DNA of 64,000 nt from Verrucomicrobiota bacterium (GTDB lineage Bacteria; Verrucomicrobiota; Verrucomicrobiia; Limisphaerales; AAA164-E04). Within the stretch, counting starts at the first letter, position 1. Every line of letters begins with the position of its first letter. This document shows, piece after piece, positions 1 to 64,000 of this stretch. Below the pieces are notes generated by a model. It was not told the origin of the DNA. It ran no database searches and saw only the letters and a program-made list of their open reading frames with translations. The translations under genes and the position numbers were made by a program. The stretch lies in contig CP170459.1 in assembly GCA_047947115.1 (NCBI GenBank), positions 4,896,001 to 4,960,000 on the forward strand, read 5' to 3'.

Positions 1-264
1 GTTGATCAACACTCCATGAGGGTTGGATGCCACGATATCGGGCACGATACGCTTCAGGTTTTCCCATGGTTTAAAGCCTCGAAATTCGTTGAGTGCGTCC
101 GCTGGAATATGGGTATCCGAAAGTATTGCCAAATGATAGTGTTCAGTGACGGAAGCGCTCTGCAGTGGTTTACCGAAGGAGCCCAGCGTTAGCGCCGCGG
201 TCGTCAATACGCCGTTGCGAACGAAAGTTCGTCGGTCCTCTAAAGCCGATAATATGGATGGCAT
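1..264 (-). CDS. Tat-exported calcineurin-like metallophosphoesterase, N-terminal part (runs off window edge)
   Basis: Manual translation from ATG at 264: MPSILSALEDRRTFVRNGVLTTAALTLG (twin-Arg signal)...LAILSDTHI...GVLIN; DxH motif I and start of motif II. Not in the ORF track because truncated. Confidence 0.75.
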   Translation of the reverse strand, partial: MPSILSALEDRRTFVRNGVLTTAALTLGSFGKPLQSASVTEHYHLAILSDTHIPADALNEFRGFKPWENLKRIVPDIVASNPHGVLIN

Positions 265-850
265 AGGTCTTGCATGCCCTTTTGGAGCAAAGTTCGCAAG
301 GTTATTCCGAGTGTTGTATTGATCGTTTTCAGTGGTTCGAACATCGCACGCCCTTGTGTGCGGCATCAATGGATACGTAGGAGGTCAATCATCCACACCA
401 TTACTTCAGAAAGGACTGCGCCGACTCGAAAATCGATTCCATAGCAGCGCAGGTATTTGTGTCATCCATGAAGACAAACTTTCCATCCAAAAACAGTGCG
501 CAAAACCATGAGAGGACGTGTGAACCTTGAAAATGCCGCATCAATCTTTGGTGGCTTGAATCCGAATGCATCGAAACTCCGATCCATCGGTCAAACCATT
601 CTCATCGCCTGCGGCACCATCTGGCATGCGGCCTTGACCACCGAAGCCAGGTTGAAGCGGATGATGTCCTTTTGATTCCGGGAATACTGAAATCTCTCTA
701 TTCATTACTGGCAGTGATTCCATTGTGATTGCTTTCATACGAAATCGCGCTTGCGAGAGGTTGTGAATTAGACAAACCAAGCAAACTGGTCGGAAGCGTG
801 ACCGTGGAATAAGTCCTACCATTGTGAAACCAAAACCCATGCTTGAGTCA

Positions 851-1822
851 CTACTTTGATTTGCGTCTAGGTGAGGGCTTTTTATGCCCTGGTTGATCGG
901 AGTCCCTTACATCATCCCTGCTACTTCCGAACAAGTTCTGTCGCGCATTTTCGGTAATCTTGACCACGGCAGGATGTTTCACTTTCCGCTCGATGGTGAT
1001 GGCGTAAAAAGACTCTCTTACCGCCCGAGTGGACCCAATGGATTTCACCCCATATTCCCTGCAAATTTCATCGGCAATGACAGTAGGTCCGGCAAATACC
1101 CCGGCCCCTTCACGTCCGAAAACTTTGAGCAGAGCGCTGTCATGAAATTCAGCCACCATTCTGGGGAACAAATCACGAGAGCGAAACCATCGATCCAAAG
1201 AGCGTCGGAGCACAGTGTTCTCAGCCGGTGCAAGAAAGGGGACACCATCCAAACACTGGGGAAACATTCCCCTGATGCGTTTCGCCAACTGGGGCGCTGC
1301 AAAAAAATGAACGCCGCATTCCCCCAGGAAGTGATTGAATGCTTTCACCTTGACCGAGCCTGCGATCGGAGCATCGGCAAGCACCAGATCCAGGTGCTGA
1401 ATAGAAAGTTCAGCCAACAACCGTTCGGTCATGTCTTCCTCACAAATCAACTGCGTGTTGCTCATTTCGTTAAGCACGGGTGCCAGGATACGGTGACAGA
1501 CCAATTTCGGCAAAACATCGGAAGCGCCTACCCGCAGTTTTCGTGGTCGCTGAGTCCCGACTCCCTTCATGCTCTCAACAAATTCCTGTCCCAGTGAAAA
1601 TATCTCTTCAGCGTAGTCAAAAGCCAACCGCCCAGCTTCAGTCAGATCCATGCGTCCTGCATTCCGGTCAAATAAGGGTTCACCCAATTGATCTTCGAGT
1701 ATTTTGATTTGTTTGGAAATCGTGGGCTGGGTCAGGTTCAAGGCAATGCTCGCCTTGCTGACTCCCCCTTCACGAACCACGGTCCAAAAGTAATGCAAAT
1801 GATGATAGTTCAGCCAGTGCAT
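851..1822 (-). CDS. nhaR: LysR-family transcriptional regulator, NhaR-like
   Basis: N-terminal LNYHHLHYFWTVVREG...LTQPTISKQIK HTH typical of NhaR; C-terminal FYAITIERKVKHP. Confidence 0.85.
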   Translation of the reverse strand: MHWLNYHHLHYFWTVVREGGVSKASIALNLTQPTISKQIKILEDQLGEPLFDRNAGRMDLTEAGRLAFDYAEEIFSLGQEFVESMKGVGTQRPRKLRVGASDVLPKLVCHRILAPVLNEMSNTQLICEEDMTERLLAELSIQHLDLVLADAPIAGSVKVKAFNHFLGECGVHFFAAPQLAKRIRGMFPQCLDGVPFLAPAENTVLRRSLDRWFRSRDLFPRMVAEFHDSALLKVFGREGAGVFAGPTVIADEICREYGVKSIGSTRAVRESFYAITIERKVKHPAVVKITENARQNLFGSSRDDVRDSDQPGHKKPSPRRKSK

Positions 1823-1832
1823 ATCTTCACGC

Positions 1833-1849
1833 TATAGACTTTTTCTATA
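1833..1849. promoter_or_regulatory. LysR-type recognition box TATAG-N7-CTATA (T-N11-A)
   Basis: Dyad TATAGactttttCTATA in the 75-bp divergent gap between the LysR gene and the carbonic anhydrase gene. Confidence 0.7.
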
Positions 1850-1897
1850 TATTCACGCCAAAAATAATCATTAGACTATGACGCGATAAAGGGCAGT

Positions 1898-2515
1898 GTG
1901 ATGGTGATGAATCACTCAGCAACTTACAAGGATGTGTTGGCAGGATACGAAACCTTCAGAAGGGAAGTATTACCGAAGAAAGAAAATTTGTTCAGGCAGC
2001 TGGCAGGATCACAGAGCCCACACGTTACGTTGCTGACATGCTCCGATTCGAGAATTGATCCTTGCCTCATCACGCAGACAAACCCCGGAGATTTGTTTGT
2101 AATTCGCAACGCAGGCAATATGGCACCGATTGCTGAAGCCGGCACCAGCGGAGAGCTTGCCACCCTTCAATTTGCAGTGTGTGGTCTAAAAACCCGTCAT
2201 ATCGTCGTGTGCGGTCATTCTGACTGCGGGGCTATGAAAGGGTTGTTGGCCCCTGAGAGTTGTGCCCACCTGACCTACCTCTCAGCTTGGCTGTGCGAGG
2301 CACAAGAGGCGCTGATGATGATCGAGGAAAATCTCCCACAAGAAGAAAAACTAAGGGCGGTGACAAATGCCAACGTCAGGCTTCAATTAACCAACCTGCG
2401 GAAACTTGATTTTGTGCGTCAAGCAGAGGAGGAGGGACAACTTGAACTCCATGGCTGGGTCTATGACATCGGCTCAGGGAACCTCCAAATCGTAAATAGT
2501 GAACAGATCGTTTGA
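1898..2515 (+). CDS. Beta-class carbonic anhydrase
   Basis: Zn ligands CSDSR and HSDCGAM; GDLFVIRNAGN; LHGWVYDIGSG. Confidence 0.95.
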   Translation: MMVMNHSATYKDVLAGYETFRREVLPKKENLFRQLAGSQSPHVTLLTCSDSRIDPCLITQTNPGDLFVIRNAGNMAPIAEAGTSGELATLQFAVCGLKTRHIVVCGHSDCGAMKGLLAPESCAHLTYLSAWLCEAQEALMMIEENLPQEEKLRAVTNANVRLQLTNLRKLDFVRQAEEEGQLELHGWVYDIGSGNLQIVNSEQIV

Positions 2516-2564
2516 TCACCTGTTCAGGCCGTGAGGTTAACCTCGCTAAGGAAATTACTCACTT

Positions 2565-4121
2565 ATGTTTAGAAACGTATTCACCCTGCCAAAAAAAGTG
2601 GAATGGAACCGGGAAATCCTGGCTTCCGTCGTTGTTTTCTTGGTCGCACTCCCCCTTTGCATGGGGATCGCCATCGCTTCCGGCGCTCCACCTGCTCTGG
2701 GATTGATCAGCGGCATCATCGGCGGTCTGGTTGTTGGTTTCATTGGAGGAGCACCGCTGCAGGTCAGCGGACCGGCGGCAGGACTTGCCGTGTTGGTCTG
2801 GCAATTCATTGAAAAACATGGCCTACCGGCCTTGGGTTGGGTGGTTCTGGGAGCCGGCATTCTGCAAATGATATCAGGGGCCTTGAAGCTGGGCCGCTGG
2901 TTTCGTGCGGTTTCGCCATCAGTCATACAAGGCATGCTGGCTGGTATCGGAGTGCTGATTTTGGCAAGCCAATTTCACGTCATGATGGACGACAGCCCCC
3001 GAGGATCCGGCATCTCCAACCTACTCACGATCCCGGTTTCGATCTACAAAGGCATCTTCCCGGTCGACGGATCGGTTCACCACATGGCCGGTGCGATGGG
3101 TTTGATTTCAATTGGATCCATTGTTTTATGGACGAGATTCAAACCCAAAAAACTTAAGTCAATACCCGGCCCCTTGGTGGCAGTCGTCATCGCCACGATC
3201 ATTGCGACCGTTTTTAATCTCCCAATCCAATATGTAAGCATTCCGGAAAGCATATTTGACAGTTTAAATGTTCCAAAACTTGCAGAAGTCGCATTATTCG
3301 CGACCCCCAGTTTTTGGGGAACCATGATCGGGTTTGCAGTGATTGCTAGCGCTGAAACCTTGCTCTGCGCTACTGCGGTAGACCGAATGCACGACGGCGA
3401 GAGAACAAACTATGATCGCGAGCTTTTCGCACAAGGTATCGGAAACGCCCTATGCGGCTTATGTGGAGCACTTCCCATGACGGGAGTCATCGTGAGAAGC
3501 TCGGCCAATGTCGAAGCAGGCGCCAAAACGAAATACTCAGCCATCATGCATGGAGCTTGGTTGCTGCTGTTTGTTGTTTTCCTTCCCTTTCTGATCAGTT
3601 GGATCCCCACCTCCGTGTTGGCCGCCATCCTGGTCTATACCGGTTACAAATTGGTCAACCCGGCCATGATCAGAAAATTGTGGAAAGCCGGCAAATCGGA
3701 AGTCTTCATTTATGCCGCAACCGTGATCGCCATCGTTTCCACCGACTTACTTACGGGTGTTCTGATCGGTTTTGGCATCGCCTTGTTGAAATTGCTTTAC
3801 ACCTTCCTGCACTTAGAAATTATCAAGAAAATTGACACCAAGAAGGGACGCGTGGACGTGGCCTTAAGAGGCACGGCCAGTTTCATTAAACTACCAAGAA
3901 TAGCGGATGAGCTTGATTCGATCGACGGGAACATGGAAGTTCACTTTCACCTGGGCGCCCTGGCTTATGCAGATCACGCCACCCTTGAACTTTTCGACGA
4001 ATGGCGAAGCCGACGGTCGGGCAAGGTTTTTATGGAACTGGATGAATACCACGCGCGAGCCAGAGGCAAAATGGCACTCCCCGAAGTGGAAATCACGGCA
4101 AGCTCACCCCAGCGTAGTTAG
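2565..4121 (+). CDS. SulP/SLC26 anion (probably bicarbonate) transporter with degenerate STAS domain
   Basis: VFLVALPLCMGIAIASG, QVSGPAAG, GALPMTGVIVRSSAN motifs; directly downstream of carbonic anhydrase. Confidence 0.92.
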   Translation: MFRNVFTLPKKVEWNREILASVVVFLVALPLCMGIAIASGAPPALGLISGIIGGLVVGFIGGAPLQVSGPAAGLAVLVWQFIEKHGLPALGWVVLGAGILQMISGALKLGRWFRAVSPSVIQGMLAGIGVLILASQFHVMMDDSPRGSGISNLLTIPVSIYKGIFPVDGSVHHMAGAMGLISIGSIVLWTRFKPKKLKSIPGPLVAVVIATIIATVFNLPIQYVSIPESIFDSLNVPKLAEVALFATPSFWGTMIGFAVIASAETLLCATAVDRMHDGERTNYDRELFAQGIGNALCGLCGALPMTGVIVRSSANVEAGAKTKYSAIMHGAWLLLFVVFLPFLISWIPTSVLAAILVYTGYKLVNPAMIRKLWKAGKSEVFIYAATVIAIVSTDLLTGVLIGFGIALLKLLYTFLHLEIIKKIDTKKGRVDVALRGTASFIKLPRIADELDSIDGNMEVHFHLGALAYADHATLELFDEWRSRRSGKVFMELDEYHARARGKMALPEVEITASSPQRS

Positions 4122-4593
4122 ACCAAAAACTCCATCAGCAAGTAAGAAATTTGTTTCTTACGGGTATTTCTGGTGATTTTTTACTGATCAAGACAAAGTT
4201 CCAATCCACATGGATGGAAAATTACGCCGGTGTGGATTCTCTTTTTATTGCGGCAACAATATGCCTTTTTAATCAATCCCTGTATCTCGTTGTTCAGCAC
4301 TTCGATGGGGCCTTTGATAATTGAGTATAAAAAAGATTGGGAATTCGATCCATGTCCCCTTTTGACATGCGAGTCATTTTGTTTCCCAGCTCAAGACAGC
4401 GGAGGATCACCCAGTGATACCAGGGCGTGAGGTATCCTTCTGCCGTTAAGCGGTCGCTCATCGACCAAAACCATCTGAAGGTCTCTTTCAGGCATCACCC
4501 TTTGGCAGTTCGCACATGCACATTGGCCAATGATTCCAAAACAAATGAATTGCAAACAAAGCCCGGTAAGATTTCAATGATCCAGAATTTCCC

Positions 4594-6762
4594 ATGAAAA
4601 AGATTGCCTTCACCCCAAAGACGTCGCAGCCCCTTATGGTTTGCCTACACATGTTATGGACCTTGTCCCTGGGCGGTTTCATTTCAAACAGCCAGGCGGG
4701 TTCGATGCCAAGCGCACTATCCAATGGCTCACATCCGGAGGATCATCGTCATGCACCATTAACCGATCTGAACGGTTACTTCCCTTTTCAAGTTCCTGAG
4801 ACCATCGCCGAATGGGAAGATCGTGCCGAGCAATTGCGGACACATCTTTTGGTTGTCAACGGCCTTTGGCCCATGCCCACCAAAACCGCCTTAAACACGG
4901 TCATTCATAGCAAAGTTGATCAGGGAGATTACACGATTGAGAAAGTGTTTTTCGAGAGCTTCCCGGGGTTTTATGTCACCGGCAGCCTTTACCGCCCCAA
5001 AGGGTTCGCTGGACCACGCCCGGCCATACTCTGCCCCCACGGTCACTGGAACAATGGGCGGTTCACTGAAAATGAAAGCATCTGGTCTGAAATCAACTCC
5101 GGCGCCGAACGTTTCGAAACGGGTGGCCGCAGTCCCCTGCAATCCCGCTGCGTCCAACTCGCCCGCATGGGCTGCGTGGTGTTTCATTACGACATGATCG
5201 GCTATGCAGACAGCATTCAGATTTCCTACGACCTTGCCCACCGCTTTGCCAAGCAACGTCCGGAAATGAACGGTTCTGACCGTTGGGGTTTCTTCAGCCC
5301 GCAGGCCGAGTCACATCTGCAAAGCATCATGGGACTTCAAACATGGAATTCGATCCGTTCGCTCGATTTCCTGGAAACACTTCCCGATGTCGACCGCAGC
5401 CGGTTGGGCATCACGGGAGCCAGCGGCGGCGGCACCCAGACCTTTTTACTGGCGGCCATTGATGATCGCCTGGCAGTCAGTTTTCCGGCGGTCATGGTGT
5501 CCACCGCGATGCAGGGTGGTTGTACCTGCGAAAACACCTGCGGCCTTCGCATCCCGGCAGGCAACGTGGAATTCGCCGCCCTTTTCGCCCCAAAACCCCT
5601 CGGCATGACCGGAGCCAATGACTGGACGGTGGAAATGTCCTCCAAGGGATTCCCCGAACTCCAGAAGCTTTACTCGATGTATGGTGCCAAGGACAACGTC
5701 CAACTGGCCCAACTCAATCATTTCGGTCACAACTACAATTACGTCAGTCGCGCTTCCATGTATCAATTCATGAACAAACACCTCAATCTTGATTTGGGAG
5801 GCCCAATTATCGAGCAAGATTATGAATTCCTGAGAGCAGACGACTTGTCTGTTTGGACCAATGGGTATGAAGCGCCCAAAGGCGGCCCGGAGTTCGAGCA
5901 GGAACTCCTGCAATACTGGAGACGAGATGCGGAGGAAAAACTGGCCCCCAGCGCCCAGAGCATCCATGCTTTCCAAAACCTGCATGCCCCGGCCATCGAG
6001 GCCATCATCGGACGCACAATCGAATCGGTCGGCAAGACCGAACTGGAACTCAACCACAAATCACAGAAGGACGGCTACCTGGAAATGGCCGGGGTCGTAA
6101 AAAACCTCACCCACGGGGAAGCAGTGCCCACCCTTTACCTCCATCCGGATGACTGGAATGGTCGTACCATCATCTGGCCGACCATCAATGGAAAGAACGG
6201 ACTGCTCGATTCCAACGGCAAACCGAACTCAGAAGCACGAGCACTGCTGAACGAAGGCTGCACCGTGGTGGGTGTCGACCTGCTCTTCCAAGGTGAATCC
6301 CGGGGAAATGAATCCCCCGTCAACCAAAACCAGGTCGTCGACAATCCACGTGAATTCGCGGGTTACACCTACGGATACAACCATCCCCTCTTTGTCAAAC
6401 GCGTCCACGATCTGCTGACAAGCATCGAAAACATCCGCACCAATGAAAAACGCGCCTCGAGCACGATCGAACTGAAAGGATCCGGCAGCGCCGCTTATCT
6501 GGCAGCGGCAGCTCGGGCGGTCAGTCGTGACACCATTCAAAACGCGATCCTGGACCTGGATGGTCTGAGCAACGAACCGATAAGTGATTATCGTGATCCC
6601 GATTTTTTCTTCGGTTCCGCCAAATTGGCAAGCATTTCAGCTTGCCTTGCCGTCGGCGCTCCCAGTCGACTTCAAGTAAGGAACGGTGACCAGGAACTCA
6701 AGAACCTGTTGGCCGGCATCTATGCATCTGCAGGTTTCCCTCATCGTTTGGTGACCGAATAG
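4594..6762 (+). CDS. Secreted alpha/beta-hydrolase, acetylxylan-esterase-like (PVC type)
   Basis: Signal-like N-terminus; PAILCPHGH; nucleophile elbow GITGASGGGTQ; GGCTCEN; second degenerate hydrolase-like half. Confidence 0.75.
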   Translation: MKKIAFTPKTSQPLMVCLHMLWTLSLGGFISNSQAGSMPSALSNGSHPEDHRHAPLTDLNGYFPFQVPETIAEWEDRAEQLRTHLLVVNGLWPMPTKTALNTVIHSKVDQGDYTIEKVFFESFPGFYVTGSLYRPKGFAGPRPAILCPHGHWNNGRFTENESIWSEINSGAERFETGGRSPLQSRCVQLARMGCVVFHYDMIGYADSIQISYDLAHRFAKQRPEMNGSDRWGFFSPQAESHLQSIMGLQTWNSIRSLDFLETLPDVDRSRLGITGASGGGTQTFLLAAIDDRLAVSFPAVMVSTAMQGGCTCENTCGLRIPAGNVEFAALFAPKPLGMTGANDWTVEMSSKGFPELQKLYSMYGAKDNVQLAQLNHFGHNYNYVSRASMYQFMNKHLNLDLGGPIIEQDYEFLRADDLSVWTNGYEAPKGGPEFEQELLQYWRRDAEEKLAPSAQSIHAFQNLHAPAIEAIIGRTIESVGKTELELNHKSQKDGYLEMAGVVKNLTHGEAVPTLYLHPDDWNGRTIIWPTINGKNGLLDSNGKPNSEARALLNEGCTVVGVDLLFQGESRGNESPVNQNQVVDNPREFAGYTYGYNHPLFVKRVHDLLTSIENIRTNEKRASSTIELKGSGSAAYLAAAARAVSRDTIQNAILDLDGLSNEPISDYRDPDFFFGSAKLASISACLAVGAPSRLQVRNGDQELKNLLAGIYASAGFPHRLVTE

Positions 6763-6773
6763 AAATTACAAAC

Positions 6774-6809
6774 AAAAAGGGCCGGGGACGAATCCCCGGC
6801 CCTGTTTGT
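6774..6809. terminator. Bidirectional intrinsic terminator
   Basis: AGGGCCGGGGA-cgaa-TCCCCGGCCCT flanked by an A tract and a T-rich tail, between convergent genes. Confidence 0.85.
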
Positions 6810-6827
6810 GATTTACCTATCCGAATA

Positions 6828-7994
6828 CTATCGGGTGGAGAATCGGTGCACGGTGTGATGCGTGTAGGTTTCTCCCGGCCTCAAAACGACCGTCGGAAAA
6901 TGAGGCTTGTTGGGTGAATCGGGAAAGTGCTGGGTTTCCAGGCAGAATCCGTTGTGCTTGTTGTAAATGCCGCCCGACTTGCCGGTCAGGGTGCCATCCA
7001 GAAAGTTTCCGGAGTAGAACTGAATGCCGGGTTCAGTTGTCAGAATTTCCAATACGCGTCCGGTAGTCGGTTCATGCACGCGGGCTGCCAGTTCCAGTTT
7101 ATCGATCCCTGACTTGCGCAAGACGAAGTTGTGATCGTAACCGCCCGGATCACCTGTCATCTGGGCAATACGCGCCCCAATGGCTTTCGGCGTGCGAAAG
7201 TCCAAAGGCAAGCCGTCCAAAGGCCGGATCTCACCGGTGGTGATCAAGCTGTCATCAACCGGAGTGTAAAAGTCTGAGACCAGTTCCAGTTCATGGCCAA
7301 GAATGTCTCCGGTTCCTTCGCCTTTCAGGTTCCAGTAAGCATGATTGGTCAAGTTGAGCACGGTGGCTTTGTCGGTGGTCGCTTTGTAGTCCACTGTCAG
7401 TTCGTTGTCATCAGTCAATGTGTAAACAACAATGCTTGTCAAATTGCCGGGATACCCTTCTTCACCATCCTTGCTGGTGTAGGAAAACTCCACCGCAGCC
7501 CCCGAATCGCTATTCAAAGCACGAGCGCTCCATACCCTTTTGTCGAATCCTTTGTCCCCACCGTGAAGGTGATTAGGGTCGTTGTTTGTCGCCAGGGTGT
7601 ATTCAACACCATCCAAAGTGAATTTCCCTTTGGCGATTCGATTGCCATAACGGCCCACCGTTGCCCCGAAATAAGGATGCCCATTCACATAAGCCTCAAG
7701 ACTATCAAATCCAAGAGTTATGTCGCCCAGTTTACCATCGCGATCCGGCACATGCATCTCTGTGAGCAAAGCCCCGTAGGTGCTGATTTTGGCGACCAGG
7801 CCGTTTTTATTCTTAAGAGTGTAGATATCGACGGATTCACCGTCGGGTGTCGTTCCGAAAGATGCTTTTTCCACGTTTGAGGGTAGTTGATGTGAGGTTG
7901 ATGTTGAACAGGGACAAGTGGCACAGGAGACAGCCAAAACAGCTACCAACGCGCACAAACTTGACCAGATAAGTTGTCGTCTTTGAGTGATCAT
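6828..7994 (-). CDS. galM: Aldose 1-epimerase (mutarotase), probable lipoprotein
   Basis: GRYGNRIA, HLHGG, NLTNHAYWNL, GYDHNF, CLETQHFPD; start set at MITQRR with lipobox-like LAVSC. Confidence 0.92.
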   Translation of the reverse strand: MITQRRQLIWSSLCALVAVLAVSCATCPCSTSTSHQLPSNVEKASFGTTPDGESVDIYTLKNKNGLVAKISTYGALLTEMHVPDRDGKLGDITLGFDSLEAYVNGHPYFGATVGRYGNRIAKGKFTLDGVEYTLATNNDPNHLHGGDKGFDKRVWSARALNSDSGAAVEFSYTSKDGEEGYPGNLTSIVVYTLTDDNELTVDYKATTDKATVLNLTNHAYWNLKGEGTGDILGHELELVSDFYTPVDDSLITTGEIRPLDGLPLDFRTPKAIGARIAQMTGDPGGYDHNFVLRKSGIDKLELAARVHEPTTGRVLEILTTEPGIQFYSGNFLDGTLTGKSGGIYNKHNGFCLETQHFPDSPNKPHFPTVVLRPGETYTHHTVHRFSTR

Positions 7995-8230
7995 TGTTCT
8001 GATGGATTTGAAGTGGTTCCACTTCGCTTCACAAAAAAACGAACGGAATCCACTTGTGATGAGTCGAAGTATCCACAGGCGCTGGTTGGATTTCAATGCC
8101 GTGTTTTAAGAAAAAAACAATAAAGTGAAACAAAACGGAAGCGGGATGCGTACAGGACAAGGTGTCCTGCTTGATGCGAGGGATATGGATTTATCCTTGA
8201 ATCTTGGCCGAATGTCAATTCTTTTTGGCT

Positions 8231-9115
8231 TTATTTTAGTGTCCCGGCCAACTTAGTCAGCTTATTGCGACTGCGATTTCGTATCTTTTCGTAATCATGC
8301 ATATCCAACTGCAAGCTCCTAAGCAACTGGTTGAGTTCGCCATCTACCAAATCTCCTCCCCCTTTTCGACCGATACTCTTGGCAATTTGATTGGCTAATT
8401 GAAGGACTTTCACTTCGGGAGAGTTTCCATCGATTGTGTCATGATGATGTGCCAAACAATCCACGACGGTGGGACCAAATCCCCAGTGCCTGGCCACCGA
8501 GGCGCCGATCGTAGCGTGTCCCAGACCATACATACCCACTTCCTGTTGATGGTGAGCAAGTTCACCATCTCCATTTCCGATACGATCCATCGGGGCAGAG
8601 GCAAATACTTCCTGGTAACGATCGATAAATATTTTCCCTACATCATGAACCAACCCAGCCACAAAACATTCCGGGGAAACACGAAAGCTCAAATCCACCT
8701 CAATGCTCTCGGCTGCAACAGCCGTGGCAAAAGCATGCATCCAAAAATCTTCTGCACGGATGCCATACGTTTTTAATGGTACCGTTAAGAAGGATTTGAA
8801 CTTGGATAACAAGGTGATCTGCACCATGGATCCCACTCCGACACGCATGATGGCGGTTTTGAGGTCGGTAATACGTTCGACGGCCCCAATTGACGCCGAA
8901 TTTGCCCATAGAAGGATCCGGGCAGAAGTGGTTTCATCATGCTAAACTAACTCAACCGTTTCATCCAGGCTACGATCTTCACTATCCTTCAACAGCGATG
9001 TCATAACGCTTGGAAGCAAGGGCGGGTGCCTCAAAACAGTCTCTGTTGGCACAACCTGCTTTACCCATTCCGACAACTTCGGGACATCCCCGTTCGGTGT
9101 TTGTATGCTGTCCAT
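8231..9115 (-). pseudogene. HDOD-domain signal transduction protein interrupted by in-frame TAG at codon 58
   Basis: ATG 9115 ...PPLLPSVMTSLL...VELV*HDETTSARILLWANSA...AIMRVG continues in frame into ORF 8231..8848 (FWMHA, GLVHDVGK, GHATIGA..W..HH); stop at 8942-8944. Confidence 0.8.
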
Positions 9116-9307
9116 AATTCATGCGATGCTTGACGCTCCAGAACATTTCCTTCCTTGGCAACCTCATCATAAGCTGATAGGATCCCCTGATTCCACTTCA
9201 CCTCGTTGGGGGTGTATAGATCAAGCGATGTTCACATGGGAATCACCACCTAACATCAACGCGTGATTGGAGTAAAAGGAACGGATGAAATAAACCAAGT
9301 CAAGCAT

Positions 9308-10252
9308 ATGTCAAAAAGAATTGGATTTGTAGGAGTCGGACGCATGGGGGCCAACATGGCGACCCGCTTGAAAGACTGCGGCTATAAGGTCACAGCCATT
9401 TACGATGCCAACGATCAAACCGCGGCGGAGGTGGCCCAGTCAGTGGGGGGGCTGCACTGCAAGAGGCTGGATGAGGTCACTGCGAATGCGGATGTAATCA
9501 TCACCGTTGTCACGGACGACACATCCATGAACCAGATTTTCAAAGCAACCGGAAACAGCCTGCTCAAAGGAGCCAAAGGACGGATTTTCATCAATTGTGC
9601 CACAGTCAGCCCTGCCACTCATGTCAAAGTGGAAGAGCGCGCAAAAAAGGCTGGTGCCAAGACACTTGAAGCCTGCATGGCATCCAGCATCACCCAGGCA
9701 CGGGAAGGCACCCTCTACTTGATGTGCGGTGGAGATCGTCGCACCTACCAACGTGTAGAACCCTTGCTGAAACACCTCAGTAATTCCATGCGCTACATTG
9801 GTCCGGCCGGCAAGGCTGCAGAGGTCAAGGCTCTGGTCAATATGGTCATGAACATCAACACCGCCGGCCTGGCTGAAGGACTAGGGCTTGGGGAAGCGCT
9901 GGGGCACGACCTGAACATGTTGCGCGAGGTTTTCTCACAAACCGGCGCCAACTCAAGGGTCCTGGAAACCGACGGTGAAGACATGCAAAAACGCGACCAT
10001 GACTGCTATTTCTCGGCAGCTCACGCCGCCAAAGATTCCGGCATCGCGCTCAAGCTGGGAAAATCAGCCAAGCTGAATCTCCCGCTAGCCGAAGCCACCC
10101 TGGGACAATATGCAAAAATGGAATCCATCGGACTGGGTCATCTGGATAAATCCGGTGTCGCCGAATTAACCTTCAAGGGGCGCGGCCCCGCCAAAGCCAA
10201 AAAAGCGAAGAAAACCACCAGGAAGAAAAAATCGGCAACATCAAAAAAATAG
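9308..10252 (+). CDS. NAD(P)-dependent beta-hydroxyacid dehydrogenase (3-hydroxyisobutyrate/tartronate semialdehyde reductase family)
   Basis: IGFVGVGRMGANMA Rossmann motif; GTLYLMCGG; catalytic Lys region KALVNMV. Confidence 0.88.
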   Translation: MSKRIGFVGVGRMGANMATRLKDCGYKVTAIYDANDQTAAEVAQSVGGLHCKRLDEVTANADVIITVVTDDTSMNQIFKATGNSLLKGAKGRIFINCATVSPATHVKVEERAKKAGAKTLEACMASSITQAREGTLYLMCGGDRRTYQRVEPLLKHLSNSMRYIGPAGKAAEVKALVNMVMNINTAGLAEGLGLGEALGHDLNMLREVFSQTGANSRVLETDGEDMQKRDHDCYFSAAHAAKDSGIALKLGKSAKLNLPLAEATLGQYAKMESIGLGHLDKSGVAELTFKGRGPAKAKKAKKTTRKKKSATSKK

Positions 10253-10297
10253 GCCTTTCAACCAAGGATGGATACAACCATCCACACATTTTTCCGT

Positions 10298-10334
10298 CAC
10301 CTGCAAGCTGATTCCTTGCAGGTGCTTTTGTTTT
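10298..10334 (+). terminator. Intrinsic terminator
   Basis: CACCTGCAAG-N7-CTTGCAGGTG followed by a T-rich tract. Confidence 0.75.
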
Positions 10335-10397
10335 CAGGATTCTGTTGTCTATTCCGTCATTTCATGACAGGGTGTGAAGGCGTAGGAGAGACCTGAC

Positions 10398-11702
10398 ATG
10401 TCACTCACCTCCCCCATTTTGAACTATGTGTTCCGCAAGGAAATGTCCGCATTCCTGAGACCGGAGTCGGTTGAGGAAGAAGTCTTTCAATTCTCAGCTC
10501 CACCCTCTCACGACGATTACCTGCTCTACATCCACATCCCTTTTTGTGAGTCTCTGTGCCCCTACTGTTCATTCCACCGTTGCGAATACAGTGCTCGTCA
10601 GACAGAGTCTTATTTCCAGGCATTGTATAATGAAATCGATCTGTACCGGGAACATGGTTTTCAATTCAGATCCGCTTATATCGGCGGCGGCACACCCACC
10701 ATCCGGATGGACCTGTTGGTGCAGCTGCTCGGTAAAATAACCAACGCTTTTCCTCTCAGAGAAATCTCGGTGGAGACTAACCCAAACCATCTTTCCAAGG
10801 ACCACCTGGATCGCATGAAAGACGGAGGTGTCAATCGCTTGAGCGTCGGGGTGCAGAGTTTCGATGACGACATCCTGCACCACATCGGACGCCTTGAAAA
10901 ATACGGTTCCGGCCACACCATTCAAAAACTTCTCGAAAAGGCTTCCGGTATCCTTGAAACCTTGAATGTCGACTTGATCTTCAATATCCCTATTCAGACT
11001 GATGAAAGCCTGAATCATGATCTGAAAGTCATTCACTCCCTGCAACCAGATCAAGTCACCTTTTATCCTTTGATGACTGCTCCCTCGGTGGAAAAAACGC
11101 TGAATCAAATGCTGGGGCGCATGGATTACCGCAATGAGGAGAGACAATATCTCCATATTGTGAATCAAATGTGCGAGACTTACAACCAATCGACAGCCTG
11201 GTGTTTCTCGCGCTCATCGGGCAGCATTGATGAATACATCATCGATCACGACGAATATGTCGGGGTGGGAAGCGGATCCTTTGGTTTTTTTAACAACACA
11301 TTGCACATCAACACATTCAGCAATGCAACATATATCCAAAAACTGAAACAACGTGAGTTACCTGTTTCGCATGTCAAACAATTCACCCCCAAAGAACTTC
11401 AGTATTATTGCATGTTGCGCCGCTTGTTTGCATTGAAGACTCCGGCAAGACAATTGATCTCGGAATTAGATGCACTGGGGCCGGGGCATTTGAGTTGGTT
11501 GTTTCAGATTCTGACTCGGGGAGGCGCATTGAAGAAACAACAGGATTTTTTCCACCTCACCCGCAAAGGACAGTATATCTGGATCATGGCCATGAGAGAG
11601 TTTTTCATAGCAGTCGACACACTGCGTGATCAATTCAGAAACCAAGCCCAAGGAGGGGCAACGAATCAAATTTACCTTAGCATCAACACCTTACTGCCCT
11701 GA
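10398..11702 (+). CDS. HemN-like class C radical SAM enzyme, MenK/MqnK-type menaquinone methyltransferase candidate
   Basis: LYIHIPFCESLCPYCSF (CX3CX2C), YIGGGTPT, RLSVGVQSF, signature QVTFYPLM, C-terminal MREFF. Confidence 0.75.
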   Translation: MSLTSPILNYVFRKEMSAFLRPESVEEEVFQFSAPPSHDDYLLYIHIPFCESLCPYCSFHRCEYSARQTESYFQALYNEIDLYREHGFQFRSAYIGGGTPTIRMDLLVQLLGKITNAFPLREISVETNPNHLSKDHLDRMKDGGVNRLSVGVQSFDDDILHHIGRLEKYGSGHTIQKLLEKASGILETLNVDLIFNIPIQTDESLNHDLKVIHSLQPDQVTFYPLMTAPSVEKTLNQMLGRMDYRNEERQYLHIVNQMCETYNQSTAWCFSRSSGSIDEYIIDHDEYVGVGSGSFGFFNNTLHINTFSNATYIQKLKQRELPVSHVKQFTPKELQYYCMLRRLFALKTPARQLISELDALGPGHLSWLFQILTRGGALKKQQDFFHLTRKGQYIWIMAMREFFIAVDTLRDQFRNQAQGGATNQIYLSINTLLP

Positions 11703-12116
11703 GGCAACCGCTTCCGTTTCCACTTTGACCTTCTTGAGATTTGCCATTCTCGCGGCATCCATGACGAAAAACGTTTTGCCGAAATGGGATTCCACATCGG
11801 ACCGAATGATTAAAGCCGTGTTTGGGTCCTTGGCGGAGACGGATTTCAGTTTTTCTTCCAGTTCCGCCTTGGACAAGGCTTCTTCCCCCCAATAAAAACG
11901 ATCCGGGTCATCCTTCAGAATACTGATTGTCACACTGCTTGGTTCCGCCTGAGTGGACATCTTGGACCTTGATTGAGGCAGGCTGACATTCAGAGCGGGT
12001 TTGTGCTTAAATGTCGTGGTGACCATCATAAAGATCAACAATACGATCAGAATATCGATCAAAGAAATGATGATGATCGTAGGCGGTTTATGACGTTTGC
12101 GCTCCAGAAACTTCAT
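11691..12116 (-). CDS. exbD: ExbD/TolR biopolymer transport protein
   Basis: ISLIDILIVLLIFMMVTTTF TM helix with conserved Asp; IRSD...VMD. Confidence 0.9.
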   Translation of the reverse strand: MKFLERKRHKPPTIIIISLIDILIVLLIFMMVTTTFKHKPALNVSLPQSRSKMSTQAEPSSVTISILKDDPDRFYWGEEALSKAELEEKLKSVSAKDPNTALIIRSDVESHFGKTFFVMDAARMANLKKVKVETEAVASGQ

Positions 12117-12146
12117 AGGGGGATATGAAACCAGGTACCAGGGATG

Positions 12147-12872
12147 TTATCTGCCATCGCGTTTGCGCCGCGCTTTTTTTCCAGTAGTCGAGGGTTCGGC
12201 GAAAGACTCCGGCTCTTCCAAAGTCCCCTGTTGTCCTGACGCGTAGGCAAGAGGCTGGGAAGCATGCGCTGAAGGCGGATAATATCGCTGCAACAGATCG
12301 TCGCAGAGAGCTTCCAACTCAATGGCCATGGTCTCAACCTTCTTGTTGTAATAGCTCCAGGCAATCAGAGAAGGAATGGCAATCAACAGGCCTGTGAGTG
12401 TGGTGTTCAGGGCAATGGATATCCCTTTTGCCAACGAGGTATGATCGGCCATACTCGCCGCACCGAAGTCTCCGAACAAAGTAATCAGTCCATGCAAGGT
12501 CCCCACCAAGCCCAGCAAAGGAGCCGACCCAACGATCACCTCAATGACCACCAGTCCGCTTTCCAAAGTAGAGATTTCCTTGCGAGCCCGTGTTTGGAGC
12601 GCCTCAATATTTTCTGCTTTCGAGTAAGCAAACTGATCCATCGCCGCCAGAAGCATACGGCTGGCGGGTGATGGCAGTTGCCGACACACGGTCTGCAAGG
12701 TGGCCAAGTCATTTTCATTCTCACATTGGCTCAACGTGGTCGCAACTTGCTCCGGCACGACGTTGCGCCAACGCAAAGCCAATCCTCGCTCGATGATATA
12801 AGTCAACGCCACCACCGACATCGTCAGCAACAGCCACATAAAAGGTCCGCCTGCCTCTAAAAACTCAAACAT
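12147..12872 (-). CDS. exbB: ExbB/TolQ/MotA proton channel
   Basis: APLLGLVGTLHG...GISIALNTTLTGLLIAIPS. Confidence 0.92.
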   Translation of the reverse strand: MFEFLEAGGPFMWLLLTMSVVALTYIIERGLALRWRNVVPEQVATTLSQCENENDLATLQTVCRQLPSPASRMLLAAMDQFAYSKAENIEALQTRARKEISTLESGLVVIEVIVGSAPLLGLVGTLHGLITLFGDFGAASMADHTSLAKGISIALNTTLTGLLIAIPSLIAWSYYNKKVETMAIELEALCDDLLQRYYPPSAHASQPLAYASGQQGTLEEPESFAEPSTTGKKARRKRDGR

Positions 12873-12949
12873 GGTTCCTCAATTTTTCTGTAAGTTGCCT
12901 CGCTCCACTTCGAAAAGGCGAACGAGTCTGCGGTGTTGCCACCAGGTTT

Positions 12950-14053
12950 TCAATTGTAATAAAAAGTAAATCTTATATTGCGATAATCCGCCCCAACCAG
13001 ACGTCTCATGTCGCTGGGCCATTTGCCATACGGGGCAGGATCGGAAATGGCACGCTGGCAGAGAAGAGACTGAATCACACCAACGGTGTCTTCCTCTATG
13101 TCCACTTCACGCACCTCTCCGGTCGAGGTCAGTTCGAATTGTACCACGACCTTGCCCGAAGCGTTCCTTGCCGAAGGCAATCCTTCCAGCAGGCCAAACC
13201 AGCGCTGCTGAATGGCCTGGATCACCGCTGCATCATAAGCTCCAAAGGGCGTCGCCAACAAGTCCGGTGAGGATTCAATCCGAAAACGCTTCACTCCCCC
13301 TTCCTGCTGCATGGATTCACCTAGCAGCATACCACTCCGTTTCTTGGCCTCAGCCAGGGTCTTGGGACGCTCCTGCGGGGGCGCGGCGGGGCGTTGTTGT
13401 GGCGTGACCGGGCGAGGTTGTATATTGGAGAGCATTTCCGCGGTATCCGATGTCTCAGTCTCTTTCGTTTCCTCATCCACGGGATCCTCGGGCTCAAGCA
13501 CCATGTCCTCCTCCGGAACTTCCAATTCATTCACAACCACATCCGGGTTTTCAATGAGAGACGGATCGACAGGCGGGATTTCATCTGCGTCCGGGAAATA
13601 GGGCTGGAAGGACTCGAATGGCTGCTCCTCTGTCAACTGCTCGGAAGGTCCGGTATCAGTCGTCTTATGTACCAGATCCTGTTTCCCCTCCAATTCGGGC
13701 TGCTCCATATCCTTCGAAGTGTCCGGATTCCCCGCCAATGAGTCGATGATCGCGTAATAGGGTGTGTCGTCCGGTTTATCCTCCGTCGCCAGCGAAGGAT
13801 CGGCATCGAAAAAAATGGTGGGCTGGGGGTCTTGAACCAGATTGATTTCCAATTCCTGCGTTTCCTCTTCGGCCGTCAAATCCGGCATTTTAGGAGCCAG
13901 CAACATCGAAACAGGCCCCTTTTCGGTCAGGCCGTAATAATGAGCCAGCTCCAAAGAAGCAATGACCACGAAATGAAACAAAATGGACCACAAATAGGCC
14001 TTCAGCAGCAAAGGCTGCAGCCGTCGTGTTCCATGTATATCAAAACTGATCAT
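12950..14053 (-). CDS. TonB/TolA-like energy transducer
   Basis: N-terminal anchor SILFH, long Glu/Pro-rich linker, C-terminal TonB_C-like (IQQRW..GKVVVQFEL..G..AISDPAPY); upstream of exbBD. Confidence 0.8.
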   Translation of the reverse strand: MISFDIHGTRRLQPLLLKAYLWSILFHFVVIASLELAHYYGLTEKGPVSMLLAPKMPDLTAEEETQELEINLVQDPQPTIFFDADPSLATEDKPDDTPYYAIIDSLAGNPDTSKDMEQPELEGKQDLVHKTTDTGPSEQLTEEQPFESFQPYFPDADEIPPVDPSLIENPDVVVNELEVPEEDMVLEPEDPVDEETKETETSDTAEMLSNIQPRPVTPQQRPAAPPQERPKTLAEAKKRSGMLLGESMQQEGGVKRFRIESSPDLLATPFGAYDAAVIQAIQQRWFGLLEGLPSARNASGKVVVQFELTSTGEVREVDIEEDTVGVIQSLLCQRAISDPAPYGKWPSDMRRLVGADYRNIRFTFYYN

Positions 14054-14178
14054 GCGCAGCTAACTTGATCAATTCACCGGCCCAACGCAACCGATATATG
14101 CACTAAATTGTAGAAAATCGCCAGTAAGCCCTCATGTGCCCATTTCCTTGGAGCATCCACAAACAGGCCCCTACACAA

Positions 14179-14207
14179 GAAGAGGCGGCCTTGAAAGCCG
14201 CCTCTTC
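14179..14207 (-). terminator. Intrinsic terminator hairpin
   Basis: GAAGAGGCGGC-N7-GCCGCCTCTTC just downstream of the oxidoreductase stop. Confidence 0.7.
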
Positions 14208-14236
14208 AAAAGGTTGTGATGTAAAACCCAATTCGA

Positions 14237-15571
14237 TCAGATCACCACGGTCTGTCCGGGGACTGCTGTGGCATACATCCCGTCCGGTCCCGGCAGAGAC
14301 TTCGGCATGGCATCCCATGCAAAGCGTTCAGGCAGCAGGCTGATGTTGGAATTGATCGCATCGTTCCAATCCACCACTTTTCCGGAATAAGTTGCCATGC
14401 GTCCAAGAATGGAGGTCATCGAACTCTTGGCTCCGTATTCGGCTTCGTTGTAGGCGATGTTGTTGCGGATCGCGTGGAACAGGTCGTCATGTTCCTGCTG
14501 GTAAGGGTTCTTGCCCTGCCCCTCGAAACGCCATCGATTTTCACCGCGAATGATATAACGATTGATTTCGGCGCTACCTTTGCTGCCGTGAGCATATTCG
14601 GAAACACTGTTCCAACATCCCACCTGGTGGCGACATTGGCTATACAGACGAGAACCGTCGGCATATTCAAACTCAACGGCGTGATGGTCGAAAATTTCAC
14701 CGTAATCAATGCCAACCCGAACTTCGGCACCGCCCATACCATTGGCACGAACAGGAAAGTCGCCCTTGAGCCAGTTGATCACGTCCAGATTGTGGATGTG
14801 CTGCTCGGTAATATGATCTCCGCAGATCCAGGCGAAGTAATACCAGTTGCGCATCTGATATTCCATTTCGGTTAATTTGCGACCGTATTGTTTCTCGAGA
14901 TCCTCACGCTTGCGCACCCAGGGAGTATTGCCATTCCAATAAGCGCGAGTGGTGATGATATCTCCGATGGCCCCATCCTGAAGGCGTTTGATGGTATCAA
15001 TGTACCCAGCTTGATGATGGCGCTGAAGTCCCACTCCTACTTTCAGGTTTTTGCGCTTGGCTTCTTCCGCCGCAGCCAGCACTTTGCGAACTCCGGGAGC
15101 GTCGGTTGCAACGGGTTTTTCCATGAAAACATGTTTCCCTTGCTTGACGGCCTCTTCGAAATGAATGGGGCGGAATCCAGGAGGCGTCGCCAAAATCACC
15201 ACATCGGCCAATTCAATGGCTTTCTTGTAGGCATCAAAACCGATAAAGCGACGATCTTCCGGCACATCCACACGGTCACCATGCTTGCGAGCCAGATTGT
15301 TCAAACTGCCTTCCAACCGATCACCGAAAGCATCAGCCATGGCGATCAACTTGATGGGCCCCTGGTCGTGCGTGTTCAGGGCTTGGTCTGCGGCCCCGGA
15401 GCCACGTCCACCGCACCCGATCAGGGCGATTTTGATCTCGTCATTCTGCGCCGCAAAGACGCCGTGATTGAGCGCCATCGATCCTAATACGCTGCCCCCG
15501 ACAACGGTGGAGGACTGCTTCAGGAAATCTCTGCGCGTCACTGAATCCTGGTTTTGATTCTCTTTTTTCAT
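14237..15571 (-). CDS. Tat-exported Gfo/Idh/MocA oxidoreductase
   Basis: TRRDFLK twin-Arg signal; IALIGCGGRG; HVFMEKP; EQHIHNLD. Confidence 0.9.
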   Translation of the reverse strand: MKKENQNQDSVTRRDFLKQSSTVVGGSVLGSMALNHGVFAAQNDEIKIALIGCGGRGSGAADQALNTHDQGPIKLIAMADAFGDRLEGSLNNLARKHGDRVDVPEDRRFIGFDAYKKAIELADVVILATPPGFRPIHFEEAVKQGKHVFMEKPVATDAPGVRKVLAAAEEAKRKNLKVGVGLQRHHQAGYIDTIKRLQDGAIGDIITTRAYWNGNTPWVRKREDLEKQYGRKLTEMEYQMRNWYYFAWICGDHITEQHIHNLDVINWLKGDFPVRANGMGGAEVRVGIDYGEIFDHHAVEFEYADGSRLYSQCRHQVGCWNSVSEYAHGSKGSAEINRYIIRGENRWRFEGQGKNPYQQEHDDLFHAIRNNIAYNEAEYGAKSSMTSILGRMATYSGKVVDWNDAINSNISLLPERFAWDAMPKSLPGPDGMYATAVPGQTVVI

Positions 15572-15675
15572 AGGGTTTTGATTTATAGCTTAAACGCTCT
15601 CTGCATGTTTCCGCATTGAGCAGTGGTTTTCTGGAAATACGGCTGATTTTAAACTTTCCAGAGCCGTTGGCGAGT

Positions 15676-17403
15676 CTAATCTCGTTCACTCAGATTGTTC
15701 CAATACAATGCCATCTCTTCCTTACTCGGAACTTTCAAAGGCCGGACAACTCTCATCCCCAAAACTTGTGCATCTGTCAGATACCAAATGCTTTTCGGAA
15801 GTTGGGGATCTTGCATTTTCCACTCGGGGTTCGAACCACGTCGTGCGGCGCTTCGCATCGATTCCTGATAATCATCCCAAGAACCGCCACGTGCCGTGCG
15901 CGGATACAAGGTTTTGGCAACATTCCATGGATCGATCTGCAGTTGATCTTTGAACAACTGGTAACCATCCGCGGTATAAGCATCCAGCACCCATTCGGCG
16001 ACATTACCGTGCATGTCGTAAAGTCCCCAGGGGTTGGGTTTCTTGGTCCCAACCTTCTGATATTTGAAGTCGGCATTGTCGGCATACCATTCATACTTTT
16101 CGACATCATCAGGATTGTCCCCCCACCAAAAGGCCGTGGTGGTTCCCGCGCGACAGGCATATTCCCATTCTGCTTCGGTCGGCAACCGATAGAAATGCCC
16201 CGTTTTGGCGCTCAGCCATTGGCAATATTTATTGGCGGCATGCTGTGTCATACTGATGGCGGGATACCCGTCTTTACCCATTCCAAAGCTCATTTCCACA
16301 TAAGGTTTGGTGGGTTTTGTGACGGCGTCCGCCAAGGGATCGTGGTAATCATCGCCCGCATTTAACAAGCGAGCCATTTCTTCGGGATACATGAACAACT
16401 CATATTCATTCCACGTGACCTCATGTTTTCCGATCCAGAAGGGTGACACCTGAATGTCCACCTGAGGTCCTTCATCATCACGACGCCCTTCTTCACTGGC
16501 CGGACTGCCCATTTTGAAGGTGCCTCCCTTGATGGCCACCATGTCAAAGGTGATCTGCGTGCCGGTAATGGTTTCCGTGTAAGTCTCCATTTGAGACTCT
16601 TCGCTGATCGTGTTCTTTTCGATAATGCGATCGTGAATGGATGTAACCAGTTCCATATTGGCACCGGTGGGTCCATCCTCTGCTTTTCTGGGAACCAGCG
16701 TGATACCGTCCGGCCACTGGGCTCCCTGATCGATCCAGAAACGCAGGATATCGGTCTCTTCTTCGGACATCGGACCGTCCTTCTTGGCGGGAGGCATCAG
16801 GTCTGCGTGGTCTTCGGGCAGAATGGTGAATGTGTAGAGAGAACTCAGGCTGGAACGGCCGGGTATGATAGCTTTCCCGGATTTACCTCCGGCAAATGCC
16901 TTTTCACGCACGTCCAACTGCAAATCGCCATCAGCATGGCCTTCCCGATGGCAACTGACACAGTTCTGCTCCAGGACCAGCTGAACGTCTTCCACAAAAT
17001 CAACCTTGCGGGCCGGTTTCAGCACCACATCTTCAGGCCACTCAGCTCCCTGCTCGATCCAGGTCTTCAAGATATCCGTTTGCCCTTTCGTCAAAGGATC
17101 TCCTTTGGGAGGCATGATGTCTTCATCATCCGGATCCAGAATGGTCAAGGTGTAAAGCGAACTCTTATCCGGTTTACCGGGCTCCAGCGCCGGGCCATAC
17201 TCACCGCCGATAATCACGTTTTCGCGTGTATCCATCAGGAGTTCTCCCTTGACGTTTTCGGGATTATGGCAACTCAAACAATTGGCTTCCAATATGGGTT
17301 TGACCTGCTTGGAGAAATCGACGGCGTCCTGCCCCTGAATCGTAAGACTCAGACCAAGCGCCATCCAACTCGAACGTGCTATGTGAATTGTCGTTTTCTT
17401 CAT
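15676..17403 (-). CDS. Periplasmic protein with two Planctomycete-type cytochrome c domains fused to an FGE-sulfatase (SUMF1/EgtB/PvdO-like) domain
   Basis: Signal peptide; CLSCH..MPP..WIEQGA and CVSCH..MPP..WIDQGA; FKMGS, RLPTEAEWEYACRAG, GLYDMHGNVAEW, RGGSW. Confidence 0.88.
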   Translation of the reverse strand: MKKTTIHIARSSWMALGLSLTIQGQDAVDFSKQVKPILEANCLSCHNPENVKGELLMDTRENVIIGGEYGPALEPGKPDKSSLYTLTILDPDDEDIMPPKGDPLTKGQTDILKTWIEQGAEWPEDVVLKPARKVDFVEDVQLVLEQNCVSCHREGHADGDLQLDVREKAFAGGKSGKAIIPGRSSLSSLYTFTILPEDHADLMPPAKKDGPMSEEETDILRFWIDQGAQWPDGITLVPRKAEDGPTGANMELVTSIHDRIIEKNTISEESQMETYTETITGTQITFDMVAIKGGTFKMGSPASEEGRRDDEGPQVDIQVSPFWIGKHEVTWNEYELFMYPEEMARLLNAGDDYHDPLADAVTKPTKPYVEMSFGMGKDGYPAISMTQHAANKYCQWLSAKTGHFYRLPTEAEWEYACRAGTTTAFWWGDNPDDVEKYEWYADNADFKYQKVGTKKPNPWGLYDMHGNVAEWVLDAYTADGYQLFKDQLQIDPWNVAKTLYPRTARGGSWDDYQESMRSAARRGSNPEWKMQDPQLPKSIWYLTDAQVLGMRVVRPLKVPSKEEMALYWNNLSERD

Positions 17404-17532
17404 GGAAAAAAGTTGAGACCAATGTGAAGACAGACCCTTCGATTGTCAATCATCGGCTCCCTTGTATGACTTGATTTGACCTGAATGAATTCATTTACGA
17501 GCAAAAAAGGCCCATTGGGTCACAAAAATGTC

Positions 17533-18867
17533 TTATCCGTTCGCTTCTTCATGCATGGAGTGGAACCGGCGCCGCAACAAAGGTTCTTTTTCGGAAATGA
17601 CCGATCTCAACGATTCAACCGGCAGCGCGCCATGCTGAAATCGTCGCTTTTCAAAAACCGGCATGTCAACACTGGTCACGGCCTTGACCCCGGCTGCAAC
17701 AATGCGTCCTTTCAAGTCGTAAAGCTTTCCGTGCTCGTAATCGGTCATATCGATGTAGGGAATCCCCTCAGACACTTCGATGACAGACGGACGCGTGAAC
17801 GGACTGAACCCTTCGAAACCATAATGCTTAGCAGGCGCATAGGTTCGGGTATAGGATCGACTCAAACCTCCGCTGTAGGTGAGAGAATGCTTGATCTTAC
17901 CGACACCCCAGCCTTCGTGATAAAGCATCTGATTGTGCAGCACGCTCTTGATGGTTAATTCCGGATTTTCTTCGATAGGGTAATCCTTGAGATTCTCATC
18001 CCCTCCATCGCCATCCAACAAAAACTTCCAATCCGGATAACGCTCACGAATCCCTTTGTGCAACAACATGCCCATCGCGGCGCACTCCACATCCAGAGGC
18101 TTGTAATCTTCTATCGCCTGAAGGGTTGCGTCCAAGTTGATATCATCTGCATTGCCACTGATCTCTTCCAGAAACAAGCTATGGCCGGTTTTCTTCAAAA
18201 AATCTCGAGCCTGCGTGGCATCCTCCCCACCGCCCAGGTTCAGTGTAAACGCTTTAAGGCGTGTCAAAGGGGTTCCCATGGATTGCATCACGTGGTGCGT
18301 CGTCAGAAAAACAGCTCCACTGTCGATCCCACCTGAAAAGCAAATCCCAATGGGCTCTTTCGAAGGAACAGTGGAAATCCATTTGGCAATTTCCTCCGCC
18401 AATGCCCCGATATAACGGCGACCAATCTGATCCAGATCGTTTGGCTGCGTGTTCTTCTGCGGATCAAAAAATCGGGTGTAAACGGGATCCGGGTCGGGAC
18501 AGCCAATCAATTGGATTTCCACAACATAATGAGCCGGAACCATTCGGGTGTAGCTCGGGTGAAATTGATCACCAAAACCCTCCTGATGAAGCCAGTCCCG
18601 AATCGTATCCATGCGATCGGCAACAATCAGGGCCGGACCCTCTTCTCTTTTAGCCAGAAAATAACGCATCGGCCGATCCATCGACCGGGCCAGACGCACC
18701 GTCTTGCCTTCCTTGGCCAGCAAGGCGAAGGACCCATCGATCTCGCGAACGGATTCTGGTTTACCGGAAAGCACCCTTTCTCGAGCGTCCTCAACACTCA
18801 TATTATAAAGCCGCTGCGAATCCTCACTGATGAGGTTGACGACACGTTCCACGTATTGGTTGATCAT
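17533..18867 (-). CDS. Asparagine-synthetase-like ATP-dependent amide ligase lacking the N-terminal catalytic Cys
   Basis: PP-loop FSGGIDSG, DGDGGDE, C-terminal K...EKRRFQHG; degenerate Ntn region IDGSFAL..LARS. Confidence 0.75.
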   Translation of the reverse strand: MINQYVERVVNLISEDSQRLYNMSVEDARERVLSGKPESVREIDGSFALLAKEGKTVRLARSMDRPMRYFLAKREEGPALIVADRMDTIRDWLHQEGFGDQFHPSYTRMVPAHYVVEIQLIGCPDPDPVYTRFFDPQKNTQPNDLDQIGRRYIGALAEEIAKWISTVPSKEPIGICFSGGIDSGAVFLTTHHVMQSMGTPLTRLKAFTLNLGGGEDATQARDFLKKTGHSLFLEEISGNADDINLDATLQAIEDYKPLDVECAAMGMLLHKGIRERYPDWKFLLDGDGGDENLKDYPIEENPELTIKSVLHNQMLYHEGWGVGKIKHSLTYSGGLSRSYTRTYAPAKHYGFEGFSPFTRPSVIEVSEGIPYIDMTDYEHGKLYDLKGRIVAAGVKAVTSVDMPVFEKRRFQHGALPVESLRSVISEKEPLLRRRFHSMHEEANG

Positions 18868-18932
18868 GGACTTATCAAATTCCCATCACCCACTGAAAGC
18901 AAGTGAAAATCTCCTGCAAAAGGCAACTTGCC

Positions 18933-20804
18933 CACGGCTTTTTTCTCGGAGAGTCTTTCTCATTGATAATGAACGGAATCAATTTTTGCTAGACCCAATC
19001 GCCTAAATTTGCCATGGTAGGCCGGTATGAGCAGCTCTCAAAACTCCATCTCAAAACAGCAAATCACGGTTCAAGTCCTTTCCCCCAAACAGCGAGGTCG
19101 ATTTAACCAGCTCTTAAAAAAACATCATTATTTGGGAGCCACACCTCCGGTGGGTGATTTCATTGAGCAGGTCGTCCTGTGTGATGGTAAGTGGGCGGCT
19201 TTGCTGATTTGGGGACCGGCTGCACTCAAACTTAAGGATCGAGAACGATGGATTGGCTGGAATCCGCTGCAACGAGCCGAACGTTTAAAACTGGTGGTTC
19301 AAAACAGACGGTTTCTTCTTCTCCACAAAAAGGGAACTCAACCACATCTAGCTTCCAAGGCGCTTGCTGCAGCCTGCAAACACTTGCCCGCGCAATGGCA
19401 GGAACGTTTTGGATATCGCCCACTGATAGCAGAAACATTCACCGATCCTGAACAATTTCATGGTACTTGCTATAAAGCCAGTGGGTGGGACGCTGTAGGC
19501 ATGAGCCAGGGGAGCCGAAGGGATCATGTCGATTTCTATGTCGATGAAAAACATCCTAAGCGTCTATGGCTTAAAGAACTTTGCCCCAAAGCTCGAAAGA
19601 CCATTGCTTCCACGCAACTGCCGCACCAATTCAATGAAGCTACCGTGGCAGCAGCCAATGGCATCCTCCCATTGCCCCCAGCTTCTCAGCGCAGTCTTTT
19701 TGAAACATTTCAAAAAGTCAAAGATCCACGTCGTTCCAATAATCGTTTCCCCATCGGCTCGGTACTTACCCTCATTGCCATGGCTTTGTTGAGTGGTGCT
19801 AAACAGATTTCGGAGATCGCTCGTTTTGCTCAACGATTACGGCCTAACCAACGTGCCCAGCTCAGGCTACCGCTCAAACGAGGCACTCGTCGTTTCTATC
19901 AAGTCCCCAGCTACAGTGTTTTTTATCAATTACTTACCCGCATCAATCCCGAAGAGTTCACCAGAATGTTGAGCGACTGGCTCACGCAAGAGGAAGGGCA
20001 TCTTCCAGGAGTGCTGGCTTTGGATGGAAAAATGATTCGCGATGTCATCGGGACCGTTACGCTGGCAAATGTGGAAGATGGTTCCCCAAGAGCGATGGCC
20101 ATCATGGACCAAAAGGAAGACACTGATCGATGCGAACTCAAAGCTGCACAAGAACTGCTCCAGGCTCAGCCTGGTTTGGACGGCGTCACAGTGACCGCGG
20201 ACCCATTGCATTGTCAAAAACAGAGCGCACGTATTATCGCCGAAAAAGGAGGCGAATACTTTCTGCAAATCAAAGGAAACCAGCCCAATCTTCTCAAAAA
20301 GGCCCGACAGCAGATCAAACCGTCCCCCTTTTTACCCAAATCAATCATGGGCACGGACGGATAGAAGAACGAGAGGTGAGCTCTTCGAGTGCTCTCCCCA
20401 TGGCAACTGGATTTCCCTACAGTAAAACGATCATCACCATCCGCAGTCGGCAAACAAATCAGAAGACGGGAAAGGTGAGTCAAGAAACGCGCTATTACCT
20501 TTCCAGTCAATATGACTTTGAACGGAGCAGTGAAGAATGGATCAATTTAAGTCGCCAACATTGGGCTGGAGTGGAAAGCCGTAACCACTGGCGACGGGAT
20601 GCGACCATGGGGGAAGATCGCACTCGGCTTGGCAATCCCAATGCGCTGGCCAACCTGGCATTGATCCGCAATCTCAATCTGCATGTTCTGGCAAGGCAGT
20701 CTTGGGATGTCTGGTTGCCGGGCTTGATAGAAAGATTGGCTGCCAATCCAGCCGAAACATTGACCATGCTCAAAGCGTGTTAGCCTTTAAAACAAAAAGC
20801 CGTG
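18933..20804 (+). mobile_element. Complete ISAs1-family insertion sequence (1872 bp)
   Basis: Terminal IRs CACGGCTTTTT (18933-18943) / AAAAAGCCGTG (20794-20804); 10-bp direct repeat GCAACTTGCC at 18923-18932 and 20805-20814. Confidence 0.93.
19027..20783 (+). CDS. ISAs1-family transposase with N-terminal DUF4338 domain, encoded across a -1 frameshift
   Basis: ORF 19027..20364: HHYLG..WIGW..RFL..ETFTD..GTCYKASGW (DUF4338), DPRR, LALDGK, VTADPLH, QIKGNQP; ORF 20130..20783: HGRIEER, RQHWAGVESRNHWRRD..EDR. Confidence 0.88.
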
Positions 20805-20928
20805 GCAACTTGCCCACTCCCCCAGCCAAATTCCCCAGGTGCCTTTGCCACCTAGTCAGAGAACAAAAACCCACCACCCATTTTCACTCGCCTTCCCTCT
20901 CACCATTCTCCATCATCCACACAAAATC

Positions 20929-22482
20929 ATGAACTTTGCTTTTGAAGAAGTCGCAGTGCGACTACATCCGGCCGATCATGTCGCTGTGATGAAGAAAACC
21001 GTGAAGGCCGGGACCATACTCAACACGTCCCAAGGTGACATCCAAACCAAGGCCATCATCCCGGCCGGACATAAAATGGCCCTGATGGATATCACCAAAG
21101 GCGCTCCCTTGGTTAAATATGGTCAAACCATCGGATTCGCGACGGCAGACATCAAGGCGGGAGATCACGTGCATGTTCAAAACCTGGGCATGGGCGATTT
21201 TGGTCGCGAATACAAGATTGGAGAACGCTACCAGGCCATTAAACCTGCCGCAGACGCGGATCAACGCACGTTCATGGGATTCGACAGAGGAGAGGGCCGT
21301 CCGTCCGGGACGCGCAATTACATAGCCATTATCTCCAGCGTCAACTGCTCCGCATCGGTATCAAAATACATCGCCGAACGATTCAAAGGAGACGATTTCA
21401 AGCGCGACTTCCCACACATTGACGGGGTGATGGCTCTGACTCATAAATCCGGTTGCAGCCTGATGCCCGATCAACCGCTGGACGTCCTCCAACGCGTTCT
21501 GGCGGGCATGGCCACCCACCCCAATGTCGCAGGATACATCCTTGTGGGACTCGGATGCGAGGTGAATCAGATTCCCCACCTGATTGACAGGTATTCACTG
21601 ACCGACTCGGGCAATCCCGCAGCGCAACCCGTCCATATGAACATCCAGACCGTGGGGGGCATACGAAAAACCGTCGAAGCAGGGATCAAGGCGGTCAGCG
21701 ATTTCCTCCCCAAGCTCTCGCACCTCAGGCGCACCCCCCGGCCTATCCGCGACCTGATCCTGGCAATGAATTGTGGCGGATCGGATGGCAACAGCGGCAT
21801 CACAGCCAATCCGGCACTGGGAGTCGCGTCGGATATGCTGGTACGTTACGGCGCAACATCCGTTCTGGCGGAAACCAGTGAAATCTACGGGGCAGAACAT
21901 CTGCTGACCCAAAGAGCCGCATCCAAGGAAGCCGGAGAAAAACTACTGAAACTGATCCGCTGGTGGGAAGACTACACGGCCAAATTCGGAGCCACCATCG
22001 ACAACAATCCATCCTATGGCAACAAAGAGGGGGGACTGACCACAATCTACGAAAAAAGCCTCGGCGCCGTCGCCAAAGCAGGTCAGGCGCCCCTGGAAGC
22101 GGTCTATGACTATGGCGAAAAAATCAGCGCGTCAGGGCTTTGCTTCATGGACACACCCGGCAATGATCCGGTGAGCATGACCGGATTGGTGGCTGGTGGC
22201 TGCAATCTGGGTGTTTTCACGACAGGCCGGGGCAGCGTATTCGGATGTAAACCCACTCCCTGCATCAAAGTCGCCACCAACACTCCTCTCTACAACTGGA
22301 TGGAGGACGACATGGACATCAACGCCGGTACCGTCCTCGATGGAACCGAAACAGTGGAAGAAGTCGGCCAGCGCCTCTTCGAAAAAATGATCGGCGTCGC
22401 CAGCGGTGAAAAAACCAAGAGCGAACAATCCGGTATGGGTGACGAAGAATTTGCCCCTTGGATGCTGGGCCCAACGCTATGA
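20929..22482 (+). CDS. uxaA: Altronate/galactarate dehydratase family (SAF + GD_AH domains)
   Basis: LHPADHVAV..GHKMA..KYGQ..HVHVQN; GTRNY; CGGSDGNSG; NNPSYGNKEGGLTTIYEKSLG; FTTGRG. Confidence 0.88.
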   Translation: MNFAFEEVAVRLHPADHVAVMKKTVKAGTILNTSQGDIQTKAIIPAGHKMALMDITKGAPLVKYGQTIGFATADIKAGDHVHVQNLGMGDFGREYKIGERYQAIKPAADADQRTFMGFDRGEGRPSGTRNYIAIISSVNCSASVSKYIAERFKGDDFKRDFPHIDGVMALTHKSGCSLMPDQPLDVLQRVLAGMATHPNVAGYILVGLGCEVNQIPHLIDRYSLTDSGNPAAQPVHMNIQTVGGIRKTVEAGIKAVSDFLPKLSHLRRTPRPIRDLILAMNCGGSDGNSGITANPALGVASDMLVRYGATSVLAETSEIYGAEHLLTQRAASKEAGEKLLKLIRWWEDYTAKFGATIDNNPSYGNKEGGLTTIYEKSLGAVAKAGQAPLEAVYDYGEKISASGLCFMDTPGNDPVSMTGLVAGGCNLGVFTTGRGSVFGCKPTPCIKVATNTPLYNWMEDDMDINAGTVLDGTETVEEVGQRLFEKMIGVASGEKTKSEQSGMGDEEFAPWMLGPTL

Positions 22483-22546
22483 ACAACAACCAAGGATCAA
22501 GGAAGTATACAGATGAACCAGACCGGCGCTTGCTCCGGCTTAAAGT

Positions 22547-23737
22547 TCAAGAACTTTCTTCCATGTCTTGCTGAAAGGCACAGGGCAGCACTTTGATAAT
22601 CCAGATGAGAACAGCCCCTCCCCAGCAAATCGCGCCATAGATGTAGTGGGATTTCATGATCTTCGGCCAGATATCCCCACTGACGCGCGAGACCATTCCC
22701 ACCCAGATCAACAGGACCATCACGAGCACCCAGCCCGACTTTCTCCTAAGCAACTGCATTTTTCCACTGTGCCCCATCATGATCCGCGTTGCCACCATGA
22801 GAGTCAGCGCACTGAGCCCCCCCACCAGCGACCAATGCACCCAGGCAACCCGATAGGCAGGCAACAAGCCGGCAAACAGGTAGGCCAAAGGAAGCGCCCA
22901 AAGGCAGAAGCTGAGACACTTTGTCAGTTTATCCCCTTTGAACCGTAGCAATGGTGGGGGGAGTTCCTTACAAAGATACCATCCTATGAACCCTCCACGC
23001 AGGATCAATCCCATCCGGTTCAACCCGCCGGCCTCCAAGATCATGCTGGCAAACACTCCCAGAAACAGAACGACCGCGGTCCCGACACACAATGCCCACT
23101 CAAGGGTCGGGGTGGAGCTGTCAGGAAGATCGTGCTTGCTTGGAGATTGCACGAACTTGGGGAGAAAAAACGGGCATAACCCGAGAAAAGGCAACAACGG
23201 CCACGCTTGAAACAGCAAAAGAGTGCGCAACTGGAGTGCAAATGAAGAGGTTTCCTCCCCCCAATCCATCGTGTAAAGGACACCACCGGCAATAGCGCAA
23301 AGTATCGCAGGTATCAGTAACACAAAGCCCGGAGGCGGAAGGCATTCCCGATGGCGCATATGCATTAAAAGCAGGAAGGCGAAAAGTATCAGTGAGACCA
23401 GAAAGATCACATTTCCTTTCCAAACCGGACCATAACTCAGCAGGGATTGAGTCACGATGAACAATCCCGCAAGAACCAATGTTCCCGAGGCGGACCGCCA
23501 CTTTGAATCCATCATTCTGGGTAAAGCGGTGAGTGCAAATCCAAAGATGAATGCGGCAAAAAAACCTTCCACCATTAAAAAAGCATGGTTCTGGCCGGGA
23601 TAGGATGCTGACTCCGCCCAGAACATGTAAGGCCACTGCATCACACCGATCAAACCGGCGATGACACCAAACAGAAAAAAGAACCGAAAGGGTTCGGCAA
23701 CAAAGAGGTCCAAGGATCGCGCTCGAATTTTTATCAT
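22547..23737 (-). CDS. NnrS-family multi-pass membrane protein
   Basis: EPFRFFF, HAFLMVEGF..GFALTALPR, RIMMGHSG. Confidence 0.8.
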   Translation of the reverse strand: MIKIRARSLDLFVAEPFRFFFLFGVIAGLIGVMQWPYMFWAESASYPGQNHAFLMVEGFFAAFIFGFALTALPRMMDSKWRSASGTLVLAGLFIVTQSLLSYGPVWKGNVIFLVSLILFAFLLLMHMRHRECLPPPGFVLLIPAILCAIAGGVLYTMDWGEETSSFALQLRTLLLFQAWPLLPFLGLCPFFLPKFVQSPSKHDLPDSSTPTLEWALCVGTAVVLFLGVFASMILEAGGLNRMGLILRGGFIGWYLCKELPPPLLRFKGDKLTKCLSFCLWALPLAYLFAGLLPAYRVAWVHWSLVGGLSALTLMVATRIMMGHSGKMQLLRRKSGWVLVMVLLIWVGMVSRVSGDIWPKIMKSHYIYGAICWGGAVLIWIIKVLPCAFQQDMEESS

Positions 23738-23947
23738 CTCACAACTCCTTGAAGCTTAACCAAGTCCACAACAAGCACAAGAAAATCGAAAATCTTTTGA
23801 ACAATTCAGTCTCAAGTGCAGTCTCATCCAATGTAGTTATTAATGTTCTCATACATCATCAGTTGCTCATATCGTTCAGTGTTTGTGAATATTCAACCAA
23901 CGGCAGTATCATAGCAGCAATCGTTGGAGTTAGTTGTTTGGGTTTGG

Positions 23948-23977
23948 AAAAGCGCCGGTTTCGACCGGCGCTTTTTT
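23948..23977 (+). terminator. Strong intrinsic terminator with no protein gene ending upstream
   Basis: AAAAGCGCCGGT-TTCG-ACCGGCGCTTTTTT. Confidence 0.85.
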
Positions 23978-24083
23978 CATGCTGTCCGCTCAACAGAGAC
24001 ATCAATCGAGAGAGCTTATAGGTTGCTTTTTGCTTAGAAAATGATACCTGCTGGTGTTAGGCTGATCTCACCGAGAAAAAGTT

Positions 24084-25280
24084 ATGGGCTGTAAATTGCA
24101 AATGAACTTACTGGAAAAATTACGATATGGAAGTTGGGCATGGATGGTTGCTTTAGCCATTCAGCAGATCGACCCCGTGATTGCCGCTGATTCACCGGAT
24201 GCAACCATGGGCATGGCGACCGAAAGTGCATGGCCCATGTACCGAGGCAACCCGTCCTTGAACGGAGTCTCCCCAGCCAAGATTGGCCCCAAGTTGAAGG
24301 AAGTATGGCAATTTGAAGCGGAGCACTCGATTAAGTCTTCGGCCGCCATCGTAGATGGGCGGGTGTTTATAGGTTCGGACGACGGTTTCATTTACGCCCT
24401 GAATTTGAAGAATGGAAAGCAGATCTGGAAATACGAAACATTGGGTAATGTCGAAAGCTCCCCTCTCGTTCTGGGCGATTATGTCTACGTAGGTTCTGGA
24501 GACGGCTTTGTTTACAAGCTCGCGACCAAAGACGGTTCTTTGGCCTGGAAATATGAAACCGAGGATCAGGTCCTTGGAGCGCCCAACTGGATTATGTCCC
24601 CGGATGGCAAGGAACCATGGATCCTGGCCGGCAGCTATGATTTCAAACTCCACTGCATCAAAGCCAGCGACGGCAGCAAGGTATGGGATTACGAAACGGG
24701 TAATTACATCAACGGCACCCCTGCTGTGTCCAATGGCCAAACGGTGTTTGGTGGTTGCGACGCTCTTTTGCACGTTATACAGCTTTCCGATGGCAAGAAG
24801 GTAAAGGAAATCGAGGCGGGCGCCTATATTGCCGGTTCGGTGGCCATGGCAGGTTCCAAAGTGTATGTCGGACATTATGAAAGCGAGTTTCTTTGTTTCG
24901 ACCTCGAAAAGGGAGAGCTCGCCTGGAAATACCGCGATCGTAGTTTCCCCTATTATTCTTCTCCGGCCATCGCTGGGGATCGAGTATTGACCGGTTGCCG
25001 CGATCGGCAACTTCACTGCCTGAACCGGGATACGGGTGAAAAAATCTGGACCTTTCCTACAAGGGGCAAAGTGGACAGTTCTCCTGTGGTTGTGGGTGAT
25101 GAAGTCATTTTTGGCTCGCAGGACGGCCGCCTGTATCGTGTCCGCATCAGTGACGGTAAGGAGATTCAATCAATTGACCTGGGTCAGCCACTGACCGGAT
25201 CCCCGGCGGTGATCAACGACTGGGTGGTGATCGGCAGCGAAGACGGGAATGTTTATGGTTTCCAATCCGTGACGGATTAA
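24084..25280 (+). CDS. PQQ-like/BamB-like beta-propeller repeat protein, exported
   Basis: WPMYRGN; repeated SSP..V..GS.DG..Y..G..W units. Confidence 0.88.
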   Translation: MGCKLQMNLLEKLRYGSWAWMVALAIQQIDPVIAADSPDATMGMATESAWPMYRGNPSLNGVSPAKIGPKLKEVWQFEAEHSIKSSAAIVDGRVFIGSDDGFIYALNLKNGKQIWKYETLGNVESSPLVLGDYVYVGSGDGFVYKLATKDGSLAWKYETEDQVLGAPNWIMSPDGKEPWILAGSYDFKLHCIKASDGSKVWDYETGNYINGTPAVSNGQTVFGGCDALLHVIQLSDGKKVKEIEAGAYIAGSVAMAGSKVYVGHYESEFLCFDLEKGELAWKYRDRSFPYYSSPAIAGDRVLTGCRDRQLHCLNRDTGEKIWTFPTRGKVDSSPVVVGDEVIFGSQDGRLYRVRISDGKEIQSIDLGQPLTGSPAVINDWVVIGSEDGNVYGFQSVTD

Positions 25281-25322
25281 ATAAAGCAAGCCCGTTCATC
25301 AGTCATCCATTCATAACTCGAC

Positions 25323-26612
25323 ATGAAGATCGTTCAAATCACCCCGGGCGCGGGAGGCATGTACTGCGGCGGGTGTTTCAGGGATAACGCCTTGGTCAAA
25401 TGTCTGCGAGACGAGGGGCATGAGGTGTTGATGGTGCCACTTTACCTGCCTCTCACCCTTGAAGATGCCGATCAGAGTTCCCAAACCCCGATCTTCTTTG
25501 GAGGCATCAATGTCTTTCTCGACCAGACCTTGGGGCTTTTTCGAAAGCTGCCGGTTTCATGGACTTCCTGGCTGGACAAACGCTCGGTCCTGAAACGCAT
25601 CTCCAAATATGCAGCCCGCACCCGACCGGAAGACGTGGGAGATTTGACCGTCTCCATGTTGATGGGAGAAGAAGGACGTCAGCAAAAAGAACTCGATCAG
25701 CTGGTGGATTGGCTGAAGGAAAACATGCAACCGGACGTGGTCTGCCTTTCGAACGCGCTCTTGATCGGCATGGTTCGGCAAATAAAGGACCAACTCGGTT
25801 GTGCCGTGGCCTGCACGTTGCAGGGAGAGGACACGTTTCTGGACGCGCTGCCTGCCGATAACCGCAGACAAGCCTGGGATGTGCTTTCCACCCGAGCCAG
25901 GGAAGTCGATGCATTCATCACACCCAGCCAATATTTCGGCGAACTGATGCAACAACGCATGGGTTTTGACATTTCCAAGCTGCACATCATCCCCAATGGC
26001 ATCCCGACGGAAGGTTACACACGCAGTTCCCTCCCCATGGATCCCCCGGTCCTCGGCTACTTTGCACGCATGTGTCGAGAGAAGGGACTTCCACTACTGG
26101 TGGACGCATTCATTCGACTGAAATCCATGGAACCTCACCAAAACCTCCGCCTGATGGTTGGAGGCGGCATGGGACCTTCAGACGAACCCGTTGTTGATGA
26201 GCAAAAGAAGAAACTCCAATCAGCTGGGGTTGCCGAGCATGTCACCTGGCATCCAAATCTTGATCGGGAAGAAAAACTGGATTTCTTTTCCAAGCTGACG
26301 ATCTTCTCGGTTCCAGCGTTGTATGGAGAAACGTTCGGTCTGTATCTTCTGGAAGCGATGGCTGCCGGAGTGCCGGTCGTGCAACCTCCGCACGCGGCTT
26401 TTCCGGAAGTGATCGAAGCAACAGCCGGTGGCATCATAGCGACAGGTCTGGAGGCAGGGCATCTCGCGGAAAGTATCAGTTCCATGCTTGGTTCAAAGGA
26501 TGATCTGAAAGATTTATCAGACCAGGCCTATCGGTCGGTCCACGAAAGATTCAAATCCTCCGATATGGCAAAGCAGGTCGTGGCAGCCTACCAAGCGTGC
26601 CTTCCTCATTAG
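25323..26612 (+). CDS. Glycosyltransferase family 4
   Basis: IPNGI, YFARMCREKG, ETFGLYLLEAMAAGVPVV; unusual N-terminal GAGGMYCGGCFRDN. Confidence 0.88.
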   Translation: MKIVQITPGAGGMYCGGCFRDNALVKCLRDEGHEVLMVPLYLPLTLEDADQSSQTPIFFGGINVFLDQTLGLFRKLPVSWTSWLDKRSVLKRISKYAARTRPEDVGDLTVSMLMGEEGRQQKELDQLVDWLKENMQPDVVCLSNALLIGMVRQIKDQLGCAVACTLQGEDTFLDALPADNRRQAWDVLSTRAREVDAFITPSQYFGELMQQRMGFDISKLHIIPNGIPTEGYTRSSLPMDPPVLGYFARMCREKGLPLLVDAFIRLKSMEPHQNLRLMVGGGMGPSDEPVVDEQKKKLQSAGVAEHVTWHPNLDREEKLDFFSKLTIFSVPALYGETFGLYLLEAMAAGVPVVQPPHAAFPEVIEATAGGIIATGLEAGHLAESISSMLGSKDDLKDLSDQAYRSVHERFKSSDMAKQVVAAYQACLPH

Positions 26613-29600
26613 GAAAACAGAAACTCAAAATCTTTTAAACTCAGCGATTCGGAGAATTTCTCCTCTCCCAACACATCTTCCGCCATGGATTTTTTTGTTT
26701 TCTGTAAAGCTCGAATCTTTTCTTCGATGCTGTTTTTAATCAGCAATCGATAAGCGATCACCTTGTTGGTCTGGCCGATGCGATGCGTTCGATCGATGGC
26801 CTGATTTTCTACAGCGGGATTCCACCAGGGATCGAACAGCACGACGTAACTGGCAGCGGTCAGGTTCAACCCTGAACCACCGGCTTTGAGTGAAATGAGA
26901 AACACCCCCGCTCCGTCATGGGCCTGGAATGAATCGACCAGGGATCCTCGTTCCTCCGTTTTGCCGGTCAGTTTCCAGATTTTCCACTTTTGCTTTTTCA
27001 ACTGCTTTTCCAACAAATCCAAAAGTTCAACAAACTGGGAAAACACCAGCACTTTGTTCCCCTCCTCCATGATGGGTTCCAATTGTTCCAGCAAAGCTTC
27101 GAGTTTGGCGCTTTCCGCTTTGGAGGCCGAACGAATCAATTTCGGATGACAACAGATTTGACGCAACCGCAGCAAAGACGTCAAAAAATTGAATCGCAGT
27201 TTGTTCAATTCTTCCTTGGTTTTGACCTTGAGAAGCAATTGTTGGGCGCGCTTTTGTTCGGCTTTGTAAAGGGTTTCCTGTTCGCCTTCCATTTCACAGA
27301 AAATATCCTCCTCAATGCGGTCTGGCAGGTCATTGGCCACTTGCGCCTTCGTTCGACGAATCAGGAATGGACGAACTCTTGAGGACAACCTCAAACGGGC
27401 AAATGGATCATCCTTTGCGTTGTAAAGTTTCCCGAACTGATTGCGACTGCCCAAAACGCCCGGCATCGAAAATGCCATCAAACTCCAGAGATCCAACAAC
27501 CTGTTTTCAATGGGGGTACCAGTGAGAACCAGGCGGTGCAATGCGTTTAAAGACCTTGCGATCTGGGCGCTCTGGGAGGAAGGGTTCTTGATGTATTGCC
27601 CCTCATCCAGAATGACGGTCAAAAACTGTACAACTCCCAAAGGTTCCCCAAGGGATCGAAGTTGGTTGTAGTTGATGACGTGAAGATGGTAGGAAAACAC
27701 TTCGGAGTCGAACTGGTCCAGTTCCCTCGGGTTCCAAACCTTGACCTTGAGTCCGGTCACAAACTTTTCGGCTTCCGCCCGCCAGTTATCCATCACACTT
27801 TTCGGGCAAACGACCAATGAGGGCAATTTTCTGTGAGCTTTCTTGCAGCGCAGCCACTCAAGCCAGGCGAGTGTCTGAAGCGTTTTGCCCAATCCCATGT
27901 CATCCGCCAGGATGCCGCCGAACTGATTGGTGGAAAGGTAGGCTAGAAAATGAAATCCCTCCACCTGATAGGATCGCATGTCCGCTTTGATGGTCCGGGG
28001 TATTGCCGGTTGAACGCTCGTTTTTACTTTTTCCCCTCTGATCCGAATGGCCTCGGCCTGCTTTTCGGGAAGAAACCGCGCGGCCACGGGATTCGCCAAC
28101 TGCAAAGCGTGAAACCGCTGAGGCTCGCCACCCATGTTTTCGGGGCTGATCCCCAGTTTCGCCAGGTCCCGGCTGTCTTCCTCACTGATTTCATAAAGCA
28201 TCCGGCGCCATCCTTTTTCCCCCATCCGAACCCATTTACCTTTGGCTTTCGTCAGGAGCTGGATTTCTTCTGTTGTCAATTCGGTGTCTTCGATTTTTGT
28301 AACAAGCTGCACATCAAACCAATCAATATCGTTTTCCTTGGCGGTCAAGCTGACGGAGCGACTCGCCGATTTTTTGGAAAACGATTCCAAGGGCCCCTCC
28401 AGACGCACCTCCACTTCCCGGGGCAAAGTTTCCAACCATTCAAAAAACTGTTTGGGGAAGGCGTTGGAAATCTTCTTCCTGAATTGTGAAATTCCCTTCT
28501 CATAGGAATAACGTCCGTACGGGATACTCTGCCGCACTTTGAGCGGATCCATAATGGATGGCACACCGCTCAACTGCCCTTGGTCATGGATCACAAAGTT
28601 TTTTCCTTTCGCGCCCTGATTCTCCTGCAACACAAGTGAGTCCCCATCCGATTCCACATTGATCCAATGACCATCCGACCAAGCCTTAAGCAGTTCACCA
28701 TCGGTATTCGCCGCAAATACCTCCACAAGACATTCCTCTACGGACGCGCCATCCAACCGGCATCTCAAGACAGGATGCAAAGACTGGATATCGATTCTTT
28801 CTTGAATGTGTTTCGGAAAACGCACGCCTGCGTTTTGAAAAAAACAGACACCATCCTGACTCTCAATCACCTCCTTTGGAACAAATCGGACGCCACGAAA
28901 TGGAAACAACTTGTCCAAGAACTTTGGACCGACTCGCCATTCGTTTCCGGTCCGATACAGGGTCGGTTTCCCATGCAAAGTCCACCCCGGCTCTTCGATT
29001 GGGGCGCCATCAGATGCTTCCAAAAAGAATTCATACCCCTCCCAGCCTTCATGAACCTTGGGCTGCATGGCCCACACAAGGGGGACATCGCTGAATGCAA
29101 AAGGATTTCCGGCTTGATCCACACATTTCGATCTCAAATGGGGGCTCATCAGAAGACCAATCAGTGATTGAGCATCTGAATGAGAAGCAAAATGCAGCGA
29201 GACCCGATAATGGGACCGTTGATCTTCATCCTGAATGCGACCAAACAATGATTCATCATCGGCTGACATGGAGATGCGGCCTTGATGCAGATCTTCCATC
29301 ATCTGTTGGGCAGCTTTCCGCGTCATTTTGGTCCAACCAAGATCTTCCCTGTTCGATTCCAACATCGCCTTGTCATTTTGAAGTTTAAGACGCAATTGGA
29401 CAGGAGTTCCCTTCTTTGTGAAAGCACCCCCATCCAAGGCCATGCCTCTTGAGGCCCCGCCCTGCCACTCGTCTTGCAGAAAGAGGGTCTGCCAGTGATT
29501 GATGATTTTTCGCCGTTCCAACTGCAGCATTCGGTCAGCTATGAGGGAAACATCGCTGACTGGCTCCAGTTCCATGGGAAATGTTCCTCCATTTTTCCGG

Positions 29601-40727: not shown

Positions 40728-43295
40728 TTGCTTTCATGCGCCATGACATCATTCAACATAGCGTCACAACTAGATTCACAACTGTCCCTCAACCAGGTGA
40801 CCATCCCCGACCTGTGGCAACAGGACGCAGTAACAGCACTGCGTGAAGGCAAGGATGTTGTGGTGCACGCCCCAACCGGCGCCGGAAAAACACTCATTTT
40901 CGAACTTTGGTCCAACCAAGGAAAACTCAAAAAGGGCCAGGCCATTTACACCGTTCCCACCAGAGCCCTGGCCAACGACAAATTGGCTGAGTGGCGATCG
41001 AAAGGCTGGAATGTCGGCATAGCGACAGGTGATTTGTCGGAAAACCTTGAAGCCCCCATTCTCGTCGCCACACTTGAAACTCAGAAAAACCGACTTATCC
41101 GGGGAGACGGCCCCAAATTGCTGGTAGTTGATGAATACCAGATGCTGGGAGATCAGGATAGAGGACTGAACTACGAACTCGCACTTGCCCTGGCCCCCCA
41201 GCAGACGCAATTGCTTTTGCTCAGCGGCAGCGTCGCCAATCCCCTGCAAATTGTCGATTGGCTGAAAAGACTGAAGCGCGACGCCATCCTGGTCGAGCAT
41301 CATGTGCGCCCGGTCCCGTTGGAAGAAGTGGCCCCCATGCACCTGGGCTATCATGTCCCAAAGACCATCCGATCTTTCTGGGGAAAGTTCTTGGCCAAAA
41401 GCTTGGCCGAAGGACTGGGCCCTGTCTTGATGTTTGCGCCACGTCGTAAAGCAGCCGAAAAGCTCGCGATCGAACTGGCCACGCAGCTTCCCACCCCCAA
41501 CCCCCTCACATTAACCGAAGACCAGAAACATCTAGTAGGCGATCGAATGGCCAAATTGCTCTCCAACCGAATCGCCTATCACCACAGCGGACTCAGTTAC
41601 GCAGCCAGGGCCGGAGTGATCGAACCCCTGGCCAAAGCGGGGCAATTGAGAGTGGTGGTAGCCACCATGGGCCTGGCGGCGGGCATTAATTTTTCCCTGA
41701 GAAGCGTCGTCCTGGTAGATGATTCCTACCGGCGCGATTACCAGGAATTCCCCATCCAACCAGACGAAATACTTCAAATGTTCGGTCGAGCCGGCCGCCG
41801 AGGGATCGATGAAATCGGTTTCGTACTGGTAGGGGGTAATTCAGTCAGACTCAGAGACGCCCACTCGGCAAAACTGACCCGGAGCGGCATGGTGGACTGG
41901 AATGCACTCCTCACAATCATGCATGCAGCATCACTTCAGGGCAAAGATCCTTATGCCGAAGCAGTGCGTGTACAAGAACGCCTTTTCACCACCAAACCCA
42001 TTTTTCTTGGCGTGGAAAACGCCATGAAACATCCCGATACACCCTGCAACCTGGGGACCGATGCCGAGCGCGCCCGTTACGTTAACAAGAAAATCCGGCA
42101 AATTCTCAACAGCGAAGGTGAATGGGATTATGATCCCACTGTTCAAGAAGTTCCCCTGGAAAACATCCTCGTCCCGATCTACCAAACTGCTCAGGGCGAA
42201 CTCGTGAAATGGTGGAAACTGAAGGAACCCGCCAAGAAGATGGATGGATGGAAACTGGCGCATCTCCAACCCGCCATGACGGTTCAGGAATTGGTCGGCG
42301 AAATTGGCCATGGCCGCCCATGTGTGCTCGATGATTCCGGAAAATGGAAAATCTATGGAAAAGCCCTCACTGTGGCGGATCGATTGCACAATGGAAAAAT
42401 CATCCTGACCAAATGGGTTCGCCGACTGACAGCTTGGAGGGGGCGCCAGATCTCCGACGGACAATGGCAGCAACGTATCCAGCCACTCATCCGAAAACGC
42501 ATGGCCCAGAAAGGAGTGGATGTCGTGCGGTTCATGGAACAGGAACACGCCATTACTGTCCACCTGAACTACGGCAAACAATCACTGAACGTGCCTGTCG
42601 ACCGACATGGAGTCCCACTTTGGAGCGCCGCCGTACGCAAAGTGGCCCCATCAGCCTGTATCGAATGTTCCTTGGTAGAGACATGCCGCTCACTTTCCGC
42701 CAAGACGGGTACGGCGATGCTTTGGAGACGTCTCCACCTGATTGATGCCCAGGGCGTGCCCACCCGTAGAGGACGCATCGTCAGCTTCTATACACATGGC
42801 GATGGACTGGCTATTGCCGCCGCGCTCGAAGACACGAGTTATCCACTGGATGAACTGATTTATGACATTGCCGATCTACACGCAGGACACCGATTCAGCC
42901 GGGATGAACACCGATGGGGAGGCCGTATGGCCATGGTGTGCCACGACGTTTATGGTTTCCAGAACATTCCCGGATACCTCGAAAACGGTATCCCTACGCA
43001 GTACGGTTACGGCGCGGAAACCATCGTAATGGATGTTCACAAGGCCGAACTCAACAAATTCAAATGGGTAACCGACTTCCTGGGAGCTGGTGACATAGAC
43101 CGCATCATCATTGAATGGCGCAGCCTGCTGCGACAAACGGTTCACTCCCCGGCTGTGGAATGGGACCGCTGGCTGGACTTCCAGGAATTGGCTCGAAAAA
43201 CGCTTGATGAAACAGTCTCCCCAACCCTCACGGAACTACCCGAGCTCGAATACAACCAGAAACAACGTGTGGATCACGCATTAAAATTGCGATAA
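40728..43295 (+). CDS. Ski2/HelY-like superfamily II DExH helicase
   Basis: APTGAGKT, PTRALAN, VVDEYQ, LSGS, YHHSGL, QMFGRAGRRG. Confidence 0.88.
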   Translation: MLSCAMTSFNIASQLDSQLSLNQVTIPDLWQQDAVTALREGKDVVVHAPTGAGKTLIFELWSNQGKLKKGQAIYTVPTRALANDKLAEWRSKGWNVGIATGDLSENLEAPILVATLETQKNRLIRGDGPKLLVVDEYQMLGDQDRGLNYELALALAPQQTQLLLLSGSVANPLQIVDWLKRLKRDAILVEHHVRPVPLEEVAPMHLGYHVPKTIRSFWGKFLAKSLAEGLGPVLMFAPRRKAAEKLAIELATQLPTPNPLTLTEDQKHLVGDRMAKLLSNRIAYHHSGLSYAARAGVIEPLAKAGQLRVVVATMGLAAGINFSLRSVVLVDDSYRRDYQEFPIQPDEILQMFGRAGRRGIDEIGFVLVGGNSVRLRDAHSAKLTRSGMVDWNALLTIMHAASLQGKDPYAEAVRVQERLFTTKPIFLGVENAMKHPDTPCNLGTDAERARYVNKKIRQILNSEGEWDYDPTVQEVPLENILVPIYQTAQGELVKWWKLKEPAKKMDGWKLAHLQPAMTVQELVGEIGHGRPCVLDDSGKWKIYGKALTVADRLHNGKIILTKWVRRLTAWRGRQISDGQWQQRIQPLIRKRMAQKGVDVVRFMEQEHAITVHLNYGKQSLNVPVDRHGVPLWSAAVRKVAPSACIECSLVETCRSLSAKTGTAMLWRRLHLIDAQGVPTRRGRIVSFYTHGDGLAIAAALEDTSYPLDELIYDIADLHAGHRFSRDEHRWGGRMAMVCHDVYGFQNIPGYLENGIPTQYGYGAETIVMDVHKAELNKFKWVTDFLGAGDIDRIIIEWRSLLRQTVHSPAVEWDRWLDFQELARKTLDETVSPTLTELPELEYNQKQRVDHALKLR

Positions 43296-43373
43296 TTCAC
43301 TCAATGCCATCGGCAACTCGAAATCAATTCAAGGGTGCTGAAGGATATGACGCGATGAATTCAATGAAAGCGC

Positions 43374-43997
43374 TTAACCCAGCAAGCAATCCCCAGCTAC
43401 CAGCTCTACATCATCTTTCCTTGATGAGACAGATGCGAGATGGCGTTTCTTATTGTTGCGGATAGAAACATTGATTTCCATATCCCCTTTTCCCACCGAC
43501 GGGACCGTTCCAGCCATCCCAAACACAGGCAGCAGGTTGTAAATGGTTTCGCTTAAAAACGTGTTCACTCCCTTTTCAATTTCTCCATCCACTTTGCTCA
43601 GTTCGCACAAACGTTTGAGATGATGCTTCAGGGCAATCACGTGATGTTTGATGTGCTCAACATGGGTCAAAGGAGTCCCGCATTGCAGGACGATTTTCGA
43701 ATCGGTTGCACTTGCGTAAGCTTTGATTTCAGCAAGCTTCAGTGATTCGTCCGAACCACTTTCAATCTTTGAAATCGCAGATTGAGTGACACCCATTTTC
43801 TCTGCCAGCTGAGCCTGGGTCATGTTGGCCTGTTTTCTAATTTGAACCAGTGTGTCAGTAACGATGCTCTTTCGCTCCAGCGCTTCCAATTCCGCGCGCT
43901 CTTCTCCTGTAAAATAATTGGATTCGAAAAAGTCTTCGATGTTTTCAAATTCAGCTTCGCAATTTCCGCCTTTAATTTTGTTTGTGGTTCTTTTCAT
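43374..43997 (-). CDS. XRE-family HTH protein, putative antitoxin
   Basis: IRKQANMTQAQLAEKMGVTQSAISKIESG; 18 bp downstream of a RelE-like toxin gene. Confidence 0.8.
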   Translation of the reverse strand: MKRTTNKIKGGNCEAEFENIEDFFESNYFTGEERAELEALERKSIVTDTLVQIRKQANMTQAQLAEKMGVTQSAISKIESGSDESLKLAEIKAYASATDSKIVLQCGTPLTHVEHIKHHVIALKHHLKRLCELSKVDGEIEKGVNTFLSETIYNLLPVFGMAGTVPSVGKGDMEINVSIRNNKKRHLASVSSRKDDVELVAGDCLLG

Positions 43998-44015
43998 GTT
44001 TGTAAGCAGAAGCTC

Positions 44016-44372
44016 TTACTTGCGCTTCAATTCTGTTATATGCTTTTTGGATGTTTGAATGTCCTTCTGCTGACTGCGCTTGTCACCAATTGTCAGGAGT
44101 AAAACGGTATTATTCCTTATTCTTATATGAATATATAATCTTGTCTCTGCGAGTGGCCCAAGCCTCTTGTCCGCTGAGGATTGGCCAATGGCCACTATAC
44201 CATTTCCTTCCGGGTGCAAATAGCCAGCCCTAAATGATTTGATGTCCGATAAGCCTTCAATGGCTTTGACGTATCTTTTCAAATTATGAAAAAGAACGGA
44301 TACCTCTCTCGGGTATCGTTTTCGAAAGGATTTTAGTTTCTCTTCAAATCCTTCAACCGGCTTTAATGTCAT
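44016..44372 (-). CDS. RelE/HigB-superfamily toxin (putative)
   Basis: Basic 118-aa protein; RLY..VLLLTIGDKRSQQKDI resembles the LLLxGGDKxxQxxDI motif of HigB-like killer proteins. Confidence 0.72.
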   Translation of the reverse strand: MTLKPVEGFEEKLKSFRKRYPREVSVLFHNLKRYVKAIEGLSDIKSFRAGYLHPEGNGIVAIGQSSADKRLGPLAETRLYIHIRIRNNTVLLLTIGDKRSQQKDIQTSKKHITELKRK

Positions 44373-44388
44373 GTGTGAGCCTCAATTC

Positions 44389-44416
44389 AGGATATTCCAT
44401 TTTGGAATTTCGTCAA
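44389..44416 (-). promoter_or_regulatory. sigma70 promoter with palindromic operator for the TA operon
   Basis: Minus strand TTGACG-16 nt-TATCCT; dyad ATTCCA-ttt-TGGAAT (44394-44408) sits in the spacer. Confidence 0.65.
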
Positions 44417-44578
44417 TTATTATTTTTACTTTTGCTGCTTCCGACATCAACGACTGCGGAATCAAACAACCACTGGCATCCGATAATATCTGACCATCGC
44501 TGAGAGGAACGTAACGAGTTTCCATCGAATGCATCCCCTTCCTTTCAGATCTATTCAAACGACCTCCTCGCAAACCAT

Positions 44579-47275
44579 CTATTCATCATTACCAGGACTG
44601 ACGATTCTGAAGAAACTTCCTCCGGCTGTGGTCCTGGTATCTATGACGATTCCTCTCGAATCGGCATCTCCTAAATCACCACTTTGCCATGTTTCCCAGT
44701 GAATGAGATCCTTGGACATTTCAATGGTGAAGGCCTGGGCAAGGGCTCCATTCATCAAAAGCCGGACATTTGAACCACCTCCGGGTGGTTCCGACACGAT
44801 AGACAATCGGACGGGTTCGATATCTGTTGAAGGTGGCGGAGGTACGTCATCCAAGACGATGACCGCTTCGGATGGATACCCCAGTTGGTAGGAATCTCCC
44901 GGTTTCAAAGCCAGATGAAGAGATTCCGGGTCTTCTGCGTCAAGGTCTGAAATGGCAGCCAATTGTATCAAACCCTCAGCTTTCCCAGCAGGAACCAGTA
45001 TCGGCCCCATTCCCTGCAAAATGTTCAGATCCCTTCCCAATTCGATTGACCCTGTGGCTCCAAAATCCACCCAGGTTTCTCTTCCGTCACCCGCCATCCG
45101 CCGTAAATGAAGATCCCGGCTGCGTGGCATGGATTCTGGCAGAATGGAACGGATGGTTTTGACTGGATCATCCAAGCCAGCGATCGAAGGCGGCAGCTCA
45201 AATGAGTCCGGACGAAAATCCCAGAAAACAACCGGTTTGTCACTTCCGCGCAAGACATCATCAAAAACCGTCGATACAACCAGATGATCCAACAGCATGC
45301 GGCCGATGCCGCCGGAAACACTGCTAGGTTGTCGAATGGCCAAAGCTGTTAACTGACTCGATGATGCTTCATCCAAGGCCACGACTGATAAATCCAATTC
45401 TGCCATCGGATTGACCCATAAACTGGTTTGAGCTTCCTGCAATTGGTAAGCCAGGACAATTCTCAGGCGCATGGGCGCAGTAAACACTTCCGGATACCAA
45501 ACATCGGCGCCGGAACTTCCATTGGAAATACCCAACTCAAAGTTTCCTTCGCTACCGGCCACGCTGCGAACAAACAATCTCGCCCGGTAACTGGAAGAAT
45601 TCCCTCCACGCAAGTGCGCCCAATAAGTTCCGTCACCCTCAGGTGCCTTGGCAAAAAACACATCCATCCCCATGTAAAGCATTCCTGGCAAGTTCGGAAC
45701 CTGTTTTTCAGGAATGGGAAAAGAAATATAAACGTCCTCTGCCTGAACTTCATTGACGTCCAATTGACCCGCAAAAGCAAGTATTTCGCTTTCCTCACCG
45801 CTGGCATGCTGCCATCTACCGTAAGAAACTTCGGTCAAGGGACCATCCGGATAATCAAAAGTCTCCTCTAGGACAATGCCAGAAAAGTCGTCACTTTGGA
45901 TCGTGATTTCGACTCTACCCGATGCGATTTGATAAGAAGGATCGCCCAACACGAACAAGATCAAGTTCTCCTCAGATTCAGTCAGGTCATCATTCAGAAT
46001 TTGAACAAACAACTCCAGCCTTGTCTGCCCTGGCTCAAAGGCGGGTGACAGGGGAAAGGACAACTCAAAATCCGTCCCTCTCTCAGCAACGCCTCCCACC
46101 TCCAAAGGTATAGTGAGTGGAGTTTGGACATCACCTTCCCTCTCCAAAACAACCACCCAATCCTGTTCATCCCCCTCTGTCACCGTTAACACCTGGCTCG
46201 AAAGATGAATGGTGGTCAAATCATCGTCTGCAATATGCCACTCAACACTTGAACTCCCTGAAATGTCGTACGACTCCGACTCAACGAATGACATGCTTAG
46301 AATCTCTGAACCTTCCTTTACATCGTCATCCAATATTTCCAAGGTAATCTCTGCCTGAACCTGATTCGGCTCAAAATGAATCTGCCCCACCTGCCCGGTG
46401 TAATCTTCCCCGAAAACAGCCGTGCCGGCCCATAGAATTCCGACATCCAGAGAGACGTCCGTCACTCCGTCTCTTTGAATCACAACCAAAAGGGAAAATC
46501 CCCCCCTTTCGGGGAGGATTTCCATATTGTTGTTGATTCTTAACACCGGTTTTTCAGGGATCACCAGGGCAGTCAAATCGCTGAACTCAGTCGTGACTTT
46601 AAGCGTGTCAATTTTGATATGCCCAATGCCGGAAACCTGTCGAAAGGCAAACTGATCAATGCCCCGGACCGATGCTTCATCTCCGGCAACCCAGTTCAGA
46701 TCATCCTCGGAAACAGGATCAACACCCAACCGCGTGGCTGCTGTGGATGGTTGATAGCTCATCACAATCCGATAACTTTGATTCAGTTCAAGGTTCTGAT
46801 CGAGCATGGTGGAATCCGAAAAACTGGAACCACCGTTGCTGATGCCCAACTTGAAACCGTCACCCTCTTCCGAAGCGGCGATGAATAACCGTCCCCTGAA
46901 GGTCGCCGAGCTACCTCCCCGAAAATGAGCAAAGTACCCACCTCCGCTGGAAGGTTTCTCGGTAACGGTCAACGTAAAGGATGCGTATAGCGTCACATCA
47001 CTTTCCGCATCGTACGATTGATCCGAGAGCGGGATCCCGACATCTTCCGACGCCGAGGATGCGATGTTTAACTGCCCGTTCTGCACCATCAAGTCACCTT
47101 CGGTTCCACTTCGATGTTCCCAAAGAGAACCCTCAGAAGAGACCAGAGGACCGTCAGGATAATTGAATGTCTGATCGACCAACGTCTCGGATTTCACCGA
47201 AAGTGAAAGGACGAAGATCGCGCAAGCGATGCCCCAAAGAGCATCCCGATACCGTGTAGATATGGTTTGTTTCAT
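44579..47275 (-). CDS. Large secreted protein with Calx-beta repeats and a duplicated ~200-aa beta-rich domain
   Basis: Signal peptide; ILDDDVKEGSE / ILNDDLTESEE / ISDLDAEDPE; duplicated (Q/E)TFxYPDGPL..W.H.SG..HxRGG.S..RxRLF..LGISNG; C-terminal IEMSKDLIHW..FFRI. Confidence 0.75.
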   Translation of the reverse strand: MKQTISTRYRDALWGIACAIFVLSLSVKSETLVDQTFNYPDGPLVSSEGSLWEHRSGTEGDLMVQNGQLNIASSASEDVGIPLSDQSYDAESDVTLYASFTLTVTEKPSSGGGYFAHFRGGSSATFRGRLFIAASEEGDGFKLGISNGGSSFSDSTMLDQNLELNQSYRIVMSYQPSTAATRLGVDPVSEDDLNWVAGDEASVRGIDQFAFRQVSGIGHIKIDTLKVTTEFSDLTALVIPEKPVLRINNNMEILPERGGFSLLVVIQRDGVTDVSLDVGILWAGTAVFGEDYTGQVGQIHFEPNQVQAEITLEILDDDVKEGSEILSMSFVESESYDISGSSSVEWHIADDDLTTIHLSSQVLTVTEGDEQDWVVVLEREGDVQTPLTIPLEVGGVAERGTDFELSFPLSPAFEPGQTRLELFVQILNDDLTESEENLILFVLGDPSYQIASGRVEITIQSDDFSGIVLEETFDYPDGPLTEVSYGRWQHASGEESEILAFAGQLDVNEVQAEDVYISFPIPEKQVPNLPGMLYMGMDVFFAKAPEGDGTYWAHLRGGNSSSYRARLFVRSVAGSEGNFELGISNGSSGADVWYPEVFTAPMRLRIVLAYQLQEAQTSLWVNPMAELDLSVVALDEASSSQLTALAIRQPSSVSGGIGRMLLDHLVVSTVFDDVLRGSDKPVVFWDFRPDSFELPPSIAGLDDPVKTIRSILPESMPRSRDLHLRRMAGDGRETWVDFGATGSIELGRDLNILQGMGPILVPAGKAEGLIQLAAISDLDAEDPESLHLALKPGDSYQLGYPSEAVIVLDDVPPPPSTDIEPVRLSIVSEPPGGGSNVRLLMNGALAQAFTIEMSKDLIHWETWQSGDLGDADSRGIVIDTRTTAGGSFFRIVSPGNDE

Positions 47276-47581
47276 GATTATTTTATATTGATGTAATGTT
47301 GACTGATAACAGTGCTCAAAATACTAAGCACAATTTAATCATTATTATTTCAATGAGTTGAGCAATATAAAACAGGTCTTAAAACAAGACATTTGAATCT
47401 AAAATGCGACACACGATTACTTTTATTTCAATAAAACATGAACAACATTGTCCCAATGGGGCGGCGGAAGCGCATTTCAGAATCGCATCTTATTGCACTT
47501 TCCTTGTCTGATTAAAAACCCTGCCCGCCTCACGCAACCTTCGGTTGAACATCCAGCGGCCTCTGCTAAGATGCGTCGCAC

Positions 47582-49933
47582 ATGGCCAATCGAAAACAGA
47601 AGCAATCGGGCAAGAAACCCCAGCCCCACAAGCAGGAACCAGACAAGGGTCTCCCTCCTTGGGTGTGGGGTATTGGGGCTTTGATCCTGGTTGGTTTGCT
47701 GATCTTTTTCAAAAATTCGCAACTTGAGTCGAACGCACGAAAGTCCCAAGCCCCTGACGATGGAGGTCCGGGGTTATCCATGGATCGACTCCGGATTCCG
47801 GACGAAAAAGTCTATGACGCTTATGCCGGGACTGCTTCATGCCGTGAGTGTCATCAGAAGGAATTCGACAAGTGGATGCCTTCCAACCATCGCATGGCTG
47901 AACGTCCCTTGATGACGGATATGGACACTCCGGCGTTTGATCCACCCCATGCTTTCACGATTGCTTCGGTAGAGTCCAAGGCCAGCAAAACAGGTAAAGA
48001 TTACCAGATTCAAACACTGGGAATCACATCAACCAACCAGAATCACCGACTGGAGCGTGTCCTCGGGCACACTCCGTTACGACAATTTCTGACGGATATT
48101 GGCGAAGGACGTATCCAGGCTTTGGATACGTCCTGGGATCCGCACAAAGGTGAGTGGTTTAATGTTTACGGCGAGGAAGATCGACGCCCCGGTGAGTGGG
48201 GACACTGGACTGGGCGTGGTATGAATTGGAACAGTATGTGCGCCGGTTGCCACAACACCCGTTTGAGAAAAAATTACGATTCGGAAACCGACAAATATCA
48301 TACTTCCATGGCCGAAATGTCGGTTGGCTGTGAAGCTTGTCACGGTCCGATGAAAGCGCATGTGCGGCATTACAAGGCGCCGTCCATCTACCCGAAACCA
48401 CCTAAAGCCGTCCTGGGGGAAAGAGATCCTCAACAGATTTTGAACACGTGCGGTTCCTGCCATTCGAGAAGAACCGAATTAACTGGAGATTACGCCCCGG
48501 GAGAGGCTTATTTGGATCATTACTCGCTGGTGATTCCGGATGCCTCCGATCTTTATTACGCGGACGGCCAGGTGCGGGATGAGGATTACGTTTACACTTC
48601 TTTTCTGAGCAGCAAAATGCATCAGGCTGGCGTTCATTGCATGGATTGTCATAATCCCCATTCCAATGAAACCATTCTTCCCGGCAACGCACTTTGCATG
48701 CGATGTCACACGGGAGGGTATCCGAACTCACCAGTCATTGATCCGAACAAACACATGTTTCATCAACCGGATACACCCGGCGGAAATTGTGTGGATTGCC
48801 ACATGCCGCAGACCACCTACATGCAACGTCATCCACGTCGTGATCATGGCTTCACCATTCCGGATCCCCTGCTCACCAAAGAGCTGAACATCCCCAACGC
48901 CTGCAATCGATGTCATGAAGACAAAACCACCGACTGGGCCATCACTGCGGTGGATGAATGGTACGGAGAACGCATGAACCGTCCCACCCGCGACCGCGCG
49001 CGCTGGATCGCCAAAGCCAGGGAAAACACCGAAGGCTCCCACAAACCTTTGTTGGAGATGTTAAAAGACGAAACCACTCCGCCTTTCTGGAAAGCGGTTG
49101 CCACCCGTTTACTGGACACATGGTGGTTCGAACGGGGCGTTATGGACGAAATGGTGAAAGCCACGACCAGCACCAATGCCCTGTTACGCAGCCAGGTCGT
49201 GATGGCCCTTGGACCCGCGGCACAGGCAGGGCAACCGGATGCCATACAAGCTCTCCAAAATAGATTGGAAGATCCCGTTCGCAGCGTGCGTGTCAACGCC
49301 GGATGGTCGATCCGCAATCTGGTGGATCCTGCCTCTTTGACTGGACAGGAATTACAGCACTTCCTGAATCTTCATCTCGATCAACCATCGGGACAAATGC
49401 AGAAAGGCGCCTGGCACCTTGCGCAACAGGACATCGAATCCGCCCTCAAACATTACAGCAAGGCCGTGGAATGGGATCCAAACTCCGCGCCTCTCCGCCA
49501 TGAACTGGCGGTGGTTTACAGCATGGCTGGCATTGGCGACAAAGCTTTGGAACAAATGAAGGAAGCTTGCCGCCTGGACCCCACTGAAGGCGAATATTTT
49601 TACAAACTCGCCCTGGCCTGGAACGAACTCGGCAATAAGGACGAGGTTTTGAAATCACTGGAAAAAGCGGTCGAAGTGGACCCGCGACATTCACGTGCCT
49701 GGTATAATCTTGGCTTGGCACAAAACGACAAGGGATTGAAGGAAGATGCCGTCCGTAGTCTGGTGCGTGGTGAATCGGCCAATCCATTTGACCCTGAGAT
49801 CCCTTACGCACGCGCCACCATCCTCATGGCAATGGGACGCGTGGAAGAAGCTAGGAGAGCGGCGCAGCGTGCATTGGAGATCCAGCCCGATTTCGGTGCG
49901 GCTCAAGGGCTTTTGAACAATCTTGGACGTTGA
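47582..49933 (+). CDS. Membrane-anchored octaheme c-type cytochrome with C-terminal HEAT/TPR repeats
   Basis: Eight CxxCH motifs (CRECH, CAGCH, CEACH, CGSCH, CMDCH, CMRCH, CVDCH, CNRCH); TPR motifs such as AWYNLG. Confidence 0.88.
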   Translation: MANRKQKQSGKKPQPHKQEPDKGLPPWVWGIGALILVGLLIFFKNSQLESNARKSQAPDDGGPGLSMDRLRIPDEKVYDAYAGTASCRECHQKEFDKWMPSNHRMAERPLMTDMDTPAFDPPHAFTIASVESKASKTGKDYQIQTLGITSTNQNHRLERVLGHTPLRQFLTDIGEGRIQALDTSWDPHKGEWFNVYGEEDRRPGEWGHWTGRGMNWNSMCAGCHNTRLRKNYDSETDKYHTSMAEMSVGCEACHGPMKAHVRHYKAPSIYPKPPKAVLGERDPQQILNTCGSCHSRRTELTGDYAPGEAYLDHYSLVIPDASDLYYADGQVRDEDYVYTSFLSSKMHQAGVHCMDCHNPHSNETILPGNALCMRCHTGGYPNSPVIDPNKHMFHQPDTPGGNCVDCHMPQTTYMQRHPRRDHGFTIPDPLLTKELNIPNACNRCHEDKTTDWAITAVDEWYGERMNRPTRDRARWIAKARENTEGSHKPLLEMLKDETTPPFWKAVATRLLDTWWFERGVMDEMVKATTSTNALLRSQVVMALGPAAQAGQPDAIQALQNRLEDPVRSVRVNAGWSIRNLVDPASLTGQELQHFLNLHLDQPSGQMQKGAWHLAQQDIESALKHYSKAVEWDPNSAPLRHELAVVYSMAGIGDKALEQMKEACRLDPTEGEYFYKLALAWNELGNKDEVLKSLEKAVEVDPRHSRAWYNLGLAQNDKGLKEDAVRSLVRGESANPFDPEIPYARATILMAMGRVEEARRAAQRALEIQPDFGAAQGLLNNLGR

Positions 49934-50125
49934 GGAGCTTTTGCTTCGATGAATTGAATCTTACGCAACTGTGGTCAATGGCAGCCAAAAAAACCAAATA
50001 AAGACCTAAGCCATAACTTACTGCCACTCTACACATAACACTCATAACGCGACCTTTGCCGAATTCGGTCTTGAAATGCGGACCGTTCTGTTGCGAAATG
50101 TTCGCCGAACGAGAGTTGAAACGAT

Positions 50126-50596
50126 ATGTTACTGGGCGAAATCCTGACCAAAGAACAGATCATTCCCGAAATGAAGGCCACCACACGCTGGGAAGCCATC
50201 GAGGAGTTGATAGACAATCTTGTATCCTGCAACAAAATACGACCGCAGGATCGGGAGTCTATCGCCAACGTGGTGAAGAAGCGCGAAACCTCCATGAGCA
50301 CGGGGATTGGCTTTGGTGTGGGGATTCCTCATGCCTCCACCGACCTTATCTATGATGTGGTTGGAGCCTTCGGAAGATCTAAAAGTGGCGTCAATTTTGA
50401 TGCATTGGACAACAAGCCGGTGAATCTGGTGATGCTTTTCCTGGTACCCCAGGGGCAATTCCAGAAGCACCTGCATACCTTGGCAAACATTGCAAAATTG
50501 TTGCACAACAATGAATTCAGGCAGTCACTTGAACAAGCGACCGATGCCGAGGAAATGGAGCGCATCATCAAGGAGAAATCCGCTCCAAAAGCCTGA
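50126..50596 (+). CDS. PTS EIIA component (Ntr/fructose-mannitol class)
   Basis: RETSMSTGIGFGVGIPHA phospho-His motif; FDALDNKPV. Confidence 0.9.
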   Translation: MLLGEILTKEQIIPEMKATTRWEAIEELIDNLVSCNKIRPQDRESIANVVKKRETSMSTGIGFGVGIPHASTDLIYDVVGAFGRSKSGVNFDALDNKPVNLVMLFLVPQGQFQKHLHTLANIAKLLHNNEFRQSLEQATDAEEMERIIKEKSAPKA

Positions 50597-50635
50597 GACG
50601 CAATCTCCACTCCTGCCGATTCCTTGCCAAGCAAA

Positions 50636-52396
50636 ATGGAACCTTACAACACTGTGCTGCCCAAACTGATCGAATCCCAACTTCGACAAGCCATTCTGGA
50701 AACTTTTCCAGATGCGGATCCGAGCCTGATTCAGTTGCAGATCTGCACGAATCCCAAATTTGGTGATTACCAGTGCACATCCGTGATGGCCATCGCCAAA
50801 CAGAGGAAAACCAATCCACGTGAATGCGCTCAACAAGTGCTCGAAAGACTGGATTTATCCGACATTGCGGAGGAGCTGCAGTTGGCTGGCCCAGGATTCA
50901 TCAACATCCGCCTGAAACAATCGGCCGTCCAGTCCGCCCTGCTCCAGGCAGCCAGAAGCGGCAGCCATTTTGTCGCCAGGACTTCAACACCTATAACTTC
51001 CGTCATTGATTTCAGTTCCCCGAATGTCGCCAAACCGATGCACGTGGGGCATATTCGGTCCACAATCCTGGGTGACTGCCTGGCCCGCATTCTCCGGTTT
51101 CTGGGACACAATGTGATCACAGACAACCACATCGGGGACTGGGGAACGCAGTTTGGCAAATTGTTGATCGGGTGGAAACATCACTTGGACCGTTCAGCAT
51201 TGGAAGCCGACGCCCTGGGGGAGCTGGAGCGTCTGTACCGAAAAATCAACGCTGACTGCGAAGAAAATGAGGCGGTCCTGGAGTCCGCCCGTCAGGAGCT
51301 GGTCAAATTGCAGAAGGGTGATCAGGAAAACCTCGACATCTGGAAAGAGATGCAGGAGCTGTCCAAAAAGCAGTTTGAAACCGTTTACAACCGCCTGGAC
51401 ATCCGATTTGACCATACCCTTGGGGAAAGCTTTTACAACGACCAATTGCAGGATGTGGTGAAGGATCTTTCGGAAAAGAACATAGCCACCGAAAGTCAGG
51501 GAGCAAAAGTCGTGTTCTTTGAGGACGTCGAGGCGTTGAAAGATCATCCAGCCCTCATCCTCAAAAGCGATGGCGGAGCCAACTACACCACCACGGATCT
51601 GGCGACTCTCGATTATCGACTTGAAACTTGGAAACCTGACGAGATTGTTTACGTTACGGATAGTCGCCAGCAGTTGCATTTCAAACAATTGTTCGAAATT
51701 TTCGGACGCTGGAAACCTGAGGCAAAGGTCAAGCTCCGTCACACCTGGTTTGGATCCATTCTCGGTCCGGACGGCAAACCCTTCAAAACACGATCGGGTG
51801 ACACCGTTAAGTTGAACGACTTGCTGGATGAAGCGGAAGAACGCGCCTTGAAGGCCGTACGGGAGAAGAATCCGGATCTTGATCAGGACGCCGCCAAGGA
51901 AATCGCCCGCATCCTGGGAATCGGAGCCATCAAATACGCGGATCTCCTGCCCAACCGACAGACCGATTATGTTTTTGATTGGGACAAGTTGCTTTCATTG
52001 AGTGGAAACACCGCCCCTTATTTACAATACGCCTGCACCCGCATTCGAAGCATTTTCCGCAAGGCGAACCTGGATGAAACCACTTTTCTGGATAGCCTGG
52101 GAGAGGATGCCGCATTTGAATTGAAACTGGATTCGGATTTTGAAAACAAACTGGCACGTCATTTGATCCATTTCAGTCAAGTGCTGGATTCCGTACTCGA
52201 AGATCATCGTCCCAACTACCTCTGCAACTACCTTTACGAATTGGCCGGGCACTATACGTCGTTCTACGAAAACTGTCCTGTGCTCAAATCGGAAGGCGAT
52301 GTCAAAACAACCCGCTTGGTCCTTTGCTCCCTGACGCGTCAGGTTCTGGCAAAAGGTCTCTCGCTCCTCGGCATCGAGACACCAGAGATGATGTAA
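50636..52396 (+). CDS. argS: Arginine--tRNA ligase
   Basis: FGDYQ, GPGFIN, SSPNVAKPMHVGHIRS, GDWGTQFG, FKTRSG, GNTAPYLQYA. Confidence 0.97.
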   Translation: MEPYNTVLPKLIESQLRQAILETFPDADPSLIQLQICTNPKFGDYQCTSVMAIAKQRKTNPRECAQQVLERLDLSDIAEELQLAGPGFINIRLKQSAVQSALLQAARSGSHFVARTSTPITSVIDFSSPNVAKPMHVGHIRSTILGDCLARILRFLGHNVITDNHIGDWGTQFGKLLIGWKHHLDRSALEADALGELERLYRKINADCEENEAVLESARQELVKLQKGDQENLDIWKEMQELSKKQFETVYNRLDIRFDHTLGESFYNDQLQDVVKDLSEKNIATESQGAKVVFFEDVEALKDHPALILKSDGGANYTTTDLATLDYRLETWKPDEIVYVTDSRQQLHFKQLFEIFGRWKPEAKVKLRHTWFGSILGPDGKPFKTRSGDTVKLNDLLDEAEERALKAVREKNPDLDQDAAKEIARILGIGAIKYADLLPNRQTDYVFDWDKLLSLSGNTAPYLQYACTRIRSIFRKANLDETTFLDSLGEDAAFELKLDSDFENKLARHLIHFSQVLDSVLEDHRPNYLCNYLYELAGHYTSFYENCPVLKSEGDVKTTRLVLCSLTRQVLAKGLSLLGIETPEMM

Positions 52397-52405
52397 ACCG
52401 GTCCT

Positions 52406-53089
52406 TCATCCTTTGCACTTCAGGGCATGTTTCAGGAGCAAGTCAAACAAACAGGAACGGTCTGCAGCTGATTCAGGTTTAGCTCCATTTTTCAGAAATA
52501 ACTCAAAACCATCCCCCAAGGCCGGACCGTTGAGGATGCAGGCATCTGTTTGGCAAGTAGCGAGTTGATGCATCACTTTTTGGCATAAATCCGGATAACT
52601 CCCCTCAACCTCGTACTTCCAGCCGGCGATCCAGGCTTCAGGAAACCATCCCCGCAGTTGCTTGATAATTTTTGGAGTCGGGATCAATTTCGCCAAAACA
52701 TCTCCTTCGCGGGTCGAAACCTTGCCTGATTTCAGGGATTCCAATTCACCCGAACTCGTTTGCCGATACAGCCCCCCCACAGCAAAATCACTCACGGCAG
52801 CAGCATGAAAGATGGCGTCCACTTTTTCCCGCGCCAGCTCTTCCAGTTGTGCAGACAAATCGGCTGTGGTCGTAAATATTTGTCTCCTGTCTGCCAGAAA
52901 GCCCCCCCCATAAGTTACGTAATACCCAGTCAACAAGGTAACCCTGATCCCCCTGGACATCAGGTACCCGGCAAGCTGGGCGCCAAGAGAACCGGTGGAA
53001 AAATTGGTCAAACGACGCACCTGATCCAGCGGCTCGAAGGTTGGACCGGCTGTGATAACCACATGGAATGGATCCCGAGGTGCAGTCAT
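52406..53089 (-). CDS. coaB: Phosphopantothenate--cysteine ligase, stand-alone CoaB
   Basis: VITAGPTFEPLDQVRRLTNFSTG, HAAAVSDF, PTPKII; no CoaC flavoprotein half. Confidence 0.85.
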   Translation of the reverse strand: MTAPRDPFHVVITAGPTFEPLDQVRRLTNFSTGSLGAQLAGYLMSRGIRVTLLTGYYVTYGGGFLADRRQIFTTTADLSAQLEELAREKVDAIFHAAAVSDFAVGGLYRQTSSGELESLKSGKVSTREGDVLAKLIPTPKIIKQLRGWFPEAWIAGWKYEVEGSYPDLCQKVMHQLATCQTDACILNGPALGDGFELFLKNGAKPESAADRSCLFDLLLKHALKCKG

Positions 53090-53249
53090 GACAAGAGAAC
53101 TGGTCGGAAATAACCGACCCGAATTTGGATTGTTACAAACTGATCATATCTTGCGATTACCACAATTTTCGTTCCTTTGCTGCTTGTTAACTCGATTTAA
53201 AATTCATTATGATCCCTCAGTTCTGGTTGAACATAACCAAAGGCAAGCT

Positions 53250-54563
53250 ATGGCATCAAATCCGATTTTTTCAGCATCTTTCCTGTCGCAAAACGTGTTA
53301 AGCGTCATCCTTGGTGGCGGCGCGGGAACACGATTGTTTCCACTCACCAAAGAGCGCAGCAAACCTGCCGTGCCCCTGGGAGGTAAATACCGACTGGTGG
53401 ATGTACCGATTTCCAACTGCATCAACTCCGGGATGCATCGGATATTTGTCATGACGCAATTCCTGTCGGCATCCTTGCACCGACACATCTCCCAATCCTA
53501 CAAATTCGATCATTTCTCACGTGGATTCGTTGAAATCCTTGCGGCCGAACAAACCCCGACCAGCACTTCGTGGTACGAGGGAACCGCAGATGCCGTCCGC
53601 AAGAACCTGATGCATCTGACCAGCCAACCATTCGAATACCTCATCATCCTCAGCGGTGACCAACTCTACCGCATGAATTATCTGGAGATGCTGGCCCACC
53701 ACATCGAGAAGGGAGCCGAATTGACAGTGGCCACCATTCCCGTGGAAAAAGACTGGGTGGATGGATTCGGCATCATGCAGATGAACGACGCCCACGAAAT
53801 CACTCGATTTGTTGAAAAGCCCAAAGATCCGGATCTGCAAGAAGAGCTCAAAATGCCCCGGGACTGGTACGGTAAATTGGACATCGAATCGGAAGCCGAT
53901 CTCTGGCTTGCGTCCATGGGGATTTATATTTTCAATCGCAAAACATTGCTGGAGTTGCTGGACAATTCCCACACGGACTTCGGTAAGCACATCATCCCGG
54001 AAGCCATTAAAACGCACAAAGTGGCTTCTTATGTATATCAGGGCTATTGGGAAGACGTAGGAACCATCAAGGCATTTTTTGAAGCTAATTTGGACCTCAC
54101 CTCTGTGATACCCAAGTTTAATTTCTTTGACATGCAGTCACCCGTGTTCACCCGCCCCAGATTTTTGCCGGCCAGTAAAGTCAATGGCGGACAGATCGAA
54201 TCAACCCTGCTTTCGGATGGTTGCATCGTTCATAAAGCCAAATTGAAAGATTGCATGCTGGGAATTCGAAGTATCGTCGGAGCGGACACCGAAATGGAGC
54301 GTGTGGTCATGATGGGAGGCGATTTTTACGAGTCTCAGGAATCCATCGCCAGACATGCACAGGAAGGTAAACCCGCCATCGGCATCGGTCCACGCACCAA
54401 AATCTACAATGCCATTATCGACAAGGGCGCACGTATCGGCAAGGACTGCGTCATCACTCCCAAAGGGAAGCCGCCCGAGATGGATCATGAGCTTTACCAC
54501 ATAAGAGACGGCATCGTGATCATCCCCAAGAACGCCATCGTACCGGACGGCACGGTCATTTGA
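53250..54563 (+). CDS. glgC: Glucose-1-phosphate adenylyltransferase
   Basis: LGGGAGTRLFPLTKERSKPAVP, WYEGTADAV, FVEKP, ASMGIY, DFGKHII, YWEDVGT. Confidence 0.97.
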   Translation: MASNPIFSASFLSQNVLSVILGGGAGTRLFPLTKERSKPAVPLGGKYRLVDVPISNCINSGMHRIFVMTQFLSASLHRHISQSYKFDHFSRGFVEILAAEQTPTSTSWYEGTADAVRKNLMHLTSQPFEYLIILSGDQLYRMNYLEMLAHHIEKGAELTVATIPVEKDWVDGFGIMQMNDAHEITRFVEKPKDPDLQEELKMPRDWYGKLDIESEADLWLASMGIYIFNRKTLLELLDNSHTDFGKHIIPEAIKTHKVASYVYQGYWEDVGTIKAFFEANLDLTSVIPKFNFFDMQSPVFTRPRFLPASKVNGGQIESTLLSDGCIVHKAKLKDCMLGIRSIVGADTEMERVVMMGGDFYESQESIARHAQEGKPAIGIGPRTKIYNAIIDKGARIGKDCVITPKGKPPEMDHELYHIRDGIVIIPKNAIVPDGTVI

Positions 54564-54603
54564 TCATCGACGGACTCAAACTATTTCGTCATTCTTGAAG
54601 GAT

Positions 54604-56541
54604 ATGGGACAAAAAGAGCCAGGTATCTCGCTGTTAACCGATGATGATCTTCATTTGTTCAATGAAGGCAGTCATTTTCATTTGTATGAAAAACTGGGCA
54701 ATCACGCGGTCGAATGCAAGGGAAAACCGGGAGTCTATTTTGCCGTTTGGGCGCCCAATGCGGAATCAGTCCATGTGATGGGCGATTTCAATCAATGGTC
54801 CCGCTCAAAACATCCCCTGTCCCCGAAGGGACATTCCGGGATCTGGGAAGGTTTCATCGCCGGAATAGAGACCGGCAACTGTTACAAATACTATGTCCAA
54901 TCCAAATGGAATGGATATAAAGTAGAGAAAGCCGATCCATTTGCATCCTGGCACGAAATCCCGCCCAAGACCGGTTCTGTCATCTGGGGGTCTGAACACG
55001 AATGGAAAGATCAGTCATGGATGGAAAAGCGCAAGAATCGCACAAGCCACAAGGCTCCGGTCAGTGTGTATGAAGTTCATCTGGGCTCATGGAAACGCGA
55101 TCCAAATGATCCCAGCCGCCTGCTTTCTTATCGTGAACTGGCTCCCATGCTGGTGGATTACATCAAGGAAACCGGCTTCACGCATGTGGAATTCCTGCCC
55201 CTTATGGAACATCCCTTTTACGGTTCCTGGGGATATCAGCTGACCGGTTTTTTTGCTGCATCCAGTCGATACGGCACACCAGAAGATTTCGCATTTCTGG
55301 TCGATTTACTGCACCAGAACGACATTGGTGTCATTCTGGACTGGGTACCGTCCCATTTCCCAAACGACGCCCATGGCCTGGCCTATTTTGATGGAACACA
55401 TCTGTTCGAACACGAAGATCCCAAACAGGGATTTCATCCGGATTGGAAAAGCTACATTTTCAACTATGGACGCCATGAAGTGCGAAGCTTCCTAATCAGC
55501 AGCGCTTTTTACTGGCTGGATCGGTTCCACATCGACGGACTGCGTGTCGACGCGGTGGCCTCAATGCTCTATTTGGATTACTCACGTCAGGACGGCGAAT
55601 GGATACCCAACCAGCATGGCGGCAATGAAAATCTGGAAGCCATCGAATTCCTGAAGCGACTCAATACAGAGGTCTACCAACACTTCCCGGGCGTGCAAAT
55701 GATCGCTGAAGAATCCACCGCCTGGCCCATGGTGTCCCGTCCCCTCTACCTGGGCGGATTGGGGTTCGGGTATAAATGGGACATGGGGTGGATGCATGAT
55801 TCGCTCAGTTATATCAGTCACGACGCGGTCTACCGCAAATACCACCACCATCAATTGACCTTCCGCGGACTGTATGCCTTTTCCGAAAACTACATGCTTC
55901 CCCTTTCCCACGACGAGGTGGTCCACGGAAAAGGTTCGCTGGTGGAAAAAATGCCCGGCGACAATTGGCAGAAATTTGCCAACCTGAGACTGCTCTTTGC
56001 CAACATGTTCGGTCAACCCGCGAAAAAGCTCGTTTTCATGGGCGGGGAATTCGGGCAGTGGCGCGAATGGAATCACGACGCCAGTCTGGACTGGCATCTC
56101 CTGGACCACGCCAAGCACAAAGGTGTCAAGCAGTGGGTCAGAGACCTTAATCTTGCCTATCGCCGGGAATCCGCATTACACGCGTTTGACTGTGATTCGG
56201 GTGGATTTGACTGGGTGGATTGCGACAATGCCGACGAAAGCATTATCAGTTGGGAACGCACCAACCCGGAAACCGGCGAAATCATCCTCGTCGTACTGAA
56301 CTACACACCTGTTGTTCGAGAAACATACCGCGTCGGTGTCAAGCAAGGTGGATTCTGGAGCGAAATCCTGAATAGCGACGCACCGGACTACGGAGGCACC
56401 GGCGTCGGCAATCTGGGCGGGGTGAGCACAGAAGACTTTGGATGGCATTGGCGCCCCTACTGCCTGACCATCGCCCTCCCTCCTCTGGGAGCCGTGTTTT
56501 TCAAATACGAAGGCAAAGGGAAGCCTTCAGTTAAGTCCTGA
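54604..56541 (+). CDS. glgB: 1,4-alpha-glucan branching enzyme
   Basis: FAVWAPNA, YEVHLGSW, SWGYQ, DWVPSHFP, DGLRVDAVASM, AEEST, LSHDEVVHGK. Confidence 0.97.
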   Translation: MGQKEPGISLLTDDDLHLFNEGSHFHLYEKLGNHAVECKGKPGVYFAVWAPNAESVHVMGDFNQWSRSKHPLSPKGHSGIWEGFIAGIETGNCYKYYVQSKWNGYKVEKADPFASWHEIPPKTGSVIWGSEHEWKDQSWMEKRKNRTSHKAPVSVYEVHLGSWKRDPNDPSRLLSYRELAPMLVDYIKETGFTHVEFLPLMEHPFYGSWGYQLTGFFAASSRYGTPEDFAFLVDLLHQNDIGVILDWVPSHFPNDAHGLAYFDGTHLFEHEDPKQGFHPDWKSYIFNYGRHEVRSFLISSAFYWLDRFHIDGLRVDAVASMLYLDYSRQDGEWIPNQHGGNENLEAIEFLKRLNTEVYQHFPGVQMIAEESTAWPMVSRPLYLGGLGFGYKWDMGWMHDSLSYISHDAVYRKYHHHQLTFRGLYAFSENYMLPLSHDEVVHGKGSLVEKMPGDNWQKFANLRLLFANMFGQPAKKLVFMGGEFGQWREWNHDASLDWHLLDHAKHKGVKQWVRDLNLAYRRESALHAFDCDSGGFDWVDCDNADESIISWERTNPETGEIILVVLNYTPVVRETYRVGVKQGGFWSEILNSDAPDYGGTGVGNLGGVSTEDFGWHWRPYCLTIALPPLGAVFFKYEGKGKPSVKS

Positions 56542-56587
56542 AGGCTTGCAGAACAAACGTCGCAGGCAGATTGGATAATCCCTCGGA

Positions 56588-56992
56588 TCAAGGATCAACG
56601 GTGATCCGTTGCCAACTGATTCCCTGGGACTTGGCATACTTTTCAAAAGCCCGTTCATTTTGCATAATGACAGCGCGCACCACGCTGGAGTCGTCCGCGT
56701 GCCCGAGGTCCACAATGGAATCCGGGATGATATCCACCTTCTTGTGGGCATAAGTCAGTGCAAACACCGCCTCAGCCAGGGCGAAATAAGGTAATTCCTT
56801 ATAGACACCCTCAAAACTATCCTCCACCGCATTGGCCAAGAACTCCAACTGATCCACCAAATGCGGGTATTTGGGCGCTTCAATTTGTGTAAACTCAGCC
56901 TTCCAAACGGGAATATGTCGAATAACGTCCTCCACCACGGAAGGCGTTATCAGCGATGCCCCATTATTAACAAAACGAACAAACTCAGCCAT
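56588..56992 (-). CDS. YkvA/DUF1232-family protein
   Basis: ALTY...VDIIPDSI..LGHADD motif. Confidence 0.75.
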   Translation of the reverse strand: MAEFVRFVNNGASLITPSVVEDVIRHIPVWKAEFTQIEAPKYPHLVDQLEFLANAVEDSFEGVYKELPYFALAEAVFALTYAHKKVDIIPDSIVDLGHADDSSVVRAVIMQNERAFEKYAKSQGISWQRITVDP

Positions 56993-57064
56993 AAGAGAAT
57001 TCTAAAAGCACCCCCAGCCCAAAGTAAACCTGAATTTCACCCTCCTGGAAAAAGAATCACTTGA

Positions 57065-57217
57065 GGCATACGGTAGCTACAGCGGGGCTCCTTCTGGCGA
57101 AGGAACCTACGTCAGATAGAACGTATCAGGCTGTCCCGCGACTGCGTGGATCTTGATGCGATCCTCGTGGTTACCGAGCTTATTATGCTCTCCGGTTTGT
57201 GAAGCCCTAAGCATGCC
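57065..57217 (-). ncRNA. Candidate multi-stem structured RNA (family unknown)
   Basis: Several nested hairpins in an intergenic gap; G-U wobble pairs favour the minus strand; sigma54-like TGGCATG-N4-GGGCT at 57218-57203. Confidence 0.45.
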
Positions 57218-57332
57218 AATCCCCTATCGCCTTTTCGCGCGCGAAAACGGAACTTTCTCAAAAAGGCTCCTACGAAGTAATTGGATCCTGTTCATCTCGT
57301 ATATCTCGAGACTTCGGTGGCTGCCTAAAAAA

Positions 57333-58424
57333 TCACTGACTTTCGGATGAGGTGTGGCGTTTCAGGATTTGGTCGATGGCCCATTGGGCGTGCTCGGCAA
57401 TCAGGGGTTCCGGTTCACATTTGGCTTTTTCGAGAGCTGGCAGGGCTTGTTCGTCTCCAACGTTGCCTAAAGCCACACAAACGTTTCGTAACAAGCCTCG
57501 CCGCTTGCTTCTCATCATGGGAGTGCCCTGAAATGACTTCTTGAACTGTTCATCATCCAGTTCAAGCAAGGCAAGTAGGTCTGGTCGCTTCAAATCATCC
57601 CTGCGTGCTGAGTGCATCAAGTTCCCTTCCCTAGCGAACCGGTTCCAGGGACAAACTGCCAGACAGTCATCACACCCAAAAATACGATCTCCAATGGAGG
57701 ATCGCAGATCTTCAGGAATCGATCCTTTCAGTTCAATGGTCAGATAGGAAATACACCGACGGGCATCTAGCTTGAAAGGTTCCAAAATCGCATCGGTCGG
57801 ACAGGCATGGAGGCAGCGGGTGCAGGTTCCACAACGATTTTTCTCCGGTTCATCCGGTTTTAGATCAAGTGTTGTGAGGATTTCTCCCAGGAAAAACCAG
57901 TTTCCAAGATCCCGACTGATCACATTGGTGTGTTTCCCCACAAAGCCCAAACCGCTGCGCTGCGCCAAATCGCGTTCCATGATCGGCCCGGTATCCATGT
58001 AGTAGAGATGATTTTCATCCGGACCGACCATTGATTGGATAGTTTCAACCAGACGCACCAAAGCTGGCTTGAGGACATCATGATAGTCCTCATACCTGGC
58101 ATATCGGGCAACTGTACCCTTTGCACCGACTGGCATTTCACCGATTTCATCGACTCCAGAATCTCCCGGAAAATAAGAAACCGCCAGGGTGATGACGCTC
58201 TTAACCTGAGGGAGTACTGTGGATAAATCAGCTTTTTTTGCGGAATGACGGGCGAGGTATTCCATTTTCCCATGCATTCCCGCATCAACCCAGGACCGAT
58301 AGGATGGCCATGTCCCGGGTGTGCGGGCGTGGGTAAAACGACAGTGATCAAAACCTAATTCGATGGCCTGTTGTCGGATGCAATCTTCAAGCGTTCCCGT
58401 TTTAAAACAATTCATAGCCAACAT
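57333..58424 (-). CDS. queG: Epoxyqueuosine reductase
   Basis: GMHGKMEYL, ARYARYEDYH, DTGPIMER, CGTCTRCLHACPT, RCISYLTIE, FGCDDCLAVCPWN. Confidence 0.95.
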   Translation of the reverse strand: MLAMNCFKTGTLEDCIRQQAIELGFDHCRFTHARTPGTWPSYRSWVDAGMHGKMEYLARHSAKKADLSTVLPQVKSVITLAVSYFPGDSGVDEIGEMPVGAKGTVARYARYEDYHDVLKPALVRLVETIQSMVGPDENHLYYMDTGPIMERDLAQRSGLGFVGKHTNVISRDLGNWFFLGEILTTLDLKPDEPEKNRCGTCTRCLHACPTDAILEPFKLDARRCISYLTIELKGSIPEDLRSSIGDRIFGCDDCLAVCPWNRFAREGNLMHSARRDDLKRPDLLALLELDDEQFKKSFQGTPMMRSKRRGLLRNVCVALGNVGDEQALPALEKAKCEPEPLIAEHAQWAIDQILKRHTSSESQ

Positions 58425-58434
58425 GCTACCCGTT

Positions 58435-58989
58435 TCAAGCCTCTCCTTCACCGGATTCACGCCTTTGCACCTGACGGAACTGGCGAACGACAATCTGGCT
58501 AATTTGTCGCATGGGTCGGGTTTCAGTATTAATCATCAAATCCGCAGCCTGATAGAATACCTTTCGTTTAGCCAGCAAGTTGGTGATCGTTCCCAGGGGA
58601 TCTTCAGTTTGCAACAGGGGGCGGTGAGATTGCCTCTTAACCCGGTTGAATATCGTCTGAGGCGAAGCCCACAGGCATACGACAAAGGCATGTTGTTTCA
58701 GGTGATCAATATTGTCCTCGTAAGTCACCAGGCCTCCCCCCGTAGAGATCACGCAGTGGTTCCAGGATTTCATTTCCATGACCAAATCTCGCTCCAACCG
58801 ACGAAAATGGTCTTCACCGTGCTCTGCAAATATTTGTGCGATACTTGTTTTTTGGCGCTGCTCAATGATTTCATCCGTATCGACAAAACGATAGTTGAGA
58901 AAATCGGCAAAATGACGCCCCATTGTGGACTTACCGACTCCCATGAAGCCGATCAAGGCAAGATTACGAATGTGACGTTCTGCATACAC
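58435..58989 (-). CDS. aroK: Shikimate kinase
   Basis: LIGFMGVGKST, DTD, GEDHFRRLE, ISTGGG, RPLL. Confidence 0.95.
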   Translation of the reverse strand: MYAERHIRNLALIGFMGVGKSTMGRHFADFLNYRFVDTDEIIEQRQKTSIAQIFAEHGEDHFRRLERDLVMEMKSWNHCVISTGGGLVTYEDNIDHLKQHAFVVCLWASPQTIFNRVKRQSHRPLLQTEDPLGTITNLLAKRKVFYQAADLMINTETRPMRQISQIVVRQFRQVQRRESGEGEA

Positions 58990-59139
58990 ACCTTTTGGTT
59001 ACATTAGTTTGAGACCGGAACCAAGGCGGAAATGAGTCCAATCAAACAAGCCACAAAGCTGGAGCATCATCCGGAGTATTCAAAATGCATTCATTGCACG
59101 CTCCACCAACAGCTCAAGATCGCAAAGCCTTCCCTTCTT

Positions 59140-59350
59140 CAGGAAGGAGTGGCCGGGAGAGGATGGAGGAATCCCGGCCACTCTGAGCCTGAATACACAT
59201 GACTTCTGTCATATGTGGGTTTCCGTAGAGTCTCACTTAGGAAAGACCCTGTGAGTGACCGGGCTGAAGCTTCTAGGTTGCACCCTACTTGAAGCAAAAA
59301 GTTTAAAACCCGGTCACTCATTGGCCTGATAACAGTGAGTGGATCACCCG
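59140..59350 (-). ncRNA. Candidate ~210-nt sRNA: long rod, short hairpin and a terminal hairpin with a C-rich loop
   Basis: 12-bp stems TGAGTGACCGGG/CCCGGTCACTCA and GAGTGGCCGGGA/TCCCGGCCACTC; minus-strand TTGACC-17-CATGCT promoter immediately upstream. Confidence 0.55.
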
Positions 59351-59438
59351 GTGCAAAGCATGCATCAACCCCACACATAGGTCAATAGATAATTTTTCGC
59401 AACTTACTGCTTTTTAATTGCTTCCATATTTTTTGAGC

Positions 59439-59523
59439 GTCGGTTTTTCAATATTTTGTCGGTTTTTCAATATTTTGTCGCTTTTCAATAACTCAGATTA
59501 TTGGTTTTGTCGGTTTTTCGATA
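59439..59523. repeat. Four-copy array of GTCGGTTTTTC(A/G)ATA: two exact 19-bp tandem units and two variants
   Basis: 59439-59457 and 59458-59476 identical; variants at 59477-59490 and 59509-59523. Confidence 0.85.
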
Positions 59524-59853
59524 CTTTCGTAACAAATTCTCATTTTCCACGATTAGAAAAAATGGGCAGAAAAAAATGAATGTTTTTCAATTTTTTCCCT
59601 TCATCCTTGTTTCATCCCCTCCTCAAGTCCCGTTTTTCATGTTCAACATTCTGAATTTCATCACCTATTCCTTTTTCTTAAGTCTGGCAGGCGGATTCCA
59701 CATGGTCTTGAAATCGGCATTGTTCGTGAAATAAAGAATCCGGTCTCGGAACTGAATCTGTTCCCGATCGTTGAATCTTTGCCCCAAGAAGAACGCTTGA
59801 CCGACACGCCTTTTTGTGCGGGACTTATCCGCAATCCCAACTGCTTTCGAATC

Positions 59854-61362
59854 ATGATTACGTTTTTAGCTCAAGCTACCGCGGCAACCAGCATATCAAT
59901 GTGGCCCATGGCCATCTTGGCCATCTGCGTCTTTTTTATTGTGATAGCCATTACGGTCCTGAGGGTCCACGCCTTCCTGGCCCTGATATTGGCCGCCTTT
60001 CTGGCAGGTATCCTAACTGGAGATCTGCCGAATCCAAACGAACTGAACAAAGGAACATTCCACTCCAGGAAAGCTCTTGACATGAGTGAGTTGGAAGGCA
60101 ACAACCTCACGAAAGCCGTGAAGTGGTCACTCATGGGGTTTGGGGATACAGCTGGAGGCATTGGCTTGGTCATCGCTTTGGCAGCGATTATCGGCACATG
60201 CATGATGGGCAGCGGGGCAGCAGATCGCATCGTTAGAGCTCTTTTGAAAACTTTTGGCGAAAAGCGAGCAGGTATCGTATTATTGCTCAGCGGGTTCCTA
60301 CTATCCATCCCGGTATTTTTCGATACGGTGTTTTTCTTGCTGATACCTTTGGCGCGCGCCCTTAGTTTACGCACGGGGAAAAGCTACACTTTTTATGTAA
60401 TGGCCATGGCCGGAGCAGGAGCTATTACTCACTCAATGGTTCCTCCAACCCCGGGCCCCCTCATGATTGCTGAAGAATTAAAAATCGAACTCGGCATCGC
60501 TATCATGGCTGGTCTCGCGGCGAGCATCCTTCCCGCATGGTTAGTGCTGATCCTGTCAAAACGCTTCGACGACAAGTTTAACATTCCCATGCGTGATATC
60601 TCAGGAGCTTCTAATGAGGACCTGCAAAGCATTGTAAATAAAAAGGATTCGGATCTGCCTGGATTATTTCTTTCATCCATACCTGTTGCTTTTCCGGTTG
60701 TCGCCATTTCATTGGTTTCTGTTCTCGGTTTATTCGATGCCGATGCATACAAATTCTTCCCATACCTCGAGTTCATTGGTCAGTCGAATATCGCGATGTT
60801 GATCGCCGCAGGTTTTGCAGTTTTCACCTATGCACGGCAACTGATCATTACGACACCATCCCTCAAAGGGAACCTCTCCCGCACACTGAGTGAGAAACTG
60901 GAGGCCCCACTGCAGACAGCCGGTGTCATCATCATGATTACAGGGGCGGGAGGCGCTTTTGGCGGGATGATTCGTCTGGCTGGTGTGGGCGAAACCATCG
61001 AAGCTCTGGCGCATAAATTTAACATTTCCTACATCTTGCTTGCCTGGCTGGCAACGGCGGTCGTTCGTATCGCTCAGGGTTCTGCAACGGTGGCCATGAT
61101 TACCGGGGTTGGATTGATGTCGGCTGTCATTGGAGACGGAAGCACCTTGGCTTACCATCCGCTCTATGTCTTTCTGGCGATCGGATTCGGGTCCATCACC
61201 ATGTCCTGGATGAACGACAGCGGTTTCTGGGTCGTACAACGCCTGAGCGGATTCACCGAAAAGGAAACGCTCAAGACTTGGACGGTGCTATTGACAGGTA
61301 TTGCCGTGCTGGGCTTGATCGAAACTTTGATCTTTTCAAAGATTCTTCCTTTGGCCGGATAA
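59854..61362 (+). CDS. GntP/DsdX-family permease
   Basis: VHAFLAL, SGAADRI, SIPVFFD, HSMVPPTPGP, RIAQGSATVAMIT, SWMNDSGFW. Confidence 0.93.
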   Translation: MITFLAQATAATSISMWPMAILAICVFFIVIAITVLRVHAFLALILAAFLAGILTGDLPNPNELNKGTFHSRKALDMSELEGNNLTKAVKWSLMGFGDTAGGIGLVIALAAIIGTCMMGSGAADRIVRALLKTFGEKRAGIVLLLSGFLLSIPVFFDTVFFLLIPLARALSLRTGKSYTFYVMAMAGAGAITHSMVPPTPGPLMIAEELKIELGIAIMAGLAASILPAWLVLILSKRFDDKFNIPMRDISGASNEDLQSIVNKKDSDLPGLFLSSIPVAFPVVAISLVSVLGLFDADAYKFFPYLEFIGQSNIAMLIAAGFAVFTYARQLIITTPSLKGNLSRTLSEKLEAPLQTAGVIIMITGAGGAFGGMIRLAGVGETIEALAHKFNISYILLAWLATAVVRIAQGSATVAMITGVGLMSAVIGDGSTLAYHPLYVFLAIGFGSITMSWMNDSGFWVVQRLSGFTEKETLKTWTVLLTGIAVLGLIETLIFSKILPLAG

Positions 61363-61383
61363 TGCTTTCCTGACGACTCCTAC

Positions 61384-62193
61384 TTGAATCACTTGCTCTA
61401 CGACGCCCATTTGCATCTGCAGGATCGCAGGCTGGATTGTGTTCGATCCGGTCTGCCGGCGTGGTATGGCAAAGAGAATGTGGCCCGCATTGTGGTCAAC
61501 GGCACCCAGGTTTCTGACTGGCCAGACGTCCTGCAACTGGCCGAGCAAATACAGCAAGTCCTACCTTCTTTCGGGATTCATCCCTGGTGGATCGAGAATC
61601 GGCCGGAAGACTGGCTGAATCGATTGATCGGACATCAAGAATCCATCCCGAGTGTCATCGGCGAAATCGGACTGGATAGGTGGTTTAAAAAGGACAACAT
61701 GGAAGATCAGGTGTCGGTCTTTCTTGATCAATGGCATGTGGCCAATGAACGCGGTTTGCCTGTAACCATCCACTGTCTGAAAGCCTGGGGCACATTGTTG
61801 GACCTGATCGAAAAGCACCCCCACCAAGGACCTGGATTTCTATTGCATTCCTACAGCGGTCCGTTGGAAATGGTGGATGCTTGGGTCAAACTGGGTGCAC
61901 GCTTTTCAATCTCTGGTCATTTTGCTCACCCGCGAAAAGCATCCAGAAGGGAAGTATTTCACCGCATCCCGCTGGATCGCATTCTGATCGAAACAGACGC
62001 ACCCGACATGCCTCCCCCTGAAGAATGGGTAAAGTTCCCACTCCCAACAGAACCGGATCAAAAACCCATCAACCACCCAGGAAACCTCATTAGCATTTAC
62101 GATTTTGCAGCCAAGTGGTTGGAAATTCCGCAAGATGAATTGGAATCCATCATCGAGCACAATTTCAGGGAAATGTTTGGAATGGTCATGTGA
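61384..62193 (+). CDS. TatD-family deoxyribonuclease
   Basis: DAHLHL, GIHPW, IGEIGLD, IHC, LHSYSG, LIETDAP. Confidence 0.92.
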   Translation: MNHLLYDAHLHLQDRRLDCVRSGLPAWYGKENVARIVVNGTQVSDWPDVLQLAEQIQQVLPSFGIHPWWIENRPEDWLNRLIGHQESIPSVIGEIGLDRWFKKDNMEDQVSVFLDQWHVANERGLPVTIHCLKAWGTLLDLIEKHPHQGPGFLLHSYSGPLEMVDAWVKLGARFSISGHFAHPRKASRREVFHRIPLDRILIETDAPDMPPPEEWVKFPLPTEPDQKPINHPGNLISIYDFAAKWLEIPQDELESIIEHNFREMFGMVM

Positions 62194-62310
62194 TGTCACA
62201 CAAGGGCTCCAAGGCACTAAGGTAAATCATTCCGATCACTCTCCCCCATGGCAAACACTCATAATCTTCGTGACTTTGTGTGAGACAAAAACAATTCCAA
62301 CAACAAAATA

Positions 62311-63615
62311 CTAATCATCAATGGCCTGCCCAATCAATTGCCGAACCTTCCAGGCGGTGGGTTCGCCGATTTGTTGGGTTTGTTTCATGAGGACTCCAAT
62401 AACTTCTTCCTCCGGATCGGCAAAGTATTGCGTATTGAAGTAGCCACCCCATTCAAATGTTCCGGGGCTTCCCAATCCACCGCGAGCAGGTCCGTCCTCG
62501 CTGACCACAGCGAAAGCCAGTCCGTGATGTTTGTCCACACCCCCAAACAAATCGCCCGTTTGATTGTGCATCATGGTGTCAATGGTGGTGCGGCTAAGAA
62601 TTCGGACGCCATTGAGTTCGCCTCCATTAAGGTACATCTGCAAAAAGGTAGCGTAATCTTTGGCAGTACTGGACAAACCTGCTCCGCCGGAGAAAAAGGT
62701 TTTGGCGCCTTTGATTGGATAATCCGGATCGTAAAAAGTCACCGGGTATCGCACCCACTTCCCATCCTTTTTGGTCTGGACCGGTACGAGTCGACCAGCC
62801 TTGGACGCTGGCTGATAAAACCCGGTATCGTGCATGCCCAAGGGTTCAAACAATCTCTCTTTCAAGAAATCCTCGAAACTCATGCCCGAAACAATTTCAA
62901 TGAAATATCCCAATACATCCAATCCTTCGCTGTAGGTAAACTTTTCACCGGGATGATGGTGTAAAGGTAATTTGGCAAGCTTTCGGACACTTTCGCCGAT
63001 GGTGACGGGCTCGGTGGTGAAAAGATCGGTAACACCGGCCTTGGCATAGATCTTCTTGAAACGATCATCTCCGTCAATGACACCGTAACCAATGCCGGAT
63101 GTATGCGTCAGCAGGTGACGGATGGTGATAGGTGTTTTCACCGGCTCAGTTGTCCAGGTCACAGTAGATTGGTCGAATGACTTCAGGACACCGGCATCCG
63201 AGAATTCGGGTATCCAGTTCGAAATGGGATCATCGAGTTGGAACAGTCCCTCTTCCCAGAGCATCATGACGGCAGTGGAGGTGATCGCTTTGGATTGAGA
63301 GGCGATTCGGAAAATATCATTGATCTGGAAGGCTCGTTGACTTTCATGGTCCGCCATTCCGTAGGCCCGAAGAAAGACAATCTTGCCTTTGCGGGCCACC
63401 AAAGCGACTGCACCCGGAATCTGTTGATCCTGCACCGCTTTACTGAGCATCCGGTCAATACGTTCAAGTCGATCCGGCGACATGCCTGCCGATTCCGGCG
63501 AAGCCTCCATCAAAGGTGCGGAATGTGCAGCGTGACTTGGAGTTTGCGCCATTCCGGTCCATGCCACGGCAACGCACAAAACCATACACAATCGTACAAA
63601 GGTAAAATTTTTCAT
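62311..63615 (-). CDS. Exported serine hydrolase, beta-lactamase class C/EstB family
   Basis: FRIASQSKA (SxxK), LLTHTSG, YSEG, WGGYFNT; signal peptide from MKNF. Confidence 0.9.
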   Translation of the reverse strand: MKNFTFVRLCMVLCVAVAWTGMAQTPSHAAHSAPLMEASPESAGMSPDRLERIDRMLSKAVQDQQIPGAVALVARKGKIVFLRAYGMADHESQRAFQINDIFRIASQSKAITSTAVMMLWEEGLFQLDDPISNWIPEFSDAGVLKSFDQSTVTWTTEPVKTPITIRHLLTHTSGIGYGVIDGDDRFKKIYAKAGVTDLFTTEPVTIGESVRKLAKLPLHHHPGEKFTYSEGLDVLGYFIEIVSGMSFEDFLKERLFEPLGMHDTGFYQPASKAGRLVPVQTKKDGKWVRYPVTFYDPDYPIKGAKTFFSGGAGLSSTAKDYATFLQMYLNGGELNGVRILSRTTIDTMMHNQTGDLFGGVDKHHGLAFAVVSEDGPARGGLGSPGTFEWGGYFNTQYFADPEEEVIGVLMKQTQQIGEPTAWKVRQLIGQAIDD

Positions 63616-63772
63616 GGTATTTGCCATGGAGCGAAGTTGGTAAACGGGATTCATGGAAGGAATTATGCGATCTCTGGAAACAAAAAACAATCCCCAAGCC
63701 GCAACGTTCCAAAAGTCCTTGAAACAATAGCCATGCTGGACGTGTAGAGGTGGATATATGTTCCCTTGCATC

Positions 63773-64000
63773 ATGAAAGACAGAATATCCATACGACAAC
63801 TCAACAGTCTGGTCGTGGCAACCGGTTTATTGACCGGCCTCCTTTTTGGGCAACAGGCCAGAGCGGCTTCGGCACCACCTGAGAATGTCCTGCCCAGCAA
63901 CGCAATCCTGCACGCTCAAATCAACAGTGTGCTGGATATTGTCTACCAGGTTGAATCCCTGGCTAAAAACGCCATCCCCGAGAAACTGGCTCCCCCTCCC
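63773..64000 (+). CDS. Exported hypothetical protein, N-terminal part (runs off window edge)
   Basis: Manual translation MKDRISIRQLNSLVVATGLLTGLLFGQQARA-ASAPPENVLP..., open to the window end; signal peptide with AxA site. Confidence 0.6.
   Translation, partial: MKDRISIRQLNSLVVATGLLTGLLFGQQARAASAPPENVLPSNAILHAQINSVLDIVYQVESLAKNAIPEKLAPPP

Follow-up and report, generated by a model that had tools for sequence, protein, structure and literature searches.

The element studied here sits 5′ of aroK and queG and is divergent from a GntP permease gene, in a 64,000-nt stretch of the genome of a Verrucomicrobiota bacterium (the whole stretch is called the window, and the genome G000). An earlier note had described it as a candidate small RNA of the minus strand, with a sigma70-like promoter, a long rod, a 9-bp hairpin and a 12-bp stem carrying a CCUCC loop, and each of these features was recovered in its place. 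The hexamers TTGACC (59385-59380) and CATGCT (59362-59357), separated by a 17-nt spacer, are all present on that strand. The MFE and centroid folds of the 211-nt minus strand yield the rod (59349-59217), the hairpin (59216-59195) and then the 12-bp stem (59183-59172/59158-59147), whose 13-nt loop reads UUCCUCCAUCCUC; the two 12-bp stems of the element are each a perfect inverted repeat. This fold (−95.6 kcal/mol, z = −7.42) was equalled in stability by 0 of 200 shuffled sequences. As the plus strand folds well too (z = −6.25), the strand is not fixed by folding alone. The genes and the elements next to the promoters are the following:

57333..58493, minus strand: queG, epoxyqueuosine reductase (PF08331 and PF13484; ORF taken from its longest start)
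58435..58989, minus strand: aroK, shikimate kinase (PF01202, E 3e-45)
58996..59024, minus strand: promoter-like TTGGTT-17-TAACCA just 5′ of the aroK start, separate from the promoter of the RNA (RNA A below)
59357..59362, minus strand: −10 element CATGCT, conserved in position; the start of the RNA is inferred near 59350
59380..59385, minus strand: RNA A −35 element, TTGACC; 10/11 g1-type homologues have TTGA.. with identical spacing
59422..59519, strand unassigned: CGAC-containing direct repeats, possible operator sites, 5′ of the RNA A promoter

The CGAC repeats at 59422-59519 are possibly operator sites for RNA A or for the divergent gntP. CGAC/GTCG words near the RNA A promoter number one to four in the eight genomes of genus g1 and zero in G010 and G012, with a genome mean of 1.2 per counting window. 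Two coding readings of the element were discarded. A 79-codon ORF runs across it and has no Pfam match, and a short ORF that starts at a 5′ GUG varies in length among homologues and, by inspection, is frameshifted in G006.

The earlier note could assign the RNA to no known family and named 6S RNA as one whose match would remove the novelty, and the comparison with Rfam agrees with a novel RNA that is not 6S: region 58500-60000 gave four matches, the best with an E of 1.3, and no 6S match at E ≤ 10. The long irregular rod of RNA A in G000 resembles 6S RNA (RF00013), but the rod is not conserved, being kept in only 2 of 14 homologues, and this identity was rejected. The genome's only 6S match, to the full model, lies at G000:C1:1157649-1157830 (−), with 44.3 bits against a cut-off of 46.4 and an E of 2.7e-7, and is likely the 6S RNA. 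SRP RNA, tmRNA and RNase P RNA are also all encoded elsewhere in the genome; the gene of the last lies within the window, at 30331-30721 (+), with 229.5 bits.

The conserved core of RNA A and its lineage-specific parts

Homologues of RNA A were gathered from 30 aroK-upstream loci and through a pattern search (10/61 genomes). A covariance model places the RNA in 10 of the 22 genomes of the family, a family of marine Verrucomicrobiota, with 8/8 of genus g1 and 2/3 of genus g2, and in all ten it lies on the same strand, directly 5′ of aroK. Additionally, a DNA search gave strong matches in six of the seven other genomes of the genus. The homologues keep a promoter whose spacing is fixed, a hairpin at the 5′ end (P1), a near-invariant 25-nt 5′ segment and a covarying stem (P2), and they share a layout in which a 5-bp P1 with a UCCAC or UCCAA loop is followed by the single-stranded GUUAUCAGGC and by a 13-bp P2 with a variable top. 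Judged by sequence comparison, RNA A is likely a conserved element of ~105 nt that is transcribed independently, 5′ of aroK, as a small regulatory RNA. The length of ~210 nt given in the earlier note does not apply to the conserved unit, which spans only ~105 nt. The parts of the RNA in G000 are these:

59322..59349, minus strand: near-invariant 5′ segment, the predicted partner of RNA B in a 28-bp duplex (see below)
59334..59348, minus strand: P1 hairpin, 5 bp, loop UCCAC (consensus fold; the outer rod competes with it in G000)
59309..59320, minus strand: 5′ arm of P2, the conserved long stem (fold, covariation, inverted repeat)
59264..59308, minus strand: variable apical domain, a GCUUC/GAAGC stem with a G-rich loop (fold and homologues)
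59252..59263, minus strand: 3′ arm of P2; the ~105-nt core ends near 59245
59217..59248, minus strand: outer rod, 3′ arm, pairing back onto the 5′ segment (limited to G000 and G001)
59195..59216, minus strand: 9-bp hairpin, largely missing in G001 and not conserved
59145..59196, minus strand: UCAGGC + P2 unit repeated in tandem in degenerate form; carries the CCUCC loop at 59171-59159 (G000 and G001 only)

The proposal that the RNA has its own sigma70-like promoter is strengthened by the homologues. Ten of the 11 distinct g1-type homologues have a TTGA.. hexamer 17 nt before a −10-like hexamer, at a constant distance from the start of the RNA, and the spacers between the hexamers are divergent. 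The exception is G006, which has TTGTGC at −35, and no −35-like hexamer was found at this spacing in the three g2-type homologues. A promoter scan reported no site here because the RNA A promoter has 8/12 consensus matches, below the 9/12 that the scan required.

The covariation that the earlier note had proposed to look for in the aroK-upstream regions of relatives is present in P2. Over 11 sequences, 97.9% of the cells of this stem are paired, with three two-sided pair changes and five one-sided changes via G-U, and slid controls pair at 33-55%; the covariation score, which the relatedness of the sequences inflates, was reached by 0 of 500 shuffles. The five one-sided changes keep G-U pairing on the minus strand, a pattern that fits the novel, minus-strand structured RNA that had been claimed. 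In P1, 94.5% of cells are paired and no two-sided changes occur. A possible pseudoknot between the P1 loop and the apical loop was noticed by eye.

The homologues divide the structure that had originally been described: the core is kept in 10 of the 22 family genomes, but the rod and the CCUCC hairpin are found in only two of these ten. Among 14 distinct homologues, just two have their 5′ end paired with the far 3′ arm, over 18-19 nt versus 2-7 in the others, and the 133-nt rod consequently cannot be regarded as the defining structure. The CCUCC hairpin repeats the UCAGGC + P2 arrangement and is matched again by the covariance model of the core, R1 (59145-59192, E 0.0056 in G000; E 0.0018 in G001), and is therefore better described as a degenerate tandem copy than as an independent anti-Shine-Dalgarno module. 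The outer rod and this hairpin would thus be lineage-specific additions. The earlier model, in which an RNA of ~210 nt would offer its rod as an RNase III or 6S-like substrate and block ribosome-binding sites through the CCUCC loop, has in its favour that the structure is real in G000 and that G001 rebuilds the rod from different letters and has the CCUCC loop as well. Nevertheless, rod and loop are absent from 8 of 10 genomes, the loop sits in a duplicate stem, a better 6S candidate exists elsewhere in the genome, and the use of Shine-Dalgarno sequences looks weak in this genome (such words are barely enriched 5′ of roughly called gene starts, 10.3% vs 7.5%). We consequently give this model very little credence, and the loop is not retained as a functional seed.

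A distant RNA complementary to the 5′ segment

The 23-nt core of RNA A occurs exactly twice in the 6.08 Mb of the genome, even when four mismatches are allowed. The second copy is antisense and lies 3.5 Mb away on one contig, at C1:1435542-1435569. No other perfect complement of at least 15 nt to the 5′ segment was found in the genome, so that RNA A has in G000 a single perfect complement of 25 nt, which G-U pairs extend to 28 bp. This complement belongs to a plus-strand element in the fmt-rpmE intergenic region (G000:C1:1435481-1435760), here called RNA B, which is structured over ~270 nt (z = −3.5; 2 of 200 shuffles as stable) and ends in an intrinsic terminator before rpmE. RNA B has no match in Rfam (the best, with an E of 0.23, is to the terminator hairpin only), and the Rfam 15 gathering threshold is reached neither by this RNA nor by RNA A or its homologues.

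RNA B was found in 3 of the 22 family genomes (G000, G001 and G007), 5′ of rpmE each time. Between G000 and G007, identity is mostly 30-55% in stretches of 25 columns but 21/25 at a G-rich hairpin on the 3′ side; in the three-way alignment, the invariant parts are an 11-nt block of the anti-A site and this hairpin, whose GGGGU-GGGG-ACCCU is invariant in the three genomes. The word CUGA appears seven times in 170 nt in G000 and five times in the same part of G001, and these words are not kept in G007; windows with at least six of them make up 0.014% of the genome. Some other features of RNA B were considered and set aside. Its small ORFs are not shared, as neither the start nor the stop of a 15-codon ORF of G000 and G001 has an equivalent in G007 and the ORFs further downstream are different, and a hammerhead-like CUGAUGA in G001 is absent from both G000 and G007. 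A pairing of the CCUCC loop of RNA A with the G-rich hairpin of RNA B was also rejected: its −15.0 kcal/mol is not specific, since 187 of 4,401 start regions reach −14. In G001, the terminator loop of RNA B carries an apparent insertion of an inverted-repeat element, and the assembly is broken there (L054:1-75, L079:1-60).

The predicted duplexes between the two RNAs cover 28 bp with one G-U pair in G000, 32 bp with three G-U pairs in G001, and 25 pairs over 27 positions, with four G-U pairs and two mismatches, in G007. Their energies (−56.6, −55.7 and −39.8 kcal/mol, respectively) compare with −23 to −25 kcal/mol (sd 2-3) for 40 shuffled controls each, and the next best duplex among the 4,401 start regions is at −34.9. 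Cofolding of the full RNAs leaves a net gain of −20 to −32 kcal/mol. Each RNA B pairs best with the RNA A of its own clade; for instance, that of G007 reaches −39.8 with its cognate partner versus −33 to −35 with the others. All eight transition differences within the three duplexes are G-U pairs for the A-sense/B-sense combination and mismatches on the opposite strands, an asymmetry that draws on few independent changes (~p 0.04 for G007 alone, by our own estimate) and in which the terminal pairs are biased by ascertainment. At one position the pair reads U-A in G000 and G001 but C-G in G007, a compensatory change across the two loci that represents a single event. Taking this comparative evidence as a whole, we consider it quite probable that RNAs A and B pair with each other.

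Outside the three genomes, RNA B was not found by pattern, DNA or model searches in G002-G006, G008, G010, G012 or genus g3, genomes with a completeness of 52-95%; for G002 and G012, the search for rpmE itself was also negative. In G006, fmt directly adjoins rpmE with no insert, and G003 and G005 have at this position another insert of ~350 nt without any complement to RNA A. This insert (L083/L082) has a promoter-like TTGACA-17-CATGAT site, and its sequence possibly encodes another small RNA. In a tree of aroK and queG, G007 groups with G002-G006, apart from G000 and G001 (support 96-100). As RNA B is present on these separate branches, it is likely old and would have been lost or replaced several times.

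The range of both RNAs is narrow, since A is known from 10 and B from 3 of the 22 genomes of one family that is itself mostly known from metagenome assemblies. With strict filters, model R1 added no genome among 141 of the order, and viral contigs gave no matches; weak model matches in G004/G005 and G008 are antisense to genes and were judged to be due to chance. Among 24 metagenome matches, 14 correspond to RNA A, 4 to RNA B of the G001 type and 6 are unrelated, and 10 of 13 matches in genome collections have Verrucomicrobia-type titles. Most of the sequencing runs in which the stretch occurs are of estuarine, marsh or marine origin.

The RNA evidence consists of assembled contigs only, which show presence in RNA libraries and not strand, ends or level. 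In two of four runs, a single contig covers RNA A downstream of 59312 or 59320 and runs on across aroK into queG, and in the other two (X5 and X7) RNA A has no contig cover. The contigs of X1 and X2 stop at 59312/59320 and region 59321-59840 is nearly bare; X1-X3 are perhaps one campaign, and these gaps in cover are not taken as proof. RNA B has contig cover in all four runs: fmt and rpmE are bridged in two, the contig is broken near the terminator in one, and there is a separate 131-nt piece in one. In X6, contig depth is 40.9 on RNA B versus 2.3-2.6 on fmt, a depth that cannot rank expression. No intrinsic terminator of RNA A was found in G000, and a U-run follows P2 in G010 and G012.

Possible roles of the two RNAs

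The reading that we tentatively prefer, at a little short of an even chance, is that RNA A is a stand-alone, seed-bearing small RNA and RNA B an unlinked sponge that covers the whole seed and acts independently of Hfq. The seed of RNA A for its mRNA targets would consist of the exposed P1 loop and the single-stranded GUUAUCAGGC, and P2 would act as a protective scaffold. Once made, RNA B would zip along the whole seed, for which a chaperone may be unneeded, and RNA A would be silenced, probably with cleavage of the ~30-bp duplex by RNase III. That no Hfq was found in the genome, in which RNase III is present, favours this reading, and as to which RNA regulates which, the sponge direction is the most likely for RNA B. 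Against it, only three of the ten genomes that bear RNA A yielded RNA B, no mRNA targets above the level of shuffled seeds were found, and the compensation in trans is a single event.

Two further observations speak against the sponge and for its main rival, namely that RNA A has no intrinsic terminator in G000 and that contigs bridge it into aroK-queG in two runs. According to this rival, RNA A would form the 5′ leader in a long mRNA of aroK and queG, a leader that the earlier note had mentioned as an alternative, and RNA B would be a trans-acting small RNA that opens the rod or recruits RNase III, thereby setting the output of the genes. The constant position of RNA A on the same strand directly 5′ of aroK in 10/10 genomes and the resemblance of RNA B to a classical small RNA, stand-alone and with an intrinsic terminator, also fit a leader. 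However, the TTGG-17-TAAC element 6-7 nt before the aroK start recurs at 19 of 21 loci of the family, whether or not the genome has RNA A, and is found at 0 of 9 loci of other families and 0.45% of the genome's gene starts, a pattern that was picked after seeing the loci. From its position, this element suggests that the aroK mRNA is nearly leaderless, and as aroK has its own promoter-like element, RNA A need not be its leader. Moreover, RNA A lies at a variable distance from aroK (183-354 nt), an expression platform is not conserved, and the seed is near-invariant in seven genomes where RNA B was not found. For these reasons we regard the leader as rather unlikely; a riboswitch or attenuator was rejected on the variable spacer (183-354 nt) and the separate aroK element. 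The reverse direction, with RNA B as a regulator that has mRNA or protein targets of its own (through the CUGA words and the exposed GGGG loop) and RNA A as its antisense inhibitor, would account for the richness of RNA B in CUGA (seven words in 170 nt), its invariant G-rich hairpin and its terminator. Yet RNA A is kept without RNA B (10/22 vs 3/22 genomes) and the CUGA repeats are not kept in G007, and we consider it improbable. The shared 25 nt might also be a feature of the DNA, either a site bound by a protein or an old duplication in inverted orientation, whose RNAs do not pair, as the DNA of the two sites is almost the same in G000 and G001. By contrast, 6 of the 25 positions are changed in the G007 site, four of these changes keep G-U pairing in one strand combination only, the U-A/C-G swap matches the cognate RNA A, the motif is non-palindromic with two occurrences only, and no promoter at the spacing of RNA A was seen on the matching strand of the B locus, all of which makes a DNA-level feature quite improbable.

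The near-invariance of the seed in the seven genomes in which RNA B was not found implies that RNA A must have another partner. The first 9-10 nt of RNA A (GGUGAUCCA, window 59340-59349) are complementary to the 3′ tail of 16S rRNA (C1:~2575600), with a predicted −17.6 kcal/mol, and a partner present in every genome would explain the conservation of the 5′ end where RNA B is missing. RNA A could accordingly be directed at the ribosome, and RNA B, by mimicking the 16S tail within the 28-bp site, could free RNA A from it. We hold this to be very unlikely, since GGUGA is buried in P1, the central A is missing from G006 and the remaining 15 conserved nucleotides are left unexplained. If it were true, it would amount to an RNA-only switch acting on ribosomes and encoded beside rpmE, and we know of no bacterium with a switch of this kind.

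For the preferred sponge reading, mRNA targets of RNA A were sought in the 4,401 roughly called start regions, a search in which gene starts are rough and short or bulged seeds would escape, and the best seed duplex (−29.3) was no better than those of ten shuffled seeds (−27.8 to −32.4). Sites of 14 nt with wobble amounted to 62 rows in five relatives, 49 of which were used (13 G001 rows were omitted), together with 17 sites in G000. Apart from the RNA A locus, those common to genomes were three orthologous pairs, all within protein-coding sequence, and they are explained by protein coding. A dispersed intergenic repeat of ~186 nt was met at G000:C1:3786920-3787663 and about 75 other places, partly in tandem arrays; it has a hairpin loop UUCCAC with GUGGAA downstream, a possible pseudoknot. 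The seed of RNA A pairs with the consensus of this repeat at −21.2 versus −18.7 ± 1.0 for shuffles, 0/60 of which reach that value. The repeat was nonetheless rejected as a partner, as the family was chosen after matching and its wobble complement is only ~9 nt.

Type I toxin-antitoxin pairs, such as tisB/IstR-1 and dinQ/AgrB, combine ~20-30 nt of complementarity, adjacent genes and a small hydrophobic toxin. RNAs A and B share with them the long, near-perfect complementarity of separately transcribed RNAs and the probable susceptibility to RNase III, but they are encoded 3.5 Mb apart and neither has a conserved ORF; without a conserved toxin ORF in RNA B and with unlinked genes, this class was rejected. 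A tracrRNA/CRISPR repeat pair was likewise discarded, as the complement occurs once and not as an array.

The pair appears closer to the known sponges. RosA of Bacillus subtilis, an organism in which Hfq plays no global role, is a stand-alone sponge with long predicted duplexes with the small RNAs RoxS and FsrA (PMC8216469). As in RosA, a sponge would pair over a long stretch with a small RNA, and RosA's G-rich regions recall the G-rich hairpin of RNA B; however, RosA pairs via G-rich/C-rich regions, whereas A and B would form one continuous duplex of 27-32 nt (PMC8216469). This comparison is one of features, and no sequence similarity was seen. CrfA and SisA-D of Caulobacter were found on Hfq, with a pairing of ~13-15 nt (CrfA G49-C63, SisA G33-C45) (PMC12559287). 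In this system, as in QrrX/Qrr of Vibrio, an unlinked non-coding RNA covers the seed of a small RNA (PMC12559287, PMC13501541). Nevertheless, CrfA and QrrX act on families of sibling small RNAs, whereas here there would be one small RNA, a pairing of ~30 bp and no Hfq found (PMC12559287, PMC13501541).

By its sequence features, the A-B pair would work like known small RNA-sponge pairs and is a homologue of no Rfam family. No paper on regulatory RNA pairs in Verrucomicrobiota was found in a search of titles and abstract starts, with subscription papers and supplements outside its scope, and RNA A is apparently a small RNA of narrow distribution that had not been described, with good support for its distant antisense partner. 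The pair would be a first concrete RNA-RNA circuit in Verrucomicrobiota, recognised from sequence alone. Among the sponge pairs compared, it is unusual for its near-perfect duplex of 27-32 bp, its unlinked genes and its signs of co-evolution across 3.5 Mb. The long complementarity may stand in for a chaperone, as the failure to find Hfq suggests. A screen for intragenomic antisense matches between intergenic RNAs could reveal more pairs of this kind; here, a second non-coding RNA that covers the seed of RNA A with conserved complementarity was met in three genomes.
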